A stretch of 63,042 bases of DNA, filler included, from Globobulimina sp. (Eukaryota), in the NCBI GenBank assembly GCA_003354225.1. It is 22 parts of 22 records of this genome, joined end to end, with 100 filler letters (N's around TTAATTAATTAA, not from the genome) between each part and the next. Parts side by side here need not be neighbours in the genome. Positions count along the whole stretch, not along the records: positions 1 to 2,772 come from PIVH01004951.1; 21 more parts are not named here. One strand, given 5' to 3'. Positions within the stretch are counted from its first letter, which is position 1. The number at the start of each line of letters is the position of its first letter. Below are positions 1-63,042 of this stretch, piece by piece. The position numbers and the translations under genes are program-made. The notes under the pieces were generated by a model that saw only the letters and a list, made by a program, of their open reading frames with translations, ran no database searches and was not told where the DNA came from.

Positions 1-2
1 AG

Positions 3-1853
3 AAAGAGGCGCAGATTGCGGTGAAATATGTGAAGCGGTTTATCATTGGTTTGAAGAATGCCGGCAAGGAGAGCCACATCGCCGTCATCTCCGATTATAG
101 GGCGCAGATCGAAGAAACCCGGAAATTGCTGCATGCGGTGCCCGGCATAAAGGCCGACGACATCTTATTGTGCACAATCAATGAAATCGAAGGCAGCTCC
201 AAACCGATAGTGATTTATATGTGTTGCCGGTCAAACAATACGGGCAATATCGGCTTTTTGCGCGAGACCAACAGAGCCAATGTGGCGTTAAGTCGCGCCG
301 AATATGCGCAGATTGTGATTGGTGATCCAAATACGTTGCAATACAACCCAGTGTACAACAAAATATTTGCGTATCACCGAGAAAAAGGAGCGGTGGTTTG
401 CGAGAATGCGGACTATAATCCGTGGGATAATAATAATAGTAATTGGATCAAGCAAATTCGAGTCCACTTCCCGTTGGTTAACCTGTCGAAGCACGCCGAG
501 AGAATCCAGAGGAATGACTACCATGTTTGCTCCGGCTGCGGCAAGATCGAGTTAGAGAAACTATTTTGTGGCCGCAGCTGCAGCAATGTCGATTTGTGCG
601 CCAAGTGTATGAACAAATATTTATCCAAATACTGCCGCGCGAAAAAGAAATTGCGTTTGGATGGCTGTTCGCGCGTCATTCCAATCACAAATGTCGAGAA
701 ATCTGAGTTTTGTGCGGCCGATTCGAATGGCATTTCGCTGGAATTTGATATTCTTTTAGGTCGGTATTTGAATGAAAATGGCCTAATTCAACATATTCGA
801 CAGGACGAGCTATCAAATAAGTTATGGAGTGTTGCCAGGAGACTCTGTGGCGACATCTGGGCCAAACATCAAAAATATGTACCGGCCTGTTTTCGCACTT
901 TGGTGGGCAGCAAGAAAATGGACGAAAGCTGCAGCGAAACCAGCAAAGCATTGGGGATCATGCGGTGTAAAAGGAGCCATTTGCTGCAACAGAGTATTAT
1001 GGACACGCGCTTTTTTCAGATTGTGAACAAAATCAGATATAATAACGAGGCATTGAAGGAATATTATAAACATAACAGGAATACGTTTTATTTGCATCGA
1101 GAGTTTGAGCAATATCAACCAACCACGATTGTGGTGGCCTATTTGCAGTGTTGTGGGTATTCGCAAATTGTTTCCAATCGATTGCGGACTCGAATTGCTC
1201 GCGAATTGTTTGAGCGAAATAAAGAGAATCCGGGCAAATTTGAGAAACGATCAGTAATCCCGATGGATAAAAGAACAATTAATAGATTGGCGTACGAGTT
1301 GCAATCGAATGGAATCAGAAATGTCTTATCCAAATGCAATATGTGTGTAAACAGCAGGAATGTGCAGAAATGGTGTGTTTATATCATCGAATTGATGCAA
1401 AGGGCCGTGATTGTCGACACTGTGGGTCCGTATTACCAACATTTGACGCATGAAAATGCGATAACTGCGGAAGTCAGTTTTGGTGACAAATTGGCGCAAG
1501 CGGGCTTTGACTACATTGCAGAGAAGGAATTGAAGGAAAGAGGCTTCCCCGTGACGCCCGATTATTATTTGAAGAAATCGTGGATTATAAATTACAACGG
1601 CAAGAGCACTGAAGTGAATTGGTTGGATTTCAAAAACAATTATTGTTCCGCGACAGAATGGAACATTGACAAATTGAATTGCCAGGCCATTAAATATAAT
1701 CTGCGATTTGGTCCGGGTGCCTTCATATTTTCGTTGGGATTTGTTAGGCCGCCACAAGGATTGCAACTAAATTGCTATGGTTTGCTGGCTGCAGTGCCGC
1801 TCTCCAAAGGTGGCGTTGCGGGCTTTATTGAAAAAAGAATCAAAAATAAATAA
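3..1853 (+). CDS. 5'-partial SF1B (Upf1/DNA2/NAM7-like) helicase C-terminal domain + ZZ-type zinc finger + C-terminal TPD (CDIN1/C15orf41-like) PD-(D/E)xK nuclease
   Basis: Frame is open from position 3 (KEAQIAV). Helicase motifs AVISDYRAQ, TINEIEG, RSN..IGFL, RANVALSRA, IVIGD. ZZ-like HVCSGC..CGRSC.NVDLCAKC. TPD domain E..L.ERG..TPD..WLDFK..QAIKY..RFGPG.IF..GF. Confidence 0.8.
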   Translation, partial: KEAQIAVKYVKRFIIGLKNAGKESHIAVISDYRAQIEETRKLLHAVPGIKADDILLCTINEIEGSSKPIVIYMCCRSNNTGNIGFLRETNRANVALSRAEYAQIVIGDPNTLQYNPVYNKIFAYHREKGAVVCENADYNPWDNNNSNWIKQIRVHFPLVNLSKHAERIQRNDYHVCSGCGKIELEKLFCGRSCSNVDLCAKCMNKYLSKYCRAKKKLRLDGCSRVIPITNVEKSEFCAADSNGISLEFDILLGRYLNENGLIQHIRQDELSNKLWSVARRLCGDIWAKHQKYVPACFRTLVGSKKMDESCSETSKALGIMRCKRSHLLQQSIMDTRFFQIVNKIRYNNEALKEYYKHNRNTFYLHREFEQYQPTTIVVAYLQCCGYSQIVSNRLRTRIARELFERNKENPGKFEKRSVIPMDKRTINRLAYELQSNGIRNVLSKCNMCVNSRNVQKWCVYIIELMQRAVIVDTVGPYYQHLTHENAITAEVSFGDKLAQAGFDYIAEKELKERGFPVTPDYYLKKSWIINYNGKSTEVNWLDFKNNYCSATEWNIDKLNCQAIKYNLRFGPGAFIFSLGFVRPPQGLQLNCYGLLAAVPLSKGGVAGFIEKRIKNK

Positions 1854-2772
1854 TGTAAATTAATAAATAGTGTAGAAACGGTAATGCATTTAAAATATAG
1901 TATGCTTACTACTCTTCTATACGATTATCTCCATAGTTTTTGTAATGTTCATTCTTTCAATTTTTTATGTTTTTTTTGAGCTTATTCTTGAATATAAAAC
2001 AAGTATTAAGAATTCAGCTAGGCATTATAGCCAAGCATATCAGCATTGAAAGAAAACGAATTAATTTTTTGTTTTTTTTTGTTTTTTTTTTATTAAATCG
2101 ACGAGATTCTTTTAATTTTATTACCATTGTTTGAATATTAAGAACGTTTTAATTTCAATAATATAAGTTTAAGACCGTTCAGAAATTAAAATGTTTTCTA
2201 GTACACGAGGCATGGTTAGGGATCACCACACTGACTCTTTCGTCATTTTGCTTGACTTGTGCGTTGTTGTATTGTGTCTGTATTGTATCAATCAGATAGG
2301 ATCTAAAAGGAAAGACTTCAATTCTTCGATTTGACAAAGTTAGAAATTGCAGAATTTTCATTTTTTTCAAAAGCTTGGATCTCGTTTGTTTTGAGATTGA
2401 AATACAATATAAGTCAATATTTAGTTGCCTTGTGGGAGAAAGAAAGATATGAAGCAGTTTCAAACACTTTTATTATGCAAAATATTTCCTGAAGTCAATG
2501 CTGGCATGGTCTTTGGTCTCTGTTTTGTTTCTATTGGAAGCTATTATTAATTTTTATGAACAAACAAAATTAACCGTATTATTATCGTTATTGAATGCGC
2601 CAAAATATACCACGTATAAAACAAACATGAATACCACGTACAAAAATAAATAAATTTGCAGAGAATCATGATTACACAAATCATGATCATACAAATAAAA
2701 AGAATTGAACGAATGCTATATCATTTTTAAATGCTTTAAAATAAAAAAATAAAATGCCACTTAGCAGTGAAA

Positions 2773-2872
2773 NNNNNNNNNNNNNNNNNNNNNNNNNNNN
2801 NNNNNNNNNNNNNNNNTTAATTAATTAANNNNNNNNNNNNNNNNNNNNNNNNNNNNNNNNNNNNNNNNNNNN
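2773..2872. other. Artificial contig spacer N44-TTAATTAATTAA-N44 (first of 21; others start at 5645, 8516, 11387, 14258, 17129, 20000, 22871, 25742, 28613, 31483, 34353, 37223, 40093, 42963, 45833, 48702, 51571, 54439, 57307, 60175)
   Basis: Identical 100-nt N blocks with a six-frame stop linker every ~2.87 kb; the contigs between them shrink from 2772 to 2768 bp. Confidence 0.98.
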
Positions 2873-2915
2873 TTTTCCATGATTTTTTGAATAGCTCAAA
2901 GAAAAACGTTTGGAA

Positions 2916-3806
2916 ATGTCTGACTTGCTTAAATATCGAGTGGATGATTATGATTGTGTTCAAATCATAGATGAGAGATTACTCTCAAACCCATGTGACA
3001 CAAAATGGTTTGACCGTATTTTGAATAAATCTCTAAACCATTGGATCGATAAAAAATGCAAAGCAATATGGTTGCAAGTGTCATCACCAACACATTTACA
3101 TTTGATACCATACATTGCGAGATATGATTTCTATCCTCATCATTGTCAACCACATTACATAATGTTTGTAAAATGGATACATCCAACTCAACCCAACCAA
3201 TTACCAGTATCCCCGCAGCATGCCATGGGTGTTGGAGCCGTACTCATTAATTCTAAAAACCAGATGTTAATGGTACAAGAAACCACTGGTCCTGCTGCAA
3301 AATATAAAGTGTGGAAGTTGCCCGGAGGACTTGTTGATAGCGGTGAGCTTTTATCAAATGCGGCAGTCCGAGAATTAAAAGAAGAAACTGGCGTCGATGC
3401 CACGTTTAAAACCTGGTGCTGTACTATAGAAATGATGCGACGATATACGGAGAAAGATAGTGATAAGGAAATAATAAATGCATTTTATGTGCGGCAGCCA
3501 GCGAGAGGCAGCAAGTCGAGAGATGTTTATTGTATGTGTTTATGTGAGCTGATTGGGGATGAAAATGAGATTAAATTAACAAAACAACAAAATGAGATTG
3601 CTGATGTGAGATGGATTGATATTGCGGATATATTTAAAATGCCATTATGGAAAATGAATGCAGATGGACAAACAACCAGTGTTTGGGGTAAAGCATTGCA
3701 AACTTGCGTTGATATTCATTTTGGAAAGAAAAAGGGATTCATGCATCAATTGGCACCCTTTGCGTTCAACAGAGGTGAAGCATCGTTATATCAATGCAAA
3801 CTTTGA
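2916..3806 (+). CDS. Nudix hydrolase, NUDT6/plant NUDT2-8-like
   Basis: Nudix box WKLPGGLVDSGELLSNAAVRELKEETGV, preceded by the family N-terminal segment (AIWL..F.PHH..YIM..KW..NQLP..HAMGVGA). ATG at 2916. Confidence 0.9.
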   Translation: MSDLLKYRVDDYDCVQIIDERLLSNPCDTKWFDRILNKSLNHWIDKKCKAIWLQVSSPTHLHLIPYIARYDFYPHHCQPHYIMFVKWIHPTQPNQLPVSPQHAMGVGAVLINSKNQMLMVQETTGPAAKYKVWKLPGGLVDSGELLSNAAVRELKEETGVDATFKTWCCTIEMMRRYTEKDSDKEIINAFYVRQPARGSKSRDVYCMCLCELIGDENEIKLTKQQNEIADVRWIDIADIFKMPLWKMNADGQTTSVWGKALQTCVDIHFGKKKGFMHQLAPFAFNRGEASLYQCKL

Positions 3807-3912
3807 TAGGATCTATCTACTTTACATTGTTCTGTGCAAGGATGTGTTGGCAAATGCTAGCTAAACAAGTAATGAGTGCAAGGACAAATTAACATAAATC
3901 ACATGATATGAT

Positions 3913-4926
3913 TCAAACAATATTATATTTAGACCAATCTATTTCTTGTATCTCATTATCTTTCATATCAAGCACTTGCATTATTTGAATATCAATAAGT
4001 GCTCGGAATGATTTTGCATTTGATATGAAATCCTTATCAAAATGCAATGTTTTGCCGGTAGATAGATGCATATTGGAATAATTCCATAGTGATGTTTTAT
4101 TGGTTACAAATAGTGATAAGTCATTACAAGTGAATTTGATGGAATATTTAAATCTTATTGCTTTTACATTGCGTGGAAATTGGTATATTTTAAACCCAAA
4201 GAAATACATATTTTCATCCATGTAAAGTTGGTATAAATCCATTGACCAATTACCATTATCAAAAAATTGTGAAGGATACGATTTTCTGAATGAATGAACA
4301 AAAAATTCAGATTTTATTTTTGCTACTAATTTATCCGCAAAATTCCATTCGAAATGAACTTTTTTACTGACTGTCACTCCATATTTATGGAATAATAATG
4401 ATTTATGTTTGTTAATATCCGTTGGTTGAATTGTTATTATCTCAATTCGAATGGCAAAATTTATTTCTTTCATATTTGTGAAATAATCAGACTTCATCAA
4501 TACTAATGTTCGTGCTTTCTTTGTCACTTCGTGCAATTTTGAAGTATGAATAGAATGCGTATCACATTCTTTGCAAAAAATTATTGTATTTATAACCATA
4601 TAATCAATATTTGGATCCATTTCTAACACACAAACACCAAATCTCACATATCCATTTCTTCCATTATTCCTTCCATAGGCATTTGGATACAAACAATATG
4701 CAAATTTAATTCCTTTCAATTGGAACGGTTTGCTTAATAAACGTTGCGTGTTCGGTGTTGCTAGAAATTGTTCTAATTTTTTACCTTTGAATTTCCAATA
4801 AAATATCTCATTATACATTGATAATATAAATTTAATGAGCATTATTGGCATAGTATATTCATAATATATTCTACAAAACCCATCCACCAATAACTCTTGT
4901 TGCCGAAATGAAGGAAATATTGACAT
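3913..4926 (-). CDS. Hypothetical protein, possibly two divergent MATH/TRAF-like beta domains
   Basis: 337-aa ORF with FYWKF..LLSKPF..F.YCLYPNAYG and a second FEWNF..SQFF.NGNWSMDLY unit. Confidence 0.5.
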   Translation of the reverse strand: MSIFPSFRQQELLVDGFCRIYYEYTMPIMLIKFILSMYNEIFYWKFKGKKLEQFLATPNTQRLLSKPFQLKGIKFAYCLYPNAYGRNNGRNGYVRFGVCVLEMDPNIDYMVINTIIFCKECDTHSIHTSKLHEVTKKARTLVLMKSDYFTNMKEINFAIRIEIITIQPTDINKHKSLLFHKYGVTVSKKVHFEWNFADKLVAKIKSEFFVHSFRKSYPSQFFDNGNWSMDLYQLYMDENMYFFGFKIYQFPRNVKAIRFKYSIKFTCNDLSLFVTNKTSLWNYSNMHLSTGKTLHFDKDFISNAKSFRALIDIQIMQVLDMKDNEIQEIDWSKYNIV

Positions 4927-5041
4927 TATTCAAGCAAATGTTTTATTTTGAGCTAGGCTGTTTTCTTAAAATGTTTATGTAGAAATTCAGACAAAAAACG
5001 TTTATGTAGAAATAAAATTGTTTACGTTAATGCACATCTTT

Positions 5042-5644
5042 TTATTCCATACATGCTCTCATGTGTTGTACTGCTAACAAAGTATGCATTTCTTGAATAG
5101 TTTTAACTTTACTCTTAATTTTTATGTTTGTTCTTTCTTTTTGTTTCTGTCCAATACCCATAGCATACATAAAATGAATGATCACTTTAATCAAATCTAT
5201 GGACAAATATTTATCAAATAATTTCCGGAACCAATATAATGTAACAAAAAACGCATAATATTCAGTCCTATTCACTAACATATTCAAAGAAGTATCAATC
5301 TCATTTTCATCTGGATTTACTAAACAAAACATCAACATTTTCCTTACAGCAATCTGTGTTGACGATGCATTTTTTATTTTCTTTAATTTATGTTCAATGT
5401 TATTTCCATTGTTGAACACTATGCAATGTCCTGGCGTAATATTAATATCTTTGGATACAAATCTGAATGGAGGAGATATTTCAAATATATCTGTTGTTAT
5501 ACACTGTGATGAGTTGTAACAATACATACCGACAGCAACGATATTGTGTGATTCATCTCCTTCTCGGCACCAATCTGTTTCATAGTCCTTGCCTGGTAAT
5601 AAGTGGATATTTTCCATTTGAACAATCACTTTTGCATGTTTATC
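5042..5644 (-). CDS. 5'-partial DUF4246-like (2OG-Fe(II) oxygenase-like) protein
   Basis: VIVQMENIHLLPG..Y...W.REG...NIVAVGMY.Y, PGHCIVFNN..IEHKL and RKMLMFCLVNP resemble the DUF4246 consensus (IVKLANI.LTP..WHVEG..IVATAIYYY..QH..RK.LA.FLVDP). Confidence 0.6.
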   Translation of the reverse strand, partial: DKHAKVIVQMENIHLLPGKDYETDWCREGDESHNIVAVGMYCYNSSQCITTDIFEISPPFRFVSKDINITPGHCIVFNNGNNIEHKLKKIKNASSTQIAVRKMLMFCLVNPDENEIDTSLNMLVNRTEYYAFFVTLYWFRKLFDKYLSIDLIKVIIHFMYAMGIGQKQKERTNIKIKSKVKTIQEMHTLLAVQHMRACME

Positions 5645-5745
5645 NNNNNNNNNNNNNNNNNNNNNNNNNNNNNNNNNNNNNNNNNNNNTTAATTAATTAA
5701 NNNNNNNNNNNNNNNNNNNNNNNNNNNNNNNNNNNNNNNNNNNNG

Positions 5746-7004
5746 GTTTGGTTGTTTATTATTGACGCACCAGGGATGCAATACGATGATACAGATATGT
5801 TGGGTACGGGCAGTTGTTTCATTATTGGCGATGATGAAATGGGAAACGGTATAAATCTATTATAAACAATAACACGTACGGCATCGCAAACATAACAATA
5901 TAACAGTGATTAATTCAGAATTATACTGTAAAGGACCAAACATAGTACAATGCAGAATGAGTGATTTTATCCAAGACGCAGTGGTGCAATGCGACACAAC
6001 TGCACACTGTGGATTTGATTGTAGAGGCGGTTGCATTGGCAACAATGAATTACATTGTCAATCTGGATTGAATTGTAACTGTATCAATAATGCAGTTGAC
6101 TGTGCTGCTATCACTGTCATATCAACCACTGCACCGACAACTGCACAGACAACGATGCCGCCGACATCTGCACTGTCTCCGACCACTATGATGCCAACAA
6201 CAATTTCACCAACTACTAATTCACCGACAACCAATGCTCCGACAACCAATATTCCAACAACCGATATTCCAACAACCAATATTCCAACAACCAGTGCTCC
6301 AACAAGCAAGTTTCCAACTTTTACACCAACATTCAATGTTTTTTCTACATCACTTACACCAACGATCGCGATGTTGCCCTCAAAATCAACGTTGACGTCC
6401 ACAGGTTCATATATATATATATATATCGATGGCCATGTTTTGTGCGGTATACATGTACAAATATAAAATAATAATTGTAGAAATATCGCAGAATACAACG
6501 ACAAGTTTTGTTGAATCACCGGCTGTGATATCGGTACCGGATGACAATGATATGGAAGGGTTTAATATCTTATTTTTGTTGTTGTGTGTCATTGCAGTGC
6601 TATGTTTATGTGTTCTCATTGGACTTTGTTTTTACATTTATTATCGATATAAACTTGACAAACATTTTGAAACAGTAAAGATGACCAACGAATCGATGCA
6701 ATTGACAGCCACTGTGAATGTAGCAAGTGTGACTATTCCTGGGATGGTAATTCCTGTTAATTCGAGACATGCAGCAGCAATACGTGGAGGACGGTTAATT
6801 AATGACTATGATATGGCTCAATCGCAACATAAAGTTATTGATGGAGAGGATGATGATGATATGGAGGAAATGTACGAAAATGTGACAACACCACAGATAA
6901 GGCTTGAAACACCTGACCAGAAAACACGTGATCAGAACACACCGCAACAAATTCAAACACGAAAACCTAAGACACGGCAACAGAGTGAAACAGGGAGTGT
7001 TTGA
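5746..7004 (+). CDS. 5'-partial single-pass surface protein: Cys-rich region, PTT mucin repeats, TM helix, acidic tail (introns 5849-5906 and 6405-6480)
   Basis: Both GT-AG introns join the ORFs in frame. PTTNIPTT repeats; hydrophobic ILFLLLCVIAVLCLCVLIGLCFYIYY segment. Confidence 0.75.
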
Positions 7005-7182
7005 TACATATGAATATAACACTAGTCCTACATAATTACTGTATAATATATTGTTAATGTTGTGATTTTAATCAAAATGTCTAGTTTCTTTTAGTTATGA
7101 CTTGTTCAGTATCGACCTATATCCAGGAAGAAATTTCTGAAGTAAAACGCAATAGAAAACTTTGCAACTGTGTATATTTACC

Positions 7183-8430
7183 ATGTCAACTTCAGATAAT
7201 ACAACCAAACCGGGTGTACTTGCGCCAATTAGCAACATAATAAAGTTAAACAAATTAAAATGTGAAATAAAATTAGTAAATAATTGGAAGAAACTGCAAT
7301 TACGTTCGCGATTTCTATTTTCAGAGATTGATCCAATTGAAATTAAAGCAATGATGGTCGCCTATTATTCCATTTATTGTCCCTTAGAAACCAAGCTCGA
7401 ATTCTCCCAATTTACCCAAAAATTCGGTGATCTCCCCACCATACAAAATATCGTCTCATTCTTAAAAAATCAGTCTACATTCAAAATAATTGAGGATGAC
7501 GACCATAACCACAACAATAACAACATTTTATTATCCATCCAAATCGAATTACCATTAATTGTATTACCAATCACTGCAAACAACGAAAAATATCATTTCT
7601 ATGCATTCGCAAATGGCAAATTATTATTATACCACAACAACACACAAATAAATTGCACCAATAACATCCTCCGCATTGGCCATAAAAACAAGATATTTTA
7701 CGCCGACATACTATCCACATTCACGCAGTACAATGACAACAACCACACCTTCGCACATCCGAAAAACACCAATTTTGAGTTAAATCTATTGAATGAATGC
7801 AATATTTATGAGTTAAATGAGTTGAATTTAGAAATAATGGCCAAACCCACCATCGCCAACGACAACAATCGTTGCGTGATCTGTCTGTCTCATATCATGT
7901 ACGAATACGAGGAATATTGTCGGATCTCATGTTGTCGCCACATTTATCACTTTGAATGCATCGAAAATTTGATAAAATATTCAAACGATAATCAGTGCCC
8001 GTTATGTAGGGAGAAAATAAAATATATCCAATATTGTAGCAGCAACACCGCCAATTTGAGTATAAATAAAATATTTAAAATCAAAAACCAATCATTGTGT
8101 ATGATATCACATAAGCATCATTTCAATAAATATTACAAACATAAAAAAAAACAAAATCATACGTATGCGGAGGAGGACTATGACGAGAAAGAAGATGGAA
8201 TCATTCGGACTGGAATTCCGTTGAAACCGTGTTTGGGATATTTAGAGTCAATGCCTTCGCCAACAAATTCGAATTCGAGTATTTCCATTCCGCCACAAAG
8301 GAATTCGTCGCCGTCTTCGCCGGATATGAACCAATTGACATTGAACAATAACAATAATAATAATAATTCTAATCAGGATGAGGATGTGCAAAATAACCCT
8401 GATGTAATTCAAGCCTACTTAGGAGAATAA
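7183..8430 (+). CDS. RING-H2 finger protein (putative E3 ligase)
   Basis: CVIC-x13-CRHIYHFEC-x11-CPLC; Asn-rich low-complexity tail. First ATG at 7183. Confidence 0.75.
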   Translation: MSTSDNTTKPGVLAPISNIIKLNKLKCEIKLVNNWKKLQLRSRFLFSEIDPIEIKAMMVAYYSIYCPLETKLEFSQFTQKFGDLPTIQNIVSFLKNQSTFKIIEDDDHNHNNNNILLSIQIELPLIVLPITANNEKYHFYAFANGKLLLYHNNTQINCTNNILRIGHKNKIFYADILSTFTQYNDNNHTFAHPKNTNFELNLLNECNIYELNELNLEIMAKPTIANDNNRCVICLSHIMYEYEEYCRISCCRHIYHFECIENLIKYSNDNQCPLCREKIKYIQYCSSNTANLSINKIFKIKNQSLCMISHKHHFNKYYKHKKKQNHTYAEEDYDEKEDGIIRTGIPLKPCLGYLESMPSPTNSNSSISIPPQRNSSPSSPDMNQLTLNNNNNNNNSNQDEDVQNNPDVIQAYLGE

Positions 8431-8615
8431 TGAACCTTAAACTAAACGATATCCAATCATATTACGGGAATATTCAAGCTCTAAAGGGCGTCAGTCTTGA
8501 AATACCGGAAGGGCANNNNNNNNNNNNNNNNNNNNNNNNNNNNNNNNNNNNNNNNNNNNTTAATTAATTAANNNNNNNNNNNNNNNNNNNNNNNNNNNNN
8601 NNNNNNNNNNNNNNN

Positions 8616-8887
8616 ATTGTGCAAATCGGTCAAATATTTGTTTCAATTTTGAGACAATGCATTAGTAAAACAACACAAAATCAGATATTGCCGTCTTTGA
8701 ACATTTGTAACTTTCGCTTAAACGTCGCATCAATTCGAGCAATATGCTTTTTTCCTGAACGAAGGGGTTTTTGTCGGAATACTTTGAATAACATAAAAAA
8801 TTTGATCCACGGCAATATCTGATTTTGTGTTGTTTTACTAATGCATTGTCTCAAAATTGAAACAAATATTTGACCGATTTGCACAAT
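8616..8887. repeat. Perfect 79-bp inverted repeat (8616-8694 / 8809-8887) at a contig end
   Basis: The arms are exact reverse complements separated by a 114-nt spacer. Confidence 0.95.
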
Positions 8888-10615
8888 GTGTTTTTCGGGG
8901 AAATTCTCAGTTTTGTAAATGTTACATTTTGCCACATCTTCTAATAACTGATTCTCGTCCAAACTACCACTGCTTTCTTCGTCTAATACTATCTGCTTTT
9001 CCTCAACATTTGCATCCGAAAAATTTGCTGAGTCATCATTTAATTGTAATGCATTATAATCGTCGCTGTGATTCAAAGATTTAAAAATGTGAACATTATA
9101 ACACAGTGAGCACATATTATTGTTACCATTCTCTTTAATGATTCTATTACATTCGTGCCCATTGCATTGAATATATTTGAATACTGATTTAAAATTACTG
9201 TCACGATGCGACTCAAAATGGCGTATAAAGTGTTTAATGAAAACAGCTCGATATTTATATGCCTTATCATAACATGGACAATTTGCTACGTCGCATTTAT
9301 ACGTTGTTCGCACTTTAATTTTAGTGCACGATTTGCATACAAACGAATCAATGAATACATGCTCACCTTCTAATAAATTCGCACACTTTGGATGCAATGT
9401 AATATGACATATACTGCATTTTAAATGTGATCCGGCTATCTTTTGTGTACATGTTTTACATTCATAATCATCATTAATTTGCACTTTTTCTTCAACAGCT
9501 TCACTTTCCGCTGCTTTCGTTGCAGCAGCATCTAAAACATTTGTATTGATATCTGATAAAATAATGTTATCAACGAAAGATTCATCGCATTCAACTTCTT
9601 GTAGTGCCAAAATGCCATTACTGGCAGTCTCAGCAGTCACTTTCCGTCGTTTCCGTAATTGAGACACTAATAATTCGTCCTCATCATTGTCAAATTGATT
9701 ATATTGCGGACATGCTCTTTTTCGCTGATTCCGCTTTGATTGCTTTCGCCGTCGACGTTTCACTGAGTCTGCTATAGAACCAACAAATAATTTCGTCGGA
9801 AGGGGAGGTTTTGACGGGCGAATCGTTGGTGATTCTGTAGATTCTCTGGAATTTGGTAATGCCAACAATGGATTTACTGTTTGATCCTTCTTCCATTGAG
9901 CCAATGTCGTGAAAATCAGAGCATCGCCTCCTGGGAATTCTAATTCAGTCTTTGAAGGACTGGCACCCTTTTTGTTATCTGCAGCTTTGACGGGTGTCGT
10001 TGGCACGGAATCAATGGTTATATCTGGCGGCAAGTCAGGGTATAGACATGGTGTATGATTAGAATTTACCGCATCAACTAATTTCTGTGCTGGCTGCATG
10101 TTTGTCGAAGGAACGACAGTTTGACAGCTCGCAATTGACAATGATTCTGACTGTTTGTTAGTATTTAATGGGAATGTTTGGGATATATTGGATGTTTTTG
10201 ATGAATTAATGGATGATATATAGGGTAATCGGACGTTATTTAATGTACTAATATCAGTTTGAATGTTTGATTGATGATTTGTTAAATTTAATTTATTGCG
10301 ATTTTGCGTATCGATGGAATCATTGCACTGATTTGTGTGCACTTTCTCGCTTTGCAGATTTCTAATGATTTTATTGTAAGTTTTATTGGCCGGTAATCGT
10401 AAATAAATTGGTGGACCAACGGGATTCGATGCATTTAAAGGGTTTAAAGGAGAGGGGATTTGTTTTATTGATGATTTGATGGGAATAATACTGGGAATAT
10501 ATTGTATTGCACCGTGTTTGTCTGCGCCCACTGAACATAATCCAGATGATGGCAGTTGCAGATTGTTACTAATTTTTTGCATCCGGGACATTGTGGTTGA
10601 AATATACGATCCCAA
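8681..10615 (-). mobile_element. N-terminal part of a probable CRE-like non-LTR retrotransposon ORF (PHD finger, C2H2-like finger, pre-RT segment), cut by a fold-back
   Basis: Intronless 644-aa ORF. PHD CKTC..KCSICHITLHPKC..FVCKSC; finger YKCDVANC..FIKHFIRH. It ends in FFMLFKVFRQKPLRSGKKH..FKRKLQMFKDGNI, like the LLQKP.R..K.H..RRL..W..G.I block ahead of CRE-clade RT domains. The RT itself is not present. Confidence 0.55.
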
Positions 10616-10990
10616 ATATAAAAATCTATTTCGTTATCTATAAAAAAGTCGATTTCTTCGTCCGATGGCTGTAAATAATTTGCCTCGAGAGTTGAATCAA
10701 TAATATACGAATGGATAAATTCAGCAACCTGTCTTTGATGAATATCTTCTTCTGCAATTAATCGACGCGTCTCTTCGTAAGAAGCGATTGATTGATTTAC
10801 GTGCGTATCAGTATCGGTTGGTAAAAACGATATGATTTCTATGGCTAATGATAAATATAGGACTGTGCTGTTTGTGATAGCAGCTAATTCAAACTGATAT
10901 TCAGTTTGGAGACTTTCTTGTTGTGTTATGAAAAATGAATTCAGTTTGTCTATTTATGTTTTAATAAAATTGCGAGAGTTTAGGTATTAA

Positions 10991-11020
10991 GAAGTGAAGT
11001 GAAGTGAAGTGAAGTGAAGT
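10991..11020 (+). repeat. (GAAGT)6 microsatellite
   Basis: Read directly from the sequence. Confidence 0.95.
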
Positions 11021-11797
11021 ATTTTTGCCAATTTGCAATGTTTTCAATGGCGATAATTGCTGATAATATTCATTGTATAATGTAATGTTTTCGTTATTAT
11101 TGTTAACTGGCTATCCTTGCACAAATATTATTGTTTCAAAAAAAACAAAACAAATTATATACATGATTATAAAATCAATTACTAGTATGGTTGGTCGCCA
11201 TGCTCACTAACCATTAATTTTCAGATAAATTACAAAAGTTTTTTTTTCTTTAATTATCAAAGCGTTAATTGATGAAATGAACTAAAAGCAAAAACTCTAA
11301 TGGAATAAAATCAACACTATATATTGTTGTATGTTTTTTTCTAGATAAGGGGTTGTTCTTATATTGCGCAATATAAATTGGACCTANNNNNNNNNNNNNN
11401 NNNNNNNNNNNNNNNNNNNNNNNNNNNNNNTTAATTAATTAANNNNNNNNNNNNNNNNNNNNNNNNNNNNNNNNNNNNNNNNNNNNATTATCTTAAAACC
11501 AAAAAACAAACAGAAAATTAGCAATTCAGACAAAACCACACCACGCCACACACGCAAAACCTATCATGTTTTAATCCCTTTTACTTAAATAATATATTTC
11601 TGTTTTTAAATTTAATTAAAAAAATTATCTAAGTATACAATGATAAAAAAAATTAATAAATCTGCCAATTAATAGAAAAACGTAAAATATAAAATATGAT
11701 AAAACACACAGTTAAATAGCATTGCAATTTACACAAAAAAAACAATACAGCACATATACAGTCTGAATGTTACAATGAATTGCATGAAATACAAAAT

Positions 11798-14257
11798 TCA
11801 GTGATCAAAAGATGAATGATATCGTTGCATCCAATACCAATGGAATTTTTTTGTCGAAGTATCAGATTTTTTTTGATTTTTTTTATCATGAAATGGGGAT
11901 TCATATAAAGAGGAAGTAGAAAAGATAGGTTTTGCGGTGGTATATGGTTTTTTGTACAGATTTGAATCTAAACTTTTATGTTTTTTGCTTCTGTGATCAG
12001 TTACGTGATAATAATATACCATGACATCAACACATAACTCACCATTCAATTCATCATCAAAATCATTCGCTTTCTCAAATAAAATATCACTCCAATAAAT
12101 ACGTAAAATATCCCCAGCTTCAACATTAACAAATTTCTTCTCATTTGAATCCATAAAATGTAATTTATAATTTGTCACAGATTGCTGTGACAAACAATAC
12201 ATTGTCTCATCTTTAATGGAATGGCTAAAGGGTGAATACTGCGGTATGTTGGTGATATTATTACAATTCGCATCGTATCCATATGTATGAAGATTTGGAT
12301 ATAATAATTGCAGCTTATCATCGGTGATATGGATACAAAACAAATCAAGCATTTCATTGATGCCCCAATTCGTTTTTATGGCGTGTGCATTCTCGTAAAT
12401 ACCACCAGAGGAATAGCTCAATGTGATGCCATGTATGTGGCCAGAATATGGTACGATGAATGTGCCGTATTGTGGATAGTCAGAGTCGTCGTTGTGTGCA
12501 GTGGCAAAGCATACATCTACTGCCACTAAGATGTCATGTCGCTTTTTAGATGAATAGGCACTCTTTGATCTTGGTTTTGATTTTGCTGTGGGTTTTTTGG
12601 TCGGCCATGTTGTTGCGTTTGGTTTTGCTGTGGGTTTCTTTGTTGGCAGTGGCCATGTTGGCGTTGCGTTGGGCACCGCAGTTGGGAATGCAACAGGAAA
12701 TGATGTGGGAACCGCAAAGGGAAATGCTGAAAGTGCATGAATGAAAATGTGAATGGAATGTATTTAGTTATTTTATAGTACAAAACTTGAGGGAGAGGCT
12801 GTGGGCGAAGGTGTAGGGACATCTGTGGGTGTTGGTGTTGGGTGACAGGTTGGAGCAGGTGTCGGTGGATAGGTTGTTGATGATGGAATTGGCGCATCTG
12901 TAGGAAAAGCTGTTGGAGTGTGTGATGGTGCGGATGTTGGATGCATTGATGGTGCATTGCTTGGTTTATCAGTTGGTGGTGTTTCTGATGGCGCGGATGG
13001 TGTCTGTATAGAAGGAGCTATTGAGGGTGTGGTTGTGGTTGTGTTTGTCGGGGAGTATGTCGGAGTCAATGAAGGTGATATGGGTATATTTGTAGGCGTA
13101 TTTGATGGGGATGATGATGGTGCTTCGCTTGAGTTATCAGTAGAGGATGATGGAGAGTTTGATGGTGTGTTGGTAGGTGATTGAGATGGTTGGTTGGTCG
13201 GAGCATTAGATGGTGAATTTGTAGTTGGTATAAATTGTGGACTGTGTGTTGGTGGTACGCTTGGACTAATCGATGGTGTGTTAGTTGGAGGGAATGATGG
13301 TGTATTTGTTGGCGATAATGTAGGAGCAAATGAAGGTACATTTGTGGGTGTCATTGTTGGCATATTTGTGGGTGAGACGCTTGGACTCATGGATGGTGTA
13401 TTTGTGGGAGGAATTGTAGGTGAACGCGTGGGGTTATTTGTAGGGGATATAGTCAGTGCATTGGATGGTGGCGTTGTAGGGTTATTTGTTGGAGGTATGG
13501 TAGTTGGAGATAATGATGGTGTATTTGTAGGGCTTTCTATTGGCGATTGTGTGGGAGGATTGGTTGGATTGTCCAAAGGTGTATCTGACGGTGTATCTGT
13601 TGGGTTTGCAGTTGGATTAGTTGTAGTTGGTATAAATTGGGGACTGTGTGTTGGTGTAACAGAAGGTGAAAATGATGGTGTTACCGATGGGCTGTATGTG
13701 GGGTTTATAGAAGGTGAGATTGATGGCGTATTTGTTGGTGAGAATGTCGGTGATATGCTAGGTTTGTTTGTTGGCGATGAAGATGGCTGTATAGTAGGTG
13801 GTGTTGACGGGGTATTTGTTGGTGAAAATGTCGGTGATGTACTAGGTGTATTTGTTGGTGCATTTGATGGTGATATGCTAGGTTTCTTTGTTGGCGATGA
13901 AGTCGGCTCTATAGTAGGTGGTGTTGATGGTGTATTTGTTGGCGAAAATGTCGGCGATGTGCTTGGATAATCAGTAGGCGACACGCTTGGACTCATAGAT
14001 GGCGTATTTGTGGGTGGAACTGTAGGTGTAAACGTGGGGTTATTTGTAGGGGATACAGTCGGTGCATTCGACGGTGAAATTGTAGGCTTATTTGTTGGGG
14101 GTGTGGTAGGTGCAAATGTTGGTGAAATGGTAGGCGACAATGTAGGCGCTGTAGAAGGTGGTAACTTTGGTGATATACTGGGCGTATTTGTAGTAGAGTC
14201 TGTGGCCGATAACGATCGACATTGTGTATATTCCGGATGTTGTGGAGATCGTATAGC
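11798..14257 (-). CDS. 5'-partial Pro/Thr/Ser-rich (PTxxP) mucin-like extracellular protein with globular C-terminal domain (intron 12727-12786)
   Basis: More than 450 aa of PTxSP/PTNTP repeats; a 60-nt GT-AG intron joins ORF 12773-14140 in frame to ORF 11798-12676. Confidence 0.8.
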
Positions 14258-14357
14258 NNNNNNNNNNNNNNNNNNNNNNNNNNNNNNNNNNNNNNNNNNN
14301 NTTAATTAATTAANNNNNNNNNNNNNNNNNNNNNNNNNNNNNNNNNNNNNNNNNNNN

Positions 14358-14535
14358 ATATAAAATCGTGGTCTTACCAGCTGCATCACGGCCTAACATT
14401 AAAATGCGCATTGATTGTTTTCCTACTATTTTCTCAATTGCTTATTATTTTTGTTTTGTGTATAATAGTGTAATGATTAAAACCTGCAATTACGTGGATT
14501 TATAAAAGACTACCTCTGGCGAAAAAAGAACCCAT
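14358..14535 (-). CDS. ARF: ARF-family small GTPase, 3'-partial (exons 14514-14535 and 14358-14440); not in the ORF track
   Basis: The spliced product [35 protein letters not shown] matches the ARF N-terminus (myristoylated Gly2, MRILM.[12 protein letters not shown]). Confidence 0.85.
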
Positions 14536-14642
14536 TTCGTATTGGATAGAGTTTAGTTGGTCAGAAGAAGAAACGAGATGCAAATTAATGAGTTGAGAGT
14601 AAAGTGTTGAGAAAAAACTGCAAACTTTAGCCAGAGCAAACC

Positions 14643-17088
14643 ATGCAAACTATAAAGTTAGTCATTGTCGGTGACGGTGCTGTTGGAAGTTTCGTTTATA
14701 CCACCATTTATTAGTATTTTTTTTAATGGTTATCTACATTCCACAGAATCATGTTTATGCATTAGTTACACCACAAACTCATTTCCATCCGATTACGTAC
14801 CAACCGTTTTTGATAATTATGCAGCAAATGTAATGATTGATGGTAAACCCATCCAATTAGGCTTATGGGATACTGCAGGTTACTTTTTTATTGTTATATT
14901 ACACATTGTTTAATTATTCTTCTTAACACTGCATACAGGCCAAGAAGACTATGATCGTCTACGTCCATTATCGTACCCACAAACAGATGTATTTCTAGTT
15001 TGTTATTCAATAATTTCCCGCTCCTCCTTCGAAAACATAGCAACCAAATGGTTACCAGAGATCGTGCATCATTGCCCCGACGTTCCCTTCATTTTAACTG
15101 CTCTTAAAACAGATTTAAGAAACAATCAGGATGTATTAAACAAAATTGATGCCCCATTGACTGCCCACGATGGCGAGACATTAGCCAAACAAATCGGTGC
15201 TGCCGCCTACGTCGAATGTAGTTCTCTCACTCAACATGGCGTCAAAAACGTTTTTGATGTCGCTCTCCGTGCCGCATTAAACAAAGCATCGAGTCCGAAA
15301 AAGAAATCAGGCGGCTTTGGATTGAGCGCTTTTTTTGGCGGTGGTAAAGGCAGTAAAAATAACAAAAAAAAGGCACGCAACGAGCCTGGCAAACCATTGC
15401 CGCCAGACATGCCAGTTCCGACTGTGGGTCATGCCCCGTGGTTAAATATAGCGACTGCGCGGATCGGTGAGGACTGGAAGAAATTGGTAAACAATCAGCA
15501 TTTACATGATGTTCGCTTTGATTTTATGAAATTTGATGGCGGAGTGAATAGTTTGGGCGGCAATGTATGTACAGATTCGTTGTATGCACATTCGTATATT
15601 TTAGGCTGTGCTTGGGATATTTTTAATGCTTTATTCGATTTCCCAGATCGAGATATGAAGAGATTGTTAAATAAGGAACGGAATATATCGTATTTGGACG
15701 ACTGGGATTGGGATACAATAAATGATAAAGATATTGGTAAGGAAGGCATTCATGGATTTACCGCCATTCGTAAAGCATCGGAGAATGATAAAAACGCAAT
15801 GAATGAAGGTGTTGGTTTGGATGGCAGTGCGGAGGTAATTATTATTGAGATAAATGGAGATGTTTTATCGCGCAAAATGATGTTATATATGCTACAGTTT
15901 GTGTATGCCGGTCGTTGTAAAGTAAAATTAAGTGAAACGGGGAAGTTATCGGAGATTGCCAGTACGTTGTTGTTGGATGAATTGTGTACGTATTGTGGGA
16001 ATATGCAAACCTTTGCCAATCAAATCGATGAATGTAAAGTTATGAATAATAGTATTACGAGTTATTGGTTGGATGCATCTGCCGAGATTTATAAGGAAAT
16101 ATTGTATGATCGGGCGTATAAATATGATATTATTATAAAAACGATATCAAAACCAAAATCAAAAGCAAATCAAGCCGCTCAGGTGTGTGTTTGCAAAATG
16201 TATGAAAGTTTTGCATTTTCAGCGTAAGTGTGGATGCTTAAGTTTTTTTTTTCAGTTAAAGCCTAAGCATGGCATTCATGCAAATAGCTGAACACAATCC
16301 ACTCACTACATAAATTGCATACATTTTTGTACAAAATAAAGCCTGGGAAATTAATTTATGAAACACCAGATGCAAAGGATGATAAACCAACGGCAGAAGG
16401 TGATAATGATGAAAAACAAGAAGAAAAAGCGATTGATGAAGACGAGGATGATGAAAATGACGGTGAATTCAGGGCACATCAAATAGTTCCATGGTGTCGA
16501 TGTGATGTATTCCAAGCAATGTTAAACAACAACAATTTTAAGGATATAATATTTCATGATATAAAATCAAAAGCATTTGGTGTGTTTTTAGAATATTTGT
16601 ATACCGATCATGCGCAGATTGAGGATGACATTGTAATGGACTTATTAACATTTAGTAATTTGATGCGTGAATCTCGTTTAATTTCATGGTGCGAATATTT
16701 AATGAGCAAAGTGATTGAGAGGGCCGTCGAACAAAGCATTGACAAGGCAGACTTGGATATTATTGGCTTATTACTCACCGCACAAAAACATAATGCTAAA
16801 CAACTGGAGAAGTTTTTATTGCATTTTATTTGCACGAATTATGTGCCAATGCGTAAAAAAAAAGAATATAAGTTGTTGAAAGGGAATAATTTAAAGTATA
16901 TTGAGAAAAACAGATGGCCTCCAAAATGGTATGAAGATGAACTTGTTAAATATCAAAAAGAGTTAAAAGAATGGAATCAGAAACATGGCAAAAATGAGAA
17001 TGTTGGTGGGGTGTTTGCAGCGTTTGGGAAAAATAAAGATAACCAAAATGATGAAAAAAAAGAAAATGATGACTGTCTAATCATGTAA
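14643..17088 (+). CDS. RHOBTB: RhoBTB-type protein: Rac-like GTPase, Pro-rich linker, two BTB domains, C-terminal CaaX (introns 14689-14746, 14879-14938, 16183-16341)
   Basis: Spliced [63 protein letters not shown] motifs [23 protein letters not shown] and [15 protein letters not shown]; ends CLIM*. Confidence 0.9.
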
Positions 17089-17229
17089 TAATTTTGTTTT
17101 TGTTGATATTTTGTTGTTGTGGTTTAGCNNNNNNNNNNNNNNNNNNNNNNNNNNNNNNNNNNNNNNNNNNNNTTAATTAATTAANNNNNNNNNNNNNNNN
17201 NNNNNNNNNNNNNNNNNNNNNNNNNNNNT

Positions 17230-17871
17230 GATGCGACGGTGCATGGTAACTGTGAATGGTATATTATGGGTGATATGAAGCTTCCGAATGTGGATAAATT
17301 GGAGCTACATTGTACTGAAATGGGACTGGATTATAATGGATAGGTAGATGGGGAGAATGAGGAAGTTTATTTTGATGTGGAGTTGCCGTGCCGGATGGTT
17401 TATGTTTATTTTTTGAGGGCAATAGCATGCAAAGTGAATGATGCATTTCAAGAGATTATACAGAATTTGTTCGGAGACTGGGTGTCGAGCGCAAAAATTA
17501 AAGGTGACAGCAGGATGCACGATAAACTGGACACGAATTATAAAGATAAGAAAATGCCAAAAGGAGCTCATATATTGGATGTTGTTCGATGTTTGATATC
17601 ATGTCCAACAACACAGGATGTTATTGCTGTGTATCGAAAATGTTGCGCCGCATTTACAGTGGTGAGAGTTAAGAATGGCTTTGCTTTGGATGCCGATGTT
17701 GAGTTTGGATATAGAACTGTGTTTGTCAATGTGTTGTATGAATCAAAGGACGGTAAAACGAGGCATATTTGTGAGATTCAAATAACGCTGGATCAAGTAG
17801 TGCATGTACGGCATTATATGCATATGTTTTATAAGTTTAGACGGGCGCAAGAACCCGAGAACTTATTATGA
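17230..17871 (+). CDS. 5'-partial protein with RelA/SpoT synthetase-like nucleotidyltransferase domain (in-frame TAG at 17341-17343)
   Basis: KIKGDSRMHDK, LDVVRC, VRVKNGF, GYRTVFVN, ICEIQ and H.FY..RR occur in the order of the RelA_SpoT Syn motifs. Confidence 0.65.
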
Positions 17872-18044
17872 ACATTACCATCTATTCATGATCAGTTGTG
17901 ATCGATCTAATTGATCGAGCAGAAGTTTATTAAAATCGAAAACTTTTTAATTTTCAAAATTTCAACCATGAAACGACTGCTTACCAAATCAGCCTATAAA
18001 CAAATTTCAAGAAACCACTCGTTTCAGTTGTCAGTTTTTTTTAA

Positions 18045-19997
18045 TTAATCACAACTACATTTCCCGTGGGAGAAGATATGCTTTCCATTGCGATCAAAAC
18101 ATGTAATAGTTTGATTAAAATATTTCGACATAGCAGCAAAAAATGAATGACAATCTTTGCACATTTTGAGTGAAATTGCAATTGAAATATCAATGTTATT
18201 ATTACTTTTTTCATGCAATAATATGGCTAATGCTTTTTTCTCAGAATGGTATTTTAAATGCAATTCACGCGTTTTTTTATTTGTTAGAGATCCAATAAGC
18301 ACTGAATTATCAATTAAATAATTACTTTCTTTCATTAATTGATGAACTTTATCCACTGATTTAAATTTACATTGATGATCAATTCCATTTTGTATAATCC
18401 ATTCTTTTCCATTTAATTCAAACATTGCAATTATATTACTTTCCAATTTTGATTCATTGATAGTTGGTTTTTGCAACAAATCCCACAAATATTTTTGAAA
18501 TTTACTGTCAATATTCTCGCAATTCAAAAATAAGGTTATTACTTCATATAACTGTAAATTATTTATATCAAAATGCATGAATTTATCCTCATCATTATTG
18601 GCAAAAATAATACAATTTCGATTATTCCTTTCCATGTTTATACATTGATTATTAACATAAGATTTGCAAAGAGAACATTGATACAAATACGAATTCGAAT
18701 GAATAATATCTAAAATATGTTGCATTCTTTCATTTCTATTTTCAGATTTAAGTAAAATATTTAATGCAGCAATATCGTGAGTAATTGTGTTATTTCTCAG
18801 TGTGATCTTATTATAAATCAACCACATTTCATTTAATTTATTAACGTTTGCTAAACCTTTTAAAATTTGATGAAATTCAACTGGCGATGCTTGTAACTCA
18901 TTTATCATATTTCTGTCAGCTACGATATCATTTATTAATTTATTAAACATCTCATTACAATGCACATTATCATATTTTGACAATGCTAAAATAGCAATAC
19001 AGTAACACTTTAAATCTGGTTTAACGCCCAATTTATTCACAACTTCATTCCAAACATTATAAATAAATGGAAACGTTTGTTGTTGCTTATGATATTGGTA
19101 ATATTTCGATGTTCTATGAATACAAATAAGTAACAATTCTAATGTCCGACTGTTAAATAACGAGCCAGCAGAATATTTATTGTTATTTAAAATATTTTCG
19201 ACATTCTGAGTCTGTCCCATTCTTTTAAAGTTTTCAAATAATGCTGTTAATGTGTATGGATTTGAGTTATTTCTTGAATTGATACTCACTTTGAAATATT
19301 CGTTGTTATAAAATATCAGCGCTGCCTCAATTGCACCATTATTTATATATCCTTTCATTACTTTTGCAACACTCAATATATCATTGATATTCCTCTCATT
19401 CATTTCATTGTAAATACTGATCATCTCAGAAATGTTCCTTTCGCCCACAAACATTCCATAAAAATCAATCAATATATTTGATAAATGATAATAATCATCA
19501 TTCAGACAAAAGGAATTTTCTTTTTCTTTTCTGACAGCGATTGCAGTATGAATTTCTTTGCCTTTTTCAAAATTACCATTTAAAAGACATGCTTTCATGG
19601 CTGAGATAAAAGTAACAATATTCCGTATGGAAATATCTGTTTCTTCATATAATGACAATGCATTGTCTGCCAATTTATTATCGATCAAAACAGTCATCAT
19701 TGCATTTATTATGATAATATCATTATTATTACAGGACATAAATAGTTTTTGTGCAGTATTGACATCACCAAAATGGCCATAAAACCCAATCAAACACGTT
19801 TTTAATTGAATGGAAACAGAATCGATCAAATGTTCAAAATAATTATGAATCTCTTGCCCTTTTTCAAAATTATTGCATTCAATGCATGCTTTTAATACTA
19901 ACACATTAATTATATCATTATTCAATGTTTTATATTCAAAATAATCATACATTGTTAACATTTGTTGATAACATTTATTATTTAATAAGGTTTGCAG
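18045..19997 (-). CDS. 5'-partial PLS-class PPR protein with C-terminal DYW cytidine-deaminase domain
   Basis: L/S/P-like PPR motifs (VLKACIECNNFEKGQEIH; LIGFYGHFGDVNTAQKLF; INAMMT..ADNALSLYEE; TFISAMKAC..FEKGKEIH). DYW block MKESNYLID..LKYHSEKKALA..SLKMCKDCHSFF..D.NGKHIFSHGKCSCD*. Frame is open to the contig end. Confidence 0.9.
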   Translation of the reverse strand: MQTLLNNKCYQQMLTMYDYFEYKTLNNDIINVLVLKACIECNNFEKGQEIHNYFEHLIDSVSIQLKTCLIGFYGHFGDVNTAQKLFMSCNNNDIIIINAMMTVLIDNKLADNALSLYEETDISIRNIVTFISAMKACLLNGNFEKGKEIHTAIAVRKEKENSFCLNDDYYHLSNILIDFYGMFVGERNISEMISIYNEMNERNINDILSVAKVMKGYINNGAIEAALIFYNNEYFKVSINSRNNSNPYTLTALFENFKRMGQTQNVENILNNNKYSAGSLFNSRTLELLLICIHRTSKYYQYHKQQQTFPFIYNVWNEVVNKLGVKPDLKCYCIAILALSKYDNVHCNEMFNKLINDIVADRNMINELQASPVEFHQILKGLANVNKLNEMWLIYNKITLRNNTITHDIAALNILLKSENRNERMQHILDIIHSNSYLYQCSLCKSYVNNQCINMERNNRNCIIFANNDEDKFMHFDINNLQLYEVITLFLNCENIDSKFQKYLWDLLQKPTINESKLESNIIAMFELNGKEWIIQNGIDHQCKFKSVDKVHQLMKESNYLIDNSVLIGSLTNKKTRELHLKYHSEKKALAILLHEKSNNNIDISIAISLKMCKDCHSFFAAMSKYFNQTITCFDRNGKHIFSHGKCSCD

Positions 19998-20612
19998 AAN
20001 NNNNNNNNNNNNNNNNNNNNNNNNNNNNNNNNNNNNNNNNNNNTTAATTAATTAANNNNNNNNNNNNNNNNNNNNNNNNNNNNNNNNNNNNNNNNNNNNG
20101 TTAGTGATTGGATTTGTATGTTTTCATGCCTTGTTAGCGTATTGTTATTGTTTTAGAAATAAAAAACAAATTACATCTCAAGATTTTATTAATTAATTTA
20201 GAATTATCTCTATTATCTCTACTATCTCTATTTTTCCTTTATATAATTGATTATTGTATTATTGAATTAATTAATTTTTCATTATTTATGTTTCTTCGAA
20301 AATTTGCATGTTCGTTCGTGTTACACCTTATACTATACTGAGGATGGTGGCAAGTCCTGGGGTCAGCACAAAGAATATCATCCTATGTTTGCCAACAAAA
20401 GCTCATTTCCGATATTAAAAACATTGATAAAGACAAAATTAAATATTTATAATATATTATATATTCTATACTCAAAATCGTTTTTTTCCAAAACAAGTTT
20501 GTTTTTTTTTGTTTCCAAACCTTGAAAACACTCTGAATCTGATATTCGGCAGTCGGCACAAAATAATTATAACAATTAAGAACCTCTTATTGGCTGTTTG
20601 CCATTTGTCGTT

Positions 20613-22123
20613 TTACTCAGAGCTAGTCATCAAAAATGTGTCATTATCAGGAACAACAAGATTTAGATTATCCGTAGCTTGAATTGTAACCAATAAATAA
20701 TCCATAACAATGACAGCTACCTCATCTCCAAACTTATCAACCAATAACTTCCAATAAAATGGAATCTTCATTGCATTAAAATAATGCAAAATAAGATAAG
20801 CTATGTCCGAACCAAATTTGTCATTTACGATGTTCTTAATCAACGGATACAATGTCATTTGAAAATATCTCTCTTTAATTAACGTATCAACTCCATGGTT
20901 TTCCTCCGCATCATCAGAACAGAAAAAGCGTTCAATATTCGGTAATAAATGCCATAAAATATACTCTTCGCAAGCCACATAATACAATAAAATGAACCAA
21001 ATACACAACAAACTCACATAAACCATCCACATTATCACTTGGAATGTATCAATATCCACAAATAAAACAACACCATTTGTATATAAGTACAACGCAATAA
21101 ACAGCGGCATTAAAATATGCCACATCCTCGAAACAAGATAAATCGGTAAAAAAATATAGGTCAATATCCAACACGTACCAACAGAAATAAATTGATACAC
21201 CGAAGCATTTATATGTTCCTGTTTGAATTCCCATAGCGGCCCACTATAAAATTCATAATAAAACGCCCTCAAAATCCGCGGATCTCTCTCTTCACTTCGT
21301 TTCCGATGTTGTGACCTATAATCATGCCCTTCATTTATCGCATTTGTCCTTTTAAAAGACACATTATACAGAATTAAATTTAAAACTGATTATTAATAAT
21401 ATATAAATACGTATAAAAATACCTCAATTGTTTGAATGAAACATTTTTAAATTGCGTTTTCGCATTTTTCTGCAGAAACATATGAAAATGTGCATTATAA
21501 ATGTTATCCCATTTGCTATCATCTTCCTCCTCCTCCTCCTCCTCCTCTTCCCCATTATTTTTATTTTTCGGATGTTTATCCATCATCACTTGGTTCAAGA
21601 CGCATATTTTCTGGATTTTATCCCTATTATCTGCACTATTTAAAATCCAATTAATTTGTTTAGAAAAGAATTGTTTTCCGGTGCGATTATACGGCAATCT
21701 CTCGCCGGTGGCCTGCCATATAATCATTAGCCCAAACCACCAATTATTGAGAATCTGCATCGTGATGAAGGTCATAGTTAGGCCGATAATCCATAATATT
21801 GAGATGCCAATAAATGCGCAACAAAAGGAGCGCGGCGATGATGCCAATGCTCGTAAATTCCAATAAATATAAATTCCGAGAGAGCCAATCAGAGCAAAGG
21901 GGGTGACACATATTACAAACTCATAAAAATATATCTGACGAATAATTAAGAAATATGCTTGATAGCGTTGTTGCTGTTGTATATGTATTGGTGTATAAAA
22001 AGCAAATGAGACCATTAATTCTAACATGTTATGGATACGTTTTCTTAAATCACTTTGGTTGAACATATTCATTGTATAATTAATATTTCTTAATTTGCAA
22101 AATATTCTTCTTATTATTCTCAT
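20613..22123 (-). CDS. Hypothetical multi-pass membrane protein (intron 21349-21422)
   Basis: A 74-nt GT-AG intron joins two hydrophobic ORFs in frame (KQLR|TNAI). The start codon is uncertain. Confidence 0.6.
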
Positions 22124-22372
22124 TTTTTAACTTATTTTTGAATTTATTCCATGAAATTAAACATTCAATATTTGATTATTAAAAAAAGCCATTAAATTAT
22201 CGTATAATTCTCGACGAAATAAAAGCAATATTATATTTTCTCAATATGTTATCATGTCTGGCTCTTTTCATCTCATTCCAACATTCATTTAGTCTGCTTA
22301 TCACGAAATACATTTTCCTTTCATTCTCAAAATCAGTTATTTAATTCATTATTTTCGTTTTTGTTTCGTTTG

Positions 22373-22442
22373 GGATCGCCTCAGGATTTGAACCTGAATC
22401 TTCTGGCCACCAATTCCAGTGCTCTTCTTGAGCTAAGCGACA
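22373..22442 (-). pseudogene. Degenerate tRNA-like sequence (possible anticodon TGG) or tRNA-derived SINE head
   Basis: The minus strand reads TGTCGCT TA GCTC AAGAA GAGC A CTGG..TTGG..CCAG AAGAT TCAGG TTCAAAT CCTGA GGCGATC. The T-arm/B-box is perfect, but the D-loop is short and lacks GG, and the anticodon arm is imperfect. Confidence 0.55.
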
Positions 22443-22970
22443 CTTAATATGGATTCCATTGACATTTCTGCTTGGCTTTATGCACCATTATTTTTTTAAA
22501 ATATATTACGACGAGACAGGTATAGCGACGATTGGCGAGGTGTTTGATAAGATCAGTAAAAAACAAAAAAACCTTTTCGAACAGCAAAAAAAAACAGTAC
22601 TTATCGGAGACCCCTATTGAGTTTAGTCAATTGTTGAATAAAAATAACGTTTTGGTGTAGGAGATTCTTGTGGTTCCACCAAAAAATCAGCTTGCTCAGT
22701 TGTGAAAAACAGCTTTTTTTGGGATTCATATTTGAACATAGTAACAAGGCGTTCATATCACTAGAATTCCAATATTATTTTATGTAGTTGTTGTCTATAA
22801 ATATTACAACAATTCTGTCATATTTTCGCGAGATTTGAGAAGGCGGATCATTACTTATTACTTTTTCCATNNNNNNNNNNNNNNNNNNNNNNNNNNNNNN
22901 NNNNNNNNNNNNNNTTAATTAATTAANNNNNNNNNNNNNNNNNNNNNNNNNNNNNNNNNNNNNNNNNNNN

Positions 22971-23215
22971 GTGTATGACTCACTACAAAATTCAATCAAT
23001 ATTTCCTGGCTCACTTTGCTTGCATTCATTCCATTATTCTTTATTAACACATTGAAATATTTTAAACTCACTGTTAATCTCTGTAAATAGGCGCAATTTG
23101 ATACAATTTCATCCTTTGACTTGTTACAATTTGTCGATATTTGCTTAAAAATTGTAAGGTCGATATCCGTGGATTTATTATTAGCTTTGTCATGTTTAGT
23201 TGCGTTGTTTGCCAT
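22971..23215 (-). CDS. 3'-partial hypothetical protein, near-identical paralog/allele of 31583-32040
   Basis: 22971-23175 matches 31733-31937 at 202 of 205 nt. Confidence 0.6.
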
Positions 23216-23675
23216 ATCATATGATGTTAATTGTAATGCAAATTGTTTGATTACTTATTAAATGTATTACAAAATGCAGTTATATTTTTTTTTGATAAGG
23301 AATTTGCTGAAAACACAGGGAAATAACAAAGGAGTGATACGATGATGCACTGAATTATTATATTATATTTTAAATGGATGGATTGTTATTGGTTTGTTTG
23401 TTTTGACGAATTGCAAATTAGATTGTGGTGATTTAATGCGATTAATACCAATATCTTGACCTAAAAGTGCTAATTCTTTACGGCTTTGTTGCTTTGTTCC
23501 TTGTGTGGGTTTATCTGCTTTGTTGGGTGCTTTGTATTTTTTGTTTTGGATCGATTCAAATTATTTATTATTAGATTAATTTGATCCTATTTTTGTACGT
23601 CGCTTAAAAAGTTGCGAAAGGATGGTATAGTGAGTAGTGAAGAAATTAAAAAAAAACAGTTCGAAAAAAACAACC

Positions 23676-25741
23676 ATGTCCCAATCCTCAAACTCAAACT
23701 CAAACTCATCCAACGCCCGTTTCCATTCCCGCTACAAACGAGACATGCAAGCCAGCCACATCTCATTCTCTCCAAACAGACGCCATCGTAATTCCAGGTT
23801 CAATCTCAATCTGAATACGACTCCCAATCCAATGAATCCATCCTTGCACAGAAACCTTGGCCACAATGACATGAATTCAAACTCGCCACGCCGCCAAGTT
23901 CTAACCCTCCACCAACGACCACCAAACCCACGGCCACATTTCACGCAGCCTCGGCCTCCAAACAACCGCATATTGCCACCACCACTCACTTCCCACCTCA
24001 TCGCCGCGCCGTATCCTCGCACTCATAACAACCACAACAACATTCGCAACAAACGCCGCAATGCAAACTTCCAAACCTCTGCGATCTCCATCATACCCAA
24101 CACGAACGAGACCGTCATGACTGTCTCAGACGAAACCTTCCGAGCTTTGATGCAAAAACAAGCCGCGTCCAAACACAACAAACCTAAAAGCAAAATAAAG
24201 CCCAAAATCAAAGCAAAGGCAAAAGCAAAAGCAAAACCAGCACCAAAAGCAAAGTTTAAACCTAAACCCAAAGCAAAGCCAAATAGCTCACCGCGGTCAT
24301 ACCGAACCCGCCGATCGCTGAACAATAACAGTTCCAATCGACGCAAACGCAAACGGACCGAAATCGAGCATGAGTTCCAAACCTTTGTGCCTTCGCTAAT
24401 TAACTTTGCCAACGACGATGAGTATGAGATCGACGCCGACACCAATTATGATATTGGTATTATTAATTACAATGTGGACAGTTTCAGTTACAATGACAAC
24501 GACATCGAAGAAGGAGAGATTGCGGTGATTGAGGAAGGGGAAGTCGTCGACATTGGACATAAGCGGAAACGGAGGAAGTTGAACGAAAATGTAAATGGTG
24601 GCCATGGCGGCGAGACCGAGACCGAGAGAGTGCAGGACGACGACGAGAAGAGCAATGCGGTGAAATCTGACGATGTGACTCGAGTGGAAATGGAAGGGAA
24701 TGTCATGCCGTCCTCGTTGGTGCCGTACACGCCGTCTTCGGAGGATAATTATAACGCATCTGAGAATGGCGTGGGTGTAGGACGGGATCCGTTGAGTAGT
24801 CCCGATTTGAGCGATGTGTCTGTGCCGAGGGCCAAGATCGAGATCGAATTCGAAGCACAAGTGGCTGGGCCCGAAGTGGTGGGGAATGAGCTGAAAACGA
24901 ATAAGGAAGACATGGATTATGAGCAAAAAACGCAGACACAAACACATCAGGAAAGAGACGAAGCCGTCGACAAAGACATGGATAATAATGAGAATAAGGA
25001 GAAGTATGAAGAAAAGGACTTGAAATACAGAGAGAGGGCGGATGAAGAGAATGAATGTGAGGGCTCGAAGGTGCGTGGGAGAGGAAGATGGAGGGATCGA
25101 TGGAAGGACAGAGAGAAAGCGAAGGGTGGCAATAAGGAGAAGGAGAAGGAGAGAGATAAGGAGAGGAAATACGAGAAATACCATCACAAATCCTCATCTT
25201 CGTCGTCGTCGTCGTCCCGTTCCTCGCGAAGTGATAAACATGCAAAGAAATACAATGATGACAGGCCTGACCGGAGAGAGAGAGACAGATATCGGGAGAG
25301 TGAGAATAAGCGGAAATCAGATAAACACAGAGATAGATCGAAGGAAAGAGAGAGAGACGCCGGGACAGAGAGAAAAGTAAAGAGCGGGGAAAGGATAAAA
25401 AGGATGGAAGCAATGATAAACATGAAAAGAATAAAAAAATAAAGGAGGAGAATAGCAATGACAGTCCACACAGAGACAGAGATAGAGAGAAAGTCGCAGA
25501 TTTAAAGGAAAAGCTTATTGAAAATAAATCAAATCATACTCCACGAACTCGAAGGGACACAGATAACAAATACGATGATAAAAATCGAGAGCGAGATCGA
25601 AAAGACAGAGACAAAGATAAACATAAAACCACTGACAAATACTATGAAAATAAGGACAAAAAATCCGAGGATTTGGCAGATCAAAATAGCAAAAAAACAC
25701 CAGTTGAAGAAAAAACAGCTGCTGTAATCACTAAAAACGAT
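23676..25741 (+). CDS. 3'-partial low-complexity Arg/Asp/Glu/Lys/Ser-rich (RS/RD-like) nuclear protein, with an apparent frameshift at ~25350
   Basis: ATG at 23676; KRKRRK NLS-like motifs. After the (AG)n run another frame continues RRRDREKSKERGKDKKDG.. open to the contig end. Confidence 0.65.
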
Positions 25742-26061
25742 NNNNNNNNNNNNNNNNNNNNNNNNNNNNNNNNNNNNNNNNNNNNTTAATTAATTAANNN
25801 NNNNNNNNNNNNNNNNNNNNNNNNNNNNNNNNNNNNNNNNNGGATGGGGATATGATGATCCACATTTTTTCGTTCATTTAAAAATTCAATTTTCACGTAG
25901 AGGCGTTGACATTAATAACAGCAAAAATAATTCTTCTCTTTCTTTACACAATGCTCTGCCCCAAACGCAAAAGTTCCAGAGCCAAAATAGGATCGATCAG
26001 TGTACAAAAACAAAAAATGTGTTTAATAATCATTTCCCAGTTAATCTTTTCTAAGAAATCA

Positions 26062-27462
26062 ATGTCAACTGCTTTCATTTGTCCTGAGAGGAAAGTTTAC
26101 GACTTTATCAAGGCGTATTTATCCAAAAAAAAGTACATAAGTACAATAGAGATTGGTACCCTGCATAGATTGATGACAAAACACGTAAATAAAGATATTG
26201 ACGGTATTGATGGCATTGATGCATTATTTCCTTGGAGAGCACGCGGATTCAGCAAATTTGTTGATTTTGTTAAATCAATTCCTGGCTTACAGTTTGGTCG
26301 AACACACGGTAATAATCATTGTGTATCCATTGCTGACTCAATTAGCTATACAGACATTGAAGCATTCTTTATTAGACTCGAAAAAATAGCAATAAACATA
26401 CAATCCATCGAGCAAAGAAACAAAAAACGATATTCACGAAAACAATATAGACACAAAAAACAGTTAAAATCCTTCCATAAAGGTTTTGATGTTTTAAATA
26501 AATTATCATTTTTATGTTTGAATCAATGTAAAATGACTCATAGCCAATTAAGAGACTCTTTTTATTCTCGAATGATTAACATTGACCACAATAAAAATAT
26601 CAATTATGACATTAATGGATTGGACAATATAAATTGGAACAAAGTTCCCGAGGATTTGTGTCCAGAAAAAATTATTTTAAGTGCAAAAAATAAGCAAAAA
26701 CGAGGGGTTTGGAAAAAGAGACAAATAGAAAGTTTTTATGAGATTTTAAAGAATCTGTTGACAAACAATGAATGTAAAAGTAAAACAGTGGTTGATTTTG
26801 GATGTGGCTCAGGAAATATTGGCTTGGCGTTGGCTTTTTTGTTCCCAACGCATAGGTTTATACTCATCGATTATAATCCGTATTGCATAAAAATAGCAAA
26901 TCAAAGGATTGCGAATAATAACCTACAAAATGTAGAATTGTTGCAAATGAAAATTGAAGAGTTTCAGCATAAATTTGACATTGGAATTGCAGTGCATGCG
27001 TGCGGCAATGCGACTGATTATGCGCAGTTGAAATGTTTTGAGAATAATGCTCATTTTATGTTATGTTCGTGTTGTGTGGGTAAAATAAAATTAAATGATG
27101 AATGCAAAGATGAAATAAGATATCCGCGGTGTGATATGTTTAGGAAAGAGATATCGTTGAATGAATTTGAAGAATTATCGCGTGTCGCTGATCATAATGA
27201 AACTGATTTTAATCATAAGAATATCAATGGTGAACAACGCAAATTATGTAAAACTGTATTGGAGATTGATAGATGTTTTTGTGCGTTGGAGACCAAATTA
27301 TATGAAACTGTTTTATTGACACAAATTGTACCGTATAAAGGAAAGGATGCAAATTCATCAAGTCCGAAGAATGATGTTATCGTTGGAATTCATAAAAATT
27401 GTTCGGAGATTGAGAGGAAAAGAATAACGGATTTATTTAATAACAAATCACTGCGGATTTGA
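26062..27462 (+). CDS. SAM-dependent methyltransferase (GSTCD C-terminal/Methyltransf_32-like) with N-terminal LOTUS/OST-HTH-like domain
   Basis: KKRQIES, VVDFGCGSGNIGL, FDIGIAVHACGNATD, CCVGKI, YPR, SPKNDVIVG. N-terminal FPWRARGFSKFVDFVKSIPG. Start chosen at ATG 26062 (uncertain). Confidence 0.8.
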   Translation: MSTAFICPERKVYDFIKAYLSKKKYISTIEIGTLHRLMTKHVNKDIDGIDGIDALFPWRARGFSKFVDFVKSIPGLQFGRTHGNNHCVSIADSISYTDIEAFFIRLEKIAINIQSIEQRNKKRYSRKQYRHKKQLKSFHKGFDVLNKLSFLCLNQCKMTHSQLRDSFYSRMINIDHNKNINYDINGLDNINWNKVPEDLCPEKIILSAKNKQKRGVWKKRQIESFYEILKNLLTNNECKSKTVVDFGCGSGNIGLALAFLFPTHRFILIDYNPYCIKIANQRIANNNLQNVELLQMKIEEFQHKFDIGIAVHACGNATDYAQLKCFENNAHFMLCSCCVGKIKLNDECKDEIRYPRCDMFRKEISLNEFEELSRVADHNETDFNHKNINGEQRKLCKTVLEIDRCFCALETKLYETVLLTQIVPYKGKDANSSSPKNDVIVGIHKNCSEIERKRITDLFNNKSLRI

Positions 27463-27753
27463 TGTTTTTCTGCATGATCATTCCCGTAATCCAACAAATG
27501 GCACCAAATAGTAATTCATTTAATTATTAGTGTATATATTACTCTGCCATTTAATATTTCTGCCATTTGACTTTCATATTGCTCCCTGCGGACCTGTTCT
27601 TGAGCGAAAAGGTCGAAATGCCTACATGTTTCAATAATTTCTTTGCTGATGTTTCTAAGATACAATTAATATTACAATTCTTAGTATAATTAGGTGAAAA
27701 TGCGTGCACCTAAACAAATTATTGAAATATGCATGGATTCAGCAGTTACAGTC

Positions 27754-28610
27754 CTAAATCAAAATCATGTTGAATAACAACATCATTATCAAAAATTCCA
27801 TAACGATCAATAATCCAATGGAATTCGAACTTGTTTCCCCAGTGTTATATACAGGACATGTGAACAAATCACATCCTTCACTACATTTCCCCTCCAAATT
27901 ATCCAATGTTGCATCATCTGCAAAAGTAACTTTGTCAAATGCACACTGTATAGAGAGAGCAATTAAAATAGTAAGTATACTGTATACTGCATATGCAACC
28001 ACACCAAAAACATAAAAATATAACATAAACACACATCCAATTCGCAATATAGCATAAAACAATCTCGTCGCTCCAAAAACCATCCAACTCTGCCAGAATC
28101 GCTCAAACTTAAACATGATTCCTCATTTGACCCCGAACTTTCAAAACAAAATCGACAAATTTTCTCCACGACAATAAATGGATCAGTATTACCATCAATA
28201 ACTCCTTGGCATTGATCAATGTCAATGACTGATGGCCACGGTGTCGATGCACGAATACCAGTGATGGTATAATTGATCCATTCAATACATTCACTAATAC
28301 GCCCATTTCTGTAATACACATTAGGTTCTATGCTATCATCCCTATATTTGGTAAAATCACCATCATTATCAACGGTAATTGCATTATTTTGACTGAATTC
28401 AACATACAAAAACGAGATTGTTGCATTCTCGGACTCAGCATATGCAGTTAATGGAGATATTTCCGAAAATCTCTCAATTTGAACACAATAATCAAAATCG
28501 CATATATATGTGCCCTCAAATGTAGGTAAAATTGCATAAGCTGTGTGATAAGTGCCATCAATTGAAATTTCTATGAATGGAAGGACAGGAGGTGTTGAAA
28601 CAGCACATAG
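27754..28610 (-). CDS. 5'-partial Cys-containing surface protein with hydrophobic C-terminus (intron 27946-28034)
   Basis: An 89-nt GT-AG intron joins ..YCELD|CAFDK.. in frame; ends in IGLLIVMEFLIMMLLFNMILI*, a TM or GPI-signal-like tail. Confidence 0.6.
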
Positions 28611-28919
28611 AGNNNNNNNNNNNNNNNNNNNNNNNNNNNNNNNNNNNNNNNNNNNNTTAATTAATTAANNNNNNNNNNNNNNNNNNNNNNNNNNNNNNNN
28701 NNNNNNNNNNNNGATATGCTTAAAAGTCGGTTATCTCGAACCAAATATATATTATTATTATATGTTGTTATTGGCAGAGAAGATGGAAAGCAAATAGTTG
28801 AAGAATATAAAGATCAGGAACCAAGTTAATAATATCCTGCCATGCGTTATTTTACTTATTTATAAGTAAAGGTATACAAAATACTGTATATAGCTGGTAC
28901 TGATCCGGATTATCGTGAC

Positions 28920-29588
28920 TTGTTATCGTTGATTATAACGTCTGCGTGGTTTGAATGTCCTGCACGAAATTCGTCGGTCAGTATTAGTCAACATACAAAT
29001 GTGTGGGTGTATCAATATAATTATCCATACCATGATGCTGATGATTTGTTTGGTTCATTGGAAATCTGTAAAGATCAAAATTATGTTTGCCACGCAGATG
29101 AATTGCCCATTGTTTTTGGTGCAGAATCTTTTGAATTTACAGCTGATGAAATTAAACTAAGTGAATTAATTCAAACTTATTGGACAGATTTAGGAAACGA
29201 TAATATTTTGGATGATGCATCATTTGTTATGGCATCTGGCTGGAGACCGTTCAGTGAAATATTACAACGATCCATGGTTTTCAATAATGACACTACAAAT
29301 AATGTGGAATATAATTATAGTTTAAATTATAACAATTGTGAGTTTTGGGATAATTTAGGATATGAATGGTTGAATTGGGGAACTTCACAATGTGATGATT
29401 CTTGCACTCAAGAAATAGAAGAAAATAGTCATATTGATACAGCGTCAAATATAGAGGTTATTGGATTGAATAGAAATGCAAGTATTTTAACGAATGCTCC
29501 ATATTTTCTACTATTGGCAATCGGTTGTGTAAGTTTGGGATTAGTTGCGTCTCTTTGTTGGAAAAGAAATTTGCAATACAATAAATAA
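28920..29588 (+). CDS. Type-B carboxylesterase, C-terminal part, with C-terminal TM helix (5'-partial)
   Basis: VWVYQYNY, VCHADELPIVFG (catalytic His), LSELIQTYWT, WRPF, CEFWD. Confidence 0.8.
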   Translation: MLSLIITSAWFECPARNSSVSISQHTNVWVYQYNYPYHDADDLFGSLEICKDQNYVCHADELPIVFGAESFEFTADEIKLSELIQTYWTDLGNDNILDDASFVMASGWRPFSEILQRSMVFNNDTTNNVEYNYSLNYNNCEFWDNLGYEWLNWGTSQCDDSCTQEIEENSHIDTASNIEVIGLNRNASILTNAPYFLLLAIGCVSLGLVASLCWKRNLQYNK

Positions 29589-29633
29589 AAAACTATGTAC
29601 ATATTAAATAATTATGCAAACACAAACACGGTT

Positions 29634-31482
29634 TCAGAATTCCGATTGGAAGCTAAGCAACAAATGAGCAGCTTCCCTGATTCCGCTTATCGTCACATCA
29701 AACGCGTTTGCCATGTCTTGCTCATTGCAGCCACCATCAATAATATCCCAAATATAGGGAAATCTTTTCCCATTCCCCCACAACAATTGTTTCCACCATT
29801 TATTTGATGGCACTCCATTCGGATATTCCAACGTTAACATTTTCATAAATCCAGCCAATATTTGATTAATTTTCGCAATGTCTTGTCCAATATCTCCGCC
29901 ATCAGAATCCGTCCCATTTCCATTGACTGCATCCAATGTTTCCTCATAATACACATTAAATACAAGCGACGCATTTGCAAAATACTGAGCAACTTCCTCC
30001 AATCCACCAATATAATTCTCAAATAAAACAGAACAGTCCGGGTCACTGACATGGTTCGGCAAATCAGCTGCTGTCCATTCACTGATTTTAATGGCAATCC
30101 TCGCGATATCAAATGGCAGCAAATCCTGCTGAGCCAACTTTAGCATCAGCAAACCTCCAAAACTGGCAATAGTTTCTGCAAACTGCCAGTGCGGATCGAC
30201 AATATCCAGCCACCCATTCAAATCGTAAAAAGTGTGATAAGTATAGGAATTTGCGCCGGCAGTGAAGCCCGTTCCTAATGTCGCGATACCTGCATAATAT
30301 TCAAAGGCACAGAAATCAGAGCTGCAGCCGGTTAATGGCAAATTATTCGGCGCGTCTTCGCCAAAATTCCACCACGAATCAAACAGCGTGAAATTGGTAG
30401 AATTGTCCTTGTTGTTTTGAGCGATGTCAGCACCGTACGGATATTTGATTTGCTGCGCCGACTCAAGTAACAGTTTACGCAGCAACGGGTTTCCTTGAAT
30501 GGATAAGCTCCCTCCAACCACAGTCATATCAAAATTCAAGTATGCCACAACTTTCTCGCTCCACTCGTTATTCTCACAGAAATCGGTGCTTCCGTAGAGT
30601 CCCCATTCCTCACCGTCCCAACTGCCAAACATCAGACTTCGTTTTGGTTTCCAGCCATACTCATCGCGCAACACACTCAGAGCCCTGGCAATCTCCAATA
30701 TGGTCACTGTGCCGCTGATGTCGTCGCAGGCGCCCATACCCCAGGCATCTCTGTGCGCGCCAACCATCACAATCTCGTCCGGATACTCTTCCCCTCGCAA
30801 GTAGCCATACACATTTTGTATGCTGTCATTTAAATGCATATCGTTTGCAGTCACCATATGTGCCATTATCGCGTCGGTACCGCCAATGCATGTATCTAGC
30901 GGCAAATTGCTTTGCCAGTTACTAATATTCGCAATCGCGGCACATTGGCTTTCAACCGGAAAGCCAGCACTCATCAATTCAAATAATTGAATGGCAGTAT
31001 TTGGCGATATCATTATCATCGATAAACCATATTTGATCGCAGGAAATAAATCTTCCCACTCAGAGATATTGAGTCCGCACTCATCTTCCAATCTTTTCGC
31101 GGCAGGGTTTCCCGTACAACCCGTACCAAAACGGATTCTGCCATCCACTCTGAAACCAACTGTATACAATAAAGACATTACGGCATTATCTACAAAACAA
31201 AAACATACAGTTTGGCATTTGTGCACCATTCGGATAACGGACCGCTGGGTCACTACGATAATTATTTTCAAATAAGATCAATCCTTTCAAACCATACAAA
31301 CCAGCTTGTAACGCCTGGTCCGGTCTGCTGCCACGTTTTGCCATACCAATATAGCCAACACCATTGTTATTCAAATCAATGCTTCAATTATTAATTAAAC
31401 AGTCATCATCCGCCGCATTCCCACCGTTGACATATATTAATGGCGCTGTATGAACACCGGAAGCAGAGTATGGAATCCATGT
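29634..31482 (-). CDS. 5'-partial M28 peptidase, glutamate carboxypeptidase II/NAALADase-like (intron 31160-31208; in-frame TGA at 31384-31386)
   Basis: PA domain PYSASG..LIYVNGG; catalytic region VGAHRDAW, GACDDISG, SWDGEEWGLYGS, AYLNFD, SDF, YHTFYD. Confidence 0.88.
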
Positions 31483-31582
31483 NNNNNNNNNNNNNNNNNN
31501 NNNNNNNNNNNNNNNNNNNNNNNNNNTTAATTAATTAANNNNNNNNNNNNNNNNNNNNNNNNNNNNNNNNNNNNNNNNNNNN

Positions 31583-32040
31583 CTTTCATTATAATATCTT
31601 TTTAATTGATTACATTTTGAAATATCACAGGCTCTCAATGCATATTTATTTTTTAATTCTTTTTCAATTTCAAGTAATTCATTATTTGAGCCATGCTCTG
31701 CTAAAAAATGTGCAAAGTCATCAATAAAATTTGTGTATGACTCACTATAAAATTCAATCAATATTTCCTGGCTCACTTTGCTTGCATTCATTCCATTATT
31801 CTTTATTAACACATTGAAATATTTTAAACTCACTGTTAATCTCTGTAAATAGGCGCAGTTTGATACAATTTCATCCTTTGACTTGTTACAATTTGTCGAG
31901 ATTTGCTTAAAAATTGTAAGGTCGATATCCGTGGATTGATTATTATTAACCTCATGCTTAGTTGTGTTGGATTGTGATTTCTTCAATATTTTGTTTGACA
32001 TTATAAATAAGCTGAAACTTTTTCCTAAAAATGTCACCAA
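31583..32040 (-). CDS. 3'-partial hypothetical protein of an expanded family
   Basis: Open ORF running into the gap; C..LQRL..LKY and DDFAHFL..H motifs; paralog at 22971. Confidence 0.55.
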
Positions 32041-32093
32041 TCATTTTTGTAACATTCTCATTAATTGCTTCGCTACTGTGAAAACCTTACATT

Positions 32094-33218
32094 ATGTCTT
32101 TTGAAGACCACATTCATTTTGTCAAAGCAGCAAATGCTACGTACAGATTTAACGAGTTTAATGTCGAAGCTAATTGTTACTTGCAAAAGCATGGATATGT
32201 AGTGATAAAAAATGTTTTGGATGACACCCAAATAAAGACAGCAAGAAATTTATTGTGGGATTTCCTAAGTCGCGTTGGTTGGGATCGACATTATTTGCAA
32301 ACATGGAGATTTGTTGAAAATGAAGGTGAGCCAAGTATTGGTATATTCCGAGGACATGGCATCTCGCAAAGTAAATTGCAATGGTTTATTCGTAAAAACG
32401 TGAACGTGATCAATATATTTGCCAAAATATGGAATGTAGCAGCAACTGAATTAATAGCAGGGTTTACCAGCTGTGCCATATTTCGACCGTGGTACATCAA
32501 CCAAGCAACAATGTATTGGAAGACCATAGCAAATTGGTATCACATTGACCATAATGTCCAAAGAAAGCCACACTTCGAATGTATTCAGTCTTACATTTGT
32601 TTATATGGTCAGAATGAATATAGCGGTTCGACGGTCATCATACCGGATTCGCATTTATTGACACAAAAAAACTTAAAAATATCTGTTTTTGAGGATGCAG
32701 ATTATATTCCGATACCAAAAGATAATGCTTTATTAAAGATGGAAAAGACATTAGTTTGCAGTAAATCTGGCGATATGGTTTTATGGGATTCGAGGACTGT
32801 TCATTGCAGTTCACATGCTTTGAAATCGATGGACGAAATGAAGAAACGATATGAGAGTGTAAATAAACAGATTATTATTTTAGATGAATTATTGGATATA
32901 TTTGGAGATAAATCGGAGGGAATAAGTACTCGGATTGAGTTATTGAGAGCAGTTTGTTTGGTTTGTATGGTGCCAAAATATAAAGCAACCAAAAGTGTAT
33001 TGGTGCAAAGAATCAATGGCTATATTAATCAGTATGCATTGTCACATTGGCCGAATGAGTTTGTGGTATTACATCGACCGCAATTAAATACGTTCCCTAC
33101 TTATCTGAGAAAAAAGAGTGTAGATGATTTGGATGAAAAAGAGAAAATATTAACTGGAATTACAGACGAATTATTGAATCAATGTAGTGAATATAATGGT
33201 TTTTATTATCTGCAATGA
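32094..33218 (+). CDS. Phytanoyl-CoA dioxygenase (PhyH)-like 2OG-Fe(II) oxygenase
   Basis: HGYVVIKNVL, WYHID (HxD), VIIPDSH, GDMVLWDSRTVHC. Confidence 0.85.
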   Translation: MSFEDHIHFVKAANATYRFNEFNVEANCYLQKHGYVVIKNVLDDTQIKTARNLLWDFLSRVGWDRHYLQTWRFVENEGEPSIGIFRGHGISQSKLQWFIRKNVNVINIFAKIWNVAATELIAGFTSCAIFRPWYINQATMYWKTIANWYHIDHNVQRKPHFECIQSYICLYGQNEYSGSTVIIPDSHLLTQKNLKISVFEDADYIPIPKDNALLKMEKTLVCSKSGDMVLWDSRTVHCSSHALKSMDEMKKRYESVNKQIIILDELLDIFGDKSEGISTRIELLRAVCLVCMVPKYKATKSVLVQRINGYINQYALSHWPNEFVVLHRPQLNTFPTYLRKKSVDDLDEKEKILTGITDELLNQCSEYNGFYYLQ

Positions 33219-33294
33219 TGTAAATTTGTTCCGTTGCTTTGGGTGTTGTTTTTGTGGTAAATTTTTAGTTTGAGAACTGTTCCAATTGCATCTA

Positions 33295-34352
33295 ATGGCA
33301 ACCAGCACTGTGCTCGGAAGTGTGGACGTAAAAGCATGCGACGACGCGGCTGAATGCAAATTGGTAGAAAACATAATAACTATCTTAACCCACTATCATT
33401 ACTGGAATGAGCAACAACTGCAAGAAAGTGCAGCTCACGACATCACCGATTATTCTTCCTTATTACCCTCAGATCACCCAAACCCAAACGAAGACGACGA
33501 CGACGAAGACGCCTTCGATGACACCGGCACCGGCACCGATAATAAATTGAAAACCATCCATCCGCAATTAACGAAGAGCAGTGCCTCCATCCGCCATGTA
33601 CCTAAGTACGGGTCCATTATCTCCGAATTTATGGATAATGAAAAATATAATGGCATCTCCTTACTGAATGATTTTGATCATGTTTTGGATAAACATTGTG
33701 AGGACGACAGGGAATTTGAATGGATTTATAAAGAATTAACTGGCGAAAATGAGGTGAAATCTGTCATAAATAAATCAAATAATATACTACATCGACATCA
33801 TTATAGTCGCGATGCCTTATACCGAGACATTGAATTAATTAAGAAATTGTATTATGGGCATTATGAATCAAAACAGGTTCACGATTTTGAGATTTTGGAT
33901 AAAATCTATGTATGTTCTTACATTTTAGCATATGGACATATATAAATTATATCAATCAATTGAAACAGATACATTTTTTGCATTCGTACGACTTTGGATT
34001 TCGCTTAGAACCTTTCACCAAACTCGCTATCATCAGCGAGGAAGAAACACGTTTAAAATTAGAGGCAAAATCCGAGGAAAACCCTGAGATAAATATCGAT
34101 AAATCGTTAGGTGCAATCACCGAGAAATTGACATATCTGCGCATGAAATTGGATCGATTTGATACATTAAAGTCCCGCTTCAATAAAAGTAACCGCTTTG
34201 TCACCAACTACAGCAACGCAATGCTGTTGAATTCGGAATTCAATGCCAAGAATGAAGAAGAAATAAAACTCAATTTAGAAGACCCCGACGGCTACGATAT
34301 GGACGACAGCAAACGTAATATCAAACTGGCGTTCAAAGCTAGAATCAGTGAC
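33295..34352 (+). CDS. 3'-partial hypothetical protein (intron 33910-33968)
   Basis: In-frame splice LDKIY|IHFLHSYDFGFR. The LLNDFDHVL..H motif is similar to that of the 31583 family. Confidence 0.6.
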
Positions 34353-34994
34353 NNNNNNNNNNNNNNNNNNNNNNNNNNNNNNNNNNNNNNNNNNNNTTAA
34401 TTAATTAANNNNNNNNNNNNNNNNNNNNNNNNNNNNNNNNNNNNNNNNNNNNTTTAAACCGTTATTATTTGAATTATTTCCAAATATGAATGAAATAATA
34501 ATTATTACAGATGAATATTTTACATTTAATATTTACAATTTATTAGCAATTATTAATTCAGCAATATTACCAAAAACATTTGATCGAATAATAATTAAAG
34601 ATCCAAGAGCTGAGTGGTTAGAGAGTGTATTTTCAGATGAAATGCGTTGTAAATTTGTTGAGAGTAATTTTTTTGTTAAGTTAAGAAAACAAGAATTAAC
34701 AATTTGTAAAAGTAAATAATTACTTTCTCACTTTTTAATAATTATTTTTATTTTCTCTTTTTCATTTTCATTGCTTCTTTTGAGCTGTATTTTTTTTGAA
34801 TAATTTTTGTTTGAATTTTCTTTTTAATTTGAATATTCAAGCGCTGTTTTTTGCTCCTTGCATTTTAATTCAAAAAAAAAATGTGAAAAAAAAATAATTA
34901 ATATTATTAATAATTAAAAATACGTTATAAATAACATAATATCAGGTCAGGTCAGGTCAGATAAGATTGAATAATATGTCAATTAATTAATTAA

Positions 34995-37136
34995 TTATTG
35001 TATAATATGTCCATTGGCATCGACATCTCCTTTACATTTGGAATACTGATCCAATTTGACGGAGGACTCATCGATGATAACTTGGTGATATTCATTCTTC
35101 AAATTGATGCTCGGCATAATGGTCGGATACCAGTTCCAGTAATCGGCGAAGGACAAGATGGAGGGCACCAAAATGGGCCGAATGATGAAGGTGTCGACGA
35201 GCACTCCGAGCACGAAAATAAAGCCAAATTGGGCGCAGCTCGGAATAGATTCCAGTAAAAAGCCGGCAAACGCCAATGTCATACAAATGCCGGCGGACGA
35301 GATCACCGGACCCGTTGTCGAGATGGCCAATATGATGGACGCTCGCGTCGTGTAATTATATTTCGATCTATATTCAAAGACTCGCGAATATAAAAAAATC
35401 TCATAATCCAAAGCGAGCCCTAACAACAAGGACAGGGACAATATGGGCGTGGCCCAAACCAAACCACCAGACTCGTACAAGCCTTTATAGCCATTGATGT
35501 TGGTCCAATTCAGCCAGCCTTTGTTGTAGACGCCGGTACAAAAGCCGTACACGAACATAATCGGAATCACTATGCACATCAATAAGCGGAAGGGCAGAAA
35601 AAAGGACTTGAAAGCGATGCCAATCAGAATGAAGATCAGCGACAACATCACAACCAAGCATAGCGGCAAGCGGTCATACTCCATCTGCAACAAATCAATC
35701 TGCCAAAACATCTCACTGTGCACATAGATATCCATCGAGTCGCTGTACAACGCGGCTGTGGATTGCATGAAATCGCGCCATTCCTCGGCGTGTTTCTGCG
35801 CAGTGTCACTGAAGGGGTCAAACGAAGGCGTCACCATAATCAATGACGCATTTTGCCCCTCATTCACTGTGCCAGCAAAGCTCTCGAAATATAGCCGATA
35901 AAAGGAGCTGTCGTACTTTTCTTTGTTGTTCACAATCGAATGTATTTGCGATTGGTTGCGGAAACAATTGATTTTCGACACATTGGCCGCGTCGGACACG
36001 AATGCAAACGAAGTCATGTCGGTATTGTTGGTGTAGCCCTTTGCGATCAATGCCTTTCCAAACGAACACATATCATCGAAATAAGCTTGATTCCATATGC
36101 TATGTTGCCCGTTTTTCGCCACACTTAATATCGTAATTGGTTGCAACACGCCGGGCTTGAAATTACTTTTGATTTTGGAATATGCGGAGACCGACGCTGC
36201 CTTGGCCGGAAAGGACAAATCTGGCGACATCGTGGTCTGCCAATCCACCAATTGATACAACACCGGCGACATACACAAATATATCAAAATCGGCAGCAAA
36301 TATTTCCAGGGGAAGGCAGTGACGGTTTGCCCCAATTTGAAATAGAAATTGTTATCCAAACTTTGCTCGTCTCCCAATTCATTCTGACCCGCTGCTAATT
36401 CGTCAATCGAGTCAAGCAAATTCAGCTCGCTTTTGCCTGCATCTCCTTCCTTTTTGCAACAACATTTGAGCCACTTCGGAATGCGTTCGATGTCCGTAAA
36501 GAAATTGGGAAACAGCAATAACAAGGAAGTGGTCACCGTGATGGACACCGTCATACTAAAAAAAACGCCCACGGCGATGGCGTAACTGGCTGAGTCCAAT
36601 CCGCTTCCCGGGAAAAATAAACCAAATCCGATTTCCAACAGAATTAAGATGGAGCCACTTAACACGATCACGTGTCCAGAATATTGCAACATGTCTTTGA
36701 CTGCGTCATCGACGGATAACTTTTTCACTTGAATGCCAGTTATAAATCTGTACAGTGACACGCTTAGAATTATGAATGCAGCGAGAAACTATAAAATCAA
36801 ATACCTGCTCAATAGGAACATCCCGTAATCCACGCAAATGGCCATGGATACAAACAACATAAACGGCGGCGATTCCGGCGATACGTCCATGGCGTTTTGC
36901 GCGATGAGATCGAACAAGGCAAAGGATTGGCAAATCACCATAACGAAGCATAGAAAGGGCAGCAACACCAATTTGTAAGAACCAATCACCGTAATCATAA
37001 ACAGCAACATTACCGGTATGAAGACCATGTCCGTCGAGGTGATGTCTTTGGTGATCACACGAATGCAGTCCTGGCCCATAGTGACCCAGCCCGTTAACTC
37101 GAAGTTGTAATCATTGGCAATGGCGTTGCTGCCCAC
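34995..37136 (-). CDS. MMPL/RND-family membrane transporter, 5'-partial (intron 36748-36804)
   Basis: Two pseudo-repeats with AICVDYGMFLLSR|F and GLALDYEIFLYSRVFE; also TGPVISSAGICM..AFAG and GVLVDTFIIRPILVP. Confidence 0.85.
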
Positions 37137-37816
37137 GAACGTATCCAGAATGTCATTGATGTCGTCTATGAAAGTTTGGATTTGTTTGGAGGTCCAAAGT
37201 GATTATGAATAGCATGATATTGNNNNNNNNNNNNNNNNNNNNNNNNNNNNNNNNNNNNNNNNNNNNTTAATTAATTAANNNNNNNNNNNNNNNNNNNNNN
37301 NNNNNNNNNNNNNNNNNNNNNNCATCAGAATCATTGAGAAGCGGTTTTGATACATTATTATTTGTGGCGAATTCTAATTAAAAAAAGTGCAGATGTATAA
37401 ATTCTAGCTATACATTATGGTCTTAACGTTGTGTAACATGAGTATTATTATACAATGCATTTGAATGTGAACAAAATGCAACAATAACAAATAACAACCA
37501 TTTGGATATCTCAACCATTGTTTTTTTTAACATTTATAAAGATGACGACTTTTTTTAGCACACTCAACAATTTTATATATCCACACTCAACAAAGGTGCT
37601 ACAAATAACAATTTTGTATCTCATTCGTTGTTTTTTACCAGTTTAAGCTGATGCACTTAGACAATTTGTACATGTTTATGGTCAAAGAACGTTTTTCAAA
37701 ATGTATTGTCCCTGGTGTGCGAGGATAATCTAAAAACGCAGGTACGGGGAATTTATATAATTATAAAAAATATAACTGTGTATTATTAATTAAGAAAAAT
37801 ATTTTACAAAAGCAGA

Positions 37817-39154
37817 TCATGCTAAGGTCATTTTATACATTCCCACCGAATTTGAGGCAATGTTGTCACCAAAATACGCTTTATATGTACCTAAATCTGT
37901 ATGATTTAATAAATTCCTCACCTTAAATGATGTCGAATTACTCCATCCACTCACAAATGATGGCACTAAAAATGTCTGAAATCCAATAGCTGCCCTCGAC
38001 GCTGCTGTATTTTGCAAGACCACAGCAATTGATTTAGTATCAGCTAATTCTCGCATCCATATAACTTGCGATGAATCCCCATTCATCCAAATATATCCAC
38101 CTTGCTTACCCAACGCATCCTGATTAATATCAATAACCTCTTTATTCAATAATAACGTCCTCGAAGCTGCCGATATTGATCGTAAATCATTCGACATCAA
38201 CAAAGGTGCTGCAAATATCGCCCAAAGCGCAAATTGAGTCTCTTTAAAATTTATATATTTTTTTCGTATATACGATAAATATAAATATATAACAATCATA
38301 TAACATGTACATATACCTTGCATTCCCATCGTCAATCCGGCATCACCCACAATAATCATATCGGGATCATTCCAGTTGCCCGGTCCCGCAACATTTAAAA
38401 ATGGAGTTGAAGCATATTTGTTATAATCTCGTCTCCAATATTTGACAATGCTCATTATGGAGGAAAAGGAGTCTTGAATATCACCATAATTCCGCCATAA
38501 ATTGCAATTTGCGGCCAATGCTTGCATGGTCGTATGGTAAACGGGAGGATTAGTCTCGCCGTGACCGGATATATACGCTGGCCATGAACCGGAATAAATA
38601 ATTTTTCTTGATGTATGATTCAAAGCATTTCCAAATTCTGGATAGGTTTGGTACATTTGAGAGGTCTGAGCATAGCATCCATCGATTTTAATCATATCGA
38701 TATCCCACGACGCGAATTGATTTGCATCCTTTACGTAATTGCCATCGATTCCGGTATATCCACCGCACGTTTTGGTGCCGATATCATTGTATAAACCCAA
38801 TTTTAATCCTAAATTATGGACATAATCAGCAACGCCTTTAATTCCACCAGGAAATCGTTTCGGATCTGGTACTTGTTCACCCGCAGCATTTCTGGTTTTG
38901 GTACTCCAACAATCATCAATATTGATAAAGTTATAACCCACCGCTTTATATCCGTCATTTGCCATATGATCGGCCATTTCTTCATATAATTTATTATTTA
39001 TACAGGTCGTTGGATGATTGGTACAATCCGTTTGGCATCGGAATGCCTCCCAACTTAGCCATCCCATTGGCGGAGTGCGAGCTAAACCATTATTGATACT
39101 CTCTGTGTAAGAAATGAAACAAAGAAAGGAGATCAAAGTTGAAAGTGGTGACAT
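37817..39154 (-). CDS. GH27 alpha-galactosidase/alpha-N-acetylgalactosaminidase with signal peptide (75-nt intron 38242-38316)
   Basis: NNGLARTPPMGWLSWE, INIDDCW, DMIKIDGCY, CNLWRNYGDI, GPGNWNDPDM, APLLMSNDLR, INQDALG. Confidence 0.93.
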   Translation of the reverse strand: MSPLSTLISFLCFISYTESINNGLARTPPMGWLSWEAFRCQTDCTNHPTTCINNKLYEEMADHMANDGYKAVGYNFINIDDCWSTKTRNAAGEQVPDPKRFPGGIKGVADYVHNLGLKLGLYNDIGTKTCGGYTGIDGNYVKDANQFASWDIDMIKIDGCYAQTSQMYQTYPEFGNALNHTSRKIIYSGSWPAYISGHGETNPPVYHTTMQALAANCNLWRNYGDIQDSFSSIMSIVKYWRRDYNKYASTPFLNVAGPGNWNDPDMIIVGDAGLTMGMQGICTCYMIVIYLYLSYIRKKYINFKETQFALWAIFAAPLLMSNDLRSISAASRTLLLNKEVIDINQDALGKQGGYIWMNGDSSQVIWMRELADTKSIAVVLQNTAASRAAIGFQTFLVPSFVSGWSNSTSFKVRNLLNHTDLGTYKAYFGDNIASNSVGMYKMTLA

Positions 39155-39271
39155 GACTAGAAAGGTTTTGGGATAAAGGATTTGTATTTATATAAAAAAC
39201 TTTTTTGAAGTGGTCCTCATTGTTGCCTTCCCTTTGTTGCCTTCACTTTGTCTCTGGTTCGTTCATTAAAA

Positions 39272-39577
39272 ATGGGTATCAAATGTTGTCGCCCATCAGT
39301 GGCAAGTACCGATTATGATAATAACATTACGAAACGTGATGAGATACTTCAACAAAACAGACAATATGTCATTGTAAACAGACATCAAACCGAAAGTCAA
39401 GATAAAAAACTAATTGCACGCTTAAATAACATAATAAATGATCTATCACAAAAAATGCAGGAACAAGAAACAACGATTAAAACTATAAAAAATCAGTTAA
39501 TTGAATCGAAATTATTAAATGATATATATATCGCATTGGGTAAACAAATTAGATACTTCAGAATAGGACGTGTTTAG
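39272..39577 (+). CDS. Hypothetical coiled-coil protein (may continue in downstream exons)
   Basis: Short ORF with heptad-like composition; no recognisable family. Confidence 0.3.
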   Translation: MGIKCCRPSVASTDYDNNITKRDEILQQNRQYVIVNRHQTESQDKKLIARLNNIINDLSQKMQEQETTIKTIKNQLIESKLLNDIYIALGKQIRYFRIGRV

Positions 39578-40192
39578 AATATTCGAAATGATACAAACAG
39601 GCAGTGTTTCAAAAACGAAATGTTTTGAATGCAAACTGTAATTTTAAAAACAATGTGTTTCAGACAGGTCCTATTCAGACAGGTTCAAATGTACTACTTT
39701 ACAAACTCAGAAATATTGAAGTTTATCCAATGCGATATGTCGTTTTTAAATTATATCTGATGCAGTTTTCTATTGTATAAATTGTATAAATGGCATACAT
39801 AGATTAACGTTACAAGATGGAAAGAAGACAAGTTCTCAATGTGATGGAGAAGAGGTTACGACATTATATTTACGCACTTCATTCGAGGAAACCACAACAA
39901 AGAAAGACACCAAATCATTTACAATGCGTCATTACGCCCCATTGATGGATTCAAGCGATAGTAATTAAATACAAATACATTAATATTGTTTGGTGAATTT
40001 GCCATTTAATTTCTTTCGTTTGTGTTTCTGCGCTGACAGTGCTGGCCTTCTCTTTTTTTCTGATGGGTTTCTCTATATATGTACGTACGTTTNNNNNNNN
40101 NNNNNNNNNNNNNNNNNNNNNNNNNNNNNNNNNNNNTTAATTAATTAANNNNNNNNNNNNNNNNNNNNNNNNNNNNNNNNNNNNNNNNNNNN

Positions 40193-41699
40193 GTATAAAT
40201 CACTGTCAAATTGCGTTTGTGCTCTGCCTCGAACTGTATATCACAAATTGATTTAATATCAGATTTCATCCATTTATGCGACAGTGCTTGTTTTATAGAT
40301 AAACGTTTGTGGACGTTTCGATTTAATAATTTACCAACAAAATCCTTACATTCTTCACTTAGAATTAGTACCACAATCATTAAACAATAGAATTTATCTG
40401 CAGTTAGGATAGGAAACAATGCATATATTATTCAGAAACAATCATAAATGACAAGTGTTTTTATAATTGCTTCTGCATAAATATGAATAACATAAATTCC
40501 ATTATTTAATTCCGGTACTACCAGTACCTTAAATTAATATTTTCTGGCCAAGCATTTTGCAAATAGTTATCATTAAAAACACATATTTTCTTCCAAATTT
40601 CAGTCGCATTATTCCCACCAAACAGCGTTTTACCAGCCATGATTAAGAAAGACACACAGCCGATACTCCACGAATCGCCTTTCTTTAATTCCAATCCCGA
40701 GCGTGATCGATGGAATTCAGGCGGGACAAAACTTGTCGTACCAACCTGTTTAAACGCATAGACTTTCTCGTTGTTTTCAATAATTTCAGACTGCCCAAAG
40801 TCAATTATTTTCAGACGCCCATCCGCTGCAAATACGATATTATTTGGTTTCAGGTCTCTATGTGCAATATTTTTGTCGTGCATAATATCCACTGCACTCA
40901 ATATCCATTTTATGTATTTCCGGCCGTGCTGTTCGCTAAAATGATGAGAAGATATTATTTTATTTAATAATGAGCCATCGCTGCAATATTCCATCACAAT
41001 GTAATACGAGGTATCATCCATATAAATATCAAAAATTTCGACAATTCCAGCACTGCTTTTTAATATATTTAATATCCTAATTTCCAATAAGAATAAACGA
41101 TGATTGCTTTCATTATTTATCAATAGCTCCTTCATGGCGTAGTGTTGTGTGGTGATAATATTTTCGACCAATAAGACCCGTGAACTCGCGCCGGTTCCTA
41201 ACTGTTTTATATATTTATAAATTGAGCTGATTTTGGAAACTCTATTTTTTAAAGGGATTTTTGCTTGAGCCAATTCAGCGAAACTTGCCACATTGCTGTC
41301 ACATCTGAGCCTATATTGATGTTTAATAACTTTTGCAATTGGTGCTGTATTTTGATGTATGTTGGCATAATAACCATAATATGGATCCACACCATTATTA
41401 TTATTATTGTTGTTGTGCTGTTCTTGTGGATTGTCTTCAATCTGTTGATAATATGGTGTGGCGTCGGTTTGTGTCGCTGATGGGGACAATGGTGCAGATG
41501 CATGCATCATTACGTTTGAATTTGATGCGGTTGGCGTGTCTGGAGTTGTTGGTACTGCATTGCTATAGTTGTTTGGTGGCGGGGTCACAACACCTTGGTG
41601 GTTTACAGGTATTGGACTTGTGTGCGGAGGTTTTAGTTTTGTAACTTTTGTAACTTTTGTAACTTTTGTTGATGCGAACCCTGAATGTGAATGGCCCAT
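40193..41699 (-). CDS. CAMK/CDPK-like Ser/Thr protein kinase, 3'-partial (intron 40358-40527)
   Basis: LGTGASSRV, YAMK, HRDLKPNN, DFG, GTTSFVPPE, DSWSIG; splices to SEECKDFV..KRLSIKQALSHKW. N-terminal MGxxxS myristoylation-like motif. Confidence 0.9.
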
Positions 41700-41792
41700 T
41701 ATCTAAAAGTATATAATCAAACACTTAAAAACTATTTTCGTTTAAATTTTTGAACCATGTCACAACTTACTTTGTTGCAAAAGATGAAGAAA

Positions 41793-42962
41793 TCATTGCT
41801 TAGGAGTCAAACTAGCGTATATTCGTTTTATTTCGTCAAATTCGAGTTGTTGTTTCATGCCCGGCACATTCCATACACATTCAAATGGATTATACATTAA
41901 TTTTAAAATAATACATTGATCCTTACCATTTATAAATTGATTTAAATCAATCTCCAAACCAGGTTCTTTATAATGACCAACAAATCCGACCACCAATTTA
42001 AAGTCCGATTCTTTCTTTTCATCGCTATCCACATCCATATCAATATCAAATAAGGCATTTTGCAATGTTTTATCACCATCCTTTGGAATTTTTTCGCATA
42101 CATTTTCCCCACATTTCAGCCCAATTTTAGCCAATATATCATGCCCAATGCCATCGCGTGCAATGCCCATTACATTCATTGTATTCCCCACAATATCAAT
42201 CTTAACATATCTCTGTAACCTCCATTCAGGTATATCCATATCTAATTTCTTCATAACCTGTCTCATGATATCATCCGTTTTACCATGAATCCTCAACTTA
42301 CTATATTTGTCCACCTCTGTTTTTTGTATATTAACAATGCAGAATATGCCATTTTTATTTTTTTTCCCAACATCAGCAGCATAGTCCCTTGCCGGTGTAA
42401 CCGATAACGAAGACCCTAAAGCTAAGCAAAAATCTGCTTTTTTACTATTTACCTCTGCAAAATGCAATATTTCATCACTTAAATATTCACCAAAATTAAT
42501 AATCGTATCGAATAACTCGCCGTTACAATCTGTTTTTGCGCAATATCGGGTTGAAAAATGATTCCTTCTCGAAAACGGTTTGTTTTCTTGCCCCATTTTT
42601 GTATCCCAGTCTTTTTTTGAGCCAATGGACAATGAATGTTGTTTGGCTTTAAATTTATTCCGCGTTCTATAATCGCGTAAATATTGATGTCCACATTTAC
42701 CACAAATCTCCAGGTTTGAGTTTCCATGCAATTCTGCTAACTTCTCAAGTGGGAAACCACTACGACGATGTAAGCCGTCTGTATTTTGCGATAAAAGACA
42801 TTTTAAATAACCTCGTTGTGCCAAGGCAACCAATGACATGTGTGTGGCGGTAGGGATTGCTTTCAATGTTGATTTCTTACCTTTTACTTTGCTATCATCA
42901 TATTTTAGTCCTTGTTTCTTCGCTGCACCTTTTGCCCATTTACCAGCACCGGTATCTAATGT
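41793..42962 (-). CDS. Class IV sirtuin (SIRT6/7-like), 5'-partial
   Basis: PTATHM, SQNTDGLHRRSG, LAELHGN, CxxC, DTIINFGE, LGSSLSVTPA, IVNIQKT. Confidence 0.88.
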   Translation of the reverse strand, partial: TLDTGAGKWAKGAAKKQGLKYDDSKVKGKKSTLKAIPTATHMSLVALAQRGYLKCLLSQNTDGLHRRSGFPLEKLAELHGNSNLEICGKCGHQYLRDYRTRNKFKAKQHSLSIGSKKDWDTKMGQENKPFSRRNHFSTRYCAKTDCNGELFDTIINFGEYLSDEILHFAEVNSKKADFCLALGSSLSVTPARDYAADVGKKNKNGIFCIVNIQKTEVDKYSKLRIHGKTDDIMRQVMKKLDMDIPEWRLQRYVKIDIVGNTMNVMGIARDGIGHDILAKIGLKCGENVCEKIPKDGDKTLQNALFDIDMDVDSDEKKESDFKLVVGFVGHYKEPGLEIDLNQFINGKDQCIILKLMYNPFECVWNVPGMKQQLEFDEIKRIYASLTPKQ

Positions 42963-43411
42963 NNNNNNNNNNNNNNNNNNNNNNNNNNNNNNNNNNNNNN
43001 NNNNNNTTAATTAATTAANNNNNNNNNNNNNNNNNNNNNNNNNNNNNNNNNNNNNNNNNNNNACTATGCCTTATTGGAAAATTACAGATGATATAAGTGA
43101 TTACCAATAAACGCATTAATTTTGATATTATTGGTTATTAAGCATCCATTAATTGTTCATATTAAACTTTTTTGGGGGAAACATTGAGAATTTGGATGGT
43201 GAATTTCATTTAGTACATGTTCCTGTAAATAAAATGTTGCTAATTTTGAACAACAACAAAATTTATTGAACAACAGACCTTACTCCGTCTCCATTGCCTA
43301 TGCATATGTAAGCAATATTATTATGTTTTGACTAGTGGTGGTTTGGATAAATGAAATTACTTTTTTCCGGAATTCCGAACTTTTTACACCACTTAAAAAC
43401 AGCCGAAACAA

Positions 43412-45589
43412 ATGGAACTTGGTTCGTCAATTAACAACTTGGATAACCACCAATGCCCCAAATGCAATGTTAAGATACCTAAGGTCCTAAATAAGTGATG
43501 TGTCGCTCAATAAACTCAAACAACAAAAGTGGAGCTTCATGAATCGTATCCCACGTACTTTAGATTGCCGACATGCATTTTATTTTTGTGAGAATTGTTT
43601 AAAATCGAGACAAAACGTCGAGTGCGCGATATGTCGCGGAATCACCATTATTAAACAAATATTGTCCCCAAGAAGTATTTCAAAAAACTCCTCTCTGTCA
43701 TCATCATTTTTATCCTTCTCTCAGGATTATCGTAGTAACAACGACACAAATGAATCAATATTGCAATTTGCTACGTTACCAACACAGATATTGTCCAAAC
43801 AGAACAGTCCAAAGCACCAACCCTTTCATAAATTGTTTACTTCGCCATTAAAGCACTACAAACACCACAATCGATTTAGTGCATCGTCGGAACCGCTTAA
43901 AAAGTCATATTCGCAAAATAACAAAATGCAATTTGAATATGACCAAATTATCAATATACAAAAAGAAATCGTTTCATTGAACAATGAGCTAAAACCTGAT
44001 GAAAACAATGAGAATCACATTACGAATGAAGTTAATTTTGTGAAAAAACAAGTTGTCGAATTATTGATTGAGAAAGAAAAATTAATCAAGAAATGCAATG
44101 ACATGGTATGAATATATTAGTATTTGCATTATATGAATACACTTAAAAACAAATGAAATAAAAACAGAATCAAGAAATTACCAAATTAAGTGAAGAAAAT
44201 ATAAAATTAAACCAACAAAATACCCAACAAAAACAAGATATAATCGCTCTGCAGAATAAATATAAAACCTTGCAGTCGCAAAACAAAACAATCTCGAAAC
44301 GCAATTTTAAAAAATTAAAGTCAGAATGCCATTCATTATCAAATGATGTGAAAAATTATAAACACTGTTTATCTGAAAATATTTGCAAATCATTTAAACA
44401 TTTTTTGAATTCTGAAATGAATGAAATGTTAAATAGGTCGAAACAATCACTCATTGAATACAACAAAGAAGTTTTGCTTCGGAGAAAATATTTTAATCAA
44501 ATTCAAGATTTGAAAGGTAACATCAGAGTATTTTGCAGAATTCGGCCATTGTTAAACCACGAAATACGAAATAATTTAAAAATGAGCGTGCATTCAATGA
44601 CTAATTTCAGTGTTTATGTTGAAAAAAATAAAGAAAATCAGACACCAAATAAAGATCACAAAAAAAGATTTGAATTTGATCGCGTTTTTTCAATGAAATC
44701 GACGCAAGACGAGGTATTTAGTGATGTTAAAGAATTAATTATATCCATATTAGACGGCTACAATGTGTGTATATTTGCGTACGGTCAGACTGGTTCAGGC
44801 AAAACATACACGATGGAAGGCATAAACAATAGAGCTATGAATCAATTATTTAATAGCATACAACAACGGGGATTAAATTATAAATATACAATGAAACTAA
44901 ATATGGTTGAAATTTATAATGAAAAAATTAAAGATTTATTAGCACCGACATCGAAATATAATTATACCAATGCATTGGAAAAAGATTTAAAACTCAGAGC
45001 ACGTCCAACTTATTTAAAAATCCGTGGTAATGCCAAGACGGGGCTTCATATCAATAATTTATCGCAATTCGATTGTGAAAATATCAACGATGTATACAGC
45101 GCATTGGATGTTGGATATAAAAACCGTGCGTTTGGCATAACAGATATGAATAAACATAGTTCGCGGTCGCATTGTATACTGACTATCAATGTGGAAGGCG
45201 TACATTTTAAATCAAAAAACACGTATTTATCCAAATTGAATTTAATTGACCTGGCTGGCTGTGAACGCGTAAAGTTGTCGAAAGCAAAAGGAAATACAAT
45301 GAAAGAAGCACAGTGTATCAATAAATCGCTGTCGTGTTTAGGAAATGTTTTGGAGTCAATCAAATTAAAAAAACAATATATACCGTATCGCGATTCAAAA
45401 TTAACGTATTTGTTAAAAGATTCTATTGGGAATTCCGCAAAAACCTTAATGTTTGTAAATGTGTCGTCGTGCGACAGAGATATTGATCAAACATTAACTT
45501 CATTATTATTTGCAAACAGAATACGAAATGTATGTTTAGGGAAAAGTATTAAAAATCAATCCAAAAATTTCAAATCATTGTCATCTTGA
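43412..45589 (+). CDS. Kinesin-14 (C-terminal motor) with N-terminal RING finger and coiled coil (introns 43484-43529 and 44106-44167)
   Basis: Neck RRKYFNQIQDLKGNIRVFCRIRP; IFAYGQTGSGKTYTM, NKHSSRSH, LIDLAGCER, YIPYRDSKLT. Spliced N-terminus CPKC..RIPRTLDCRH..CENC..CAICR. Confidence 0.88.
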
Positions 45590-45932
45590 TATAGACAAAT
45601 TTTTTTGTGTGGAACATAATTTGTGAGTTCTATTATTTGCCTTTGATTGATTGGAATGGCTGACAATCCAAACATCTTTCAGGATAAATAAAAATTGAAG
45701 TTTTTTTTTAAGCAATCATGTCAGCATCACAGTCACTTAAATTGCAAGACCACAGCCACCCATCATTAATGGTTTGACTTTTGCTGTATTTCCGCGCGAT
45801 GCAATCCCAAAATTGTACTCGTTGCTGCATAGNNNNNNNNNNNNNNNNNNNNNNNNNNNNNNNNNNNNNNNNNNNNTTAATTAATTAANNNNNNNNNNNN
45901 NNNNNNNNNNNNNNNNNNNNNNNNNNNNNNNN

Positions 45933-46944
45933 GCAGGTTCTCGACCGGTGCGGGAAAAAGCCCCAAGACCATCGGCATCCACCACCACCGGCAAAACAAG
46001 GTTGGCCAGAAAGTCCACCACCCAGTTGTCGGTTTCTGGGAATGAATCCAGGCCGGGCCCCAGAACCACCGATTGTTGCTGGTCAAGAAGCTTGTCCATC
46101 ATGGTCGGCGAAACCGGCTCGATGGTGCCCGCTTCGGTGGTGGCCAGCCCCACGGTCACCGCCTCGGGCAAACCAACCCGCATCGTTTCGACCAACTCCA
46201 TGGGCACCGCCATTTTCACCAGACCGGCTCCGGAACGCAGAGCGCCCATGCCCGCCAGATGCGCCGCGCCGCCATAAGCCCGGCTGCCGGCCAGGACCAT
46301 CAGACGCCCGAAATCGTACTTGTGTCCGTGGGTAGATCGAGGGGGCAGCAAACCCAGGTATTCTCTCCCGGAAAGCCAATGGTGATCGGGACTGTTTTTG
46401 CGACAAATTTCATCGGGGAAACCAATATCGACAACTTCCAGGTCACCGACGAAATCACGGCCCGGAGCCAACAAAAGACCACGTTTGGGCAATCCCACGG
46501 TAATTGTCAGGTCGGCTGCCAGCGCCACCGGATCGACCTGACCATCATCGCCCCCCACTCCCGAGGGAATATCCAGAGCCACCGTTGGAACCCCAGAATC
46601 ATTGATTGCGGTGATCAGATCTGCATAGGGGCCCCGTAATGGAGGAGTGATGCCCGTGCCGAAGATGGCGTCCACCACCACCACTGCCTCCTGGAGCAAA
46701 GGGTTCAACGCCCCCAACCAGTGGTTTTTTGGTGGATGAAGCAGGTCGACCCGCCCCGGAAGGCGGTCGTAATTGGCAGCCGCGTCGCTTTTCAGTTCCT
46801 GGCGGTCGGCTAGCATCAACACTCCCACCCCGCGGCCTGCCTCGCACAGCAACCGGGCCATCACCAGACCATCTCCGCCATTGTTACCTTTGCCGCAAAT
46901 GATGAGAATGGATCCCGATTCGATTTCGGCCATATAATCCAGGA
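45933..46944 (-). CDS. nnr: Bacterial bifunctional NAD(P)HX epimerase/dehydratase fragment (YjeF/Nnr)
   Basis: CGKGNNGGDG, VDAIFGTG, ALDIPSG, HK..FG..LAGS..Y.GAA..ALRSGAGLV, LGPGL, VVDADGL. Markedly GC-rich and intronless, unlike the rest of the window. Confidence 0.9.
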
Positions 46945-48402
46945 TTGGTGCCATTACCAGCGCGTAAGAAATGGTCAAAATTATGTTCTTCACTATGGAG
47001 ACGCATTAAAATTAATTCATTACAAAACATAATAAGTGAGAATTCATCAAATGTATGCCTGGAATATGAGAAATCCGCATCATTCATTCAAAATAATTTA
47101 ATTCCAATGATTATTGATTATGAGACAGACAAAGAAAACATGAAAAAAGAAATTCAAAATATGATGAAACATAAAATTAAAACTCTTACCATCAATGCAC
47201 AGAAATCTATATTTATCAAACTGGGCTGGATTGAATCGTTTCTATTTTCGTTGTGTATTATATTACAATTAACTGATTTTTCCTCATTCAAAATATATGT
47301 TTGTGTCATATTGTTATTCATTTATTTATTTCATCTTTTTTATGCCATCCAAACCTTTCAAAACAGACGAATCATTTGTTATTATTTAAGCTGTTTATCA
47401 GAACAGGAAAACATTAATAACGTTTTACATATTAACCAAAGCATAAACTATTCCTCATATGTTTTGCAGGGATTTAATGTTTGTAATGCGGCACTTTTAA
47501 CAAATAAACCATTCCAATTATATTCAGCCAGAAGAATAGATTCCGACATTGCGACTAATTTTGCCTTCAAATATGTGATTGGTATAATTTATTGTATCGC
47601 TGCTATAAATCATCGGATTGCATTCATTTTAATCTCTCAAATCCCGGTCATATATTTTATTGCTGTGTATATTGATGATATATTTTCACATTTTAATCCT
47701 CTGCAAACAACACAAAAAACTGCAGACAAAAAGTATTTTCTTGGCTGTTTATGGCTCGTTCTTTATTTTCTTAGTTGGTTATTATTGGTAACTTTCTTTT
47801 CACCATTTTTTTTGGGCTTTGGTTGTTTGTGCGGTATTAAATATGATTATGATTCCAATTATTGGCTGCATGAAATGCTGAGAAATTTGGCTTTGTTGAT
47901 CTTAGTAAAACTATGTGTTGCTACACCGGGTATTGTGCTATTTACGAATATGTTTGATATTGTTGACACATTGAATTTTACTCTGATGATTTGTTTGTCC
48001 GCCAGTACCGTAATAGCGGTATGGTTTGGAATGGATTCGTGGATTACACGCGTTTTTATTATTATTTCATGGCTTGTTTTGTATTTATTTTTGAATCTAT
48101 ATTCACTAAAACAAATATTTATTTAAAGTCAATCCCGCAGATGTGTTCGGTTATTGGTAAATAGAGATAGCGTCGAACAACGCTTTGAATTTGATGTTGA
48201 TACATCAAATGATATTTGGTTGAAAGGAAATTGTGATGATAGTTTGAGAGAGTTAGTGAGATTACTTGGATGGAAAAATGATTTATATAATTTACTCCCG
48301 CAACAATTGAAAGGCATGTTTTTTAACAGTATGATGCAGAATTTTATGCTTATCACTATGGGAAAAGTGTATAAATATAAGTCCAGCGACACTTTACCAT
48401 AG
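46945..48402 (+). CDS. 5'-truncated eukaryotic multi-pass membrane protein, possibly spliced (intron 48081-48128) to a sirtuin-like C-terminal segment
   Basis: AT-rich 393-aa hydrophobic ORF. The downstream exon VRLLVNRD..NDIWLKGNCDDSLRELVRLLGW resembles the class I sirtuin tail (PRLLINRE..DV..GDCD..L..LLGW). Confidence 0.5.
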
Positions 48403-49260
48403 AATCATATGCAAAAATATCTTTGTGAACTCCACAAAATATTCGCATAAAATTCTGCGTGAATGTTTTCGCGAAGAGTATACTTTAAAACCCCTTAAGT
48501 GAAAACTTTATGTCATAAGCGATTAAGCGTCTTGACAACTTCTGCGTGTAATTGTTACATAGATAAAGAGAAAACGTTATTTTTAGATCCAGAGGAAAAA
48601 AAAGAACAGAAAATGAATATTAATACCAATGAGAAAGAACGATTAATCCAATCCTTACTCGGTGGCAGTACATCTTTCTTAACAAAATCGCAAATAAACA
48701 GNNNNNNNNNNNNNNNNNNNNNNNNNNNNNNNNNNNNNNNNNNNNTTAATTAATTAANNNNNNNNNNNNNNNNNNNNNNNNNNNNNNNNNNNNNNNNNNN
48801 NAAACAAACAAACAAAAATCCTAAATCCAGAAACATTTTTGTACCAAAAAAAGTGCAAAATATTGATATCCAAAATATTTCAGCCAGCCATGATGTTTTT
48901 TGTTGTTTTCTTTTGACAGGAGGAGGAGGAGGAGGAGGGTGGAGTGTAAATAAGTAGCGAACTCGCAGGCTCGTCCGCAATAAATTTGCTTCAATGATTT
49001 AAAAATTGGTTACAATCAATTGTCGACTCACAGTTATGCCATACATACAAATATGGAATATGCCGGATATATATATTCGACGAAATTCAATGAATATTAA
49101 TGAGAATATGGGTGTGGGAAATCGTGTGATATGTTGCCTTGGATCCAACCATGTATCGAGAGCTAGATTCCAATAAATTGGTAAGAATGTCGCGATCGCA
49201 AATATGATGTATAATAAACTATAAAATGTTGGGACCACATATTGTCGCCATGCTTTTTCG

Positions 49261-49305
49261 GCTTCCACAGTGTTGTGCTTCCACAGTGTTGGGCTTCCAC
49301 AGTGT
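49261..49305 (+). repeat. Three tandem copies of a 16-nt unit (GCTTCCACAGTGTTGK)
   Basis: Read directly from the sequence. Confidence 0.85.
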
Positions 49306-50096
49306 GCCATGCTTTTTGAGTGTAGTGATATGTGCGTAACTCTCGTTAATGTGACATTATGTGACTTAAATTAAGTTAATGTGTAACATTATGTGTAACA
49401 TTACTTTACTGGTTAAATGTTGGATATAATATTTTTTGTCTTTCCTCAAAACAATTTTTGCTTGGCATCATGGCGCACTTTCCTCAATCAACTACAAATC
49501 TCATAGATCCATCTTATTAAATTAATGATTACTATTCGAGAATTATATAAATTAATGCATCGAAATAAATACAAACAAATTAAAGAAAGGTGTTGTTAAA
49601 ATATCATGCACCGTAAAGATTATTTCGTGTAAACAATGTTGACAAAGCAGCGTAATTATATATAAATCAATGACGACAAATATCGCAACAAATTAACTGA
49701 ATTAAGCAAGTCATCAAAATCAAAGTAAATGAAGATATAATTTACAAAATATTATACAAAGTGATATATTATTGATTTTATTGTCATTCCAACACAGTCA
49801 GACCTACAAATGTTCGCATGCATAGATCAAATATTTATTTCATAAATCTTCATTTTAAAACAGTTTTCGCGGTTTCTTGCAATTTTATCAAGCGAATGGA
49901 ATTCGACAAAGCGATTTTGCATATAATTATAATTCAAAAATAATTAAGAAAAAAAAAACGTCCATACTACTGTGTAAAAGTACGAATTACGAAATATTAA
50001 AGTACGAAAGAAATGCGATTCGATTCGATTCGAATCCGAATCCGCGCAAAATAAATAAAATCAAAACAAACATTTCTCACAAATTTAAATTCCAAT

Positions 50097-51179
50097 TCAA
50101 GTCTTTTTCCTTTTTTTGGATGGATATTCATTATTATTTGCATCAACATTGTTTGTCTTATTATTATTGTCTAGCAATACTCTCTTCTTTTTATTTGCGA
50201 TGAATGTATCTCCAATCAGTCCAATGTCAGGTATTGATGCAGTGGATGGCCATGACATAAATGGCATTGGTGAAGCAGTACAAAATGGCATTGGTGGATA
50301 TGACATTGGATGGGTACTATATGCTGAATATGTATCCATTATTGTATATGGGGCATTTAAATCATTATCTATCGAGTGCATGAGATATGATTTGATGTTA
50401 AAATAAAAAATAATTATAATAATTGTATTGTTTATACCTGGTTCGATAGGATGTATCAACGGTGACTGTGGATTATATATATTTGTCATATCCTGCGTCA
50501 TTGGAGATAACGATGTATGATTATAATGTGGATTGTCATCGGCGCATTGTCTACCCATTGTATCTATATTTTGATCATCAACTAATGTTCCTATATATAT
50601 TAATACGCATCGGTGTGCACTGTGTGATAGATTTAAAACAAATATAATCAGAGTGTACTTGTTGATGCAGAGACTGTATTGGGTGGATTATAGTGTCTAT
50701 TCATATTATGAGTGTTATCTGTATATTAATATAATATATTAATATGTATTGGTTATTATAGCATTCATAGCAGATTTAAAAGCAAAATGCAATGCCAATG
50801 TACCTGGTGTTGATGGACTGTAATACGTATTATTATTTATTATCTATATATAGTTTTACTTATTCAGATTGTCACAAAATATATAACTCCGAAAATTAGG
50901 CAAAGTTTAGATACCCATACTATTATTACTTGTATATTGTGGCGTTGTTGTTGTAGATGGTCGATTTGGCGGATTTTCTGATGAATTCATCAATGTATAT
51001 TCGCGGATACCCAGCACTTCATTGCTTATACACGCCACTACTTTTATTGCTGGCGCTGAGCAAAAACACACGGTATTTAACCGGTTGTTGTATCTCTGGG
51101 TTAACCAGTTGTCATTTTTTAATATAATCATAAGATCTCGCAATATATCTCGCACAAAAAATTGCGTTTTTCTTGTCAA
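50097..51179 (-). CDS. Probable multi-exon hypothetical protein ending in an NLS-like PSKKRKKT
   Basis: Several short ORF pieces separated by AT-rich GT..AG segments; exon structure not fully resolved. Confidence 0.35.
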
Positions 51180-51677
51180 ATGGCACAGAAATCTTACTTA
51201 TTTCTGGTTCCATTGCAAGCATAGCCAGCTGTTCTCCTTATAGGTTGAAGATTTTCAAAGATGTTTGCGTACTAATGCAAGGAATAAATGAGAAACAACA
51301 GATTCTCATTTTGCAAAGTTTCGATTTAATATTGGTAATTGTGATTGTTTGAATGGACGAAAAAATCTGAAAATTTGATGATCAACATAAACATGAAATT
51401 GCGTTTAAACAAACATTAGTTCAACGCATTGTCAAATAGAATTAACACTCTAGATTCTACTGATTTGCGAGCTTCTCCATTGTAAACACAATCGTTTGGT
51501 GTAAATGATCCATGTGCAACTGCACCTAGTCTATCCGATCTAAAATGACTGAAAATAATAATATCTTTGTNNNNNNNNNNNNNNNNNNNNNNNNNNNNNN
51601 NNNNNNNNNNNNNNTTAATTAATTAANNNNNNNNNNNNNNNNNNNNNNNNNNNNNNNNNNNNNNNNNNNNACATATA

Positions 51678-54260
51678 ATGCTTGCGGCCAGAAAAGATGA
51701 TGAATTGAAGCAAAATGAACATTTATTGTCAAAGAATAAGGCATTAAATGATACAATTAAACATTTGCAAGCAGAAAAGATCGAATTAGAGCAAAAATTA
51801 AGGCAATTTGAAGAGAAAATGTCTTCTGTAAATCAGAGAATAGCCATAGATGAAAAATCAGAGAATATAACAAAGAACAATCAAGCAAATAAACCAAAAC
51901 CAATAAGCTCTCCACAAAAAGCAAAGTATGTTATATATTGTTATATTTTTGCAACAACTACAATTATAAAAATATGTTTGGTTCCAAAAGGGAACCAACA
52001 AAAGAAGCGCCTGAAAATATAAAACAATTTGTAAAAATGCACAAGCTTAAAATACCAATGAACGTAATTAAGAATAAAATGAAGGTCGAAGGCGTTGATT
52101 TCAAATTATTACAAGATTGGCTCAATCCGCCCAAACCAAGACAACCCCCAACTGAGTTGGCTCCATATTTGAGAATGCTCAAACTCAAAATACCGATGAA
52201 AGTGATCAAAAATAAAATGAAAGTACGAGGTATTGACCCACAAAAATTAGAAGATTGGATAAATAATAAACCAATGGCACCGCCACCTGAATTGGCTCCA
52301 TATTTAAGAATGATGAAATTAAAAATACCGATAAACGTAATTAAAAGTAAAATGAAGGTCAAAGGTATTGACCCACAAAAATTAGAAAATTGGTTACATG
52401 GACAGTCGCATACAAAACCAGCGGCGTTGCCTGAATTAAATGAGTCAGATAAGAAATTATTAGCGCATTATAAGAAATGTTTAGATAAATTGAAAATGCC
52501 TCAAGTCTCTGTCAAGAATATTATGAAAAGGGAGAAACACACTCATTTGTTTGCATATTTATTTGGAGCTGAAAAGAAACCGAAAGCAAAACGTAAATTG
52601 AAATTACCGCCGGGCGTTAGGGAGAAACCAGAGATAATTCCAAAGGTTGCAATGTTGACCTTTCATTGGAAAAAAATCAATGAACAAATGTTAAAAAATA
52701 AGATTTGGTACGATGTAAATCGTAGTTTTAGTGAGTCGAAAGAGAATGAGATATTTGAGTATAAACAGTTGGATGAATTGTTCGTAAAACCACAGCAAAA
52801 ACCAAGCAAATACTCATCGAAACAGAAAACGAAAAGCAGTCGAAAAGTTGTTTTGAAATCAGTTATGTTGTTTTATTTTTTGTGAAATTGTTTTGTGTAT
52901 ATTTTGTTGTGTAGGAAGCAAATATTTTGGATGGCAAAATAAGACAAAAACTGGATATATTTTTGCGACAAGTTCAGATGAATTGGGATATGACCATAGC
53001 TGTTATCTGCCAACATATCGCTAATTTGGATGAAGAAACATTATCGATTGACCATATCGAGAAATTGCTCACGGTTTCGCCGGACGAGAAACAAGCGAAG
53101 GAATTTGAAAATGCTGTGGAGAATTTGAACTCCAATGAGAAATTAAGCAAAGCTGCATTGTTTTGGCGGGATTTATTGAAAGTTGATAAATGCATTAAAG
53201 TACGAATGAGTTTATGGGATTTTAAGATAAAATTTAAGGAGTTATTGAGTGAGGAACGAACTAAAACAGATATGCTGAATGCGTGCATTGCGAAGTTGCG
53301 AAATGATCGCAAATTTCAGAGAGTTTTAAGTTTGGCATTGGATATTGGCAATTATGTGAATGGTGGGAAGCGGCAAGGTCAAGCGTATGGATTTGATCTT
53401 GCCACACTGGAGAAAGTTATGTATTTGCATGTTGTGCTATTTCTGTATTTTATTTTGTTTTTGTTGTGCAGTTGGATCAATTTCCTCGACAAAGGAACGA
53501 CGATGGCTCAGCAAAGCAGAGTATGTTGGAATATATTTATGCATTGTTACAGGGGAAAAATACAGATATATTGAGCTGGACGGACAATTTAGAAATATTG
53601 AATGAAGCGGTCAGCATTGATTTAAATATCGTAAATGTAAATGTTAAACGATTTGATAATCAAATAATTGCATTGCGTACTCATTTAAACGGCGCAGATG
53701 AGAGTTTTGCGAGTAAAATGAAGCCATTTTATGTCGACGCAGAGAAGCAGTTGAAAATGTTCATGAAGAAATTGGATAAATTGAATAAAGAGTTGAAAGA
53801 ATTGGGACAGTGGTTTGATGTGCAAAATACGGATAATTTGGAATTTTTGAAACAAATCAATATTTTCAGAAAAACATTCAAAAAAATTGGAGGGCGATTG
53901 TTGGAAAAAAAAAAGAGAGCTGAAAGAAAAGCAAAACGCGCGAAAAAAGTTAAAGGAAAGCGGAGAAAATCTAAAGTTTCTGCAAATAAATCAGATGTTG
54001 GTGGAGGAAGAAGAAGTGATATTTTACGAGCTATTGAAAGTAAACAAATGTTAAGTAATATTGTCTCAACTGTTGGTGTTATGTGTTGATACTTTTTTGT
54101 CCGTAGATTGAAACCAGCAAAGAATAGATTAATACCAATGTTGGGTAGTTTATCGCAGCAATGGTCTGCAGGGAGTAGGACAGGAAAAGGTGCGCTGAGA
54201 AACGAGTTGTTGAAATTTGCAGCATCGGTGGATGAGATTAAAGAATCAAAACCAATGTAA
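51678..54260 (+). CDS. Formin (FH2) with coiled coil and four Y..M.KL.IP...IK.KM...G.DP repeats; multi-exon, probably 5'-partial
   Basis: FH2 lasso TFHWKKI..IW and LDIGNYVNGG..GQAYGFDL..LEK. Introns near 51926-51990, ~52862-52915, ~53420-53471 and ~54050-54106. Confidence 0.8.
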
Positions 54261-54788
54261 CATATGTAAATTTCAAAGCTACTGTATATTTTTATGTGAT
54301 ATATAAGTCACATTACGTACACAGTTGTGAAGTTTTGGAAATGTTCAGAACTTCGTTTTTTTTTTATTGTAGCGAAATGTCAAACATAGATCTCAAACCA
54401 ATGCAATAAACCAGTCCTCGTATCACATATGAACGCATNNNNNNNNNNNNNNNNNNNNNNNNNNNNNNNNNNNNNNNNNNNNTTAATTAATTAANNNNNN
54501 NNNNNNNNNNNNNNNNNNNNNNNNNNNNNNNNNNNNNNAATGAGTGCATCAATATTAATAACAGATGGATTTTTAATGCAAATATTATCGTATTTATCAA
54601 ATAAAAATAATACATGGGAATTTATTGATATTTATCATCCAAAAAATAGTGTGAAATCATTAAATGAATTAATAAATAAACATTCAATCCAATATGCTAA
54701 ATATAATTATAATTACAAAATAATCATCCTCAATTTGGTAAATATCATTCTTTTTGTGTGAGTGTGATGTATTAATTGCATGCGGAAA

Positions 54789-57305
54789 TTAAGAAAAATC
54801 ATCAAACGTAAATTTAACATTTAAATCATCAATATTGCCTTGTGTTTGTTGTGTAATATTTTCGATTTCTTTTTGAATCTCTGCTTTTTTATTATTATTA
54901 TTCATAACATTGCCATTATCTCTATCTTCTTTTTTATTTTCCAATTTTCGTTTGTTTTGCAATTGTTGATCGCCATCACTATCTTCATCAAAAAAACGAT
55001 TTTTATTCCTATTATTATTCATAAACACAATATCACTTTCCTCACTTTCTTTATCTTCATCAATATCCTCAAAATCACCATTATTCTCATTATAATTTAA
55101 AACATATTCATCCTCCAAATCCATATCAGAATCATGATACTCTTCGTCAACTCGTTTATTATCATCATTCTCATCCTCATCCTCATTCTCTTCACAGTCA
55201 ACTTGTTTTATTTGCCATTTTGATAGATTTGGATCAGTTTTTGGATCCACCGATCTCTGAAATATTACCGGTATTTGTTTGTCATAATCCAATGGAATGA
55301 TGGTAGCAATCAAGTGAGCATTACTGCACACCCTCCAATCCTTAATATTCTCTTTCAAAATATCCACAGTCTCACATTTTTCAACATCCGTCTTCAATGT
55401 AAATATTTCTTTCAGCTGATCCCGTGTAAAATGTCTATCTTTATGTTTATGCCTCGCTTTTCCATTCCTATCAACCACAGAGTCCGCCACCTCATTCTTC
55501 ATTATCTGTCGCTGCAATATCTTCTCCTCGATGCTGCCAATAGTAATAAACCGATATATCTTACATTTCTTCTTCTGTCCATCCCTCCAAATCCTTGCCA
55601 TTGCCTGTTGATCAATGGCGGGATTCCACGACGGATCCAACAAAACCAATCTATTGCCACCAATCAAATTTAAGCCCATTCCGCCCGCTTTCGACGACAA
55701 CAAAAATATAAAACATTCACGCCCACTCCGGACGTTATTAAACTGCGCCACTAACTTTGTCCGTTGCTGCGTCGAAGTCGAGCCATCCAAACGCAAATAT
55801 CTATAACTTTGAACATGTAAAATCTTCTGTACTTCATCCAAAATCGACGTAAAATTCGAGACAATCACGATTTTATCACCAACCTCTTTTGTCTGCGCTA
55901 ATAAATTTATCAAAACTTTAAACTTCTCCGATTTGATAGCATCATTATTATATATTTGTTGTTTTATGCTGCTCGGAATATTGATGTTTAACGTAGTAGA
56001 ACTTATAATTTTTTTATACGCCAATTGCGGAGAACTGCAACACATTCGAATGTATAACAAACATTGCAAAGCTCTCTGGATATTGTATTGATTGACAATG
56101 CTTTTTATGCTTTTGTTGTTTAAAATGCATCGATATAATGATATTTGTATAGCAGATAAGGTATGAAATACAATATATTCATCCTTTGGTTTCAAATATT
56201 TGCGCAATATTTCCTCCGCGGTCCTGCGCAGTATAAACGAAGCAGTGATTTTATTCAATGCATTGCTCCGCTGATCGCCCAACGTTTGCTCCAACTTTGT
56301 CGCATTTGCATCGCGAGATTGCTCGATCGGTTTCGAGTATGTATTTTTAAAATGATTTATGTCGTTTAAACATAATGGATTGCACCAATTGCACATAGCA
56401 TATAACTCGGATAAGTTGTTTTGAATCGGAGTGCCTGTCAATAATATTCGTTTAGTACATTTTATTTTATTTAACGCGGATATGGTCGCATTTCCTTTGC
56501 TATTTTTCAAGCGATGACCCTCATCACACACAATCAGACCGATTTTAGCTGCGACGATTTGGTCAATGTGACTCCGCAGCATCTCATAACCGATAATCAA
56601 TACATTTTTAGTGCTGTTTTTCTGCACAAAATTGGCGATAATACTGTCTCGCTTTGATTTTTTCTTTTCATCCATGGCAATGACACCACATTTCCCTCTG
56701 CGATTACACGATATCCATTTCGCAAATTCCTTCTTCCAATTCCCGACCAGCGAGGAAGGGGTCACTACCAAGCATTTCTTGATTATTTTCTCATTTATCA
56801 TGGTATATATTAAGGTGATAGTTTGTAAGGTTTTGCCTAAACCCATTTCGTCGGCCAATATCATGCCACTTTGATGGCTGCCGTTTTTTATCCCCATTAC
56901 GCATTCATACATATATTTGGTGCCACTCCTTTGGTGTTGGCGCAATTTGTCGCTTAAAAAAGAAGCTACGCAGACTGCCACTTCTGTGCTGTGTATGGGG
57001 CTGTAATCTGGATTTAAATTCGCTGTATTTAAGATGAGTGGCTTTTTTATTTTGCTGAAATCCGTAATGGGTTTTAATGATTTCTTGTGATTATATTGTG
57101 ATTTCATATCAATTTTTGCTCCGTTTGCGTCAATTTTGGAGGGAATTTTAAACTCTTTGTGTTTGCTGTGGTTATTATTTATTTTGATTGGTTTGAAGTT
57201 GCGATTGACAGCGGATATCGATGTATTTGCGGGAATTATTGATTGGTTGAAACACTGTCCAGATTGATATTGATTTTCAGGAATTTTTGAGTCGATTTCA
57301 ACTTG
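54789..57305 (-). CDS. RAD54B: RAD54B/Rdh54-like SNF2 DNA translocase, 5'-partial
   Basis: ILADEMGLGKTLQ, CDEGHRLKN, LTGTPIQNNL, LLSSKAGGMGLNLIGGNRLVLLDPSWNPAIDQQAMARIWRDGQKK; upstream VEIDS..YQSG.CF segment. Confidence 0.88.
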   Translation of the reverse strand, partial: QVEIDSKIPENQYQSGQCFNQSIIPANTSISAVNRNFKPIKINNNHSKHKEFKIPSKIDANGAKIDMKSQYNHKKSLKPITDFSKIKKPLILNTANLNPDYSPIHSTEVAVCVASFLSDKLRQHQRSGTKYMYECVMGIKNGSHQSGMILADEMGLGKTLQTITLIYTMINEKIIKKCLVVTPSSLVGNWKKEFAKWISCNRRGKCGVIAMDEKKKSKRDSIIANFVQKNSTKNVLIIGYEMLRSHIDQIVAAKIGLIVCDEGHRLKNSKGNATISALNKIKCTKRILLTGTPIQNNLSELYAMCNWCNPLCLNDINHFKNTYSKPIEQSRDANATKLEQTLGDQRSNALNKITASFILRRTAEEILRKYLKPKDEYIVFHTLSAIQISLYRCILNNKSIKSIVNQYNIQRALQCLLYIRMCCSSPQLAYKKIISSTTLNINIPSSIKQQIYNNDAIKSEKFKVLINLLAQTKEVGDKIVIVSNFTSILDEVQKILHVQSYRYLRLDGSTSTQQRTKLVAQFNNVRSGRECFIFLLSSKAGGMGLNLIGGNRLVLLDPSWNPAIDQQAMARIWRDGQKKKCKIYRFITIGSIEEKILQRQIMKNEVADSVVDRNGKARHKHKDRHFTRDQLKEIFTLKTDVEKCETVDILKENIKDWRVCSNAHLIATIIPLDYDKQIPVIFQRSVDPKTDPNLSKWQIKQVDCEENEDEDENDDNKRVDEEYHDSDMDLEDEYVLNYNENNGDFEDIDEDKESEESDIVFMNNNRNKNRFFDEDSDGDQQLQNKRKLENKKEDRDNGNVMNNNNKKAEIQKEIENITQQTQGNIDDLNVKFTFDDFS

Positions 57306-57535
57306 ANNNNNNNNNNNNNNNNNNNNNNNNNNNNNNNNNNNNNNNNNNNNTTAATTAATTAANNNNNNNNNNNNNNNNNNNNNNNNNNNNNNNNNNNNNN
57401 NNNNNNGCATTAAATACATTAAATACAACATCTCCCTCTAATAATAACAATATTATTATTCATAATGTAGATGTCGATGCAGATGCAGATAAACCATCTG
57501 TTTTATCCACAATATCTATCAACAACGATATCGAT

Positions 57536-58021
57536 ATGGATGAAGCAGTTAACGTCGTTTCACTCGAATCGGTTAAATCGCCATCGCCCTCTCTCGATAT
57601 CAATACCGTTATAAATAAACAAGAAAATGCGCAAAAACATGAAAATCAAAACGAAAATGCGCAAATTATGAAATTAGTATCGCGCGAAAGTTTGCGTAAA
57701 TTTGATTTGATCACATTAATGACAAAATATACGTTACTGGTCTCCATCAGCTATTTGTCCACATTATTCAGTGTTGGCTTAATATTTGTTATTCACAAAG
57801 ATGTTGAATTGATATTTTATAAACATTCCACATACATTGAACATTTGATAATCACTGTAAATGCACTAATTTGTCTTTTATCTCTATATCTGTCATATGC
57901 ATTCAATAATAAATATTATCAATTCTTATGTAAATTCGGTCATAACTTATGTAAACATTGTTGTATTGATTGTATTTCACGAAAAATGAAAAGTGATATA
58001 GCAACACAACAATTATTGTAA
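57536..58021 (+). CDS. C-terminal part of a putative 7TM/GPCR-like membrane protein
   Basis: Long loop, then two TM helices (LMTKYTLLVSISYLSTL; LIITVNALICLLSLYLSY) and a Cys-rich tail. Confidence 0.45.
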   Translation: MDEAVNVVSLESVKSPSPSLDINTVINKQENAQKHENQNENAQIMKLVSRESLRKFDLITLMTKYTLLVSISYLSTLFSVGLIFVIHKDVELIFYKHSTYIEHLIITVNALICLLSLYLSYAFNNKYYQFLCKFGHNLCKHCCIDCISRKMKSDIATQQLL

Positions 58022-58484
58022 AATGTTTTTCCTTTTTAATCTTTTTTTTTCCATTTGGTTTTTTGTTGTCTTATTTTATTTATAGTTAACGGGCTGCTTC
58101 CTCTGCCAAATAGACTCAATCAAAAGTAATGTTTTGTTAATTTGTTCTACTTTTGAATTGCATACACTTTTGTTTTTTGTTCGTTATATTTTTTGTAATT
58201 AAAATTGCACTATTAAATTTATATTGAATTGAATCTATAATAAAGGTAAATTGCTGTACACGGGGCAAATCCAGCTAGCAGCATGCTGGCAGGCTCACAA
58301 ATGATCCTAGCACTGCTTTATGTACAATGTGGTCTTAAATCTTTATGTACAATGTGGTCACCAGATACGTTGGCTATAATGATAAACAAAGAAGCATACA
58401 TAATTTAATATTGTGAGCAAAAAAGAAGCAATAAAAATAAAAACAAAAACAGATTTTATAGACAATTATAGTGCATAATCACTA

Positions 58485-59969
58485 TCATGGGAGATTATAA
58501 TGTTTTTTGATTGCTTGATTTTGCAAATTTGAAACATAATAAGCATTTTTCCATAAAATAATTTGTTTCATTTTATCACAAGTTACAAATGTATATTGAT
58601 TTAATTTCTTAATTGAAATTATTCGATCAGAATGAAAACTGAATTTATTAATCAATAAACTCTCAGAATCAATACATAAATCATTTACAATATTCTTATT
58701 TTTATTTTTATTTTTATGTTTTTTATTATATGAATCATATAATAGTTCCTGACGAAAACAAGACAACCAAACACCTGTTTTTATTTTATTTAAATTAATC
58801 TTTGTTAAATCCAAAAATTTGATAACATTTTTTTTATTATTTGCAGTAATTAATATTAAATTATTTTTTTCGCCAAACACAGTCATACCAATTATTTCTG
58901 TACTATTATGATATACATTTTTGACGATCGCTTTAACCAAGAATTTAGCGTCAAAAATAACAATGGCATTCGAGAAGGAGACAATAAAGTATTTATCCCC
59001 ACCATTTGGATCAATAAAATGAATAAAACAATTTAATTTTAAATCTTGTGCCTCTGTAATTATTGTCCCAGCGCCTTTCGAATGCGTGGACCACGACGAT
59101 ATATTATCTTCGACATAGTTTATCCGTTCTAAACATTGCGGAAAAGGAAAATCAATTCGCCAGACACATATTAGTCCGTCGTATGAGGCGGTTATAAAAC
59201 GGTCACACGACGACTGGTAAATGTATTTAATTTCGCTTCCATGTTTATTTATTAATTTTATTCGATCGTTCTTTTCAAAATTTACAAAAACGATTTTGCC
59301 ACTCACACATCCAATGATTAATTGTTTTGTATTTGTATTTAAAAATAGCATTTGTGTGATATTTATTTCTGTTTTTATATTGGTTAAACGTAATAATTTT
59401 ACCTCTTCATTTAGAACTGACCAAATCCCAATTTCTCCATTATTTGACGCAGTAATTAATCCGTTGGAAAATATCATTTTGGTGATTGCCGATTTATGAT
59501 TGTTAAATATTGAAATACAGTGTATATCACCACTTATATCGAGATGCCATGCTCGCAATGTATGATCCAATGAGGCAGAGATTAATAATGAATCAATCAC
59601 TAATAAACATAATATTGGAGCAGTGTGACCAGAGAGTACATCTAATAATAACCCATTATCTATGGACCAAATTAATATTAAACAATCATCCGCCGAGGAG
59701 GCAAACCTATTTTCGTCAACGCGACATAAACAACGCACAATATTACTGTGTCCGGATAAGTATTGGATTTGGATGTTATTTTTGAGTTTAAATGGCGAAA
59801 TATCCTTATTAGTGTCAGTATTATCACTATCATTATTGTTATCCTTTGGATCTGATGTTTTTTCGTCATCACTATTATTATCAATACTATTATTGCCACT
59901 ATTACCCATTCCAAAGAAAGAGAATGGATTCAACGACGCCAAACTACGTCTTCGCTTTTTGCCAGACAT
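58485..59969 (-). CDS. WD40-repeat protein, WDR41-like
   Basis: LSGHSNIVRCL.RVDENRFASSADD..ILIW..NG..L..LSGHT.PI resembles the WDR41 N-terminal repeats; further GH/WD-like repeats follow. ATG at 59969. Confidence 0.75.
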   Translation of the reverse strand: MSGKKRRRSLASLNPFSFFGMGNSGNNSIDNNSDDEKTSDPKDNNNDSDNTDTNKDISPFKLKNNIQIQYLSGHSNIVRCLCRVDENRFASSADDCLILIWSIDNGLLLDVLSGHTAPILCLLVIDSLLISASLDHTLRAWHLDISGDIHCISIFNNHKSAITKMIFSNGLITASNNGEIGIWSVLNEEVKLLRLTNIKTEINITQMLFLNTNTKQLIIGCVSGKIVFVNFEKNDRIKLINKHGSEIKYIYQSSCDRFITASYDGLICVWRIDFPFPQCLERINYVEDNISSWSTHSKGAGTIITEAQDLKLNCFIHFIDPNGGDKYFIVSFSNAIVIFDAKFLVKAIVKNVYHNSTEIIGMTVFGEKNNLILITANNKKNVIKFLDLTKINLNKIKTGVWLSCFRQELLYDSYNKKHKNKNKNKNIVNDLCIDSESLLINKFSFHSDRIISIKKLNQYTFVTCDKMKQIILWKNAYYVSNLQNQAIKKHYNLP

Positions 59970-60274
59970 TGAACGTGAAGCGAAAACTTTTTTAAGTGTA
60001 AATAAATATATATATAAAAATTCAATACAGTCGTAACTAAGCCAAAAAGTGCAATGGATATAGTTAGATTTGATTATGAAGACACAGTAGAACATGTAAT
60101 GAAAACACATAAACGAAAGGTATCTCAATTAGCATCATTAGAACAAGAATTGGGTTTATATTTTGATGAAGAAGNNNNNNNNNNNNNNNNNNNNNNNNNN
60201 NNNNNNNNNNNNNNNNNNTTAATTAATTAANNNNNNNNNNNNNNNNNNNNNNNNNNNNNNNNNNNNNNNNNNNN

Positions 60275-60634
60275 CAAACGTTTTGCTATTTGATAAATTG
60301 TACTTGGAACGAAATTTGCTGCGTCTAATTCAAGCATACAATCTGCGAATAAAATATACCGTGTGTCACAGCTGATGTTGTTTAAAGTTCCATAAATCCG
60401 GCCAAAATTAAAATGTTTTGCATGACTCATTTGACATGACAAAATAAATTGACTATTTTTGCATATAATATTAACGTTTCGTAACTTGCAATATTGTTTA
60501 ATATCTATCTCTTTCAAAAGTTTCAATAATTCCCAAACATTTTGTTTGGTTCGAGCAATAAATGTTTTTCCAACTAAGCCTGACTGTACTTTGCATAATG
60601 ATGTTTCCATTGATGTTTTCATTGATGTTTTCAT
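60275..60634 (-). CDS. 3'-partial hypothetical ORF divergent from the Rep-like gene
   Basis: ATG-initiated, intronless and open into the gap; begins with MKTS repeats. Confidence 0.4.
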
Positions 60635-60749
60635 TAATCGATAATCTAAAGCTATTAAAAATAAAAAAAGTACTTATTTCATAATATGAGTGATTATGAG
60701 AAATTATTAATTAAGTACTTTTTCTTTTAATTATATTATATTATTGTTT

Positions 60750-62267
60750 ATGGCATATAATATGACCCAACTACATTATTACACGCAAGAAGAGAAGGAA
60801 TATATGTTAAACAACACGCTAAACACACAAAATTCATATAACACACAAAATTCGTATGGTTATGGCCCCAATAGGCATAATTTCAACTGTGCCTCTCAAC
60901 GTTTTGATCCGTTACAACCGCATCCGTTTCAACAGCGTTTAAGGCAACGAATATTATCTCGACCACCTCCTAGAATTTTATCTCAACCTCCTCCTAGAAT
61001 TTTATCTCAACCACCTATAGTTTTACCAGTTCAAGGGCACCAACCGCGAGTACAGGGAATATTTTCACAACCTGTAATAAATAGAGAACGACCTCAACAA
61101 CGCCCTTTGTCTTTGTCGCAACCGTTATCCCATATTTCTGTCAATAAGTTTAATTATTTGACTCTGTTATTAGGTGTCAAAATAAGACGATATTTCCAAT
61201 TTAATTGTACACAGAAACCATTGTTTAAAGAATTTAAATTGTCAGAGCTGGCTGTGACATCTGGGGATGTTTTTTACAGTGGAATTGGTAAAGTTATGTC
61301 TGAAAGCAGTGCTATTGATATATGGCAACAAATATTCCACTCAGACACTGCAGAAGATTGCTTTATCAAACCAATAAAATCAAAGACTTATAAAAATATA
61401 TTAAAAACAATTGAAAATGAAGAAAATATCGAATTATTTGGAGAGTTAAAATGTGATATAATATTTGGAGATAACAAAGAAACGTGGGATTTATGTCATG
61501 ACCATATAAAAAATGGAATATTTGTGGAAGAATTGACACAAGAACAGTTTATGAAAAAATATTGCTCCGAAACAGGTACAATTGGTTATGAGTGTTGGAT
61601 GATGAAAAAAAAAAAAATAGACGACATTTATGAAAAATTAACTAACGACTATAAAATAGACGAAGAAGAAGAAGCGTTAGCAAAAGCTTTGGATTATATT
61701 AATAATATTATTAGGGATAACGACGAGGATTATTTATATTTAAAACAGTTAACTTATCTTTGCGTCCAACGCCATCATCGGAAAATGTTTTGGGTCTTTG
61801 ATAAAAACGGTGAGAAATTTAAGTCCTCACTTTGCAAAGGTCTAAAAGCAATATTGGGAAACGACATATATGTATTGACACATTTTACTGATATGGATAA
61901 TTTATGTAATTTAATCAAAAAAAATCCATACAAAAAAGTATTATTAATTGACTTACCAAAAAATGGATCAAAATTAATTGTTCCTACAGTAGTGGAGCAA
62001 CTGAAAAATGGATATTTAACCAGTACAAAGTATCGCGGATGCAACGCAATTTCAAAGCCTTTGGCTATAATATTTTTTTCAAACGAAGAAGCTCCAAAAG
62101 ACTCGTTTACTAAAAATCGTTTATATGAGTTAGAAATAGAAGACAATCACATAAAAATGAACGATAATGATTTAATTGAAACATGTCCGGATATTCCCAA
62201 TGATGATGAATTCCATGGCTTGACTTTGCAACAAGTAGTTACAAAATATAATAAATTGAGAAGATAA
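60750..62267 (+). mobile_element. rep: CRESS-DNA-virus-like replication protein (SF3 helicase, nanovirus/alphasatellite-like C-terminus); virus or endogenous viral element
   Basis: RKMFWVFDKNGEKFKS (Walker A region), LLIDLPK (Walker B), EQLKNG..STKY (B'), IIFFSN (C) and KNRL (Arg finger) are in the order seen in nanovirus-type Reps. Intronless. Confidence 0.7.
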
Positions 62268-62270
62268 GTT

Positions 62271-62441
62271 ATTTTTGAGTCACTAAGTGAGTGACAGACT
62301 GTTCTATGTTTTTATTCCTTGCTAACAATTTTTGAGTCACTAAGTGAGTGACAGACTGTTTATATTCCAAATCGTATCAATTTATGTGTGCTCCAAATCG
62401 TATCAATTATATTCCAAATCAAACTCCAAATCGTATCAATT
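62271..62441 (+). repeat. Two 33-nt direct repeats with internal hairpin plus three 17-nt direct repeats
   Basis: ATTTTTGAGTCACTAAGTGAGTGACAGACTGTT at 62271-62303 and 62328-62360; TCCAAATCGTATCAATT at 62366, 62392 and 62425. Confidence 0.92.
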
Positions 62442-63042
62442 CCATTGCGCTGCATCCACTGCTCTCAAACTCATCATTTTACCTTTAATATTATATAAAA
62501 ATTACAAACAAAATAAAAAACAAACATAATTTTACTTAATTTTAATGTGTATTAATGGTGTTTGGTAACACCACCAGAAAATGTATGATTGTTGATAGCC
62601 AATACAGGCATTTAAAGGGAACCTGAATTGGCATATTTTCATTCAATTTGTTTGTGTGTTTTGCGTATTTTCATTGTGTCTGTTATGCGGTGTTTGTGTG
62701 TGTATCAATAAGTGAGTGCTGAATATGTGACATGCGGATCTATGGAGTTGCAAATGCTTTGATTATGCGCCAAATCGCAATGCGGCGCTCTGTGCAAAAC
62801 AACCAAAACAAAATAACCAAAACAAAATATATATATAAAAATTAACTGAGTTTGGATTATTAATCCAATGTAAAAGAATGCAGGATTGGTTTGTGTTGAT
62901 TTATGATCGGCGAGGACCAATACAAGGCATTAAAAAGAACCTGGCGGCACATCGACATCATCAAAATTTGCGATTTTGCGTATGAAAATATGTGGATAAT
63001 ATCTATGATTTTATGCTCCAAACCAGGTATTAATAAAACCTG

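Follow-up and report, generated by a model that had tools for sequence, protein, structure and literature searches.

A foraminiferan gene family joining a UPF1-like helicase to a CDIN1-type nuclease as a candidate RNA-degrading enzyme

The fusion gene and its domains

The analysed stretch of Globobulimina DNA (63,042 nucleotides, referred to as the window) is composed of 22 unrelated contigs of about 2.77 kb each, ordered by length and joined by N spacers of the form N44-TTAATTAATTAA-N44, which are located at positions 2773-2872 and in 20 more places. Since neighbouring contigs are unrelated, open reading frames running across these spacers are artefacts, and only positions 1-2772, corresponding to contig C4951 of the fragmented assembly G000 (70 Mb in 48,370 contigs), provide context for the gene described here. 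Its 3' part, encompassing 616 codons and a stop, occupies positions 3-1853 of the plus strand and constitutes the 3' third of a large gene. The single open frame proposed in the first-pass annotation is thus present, encoding 616 residues, and it contains no start codon, its 5' end being lost at the start of the contig. The frame had also been described as richer in GC than its flank, which holds for the values themselves (43.6% compared to 27.5% in the 3' flank), but the contrast is ordinary, since 2 of 19 other long reading frames in the window, selected by hand, show 44-45% and the excess thus reflects the usual difference between coding and non-coding sequence. Behind the gene, and not part of it, a search of the assembly has defined a dispersed non-coding repeat at positions 2216-2531 of the plus strand (repeat A), for which 238 candidates were found and 40 scored, in either orientation relative to neighbouring genes. 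This repeat begins sharply with TAGGGAT, which we take to recall the ends of hAT transposons, and it is probably a non-autonomous element.

The gene was compared to sequencing runs over positions 1-2200. In run X1, possibly the source of the assembly, two overlapping contigs cover positions 1-1879 with zero mismatches, and in run X5, which originates from another study, 30 of 30 bins are covered by contigs of which 199 of 211 show at least 99% identity, all of them short and none spanning the gene. Runs X7 and X8 contain a diverged version. Third codon positions account for 23 of the 37 coding differences among those listed in the related runs (p 0.0003), and 21 of the same 37 are synonymous. 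At position 484, run X5 contains an in-frame insertion of 6 bases in the linker, in an independent sample. No RNA dataset on record is listed as containing the stretch.

Positions 3-410 (plus strand) were assigned from Pfam, PDB and fold matches to a helicase of the UPF1-like SF1B group, of which they encode the C-terminal portion of RecA domain 2A. The second RecA domain recognized earlier is confirmed by a match to AAA_12 above the curated cut-off (residues 1-109, E 6.8e-21), by best PDB sequence matches to UPF1/Nam7, and by fold Z-scores of 14-16 for the helicase part against Sen1, Upf1, IGHMBP2 and Senataxin. The earlier reading of its motifs was likewise correct, with motif VI, RANVALSRA, being intact (residues 91-99, positions 273-299, plus strand) and motif V being altered to CTINEIEGSS (residues 57-66, positions 171-200, plus strand). 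The IEGSS of the latter is common to all six fusion-family sequences that were tabulated, where UPF1 has FQGRE.

The C-terminal domain at positions 1419-1745 (plus strand) is a CDIN1/TPD nuclease of the PD-(D/E)xK type, as supported by Pfam, its catalytic residues and a structural model. The likeness to CDIN1 that had been noted by eye is reflected in a match to TPD (PF14811) at residues 473-581, with an E-value of 8.8e-15 and 55.2 bits compared to a cut-off of 27. Alignment to TPD proteins defines the catalytic residues E490 (1470-1472), D520 (1560-1562), D542 (1626-1628) and K544 (1632-1634), all on the plus strand, which together with Q561 and Y565 of the QxxxY motif are present, as had been claimed. 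In the human protein these correspond to E166, D196, E214, K216, Q232 and Y236, as mapped by motif and spacing instead of a direct alignment, with the numbering taken from the available part of PMC13463051. E490, D520 and Q561 are matched in all 62 aligned stand-alone TPD proteins, and for D542 and K544 the share is 90% or more among 81 aligned rows. A structure prediction had been suggested in the first-pass annotation, and the model of residues 240-616, folded apart, is confident (pLDDT 86.6, pTM 0.83) and places a restriction-endonuclease fold in the C-terminal domain. PD-(D/E)xK enzymes fill most of its top fold matches (best Z 7.2, rmsd 3.1, 111 aligned), the closest solved folds being FokI (Z 7.2) and BsaWI (Z 7.1), scores that are low and tied. 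Top matches among viral models include CDIN1/TPD proteins of mimivirus and megavirus (E ~1e-7), and the helical/nuclease model shows a TM of 0.57/0.69 to a viral protein of 303 residues. The full-length model of the window protein has a pTM of 0.50, and a contact between helicase and nuclease is thus not predicted.

Two elements are located between these domains. The first, at positions 528-608 (plus strand), is a Cys finger with C176/C179 and C199/C202 being invariant. It had been described as ZZ-like, which stands insofar as it is a Cys finger with two invariant CxxC pairs, but it comprises only half a ZZ and is devoid of the second zinc site: PF00569 does not match the whole window protein and reaches 14.9 bits on a piece of 52 residues, compared to a cut-off of 21.4. 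Across relatives the finger keeps only the first and last CxxC pairs and the closing His pair is absent, when judged against what we take to be the ZZ ligand pattern, with eight ligands and a closing His pair. In the model, the finger is not resolved (pLDDT below 50). The second element, at positions 720-1418 (plus strand), is an all-helical region, as defined by the model of residues 240-616 and by hhalign, whose alignment extends into the region at low column confidence. Its distal part probably corresponds to the N-domain of CDIN1. The proximal part, at about residues 240-335, is specific to the fusion family and gave no clear PDB match in a fold search. The linker region between helicase and nuclease is conserved in Bolivina.

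A conserved family and its full-length protein

The fusion of helicase and CDIN1 nuclease is genuine. Both are encoded in one frame in three sequences, comprising the window gene, a paralogue on contig C1669 of the same genome, with identical domain order and 49% identity over residues 2-616, and the metagenome protein P0008, which contains AAA_12 and TPD in 945 residues. With the region following the helicase as query, HMMER returned 379 matches among 1.84 billion representatives, and the best 150 of these matches include 11 members of the family. The other 139 among these best 150 have a median length of 275 residues, and a helicase domain was absent in the 16 of them that were scanned, including the 3 with more than 500 residues. 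A phmmer check for helicases on the 150 matches found only P0006 and missed P0008 and P0005, and was not relied on. Overlapping pieces of both paralogues are found in Bolivina argentea (P0155, P0006, P0180, P0003 and P0004), and further overlapping family pieces (P0153/P0005) in a Trinity-named set. All named members are from foraminifera (Bolivina argentea and Globobulimina turgida), with named records being few.

In a quick tree of 145 TPD domains, in which 12 of 157 sequences were left out as their TPD segment was too short, the seven TPD domains of the fusion family group together in a single clade (SH-aLRT 99), which splits into two paralogue subclades each containing a Bolivina member. 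The clade is located on a long branch (0.98) and the tree does not resolve its sister; a giant-virus origin of the nuclease was set aside, the TPD tree being unresolved on this point. The four stand-alone TPD proteins of the genome fall apart from the fusion clade. These are encoded by four further TPD genes over the cut-off, accompanied by one broken gene (L011, L013, L014, L015 and L016), several with long N-terminal extensions, and the grouping of the four in the tree points to a lineage-specific expansion of CDIN1. Another TPD fusion among the HMMER matches, P0089, combines TPD with KH domains and thus also points to RNA, and in P0040, a TPD protein of 524 residues, the N-terminus resembles, by eye only, a 2-oxoglutarate oxygenase.

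Other searches have not enlarged the family. A word-index search of the C-terminal half against proteins of 581-1850 residues found none among 7,998 candidates and is insensitive, having missed P0008. The ESM Atlas provided only leads below 0.9 similarity, the 338 pattern matches of a metagenome scan were reduced to 4 loci, all helicase-only, and viral contigs contain no match to the fusion, nor to P0014. No account of a CDIN1-helicase fusion was found in a literature search confined to papers outside subscription. The first-pass annotation had suspected an undescribed eukaryotic helicase-nuclease, which is supported by the recurrence of the fusion in a paralogue and in other organisms, by its intact catalytic residues and by the lack of a published description in our search. 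The fusion is thus conserved and apparently undescribed.

The part of the gene that precedes the window was approached through overlapping sequences. Runs X7 and X8 extend upstream of position 3 in helicase sequence reading SSMQQSKCNK, which matches Bolivina P0006 at this place. In P0009 of G. turgida, the sequence of contig C45798 is followed by the C-terminal 71 residues of the window protein, which ties this contig to the window gene, although the join skips most of the gene, shows no obvious splice signals and might depend on the assembly itself. It connects the region of motif Ib to the final 71 residues at an apparent microhomology of 6 bases, seen by eye in C45798 and near position 1626 of the window, and may be a deletion, a template switch or an artefact of the gene model. 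Contig C23747 was rejected as true 5' extension, as it contains an in-frame stop, lacks the QYR motif and carries an RCC1 gene upstream, with X7 and X8 continuing differently.

A further view is offered by P0155 (1,280 residues), the Bolivina orthologue of the paralogue on C1669, which is 68% identical to this paralogue and whose residues 1113-1246 are 62.5% identical to the helicase part of the window protein. Its N-terminal 640 residues match contigs C6273 (55%) and C7378 (32-39%) and contain a Cys4 finger and two YK[SN]xC..C..C.F.H repeats, a pattern conserved twice in three sequences. These repeats resemble CCCH fingers, with their Pfam matches staying under the cut-offs (best E 0.07 and 0.37). 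Contig C6273 goes with C1669, based on 95% DNA identity over 130 bp, which leaves C7378 for the window gene by elimination only; no contig was found to link the two. Pieced together from these overlapping sequences, none of which reaches from the N-terminus to the nuclease, the full protein would comprise about 1,800 residues.

In P0155, AAA_11 and AAA_12 are both over cut-off, and all helicase motifs are present, including Walker A (GPPATGKT), DE, motif III, QYR and motif VI. Contig C45798 contains motifs Ia to III. The first-pass annotation had proposed to recover Walker A and B upstream of the contig, of which Walker B, as part of DESNQ, is found in C45798, but the Walker A of neither paralogue was found in this assembly and is known only from P0155. 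A sequence of the form IHGxxPTNQG in C1669 and C45798 was initially taken as a decayed Walker A, suggestive of a dead helicase, a reading that was dropped, since P0155 contains the real Walker A upstream and identifies this sequence as motif Ia. The CH domain of UPF1 (PF09416) gave no match in P0155 or in the reading frames of C6273 and C7378; a true UPF1 with this domain is encoded on another contig of the genome.

Proposed function and competing explanations

We consider it probable, at roughly 60%, that the family encodes a host helicase-coupled RNA nuclease, a proposal that builds on the recognized domains. Two old paralogues of a foraminiferan host gene would each give rise to an RNA-degrading enzyme in which a Cys4 finger, two CCCH-like fingers, a UPF1-like 5'-to-3' helicase, a Cys finger with a single site and a CDIN1-type nuclease follow each other in this order. 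The N-terminal fingers would bind RNA, and the helicase would load on a single-stranded 5' stretch and open RNA duplexes or RNA:DNA hybrids, thereby freeing the 3' end of the other strand, from which the tethered CDIN1 domain would cut. The helicase would in this way feed the substrate, as Codanin-1 does for human CDIN1. As far as described in the accessible text of PMC6138625, UPF1-like helicases move in 5' to 3' direction, and that of PMC13463051 describes human CDIN1 as an RNA-only nuclease that cuts RNA in duplexes and in RNA:DNA hybrids, that requires a free 3' RNA end and that is aided by Codanin-1 as substrate feeder. When a 5'-to-3' motor enters a duplex, the 3' end of the other strand is released, which would suit a nuclease that depends on such an end. 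A search of the genome for Codanin-1 gave one match of 19 bits compared to a cut-off of 27, which in a fragmented assembly proves little. The likely role of the enzyme is in turnover or surveillance of structured RNA, and a function in defence is conceivable. The RNA specificity of the fusion is assumed from one human homologue, and motif V differs from that of UPF1 throughout the family.

It appears unlikely that the protein instead processes DNA, with a function resembling Dna2 in repair, replication or foraminiferan genome remodelling. UPF1-like helicases act on DNA as well as RNA, according to the available part of PMC11090510, and human CDIN1 binds DNA but, within the consulted text of PMC13463051, cut none of the DNA substrates tried. 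The fold relationship to the DNA restriction nucleases FokI and BsaWI would also point to DNA, but these scores are low and tied, the best helicase matches are to UPF1 and not to Dna2, and the N-terminal repeats resemble what we take to be RNA-binding CCCH fingers.

We regard it as decidedly unlikely that the helicase would serve as a weak or non-unwinding RNA clamp in a protein that is mainly an RNA-targeted nuclease scaffold. The IEGSS in motif V throughout the family would be compatible with such a role, as would the report, in the part of PMC6138625 seen by us, that the core of IGHMBP2 alone does not unwind. The Walker A of the window paralogue is unseen, and the copy on C1669 has lost the Walker A segment yet stays in frame, but this deletion is located on a rearranged, repeat-linked contig, and against the clamp stand the motifs retained in P0155, from Walker A to motif VI, and the DESNQ and motif III of C45798.

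Very unlikely in our view is an assignment of the gene to a mobile element or giant virus, to which it would belong or with which it would have arrived. Broken copies are scattered in the genome: C38918 carries a piece with a deletion and stops and C267 a broken piece at the 3' tip of the gene, and others are found on C4222 and C23747. The pieces of the window gene at positions 1540-1717 of L045 (C4222) and 1-130 of L009 (C23747) are joined to RCC1-repeat genes. The copy on C1669, which in frame lacks about 380 residues including Walker A, resides on a self-closing contig, which starts and finishes in an identical 119-base stretch, and lies beside a dispersed repeat (repeat B), which is also carried by C4222, and mimiviruses contain stand-alone TPD proteins. 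But Bolivina has both paralogue lineages in intact form as well, viral contigs yielded no relative, the sister of the fusion clade is not resolved, the GC content is within host range, and repeat B carries many unrelated host genes.

Repeat B is a conserved non-coding sequence of 350 bp (L017:115-475 on C1669, also in L038, L039, L041 and L043), which reaches about 1.5 kb with subfamily extensions and is present in all 40 scored contigs of 78 candidates; it is absent from the window and its motif has no match in viral contigs. Among repeat-B contigs larger than 3 kb, 5 of 11 are self-closing, compared to none of 20 evenly spaced repeat-free controls (p 0.003); these five are 3.4-4.8 kb long and all carry unrelated host-type coding sequence on the strand of the repeat. 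In 50 reading frames no transposase or Rep was found over Pfam cut-offs, with one sub-threshold match to a primase-helical domain. The fold of the repeat core (L017:200-410, minus strand) shows a long stem that closes around inner hairpins (z -2.3 compared to -1.5 for the other strand), and its variation mostly keeps pairs via G-U, with covariation no better than in shuffles (176/500). Its assignment to a known RNA was rejected, there being no Rfam match and no hammerhead core. The repeat-B contigs are possible gene-carrying DNA circles or a gene-capturing element, and the self-closing ones may be genuine circles, genes flanked by direct repeats, or products of amplification. The earlier suggestion of mobile-element cargo thus lacks support as regards the origin of the family, in light of the two old paralogues in Bolivina, the absence of a fusion in viral contigs and of an adjoining transposase, but it fits the broken or deleted copies of both paralogues beside the dispersed repeat. 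Terminal repeats, a transposase or Rep neighbour and a viral homologue of the fusion were not found, the 5' flank being outside the assembly. A dispersed element has thus taken up copies of this gene family, or the two have been assembled together, but the family itself predates this.

Finally, a chimera of two separate genes, one for a helicase and one for CDIN1, generated by amplification or assembly, a possibility raised in the first-pass annotation to which junctions with RCC1 genes in the fragmented assembly (C23747, C4222) might lend credit, can be dismissed for the helicase-nuclease join, as the same fusion recurs in the 49%-identical paralogue and in P0008, with the linker conserved in Bolivina and the gene covered, if in short contigs none of which spans it, by the independent run X5.

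Relation to known systems

The proposed host RNA nuclease would have implications for CDIN1, a gene linked to human anaemia. The RNA nuclease activity of CDIN1 became known only in 2026, and its natural substrate has yet to be established. As a natural fusion that combines CDIN1 with CCCH-like fingers and a UPF1-like helicase, the protein provides a clue that nucleases of the CDIN1 type may act jointly with RNA helicases in attacking structured RNA or hybrids, an idea that a single-chain enzyme would allow to be examined in the absence of Codanin-1. A poorly studied lineage further gains a candidate enzyme of RNA surveillance, in the context of a helicase-nuclease fusion being a known design, a family that looks narrow and a function deduced from its parts. 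With CDIN1/C15orf41 (PF14811), the protein shares the PD-(D/E)xK core with its E, the D of TPD, D/E-x-K and QxxxY, and the helical region in front, whereas human CDIN1 is a stand-alone protein of 281 residues with Codanin-1 as partner and the domain is here placed at the C-terminus of a helicase. With the UPF1-like SF1B helicases (UPF1, Sen1/Senataxin, IGHMBP2, MOV10 and ZNFX1) it has the AAA_11/AAA_12 core and the order of motifs in common. The best match is to UPF1, but the fusion helicase is only 26-29% identical to it, without CH domain and altered in motif V.

Dna2, likewise eukaryotic, has an SF1B helicase and a nuclease of the PD-(D/E)xK type within a single polypeptide. Its nuclease precedes the helicase in reverse order, contains an Fe-S cluster and acts on DNA, and its sequence matches the fusion helicase more weakly than UPF1. 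The same order as in the fusion, with a UPF1-like helicase followed by a C-terminal PD-(D/E)xK nuclease, is found in the bacterial CnuH-Vsr of type III-B CoCoNuT systems, as described in the part of PMC11090510 at hand, and in proteins combining AAA_12 with DUF2726, DUF559 or MTES_1575, which are Atlas neighbours at 0.84-0.88 and thus leads only. These bacterial proteins differ in nuclease family, prokaryotic operon context and the lack of CCCH-like and Cys fingers, and the likeness is probably convergent.

The closest functional analogue is HELZ2, which, as far as the available text of PMC10516660 describes, combines a 3' RNA nuclease with zinc fingers and helicase domains in a single protein, degrades structured RNA and has been suggested to counter viruses or mobile elements. 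It is tempting, although we consider it rather unlikely, to envisage an independent origin, in foraminifera, of a HELZ2-like enzyme of defence that was assembled from CCCH fingers, a UPF1-like motor and a CDIN1 nuclease. In this view, the built-in helicase would replace Codanin-1, and the enzyme would destroy structured RNA or RNA:DNA hybrids derived from viruses and mobile elements. DNA circles that carry genes and share a structured core would be at large in the same genome and would have captured copies of the fusion gene itself. HELZ2 contains an RNB nuclease and two helicase domains, whereas the fusion family contains a single helicase and a PD-(D/E)xK nuclease, with no match to an RNB domain and one helicase core in the family pieces scanned, and both thus constitute separate families.

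Follow-up and report, generated by a model that had tools for sequence, protein, structure and literature searches.

The window analysed here, a stretch of 63,042 nucleotides from an assembly of Globobulimina sp., probably holds approximately the 3' two-thirds of a nuclear PLS-class PPR-DYW gene, which would encode an organellar C-to-U RNA editing factor. [quoted passage not shown]

PPR-DYW proteins are the enzymes of C-to-U editing in plant organelles and serve as tools with which RNA editing can be programmed. Outside plants they occur in a scattered fashion, which is relevant to the question whether the system has an ancient origin or was spread by gene transfer. The mitochondrial genomes of Foraminifera have been described only recently, and our literature search retrieved no publication that describes PPR proteins or substitution (base-conversion) editing in Foraminifera. 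For a conserved frameshift in the cox1 gene of miliolid foraminifera, either stop-codon read-through or post-transcriptional modification of the mRNA has been suggested (PMC10127745).

Results

Sequence context and reading frame

The map of N-runs and a split into 22 pieces revealed that the window consists of 22 contigs of 2768-2772 nt each. These are separated by 21 artificial, non-biological linkers of 100 nt at a spacing of approximately 2870 nt, each composed of 44 N, TTAATTAATTAA and a further 44 N, such as the linker at 20000-20099. The PPR-DYW gene is located on the contig at 17229-19999 (2771 nt), and the remaining contigs of the window are not linked to it. The first-pass annotation had stated that the composition of the gene matches that of the host contigs; its premise of a single locus is not tenable for a concatenate of unlinked contigs, but the codon usage of the DYW ORF does fit that of the AT-rich majority of the window contigs (RSCU r = 0.84, the joint highest of the 22). 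Three of the 22 contigs have a GC3 of 0.53-0.60 and correlate poorly in codon usage (0.23-0.40), and one of these three encodes an MMPL-family transporter.

A tblastn search of the protein against all 22 contigs detected no further DYW copies in the window, as it matched its own contig and otherwise gave E-values of at least 0.66. The Rfam scan of the window returned a single tRNA and no rRNA marker. Elsewhere in the window, a contig encodes a RAD54B-like protein with at most 44% identity among the 120 matches listed, within which plants, amoebae, fungi and animals are all found near 40-45%. The ORF at 17377-17871 had given, by eye, the impression of a RelA/SpoT-type motif, and was rejected as such after matching no Pfam family. 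In run X6, presumably an RNA run, the neighbouring ORF is covered, but only scraps of the DYW gene are.

The PPR-DYW frame spans 650 codons without a single stop or frame break in DNA of 27% GC, and is closed by a TAA stop codon (18045-18047, minus strand) immediately 3' of the CSCD codons. Its first ATG is found at 19961, which delimits an ORF (18045-19961, minus strand) of 638 amino acids. Upstream of this ATG the frame remains open to 19997, 2 bases short of the contig end at 19999, and the N-terminus of the protein is missing because the frame runs off this end. The contig end accounts for the truncation of the gene, given that public sequence runs on beyond it: record 8 of run X1 (a Logan contig) extends 304 nt past 19999. 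Record 5 of the same run, also a Logan contig, is gapless over 17973-18607, including the stop codon. Near-identical pieces of the gene were encountered in run X2, from a second study, in which records 11, 12, 13, and 16 displayed 1, 3, 0, and 1 letter differences, respectively. Record 7 of run X1 represents a diverged copy from the same sample, with 43 letter differences and 11 gaps over 573 nt.

The DYW deaminase domain

Residues 518-650 (18048-18446, minus strand) constitute a DYW-type cytidine deaminase domain, including two N-terminal strands at the position of the PG box and a gating insert, as recognised by Pfam, by sequence matches in the PDB and by superposition of the model. The search with the DYW profile that the first-pass annotation had proposed as a check placed PF14432 (DYW_deaminase) above its cutoff (47.1 bits versus 24, E 2.1e-12, residues 562-637 of the 638-amino acid form), and the same profile is matched by all 13 aligned family members. 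In phmmer searches of the PDB, the protein matched the DYW domain of OTP86 (E 7.8e-10), the synthetic PPR-DYW protein 9kfx (3.8e-9), and DYW1 (1.2e-7). In the ESM Atlas, the nearest clusters consist of PPR-DYW proteins from rotifers and plants, in agreement with the assigned kind of protein but with no indication of its lineage.

The catalytic ligands that had been read by eye as HSE and CKDC could be located exactly and aligned to those of OTP86. The HSE motif (18240-18248, minus strand) holds the Zn1 ligand H584 and the catalytic E586, aligned to OTP86 H892 and E894, and the CKDCH motif (18147-18161, minus strand) holds the Zn1 ligands C613 and C616 and the Zn2 ligand H617, aligned to C920, C923, and H924; both motifs are invariant in alignment A1. 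The other Zn2 ligands, H640, C647, and C649, are found in KHIFSHGKCSCD (18048-18083, minus strand) and align to H947, C954, and C956. Within this segment KHIF occupies 18072-18083 and CSCD 18048-18059, and the protein stops one residue past the last Cys; coordinates and alignment agree with the earlier description of a second zinc site and of a CSCD end that lacks the DYW tripeptide. Of the plant HHF motif the first His alone is kept (H640), and its counterpart in OTP86 is the HHF His that binds Zn2, according to the available part of PMC7611903. The same part of that paper assigns H892, C920, and C923 to Zn1 with E894 as catalytic residue, and H924, H947, C954, and C956 to Zn2. Judged from these alignments, both zinc sites appear intact, with the full predicted set of seven ligands plus the catalytic Glu.

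The AlphaFold2 model of the protein has a mean pLDDT of 82.1 and a pTM of 0.70, with pLDDT values mostly of 82-96 in the DYW domain. Residues 521-650 of the model superimpose on the OTP86 DYW domain (7o4f_A, 825-957) with a Z of 16.6 and an rmsd of 2.7 Å over 122 aligned residues, and further fold matches were obtained with 9kfx_A (Z 19.7) and 7w86 (Z 15.1). The model predicts a deaminase fold that contains a gating insert of approximately 55 residues.

A C-terminal DYW tripeptide or a similar sequence was not found, as the protein ends in CSCD followed by TAA; the available part of a 2026 survey describes this tripeptide as variable among non-plant DYW domains (PMC13386178), and a search of a mutational study of PPR56 retrieved no passage on deletion of the tail. 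The Pro-Gly of the PG box is likewise not found at the position aligned by hhalign, which reads E-S, and the model still predicts two strands there (residues 523-528 and 531-536). At the position of the gate lysine of OTP86 (K915), which is Lys in the plant-type consensus and pairs with the catalytic Glu in OTP86, no lysine was found: I608 is aligned there, and the residue is hydrophobic in 13 out of 13 family members.

The PPR tract and the pre-DYW helical module

The PLS-type PPR repeats cover residues 1-243 of the 650 (19269-19997, minus strand). They open inside a P-like repeat and continue in the order L-S-P-L-S-P, and the helix pairs of the model, with lengths of approximately 36, 31, and 33 residues, are in line with PLS order. 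The designer PLS protein 5iww_D matches residues 26-357 of the model with a Z of 15.8, and the NCBIfam model TIGR00756 passes its cutoff (22.9 bits versus 20). The Pfam single-repeat models remain below threshold in this protein (PPR_2, 23.7 versus 30; PPR, 21.4 versus 25). When the profile of the 13-sequence family was aligned by hhalign with that of 16 plant-type PPR-DYW proteins, a match with a probability of 99.9 and an E-value of 2.4e-37 was obtained, in which 488 columns are colinear between the PLS repeats and the end of the DYW domain. Upstream of the deaminase, P, L, and S repeats alternate in an array that is cut at the contig end. Profile alignment, model and ligands all agree with the original reading of a PLS-type PPR protein with an intact DYW site.

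In PLS-class editing factors, E1 and E2 extension motifs follow the PPR array and precede the DYW domain. In the window protein this region is taken up by a degenerate PPR/E-like helical module (residues 244-517; 18447-19268, minus strand), delimited by alignment A1 and hhalign colinearity. The Pfam E_motif profile (PF20431) matched neither the protein nor any of the 13 aligned family members. The module is kept across the family, with W316, C331, C333, S340, Q377, and Y395 invariant in 13 sequences. The first-pass annotation had described it as a long stretch of divergent helical sequence; hhalign aligns it colinearly, with large insertions, to the helical region that precedes the DYW domain in the plant-type profile. 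One insert, C-x2-C-x7-C-x10-C (residues 441-462; 18612-18677, minus strand), was recognised in the alignment and the model, and among the 13 aligned sequences this Cys4 insert is confined to the window protein, P0014, and P0001. It is modelled at low confidence, with a pLDDT of approximately 49-64 over residues 431-480.

Family and phylogenetic placement

A full scan for homologues retrieved 551 representatives with an E-value of 1e-3 or lower, of which 62 reach 1e-10 and 17 reach 1e-30. A word-indexed search with residues 500-638 had yielded 126 candidates and none at E<=1e-3; in view of the hundreds obtained by the full scan, this seems to be due to the index. The 13 aligned family members share 25-39% identity, with the metal ligands and the catalytic Glu invariant or nearly so, and an extra Cys (C633) is invariant in the 13-sequence alignment. 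PPR_2 is matched by 9 of these 13, and many family members have a length of approximately 480-540 amino acids with a short region upstream of the conserved module. The best relative overall is P0014 (46% identity), and the closest full-length relative, P0001, contains several hundred residues more of PLS repeats than the window protein. Of the 24 longer relatives screened, only 8 begin in a way that crudely resembles a presequence (no more than 1 acidic residue and 3 or more basic ones among the first 30), and gene starts from metagenomes are unreliable.

In the phylogenetic tree, the window domain is placed within a clade of 10 rows (SH-aLRT 99) that is nested in a clade of 48 short-tailed DYW domains (SH-aLRT 98), and the plant-type tails form a separate clade of 49 rows (SH-aLRT 98); FastTree concurs. 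The DYW tail is absent from the whole 48-row clade, of which 24 rows end in CxxC and the window protein in CSC. All 5 rows named as the foraminiferan Nonionella stella fall within this clade, in which every row with a name is foraminiferal. Soliformovum P0119, the sole amoebozoan row with a name, is placed in the plant-type clade and resembles plant sequences in its tail; the tree was built without named heterolobosean or Physarum rows. By its sequence, the DYW domain is a member of the divergent short-tailed clade, outside the plant-type sequences. Its identity amounts to 26-28% with plant-type DYW domains and to 28% with that of OTP86, and the protein shares 20% identity with the best named plant protein. 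The divergent DYW family that the first-pass annotation had surmised is recognisable in this clade, and the high-identity nesting among land-plant or algal sequences that it had named as grounds for rejection was not encountered. Of 23 metagenome loci fetched, the one inspected, L004, holds a DYW gene that differs in type: its tail is longer and rich in Trp, and a long extension that is not PPR precedes it at the N-terminus.

Discussion

Proposed function and alternative explanations

Organellar C-to-U editing would be the most likely function of the candidate factor. In the mechanism proposed, the gene would be nuclear, in a protist with AT-rich DNA and few introns, and would encode a PLS-class PPR protein with a C-terminal DYW-type cytidine deaminase. 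As in the PPR-DYW proteins of plants and Heterolobosea, its PPR tract would recognise a specific sequence of single-stranded RNA in an organelle, which would most likely be the mitochondrion. Binding would position the deaminase at a cytidine located a few nucleotides further downstream, which the Zn1 site (H584, C613, and C616) together with E586 would convert into uridine. Catalytic activity, organellar location and target sites of the protein are properties that we infer. The absence of the DYW tripeptide, the PG dipeptide and the lysine corresponding to K915, together with the sub-threshold scores of the Pfam PPR and E_motif models and the low share of longer relatives with a presequence-like start, was counted against the editing-factor reading.

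The protein could also be an active organellar deaminase that does not act as one protein on one C-to-U site, and instead serves many sites or other base conversions (A-to-I, or U-to-C in the reverse direction), with partner proteins as proposed for the single PPR-DYW protein of Diplonema or jointly with the PPR-poor family members of approximately 500 amino acids. Knock-down of Diplonema PPRD1 reduces both C-to-U and A-to-I editing (bioRxiv 10.64898/2026.09.04.749523, available part), many family members have a short upstream region with PPR_2 detected in only 9 of the 13 aligned, the gate lysine is missing family-wide, and the family-invariant C633 and the Cys4 insert of the window sub-clade are additional peculiarities. 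We nevertheless regard this explanation as unlikely, as the PLS-type repeats of the window protein, which are several hundred residues longer in P0001, fit a factor with sequence specificity, the family has expanded in the manner of lineages that employ one factor per site, and the active site is of the cytidine deaminase type.

A non-catalytic or decaying copy, being either an RNA-binding PPR protein with a dead deaminase or a pseudogene fragment, would account for the loss of the tail, the PG dipeptide and the K915 equivalent, for the gene being seen only in truncated form, and for the diverged copy in the same sample. Such decay is rather improbable in view of 650 stop-free codons at 27% GC and of seven metal ligands and a Glu that hardly vary, if at all, among 13 members with 25-39% identity, a sign of purifying selection; moreover, the truncation follows from the contig end, past which a public contig runs, and the short tail is common to the whole 48-row clade and is therefore no private lesion. 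Foreign DNA from a plant, an alga, prey or another eukaryote has to be considered because the assembly looks mixed, as witnessed by the three deviating contigs including the one with the transporter gene, and because the two best-matching runs, X1 and X2, have different organism labels (A and B). We consider it very improbable, since the DYW domain has a mere 26-28% identity to plant-type domains and lies outside their clade, and the codon-usage correlation with the pooled other contigs is the joint highest; as far as identities and tree indicate, the gene is not a plant or algal contaminant. The editing-factor reading is retained below.

Implications

The gene adds a well-supported member to a divergent clade tied to Foraminifera. 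In principle such an occurrence is not new, as DYW domains of Rhizaria have already been counted in print (PMC13386178, available part). The editing-factor reading makes a direct prediction that is cheap to pursue, namely C-to-U differences between mitochondrial DNA and RNA in these protists, and natural DYW variants without the tail and the gate lysine could inform on the regulation of the deaminase. Tentatively, the short-tailed sequences may represent a large, undescribed foraminiferal or retarian family of DYW deaminases, characterised by a CxC or CxxC end, a missing gate lysine, a pre-DYW module of its own and many PPR-poor members of approximately 500 amino acids. If this were true, the mitochondria of retarians would display widespread C-to-U (or broader) editing that is as yet unreported, PLS-rich members might share the recognition of targets with PPR-poor deaminases that act in trans, and regulation of the enzyme might differ from the 'gated zinc shutter' of plants.

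Comparison with known PPR-DYW systems

The land-plant PLS-E-DYW factors, including Arabidopsis OTP86 and Physcomitrium PPR56 (7o4e/7o4f, 9kfx), have the same order of PLS repeats, helical linker and DYW domain as the window protein. Both share the HxE...CxDCH active site and a second H/H/C/C zinc site, and the model predicts that they also agree in fold, with the gating insert included (Z 16.6, rmsd 2.7 Å). Unlike these factors, the window protein has ES for PG, Ile for K915 and no DYW tripeptide, and it displays the invariant C633, a linker enlarged by insertions including the Cys4 motif, and no E_motif match.

The first-pass annotation had regarded DYW proteins as only sporadic outside plants, a view that is dated, since the available part of PMC13386178 lists Amoebozoa, Discoba, Fungi, Metazoa, Alveolata, Haptista, and Rhizaria. 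The Heterolobosea Naegleria gruberi and Acrasis kona, as well as Physarum, likewise possess lineage-expanded PPR-DYW families of non-plant protists. The DYW proteins of Naegleria and Acrasis co-occur with mitochondrial C-to-U editing (PMC4758236, PMC4202320, available parts), and the heterolobosean and Physarum families have been linked to such editing in the available part of a Diplonema preprint (bioRxiv 10.64898/2026.09.04.749523). That part also presents PPRD1 of Diplonema papillatum as the only protist DYW protein with functional data, obtained by the knock-down mentioned above, and reports that it works with a PolX-like partner, DAPX1. Compared by description, PPRD1 is likewise a PPR-DYW protein from a protist and its catalytic centre is canonical, but it is single-copy and has an atypical PPR array with extra N-terminal domains, whereas the window family is expanded and PLS-like.

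Paradinids (Ascetosporea, Rhizaria), compared here by description, share a supergroup with those few relatives of the window protein that have a name. According to the available part of PMC11946409, they combine DYW proteins with mitochondrial C-to-U as well as A-to-I editing, and their DYW domains have a deletion in common with those of fungi and group with these. In Rhizaria as a whole, the 2026 survey counted 31 DYW domains (PMC13386178, available part), and the gene described here or its family may be among them.

The Nonionella stella proteins (EukProt records P0015, P0016, P0030, P0031, P0042, and P0049) have 30-39% identity to the window protein in whole-protein alignments. Most members of the short-tailed family end in CxxC where the window protein has CSC, and many consist of approximately 500 amino acids with few or no detectable PPR repeats. 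This short-tailed family, Nonionella stella included, shares with the window protein the clade (SH-aLRT 98), the pre-DYW module, the motif I-x-C-x-D-P-x-G-x-H-x-F, and a short C-terminus that ends a few residues past the last Cys.

The DYW Reading Frame

The analysis established the product of the minus-strand frame on the contig at 17229-19999 as an intact and conserved PPR-DYW protein that, judged by its predicted model, appears correctly folded. The open reading frame runs from 19961 to 18045 (-) and specifies 638 amino acids counted from the first ATG. It remains open upstream as far as 19997, two bases short of the contig end, which hence truncates the gene on its 5' side; the 12 residues upstream of the first ATG keep the repeat pattern going. 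A Logan contig of sequencing run X1 (record 8) covers 19338-19999 with the first 662 of its 966 letters, so that public data extend 304 nt beyond this point. The first-pass annotation had placed the motifs correctly, with HSE at 18240-18248 (-) and CKDCH at 18147-18161 (-), and KHIF is located at 18072-18083 (-). Its description of a CSCD terminus lacking the DYW tripeptide also holds, as CSCD lies directly before TAA (18048-18059, minus strand).

A convergent ORF of 164 amino acids (17377-17871, +) is encoded on the same contig, for which a Pfam search found no family. The word depth of run X2 is 28-48 over this region versus 3.5-9 across the DYW gene, and the region is also encountered in run X6 at approximately 95% identity; it may be part of a repeated or multi-copy element.

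The Deaminase Domain

The DYW domain was recognized by the Pfam DYW_deaminase model (score 47.1 bits, cutoff 24, E 2.1e-12), in agreement with the earlier assignment. Moreover, a phmmer search of all PDB sequences matched three DYW entries, i.e., OTP86 (7o4e, E 7.8e-10), the synthetic PPR-DYW protein 9kfx (E 3.8e-9), and DYW1 (7w86, E 1.2e-7). In OTP86, H892, C920, and C923 coordinate the catalytic zinc, the catalytic residue is E894, and a second, structural zinc is bound by H924, H947, C954, and C956 (PMC7611903). The phmmer alignment provides counterparts for the complete catalytic site (H584, C613, C616, and E586) and for the structural site (H617, H640, C647, and C649), and the deaminase site that had been proposed as intact is thus predicted to be so from the sequence. 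In A1, the alignment of 13 family sequences, H584, C613, C616, E586, and H617 are invariant, and H640, C647, and C649 are at least 90% conserved. OTP86 K915, which locks the catalytic Glu in the inactive enzyme and is described as restricted to DYW domains (PMC7611903), aligns to I608 of the window protein; the equivalent position is hydrophobic in 13 of 13 family members and Lys in the plant-type consensus.

An AlphaFold2 model was generated from a 150-row input alignment (mean pLDDT 82.1, pTM 0.70). Residues 521-650 of the model superimpose on OTP86 825-957 with a Z score of 16.6 and an rmsd of 2.7 Å over 122 residues at 28% identity, and the comparison with DYW1 yielded a Z score of 15.1 and an rmsd of 2.2 Å over 108 residues. 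Foldseek ranked an RNA-bound synthetic PPR-DYW structure first (E 4.8e-15).

PPR Repeats and the Pre-DYW Module

Single-repeat Pfam models remained under their cutoffs on the window protein (PPR_2, 23.7 versus 30; PPR, 21.4 versus 25), and NCBIfam TIGR00756 exceeded its cutoff (22.9 versus 20). Decisive weight for the predicted PPR architecture is carried by the profile comparison between A1 and A3; the latter aligns 16 proteins whose tails are of the plant type, only one of them named (from Apostasia). The two profiles match with a probability of 99.9 and an E value of 2.4e-37 over 488 colinear columns, in which residues 7-122 of the window protein align with a P-L-S-P stretch of A3. The AlphaFold2 model displays helix-hairpins all through residues 1-433, and its residues 26-357 match the designer PLS protein 5iww_D with a Z score of 15.8. 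The profile alignment and the designer-protein match support the PLS-type repeats noticed initially. The region that had been called divergent helical sequence is indeed helical, and in the A1-A3 alignment it is colinear, with insertions, with the plant-type pre-DYW helical region; it may correspond to the P2-L2-S2-E1-E2 part of the plant consensus. Invariant residues of this module in A1 are W316, C331, C333, S340, Q377, and Y395. The window protein, P0014, and P0001 are the only ones of the 13 aligned sequences to carry a Cys4 insert (C-x2-C-x7-C-x10-C; residues 441-462 of the window protein; 18612-18677, -), which separates the helical module from the DYW domain; it has low model confidence and may be an extra zinc knuckle.

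Relatives and Phylogeny

Of the 7,999 proteins scored in a word-indexed search, 13 reached E <= 1e-3, and the top-ranked of these is P0001, a metagenome protein of 1058 amino acids at 36% identity, residues 426-1052 of which are colinear with the query and preceded by approximately 420 residues of additional PLS-like repeats. Named matches were here limited to two proteins from orchids (20-23% identity). In a full scan, residues 232-638 were compared with 1.84 billion representatives; 551 matched at E <= 1e-3, of which 62 reached <= 1e-10 and 17 reached <= 1e-30, and P0014 was the best match (46% identity across query residues 6-405). Thirty of the 150 relatives listed were name-checked; six of these come from EukProt under the name Nonionella stella (Rhizaria, Retaria, Foraminifera), one is from the amoebozoan Soliformovum, and the others bear at most a generic label.

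A domain match was present in 146 of the relatives P0001-P0164, and the 102 that spanned the 133-residue domain (from position <=45 to within 8 residues of its end) were retained. After removal of one duplicate cluster member and addition of the window sequence, the tree comprised 103 rows and 144 columns; it is unrooted, many inner forks are unresolved at this ratio of columns to rows, and the Heterolobosea, Physarum, paradinids, fungi, rotifers, and diplonemids are not represented in it by named sequences. IQ-TREE (quick search, LG+C20) placed the window sequence in a 10-row clade (SH-aLRT 99) that includes P0027, P0033, P0037, P0014, P0001, and the Nonionella record P0015. This clade is nested in a 48-row clade (SH-aLRT 98), all tails of which end a few residues from CxC/CxxC and which contains all five Nonionella rows of the tree. 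Plant-type tails, including the orchid and Soliformovum rows, form a separate 49-row clade (SH-aLRT 98). FastTree recovered the 10-, 48-, and 49-row groupings with supports of 97, 86, and 98. The DYW phylogeny proposed in the first-pass annotation thus sets the window domain apart from the plant-type clade.

Many short-tailed members are only 480-590 amino acids long (P0015, P0017, P0020, P0021, P0023, P0025, and P0029 in A1), and have kept the pre-DYW module, but their PPR repeats are few in number or undetectable. A metagenome contig (L004, 775-4374, +) encodes a DYW protein of another type (1199 amino acids), which is extended N-terminally by a long Ser/Asn/Gln-rich sequence and has a Trp-rich tail beyond CSC; it shows further DYW diversity in environmental eukaryotes.

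Provenance of the Gene

The window is not a single molecule: when split at its N runs, it falls into 22 pieces (2768-2772 nt), ordered from longest to shortest. The N runs occur at intervals of ~2870 bases, and each junction is composed of the 12-mer TTAATTAATTAA, which introduces stops in all frames, flanked by 44 N on either side. The pieces are equal-sized contigs of a fragmented assembly placed end to end, and the 100-nt linkers (2773-2872, 5645-5744, ... 60175-60274) are artificial junctions between unlinked contigs. The DYW gene hence has no neighbours among the genes of the other contigs, and arguments from neighbourhood or from composition along the window are invalid. This affects the proposal that the composition of the gene matches that of the host contigs, which holds for codon usage and cannot be argued along the window: the DYW ORF (26.6% GC, GC3 0.23) correlates in relative codon usage at r = 0.84 with the combined longest ORFs from the remaining 21 contigs, joint highest of the 22.

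Three contigs (1-2772, 22971-25741, and 34453-37222) have a GC3 of 0.53-0.60 and codon-usage r values of 0.23-0.40, and the assembly may therefore be mixed. An MMPL-family transporter (E 2.4e-29) is encoded on one of them; the three may derive from another organism or represent a distinct gene class. Long frames without interruption on the contigs other than that of the DYW gene code for ordinary eukaryotic proteins, including a kinesin, a protein kinase, a RING finger protein, an alpha-galactosidase, and a RAD54B-like helicase, as well as a Ras-family match and a BTB domain in adjacent ORFs of one contig. The RAD54B-like protein has <=44% identity to all 120 matches listed, and the organism is therefore without a close sequenced relative in that collection. 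Judged from the DYW clade, the organism is about as likely as not to be a foraminiferan or other retarian. An Rfam search of the window gave a single match, a tRNA at 22373-22442 (-), just over threshold (31.3 bits versus 29).

Near-identical pieces of the DYW gene are carried by run X2, which stems from another study and bears another coded organism label; its records 11, 12, 13, and 16 differ from the gene by 1, 3, 0, and 1 letters. Run X1 covers 30 of 30 bins, and it may be the source sample and hence not independent support. Record 7 of X1 is a diverged copy of 18795-19367 (43 letters and 11 gaps differ over 573 nt), suggesting a paralog or second allele.

Discussion

In plants, the PPR tract recognizes an RNA sequence and positions the DYW domain over a cytidine located about four nucleotides further downstream; a complete PPR-DYW protein needs no additional plant factor for editing (bioRxiv 10.64898/2026.09.04.749523). 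We consider it rather probable that the window protein would be a site-specific mitochondrial C-to-U editing factor, because DYW families accompany mitochondrial C-to-U editing in Naegleria (PMC4758236), Acrasis (PMC4202320), and paradinids (PMC11946409). A crude presequence-like start in 8 of 24 longer relatives is weak evidence on localisation. The main alternative is a deaminase operating in a different mode, i.e., at multiple sites, with partners, or on other bases, as has been proposed for Diplonema PPRD1, and it is hinted at by the absent gate lysine as well as by the many members of ~500 amino acids in which PPR repeats are scarce or undetectable. That the gene is a dead copy is unlikely, since every ligand is conserved across sequences at 25-39% identity.

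A literature search on DYW in foraminifera found no paper on a foraminiferal DYW protein; among the matches listed, those for foraminifera with pentatricopeptide were, by their titles, not on the subject, and those for DYW with Reticulomyxa, Retaria, Radiolaria, or Nonionella made no mention of DYW. One foraminiferal mitogenome paper does not discuss RNA editing (PMC13421374), and another, which cites it in other lineages only, raises for a conserved cox1 frameshift of Miliolida the possibility of stop-codon read-through or of post-transcriptional modification of the mRNA (PMC10127745). DYW domains of Rhizaria are already in print, in paradinids in 2025 (PMC11946409) and in a 2026 survey that counted 31 (PMC13386178), and the short-tailed family of the window protein may already be within these 31.

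Compared with the plant DYW domain, the window chain stops one residue past the last Cys, without the DYW tripeptide, and has ES at the position of the PG dipeptide, where two strands are still predicted by the model. The PG box and the tripeptide are reported to vary in non-plant DYW domains (PMC13386178). Finally, the family members of 480-590 amino acids recall the plant DYW proteins that are supplied in trans.

Follow-up and report, generated by a model that had tools for sequence, protein, structure and literature searches.

A candidate endogenous or domesticated Rep-derived gene with an altered P-loop in a Globobulimina assembly

The Rep proteins of CRESS viruses are composed of an HUH nuclease, an oligomerisation domain and an SF3 helicase, and the replication origin of these viruses is marked by a nonanucleotide with a NANTATTAC-like consensus in the loop of a hairpin. 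Captured Reps are also carried by giant viruses. In the sections of Liu et al. 2011 (PMC3198968) drawn on here, endogenous Rep-like genes are described from Entamoeba, Giardia, Blastocystis, fungi and plants, and some of them are argued to be conserved, expressed and co-opted. Capture of Rep genes in protists is already known, and among larger viruses the avipoxvirus Rep was derived from draupnirviruses, as given in the excerpted part of PMC10193959. Two further groups of proteins related to Rep belong to mobile elements: the transposases of Replitrons contain an HUH(Q)/Y1 nuclease but lack a helicase, and in Helitrons a two-tyrosine (Y2) HUH nuclease is fused to an SF1B helicase (both from the excerpted part of PMC10288648).

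The window analysed here, i.e. the whole stretch of 63,042 nt from a Globobulimina sp. assembly (GCA_003354225.1), consists of 22 chained contigs, unrelated to one another and each about 2.77 kb long, and the gene of interest (ORF1) is located on the last of them, which is 2768 nt long. Position 60275, given as the left end of the locus in the preliminary description, is the first contig base after an artificial N44-TTAATTAATTAA-N44 linker; it is a contig edge that cuts a minus-strand ORF and not a biological boundary. Similarly, the WD40 gene found just upstream in the window (58485-60128) sits on a separate contig. The open frame of ORF1 extends from 60744 (a TTG) to 62267 with the first ATG at 60750, and the 505 aa encoded from this ATG agree with the frame of about 500 codons reported initially. 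The features of the contig were the following.

60275-60634, minus strand: ORF2, an open frame of 120 codons from the ATG at 60634 that runs off the contig start
60635-60749, no strand: A+T-rich spacer of 115 nt between the divergent ORFs, from the sequence
60750-62264 (62267 with the stop), plus strand: ORF1, a predicted Rep-derived protein of 505 aa with the homologues P0001 and P0002
60750-61124, plus strand: N-terminal extension of ORF1 (residues 1-125), Q/P/N-rich and of low complexity, from sequence, repeats and pLDDT
61125-61604, plus strand: middle region (residues 126-285), mixed alpha/beta, conserved with P0001 and in the position of the Rep nuclease domain
61605-62255, plus strand: helical linker and SF3 (AAA+) helicase module (residues ~286-502), from phmmer, hhalign, AF2 and Foldseek
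61809-61826, plus strand: Walker A, GEKFKS (G354-S359), from the alignment with 147 CRESS Reps
61950-61952, plus strand: Walker B Asp, D401, from the same alignment
62082-62084, plus strand: motif C Asn, N445, from the same alignment
62118-62120, plus strand: Arg finger, R457, from the same alignment
62271-62454, no strand: repeats just 3' of the ORF1 stop, from the repeat search and folding (z -1.93)
62328-63042, no strand: 3' non-coding part, shared among runs of the same sample

Descent of the helicase half of ORF1 from a CRESS-type Rep is strongly supported by sequence comparisons and predicted structures. When ORF1 was compared by phmmer with 1.84 billion representatives, 357 matches were obtained at E<=1e-3, the best distant match having an E-value of 2.1e-10, and all 148 matches listed beyond the two close homologues fell on residues ~262-502. 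The 60 best distant matches were scanned with Pfam (E<=1e-3) and Viral_Rep was present in 39 and RNA_helicase in 5 of them, while 19 had none of the five families found; the names of ten of the best distant matches were uninformative, and four members of one cluster were called 'hypothetical protein'. Alignment of the three-member family (ORF1, P0001 and P0002) to 60 Reps with hhalign gave a probability of 99.4% and E 1.4e-21 over residues 269-472. The helicase was modelled by AF2 with pLDDT >90 and the best Foldseek matches in BFVD were CRESS Reps (E down to 3.4e-12), every named row among the 50 matches listed being annotated as a Rep or replication protein, in nearly all cases from a CRESS-type virus. 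In a Foldseek search of PDB the SF3 helicases headed the list, and the neighbours of ORF1 in the ESM Atlas were Cressdnaviricota clusters (score 0.94). The likeness of the C-terminal part to the SF3 helicase of CRESS Reps, noticed from the DNA in the first place, is upheld by phmmer, the Pfam scan and hhalign. A more specific affinity to nanoviruses and alphasatellites did not emerge, with unclassified CRESS and crucivirus Reps as best viral folds and a nanovirus master Rep only at rank 37 in BFVD. Searches with the single ORF1 sequence gave nothing meaningful in Pfam (best E 0.28), PHROGs (0.36) and PDB sequences (0.36), tblastn gave no match in a phage collection, and the profile of the three-member family had no match among PDB sequences at E<=1.

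Several blocks specific to CRESS Reps were recognised in ORF1, namely IxW..D..G, D.P[RK], E..KNG...S.KY, [FS][AS]N..P and the Arg finger block (NR in ORF1 versus DRW in Reps). The P-loop Lys and Ser, the Walker B Asp, E416, the motif C Asn and the Arg finger are all kept, and the corresponding residues are conserved in the 147 aligned Reps as K in 147, S/T in 147, D in 141, E in 147, N in 146 and R in 142. The canonical Walker A (G-x-x-G-K-[ST] within GxxxxGK[ST]) is not present in ORF1. As the preliminary description had pointed out, it is altered, and the alignment places the change at F357 of GEKFKS, where the CRESS Reps have G in 146/147 cases and D in 1/147. Phe occupies this site in all three family members (GEKFKS in ORF1, GERFKT in P0001 and GETFKT in P0002).

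The middle region was examined for the nuclease motifs of Rep. A Pfam search of ORF1 gave no Viral_Rep match at E<=1, and the HUH/HUQ motif II is absent, the aligned site reading ELF, QLL and -LQ in the three family members. Three short stretches had been suggested as HUH candidates; only one of them, KKYCSE, was placed on Rep motif III by both hhalign and MAFFT, whereas motif II aligned to ELFGEL and not to IWQQ. Y271 within KKYCSE aligned to the motif III Tyr in hhalign, but the Lys of YxxK is replaced by E in ORF1, the motif reads YVSD in P0002 and it falls in a 6-residue gap in P0001, so that the Tyr motif appears not to be conserved. Taken singly these placements are without statistical support, given that hhalign of the N-terminal domain against the nuclease part of the 60 Reps yielded a probability of 0.5% and E 0.12, and the AF2 models of the middle region (pLDDT 24-64 with 150 sequences, mean 47 with 3 sequences) were too low in confidence for a fold search. 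As judged from the alignments, the HUH/HUQ and catalytic Tyr motifs are absent or not conserved across the three family members; the N-terminal domain of ORF1 could conceivably be a very divergent but active nuclease.

The Q/P-rich N-terminus with PPRILSQ repeats was present as described, the repeats being encoded by three tandem 24-nt units at 60949-61020, and a second tandem repeat (2 x 18 nt) was found at 60822-60857. Where modelled, this extension had AF2 pLDDT <40, and it is weakly conserved compared to P0001, which has repeats of its own.

Close relatives of ORF1 were only two, both in a foraminifer proteome set: P0001 (568 aa, phmmer E 7e-99, 40% identity over 473 columns) and P0002 (281 aa, phmmer E 2e-63, 40-41% identity to ORF1). 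In the helicase tree ORF1 and these two proteins formed a clade (support 1.0) on a stem that is the longest internal branch of that tree (1.25 compared to a median of 0.14). Open homologues with the same derived motifs are present in a eukaryote gene set that may not be pure; it may derive from field-collected specimens, in which case P0001 and P0002 might come from an associated virus or from a different organism. Among the papers listed in literature searches by foraminiferan names, none reported Rep genes in foraminifera.

The explanation that accounts best for these data, and that we consider fairly probable, is that ORF1 is a descendant of a CRESS Rep residing in the protist genome or in a non-canonical resident element, and that it belongs to a small conserved family. 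Most likely it is an endogenous or domesticated Rep-derived gene, and its features are those of a captured viral gene rather more than those of a working virus. Two alternatives had been offered at the outset, a new CRESS virus and a domesticated Rep with degenerate motifs. The second fits better because the nuclease motifs are unconserved, the P-loop is conserved among proteins with about 40% identity and the only close relatives are found in a eukaryote set, and also because the flanks do not wrap around, neither a capsid gene nor a nonanucleotide hairpin was found, and the composition agrees with that of the other contigs; the new virus obtained no positive support. The GC content of ORF1 (0.319) and its GC3 (0.259) are within the range of the other long ORFs in the window, eukaryote-type genes are found on the other contigs, and the base composition matches these contigs and is host-like. 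Host residence is deduced from indirect signs, because ORF1 lies on a short contig (2768 nt) that is flanked in the window by other contigs. Among the public runs listed, no RNA run contained the ORF1 stretch.

Loss of the nuclease motifs would mean that the protein no longer nicks an origin, and rolling-circle replication could then not be started by the ORF1 protein alone. The protein has gained a long disordered Q/P-rich extension N-terminally. It would probably still assemble into the kind of ring that is typical of SF3 helicases, and DNA binding has probably been kept and nucleotide binding perhaps. The protein might have a host function, or it might act as a defective Rep subunit that mixes into the rings of incoming CRESS viruses. 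The G-to-F change conserved in the P-loop, together with the very long stem, suggests that the protein took on a different function and then came under constraint, rather than decaying, and since the derived motifs are common to members that are only ~40% identical, an old constrained divergence is suggested and not a recent insertion.

The strongest competing explanation, although unlikely, is that ORF1 is the Rep gene of a protist virus or episome that is CRESS-like, highly divergent and still living, with a genome larger than the contig, in which the nuclease motifs have diverged beyond recognition or the nuclease has been replaced by a new N-terminal domain, and in which ORF2 is the start of a structural gene. 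The layout is compatible with this idea, given that ORF1 and ORF2 are both intronless and, as described in the preliminary account, ORF2 points away across a 115-nt gap as a minus-strand frame from 60634. The spacer contains an imperfect 33-nt inverted repeat (60653-60685/60703-60735) with a folding z of -2.26, 3 of 200 shuffles being as stable. Just 3' of ORF1 there are two identical copies of a 33-nt repeat (62271-62303 and 62328-62360), each with a 6-bp/5-nt hairpin (GTCACT-AAGTG-AGTGAC), followed by three copies of the 17-nt iteron-like TCCAAATCGTATCAATT at 62366-62454. Layout, repeats and lack of introns would suit a viral or episomal genome of >3.7 kb. Three other runs of the same sample also contain the 3' non-coding part at 62328-63042, there lacking ORF1 and a 57-nt segment (62790-62846), and this part could be likened to the common region that multipartite ssDNA viruses have. 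Finally, the helicase relatives outside the family are all Reps of viral or metagenomic origin, encoded on contigs of 1-4.6 kb; a scan of JGI metagenomes gave 352 pattern matches, of which 9 were confirmed as distant loci (25-30% identity, contigs of 1.7-3.6 kb). In IMG/VR, a scan with the family alignment resulted in 244 pattern matches and no confirmed relative, which speaks against a virus.

A living virus is also disfavoured by the absence of HUH/HUQ with the candidate Tyr missing in P0001, by the loss of the P-loop glycine, by the host-like composition and by the 125-residue low-complexity extension, which is unusual for compact ssDNA genomes. The role of an ambisense capsid partner that had been considered for ORF2 was not substantiated. 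In its 120 codons, which are cut by the contig edge, neither a capsid-like protein nor an Arg-rich N-terminus was recognised; three 12-nt repeats (MKTS MKTS METS) lie at the 5' end. The best Pfam match was DUF3911 (E 0.016), which fails the family cut-off, no PHROGs family and no homologue among longer and similar-length proteins was found, the ESM Atlas gave only unnamed clusters with a recognition value under the usual level, and matches to PDB sequences had E >= 0.74. ORF2 is therefore regarded as a putative, unproven gene without detectable relatives. The canonical nonanucleotide was not found in any hairpin loop of the contig, the spacer and 3' hairpins having other loops; the sole loose match (60775-60782) lies inside ORF1 without a stem, and in the window as a whole the motif occurs at chance level (31 occurrences, a count attained by 7 of 100 shuffles, versus 23.3 expected). 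Circularity, which had been proposed as a check, was not borne out: the contig has no terminal overlap or redundancy, the public contig of run X1 covering 60275-60532 continues 888 nt to the left with bases that are absent from the stretch, and on the right a public contig extends 71 nt past 63042, no piece mapping back onto the stretch. A small covalently closed circle thus has no support, as both flanks extend without wrap-around, and a circle of >3.7 kb stays compatible with these data. Closure of the contig on itself, which would keep the minus-strand ORF in frame to 180 aa, was rejected because of the 888 additional bases to the left of 60275.

A more speculative proposal, less probable than a living virus, is that a nuclease-dead Rep family with the P-loop G-E-x-F-K-[ST] has long been kept as a cellular factor in a protist lineage that would include the foraminifera. 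The most attractive cellular role would be that of a dominant-negative 'poison subunit' entering the Rep rings of infecting CRESS viruses. In a bolder version ORF1 would belong to an unconventional ssDNA element, multipartite or larger, whose Rep initiates by means of an N-terminal domain that is new and not of HUH type, the 3' region seen alone in other runs being common to its segments.

Less probable again is that ORF1 is a gene of a larger resident mobile or viral element that captured a CRESS Rep, e.g. a giant-virus or polinton-like element that has integrated, or a Rep-helicase transposon not described before. The DNA of the contig has a high A+T content, no introns and a dense arrangement of genes with short spacers, which would fit such an element, and a 'putative rep protein' of Hyperionvirus was match 17 in BFVD. 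The 3' flank behaves as a repeat, and several branch points in run X1 suggest that this part is a dispersed or shared repeat. ORF1 itself, on the other hand, was on a single path of even depth in run X1 with no variant copies, there was no copy of it on the other 21 contigs of the window (only two short matches, 30 nt and 19 nt long, as may arise by chance), the ends of the contig revealed no terminal repeats, and Replitrons and Helitrons do not fit an SF3 protein without HUH. That ORF1 encodes a cellular AAA+ ATPase without any relation to viruses, with a Rep likeness that is convergent or of the fold only, is highly improbable and effectively refuted by phmmer, the Pfam scan of the matches and hhalign: this check, set out beforehand, came out for Rep in the profile searches, with evidence specific to CRESS Reps including the Rep-specific blocks and with the Rep nuclease family on 39/60 of the best matches scanned (19/60 without any of the five families found), whereas the PDB-wide structural search tied viral SF3 helicases with cellular AAA+ ATPases at Z 8-9 (vaccinia D5 9.0; ORC, TnsC, RuvB and ClpB 8.1-8.7, above PCV2 Rep at 7.3).

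What is distinctive about the Rep-derived family is the combination of an otherwise intact helicase, a P-loop Gly replaced by Phe in every member and lost nuclease motifs, and also that the family is common to the Globobulimina assembly and a foraminifer data set at only ~40% identity. If it is host-resident, it would suggest that CRESS viruses have long been associated with this protist group, and it would offer a testable example of how a viral replication protein can acquire a different use. Were the poison-subunit reading true, ORF1 would be a virus-derived immunity gene in a unicellular eukaryote; if ORF1 is viral, it would be a Rep unable to work in the textbook way.

Compared to Replitrons and Helitrons, as described in the excerpted part of PMC10288648, ORF1 likewise represents a Rep-related protein, probably resident in a protist genome, with hairpins near the ends, but it is the reverse case, having an SF3 helicase and no recognisable nuclease motifs. 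It shares with the captured Reps of large DNA viruses (avipoxvirus, Hyperionvirus) that a CRESS Rep gene is found outside a CRESS genome, and differs from them in that its contig is without any other hallmark gene of giant viruses or poxviruses. With the CRESS Reps themselves (Cressdnaviricota; PF02407, PF00910) the helicase module is homologous and collinear, and the Walker A Lys-Ser, D.P[RK], the E..KNG...STKY hairpin block, [FS][AS]N..P and the Arg finger are held in common, with a helical linker preceding the helicase where the oligomerisation domain of Rep lies. ORF1 differs by the P-loop Phe, by lacking HUH/HUQ and a conserved YxxK, and by its size of 505 aa instead of the usual 260-350, with ~125 extra disordered residues at the N-terminus and ~45 extra at the C-terminus; a circular genome, an origin and a capsid gene, which belong to CRESS viruses, were not found with it on the 2768-nt contig. 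The endogenous Rep-like genes are likewise Rep-derived open frames in protist-type assemblies, as is ORF1 with its relatives in a eukaryote proteome set. Among the cases given in the excerpted part of PMC3198968 none is rhizarian or foraminiferan, and the ORF1 family is set apart from those genes by combining loss of the nuclease motifs with the G-to-F P-loop in members that are ~40% identical.

The 505-aa protein encoded by ORF1, on the plus strand of the last contig, is probably the product of a resident, nuclease-dead, Rep-derived gene. A captured or domesticated gene is the favoured reading and a virus is unsupported. The features of the window that bear on this are:

60744-62267, plus strand: ORF1, open frame with first ATG at 60750, 505 aa
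ORF1 residues 1 to ~125, plus strand: Q/P/N-rich N-terminal extension
60822-60857: tandem repeat of 2 x 18 nt in this extension
60949-61020: tandem repeat of 3 x 24 nt (PPRILSQ) in this extension
61809-61826, plus strand: Walker A of ORF1, G354-E-K-F-K-S359
60634 (ATG) to contig edge at 60275, minus strand: ORF2, 120 codons
within 62271-62454, directly 3' of the ORF1 stop: 33-nt repeat in two identical copies, both containing the 6-bp/5-nt hairpin GTCACT-AAGTG-AGTGAC
within 62271-62454, after the 33-nt repeats: three 17-nt repeats, TCCAAATCGTATCAATT
58485-60128: WD40 gene, on a separate contig from ORF1

The preliminary description of the open frame, the Q/P-rich repeats, the altered Walker A, the divergent ORF and the 115 nt between the two start codons was accurate. 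The last contig comprises 2768 nt (60275-63042, 60275 being its first base) with a GC content of 0.312. The window is not a single molecule, its 22 stretches of 2768-2772 bases being arranged from longest to shortest and separated by linkers of 44 N, TTAATTAATTAA and 44 N (e.g. 60175-60274). Given that contigs were joined, adjacency across a linker is artificial for every finding in the window, and the WD40 gene, located on another contig, is therefore uninformative on ORF1 linkage. On the remaining contigs there are long, unbroken ORFs of a eukaryotic kind (SNF2 helicase, RING finger, DYW deaminase, alpha-galactosidase A, M28 peptidase and methyltransferase). A DYW-type nucleic-acid deaminase domain (E = 2.1e-12), which outside plants occurs patchily in protists, was found at the end of a 638-aa ORF (18048-19961, minus strand), and the sole Rfam match in the window was a tRNA (22373-22442, minus strand; 31.3 bits, gathering score 29). 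In contig 17 (45933-48701) a 340-aa ORF with a GC content of 0.595 adjoins a 339-aa ORF with 0.294, and contigs 1, 9, 11 and 13 have a GC3 of 0.46-0.61, most contigs having 0.23-0.41; this heterogeneous composition may reflect mixed origin.

Direct family searches with ORF1 failed (best E = 0.28 in Pfam, 0.36 in PHROGs and 0.36 against PDB sequences). phmmer, run exhaustively against 1.84 billion cluster representatives, returned 357 proteins at E<=1e-3, only two of them close relatives: P0001 (568 aa, E = 7.3e-99; BLASTP identity to ORF1 40% over 473 columns) and P0002 (281 aa, E = 2.0e-63), which appears to be a C-terminal fragment. Both are in a proteome set whose label names the foraminifer Bolivina argentea, presumably derived from the published field-specimen libraries of this species. 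According to the accessible text of PMC8153729 those libraries were poly(A)-selected and the specimens were collected in the field, and such material can contain other organisms too. For the remainder of the best 150 of the 357 matches, the alignment was confined to ORF1 residues ~262-502, and most distant matches, among those listed, are 260-350 aa long. Pfam assigned Viral_Rep to 39, RNA_helicase to 5 and Gemini_AL1 to 2 of the 60 top distant matches (P0003-P0062), whose consensus contains the classical motifs of Reps: FT.NN, HLQG, YC.K, GN.GKS, D.PR, IE..KNG...S.KY, FAN..P and DRW. A profile of the three family members (ORF1, P0001 and P0002) matched a profile of 60 Reps of ordinary length (hhalign, probability 99.4%, E = 1.4e-21, query residues 269-472), and the ESM Atlas neighbours of ORF1 were Cressdnaviricota clusters (score 0.94, 204-206 of 256 features in common). 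The profile comparison and the Viral_Rep assignments bear out the SF3 helicase of CRESS Rep type proposed earlier, and the helicase half securely traces back to a Rep of CRESS type. Some of the best distant helicase matches are unusually long (P0003, 583 aa; P0007, 539 aa; P0004, 412 aa; contigs of 2.5-4 kb), P0003 has no Pfam family at E<=1e-3, and these three may likewise be Rep-helicase proteins of an atypical kind.

From an alignment of 150 sequences, AlphaFold2 modelled ORF1 residues ~289-502 with pLDDT >90. In a Foldseek comparison of this model with the PDB, SF3 helicases came top (E about 1e-4; AAV2 Rep40/Rep68, NrS-1, MPXV E5, papillomavirus E1 and SV40 large T), and a PDB-wide VIA search gave Z = 9.0 for vaccinia D5 and 7.3 for the PCV2 Rep ATPase, with many cellular AAA+ proteins level at Z = 8-8.7. 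Given this tie, structure alone indicates an AAA+/SF3 fold only. Against predicted viral structures E values went down to 3.4e-12, and the named rows among the best 50 matches were Rep or replication proteins, nearly all from CRESS-type viruses, including crucivirus Reps and a porprismacovirus Rep. A nanovirus master Rep was at rank 37 of these BFVD fold matches, and the specific nanovirus/alphasatellite affinity originally suggested did not emerge.

Viral_Rep in Pfam did not match ORF1. In MAFFT and hhalign alignments motif II (HLQG) is aligned with ELFGEL in ORF1 and with QLLGDL and -LQGEL in its two homologues, which means that the His that binds metal has been lost, and motif III (YC.K) is aligned with KKYCSE in ORF1, YVSD in P0002 and a six-residue gap in P0001. 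Residues 126-290 alone gave no significant match to the Rep nuclease part (probability 0.5%, E = 0.12), and two AlphaFold2 attempts were of low confidence there (pLDDT 24-64 in one, a mean of 47 in the other). Judging from the sequences, this family has not conserved the defining residues of an active HUH nuclease. The residue preceding the P-loop Lys is G in 146/147 and D in 1/147 of the distant Reps in the 150-row alignment, versus F in each member of the family (GEKFKS, GERFKT and GETFKT), so that the altered Walker A holds throughout the family; the other ATPase residues (K358, S359, D401, E416, N445 and R457) are retained in ORF1. Placement in a Rep phylogeny (FastTree, helicase columns, 150/150 rows retained) united the three members in one clade with a support of 1.0, and no internal branch of the tree is longer than the one bearing this clade (1.25, median 0.14). 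That the F-containing P-loop is kept across members of ~40% identity speaks against decay and for a function that has changed and is under constraint.

The protein combines a disordered N-terminal extension with an SF3 helicase module possessing all catalytic residues but the P-loop glycine. With nuclease residues not conserved, origin nicking would be lost and rolling-circle replication could not be started. Ring assembly is probably retained via a helical linker and the AAA+ core, and a DNA-directed role might lie in a host function or in acting as a poison within the Rep rings that infecting relatives form.

It is unlikely that ORF1 instead belongs to a virus or episome that is alive but non-canonical. 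Features that could be counted in favour of such an element are the arrangement of the two genes as a divergent pair, the absence of introns and the hairpin-bearing 33-nt repeats just past the ORF1 stop, followed by 17-nt repeats in a layout that looks iteron-like. Several results go against a small circular genome. The contig has neither a terminal overlap nor a terminal inverted repeat. In the one run that contains 97% of the sampled words, the last 258 bases of a 1146-nt public contig are 60275-60532, so the DNA runs on 888 nt leftward, and on the right a contig from another run extends 71 nt past 63042. The check for circularity thus gave no wrap-back, and since no extension piece maps back on the stretch the molecule must span some 3.7 kb or more, which excludes a circle of 2768 nt. 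Joining the contig ends would produce an in-frame minus-strand ORF of 180 aa (60275-60634 + 62860-63042, with a 60-codon open end), which was rejected given the 888-nt left extension. A loose nonanucleotide was found once in the contig, stemless and inside ORF1, and is at chance level across the window (31 found, 23.3 expected; at least 31 in 7/100 shuffles); the inverted repeat in the spacer is weak (z = -2.26; 3/200 shuffles fold equally well). Pfam, PHROGs, homologue, ESM Atlas and PDB sequence searches gave no family, relative or fold lead for ORF2, whose N-terminus is not Arg-rich, and it could conceivably still be the start of a capsid gene, cut after 120 codons. The GC content (0.319) and GC3 (0.259) of ORF1 fall among the values spanned by the remaining long ORFs in the window (GC3 0.23-0.64, most 0.23-0.41), a scan of IMG/VR with the family gave no relative, and a JGI metagenome scan gave nine Reps only, all distant (25-30% identity).

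The 3' non-coding region 62328-63042, which could likewise be counted in favour of a virus or episome, occurs without ORF1 in three other runs from the same sample. In all three it lacks 57 nt (62790-62846) over a CAAAATAACCAAAA repeat, and in the main run it branches at several points. This behaviour fits a dispersed host repeat; alternatively, the region could be common to segments of a multipartite element. Of the two origins offered in the preliminary description, a domesticated Rep is favoured, its nuclease residues not being conserved, whereas for a new CRESS virus neither a small circle nor an origin motif above chance was found. More doubtful still is that ORF1 is part of a larger mobile or giant-virus-like element, and an unrelated cellular ATPase is scarcely credible beside the profile match to Reps.

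No report of Rep genes in foraminifera was found in the literature searched (foraminifera/CRESS/Rep; Reticulomyxa with circovirus or nanovirus), in which supplementary tables could list cases, and foraminifera are merely named as possible hosts in the accessible part of a benthic ssDNA study (PMC11128263). Rep-like genes are described in the genomes of the protists Entamoeba, Giardia and Blastocystis, with conservation and co-option of some as a published idea (PMC3198968, in the part consulted). As outlined in the accessible text of PMC10288648, Replitrons have an HUH nuclease without a helicase, and Helitrons a Y2 nuclease with an SF1B helicase; neither matches ORF1, because their make-up differs from an SF3 helicase without conserved nuclease residues.
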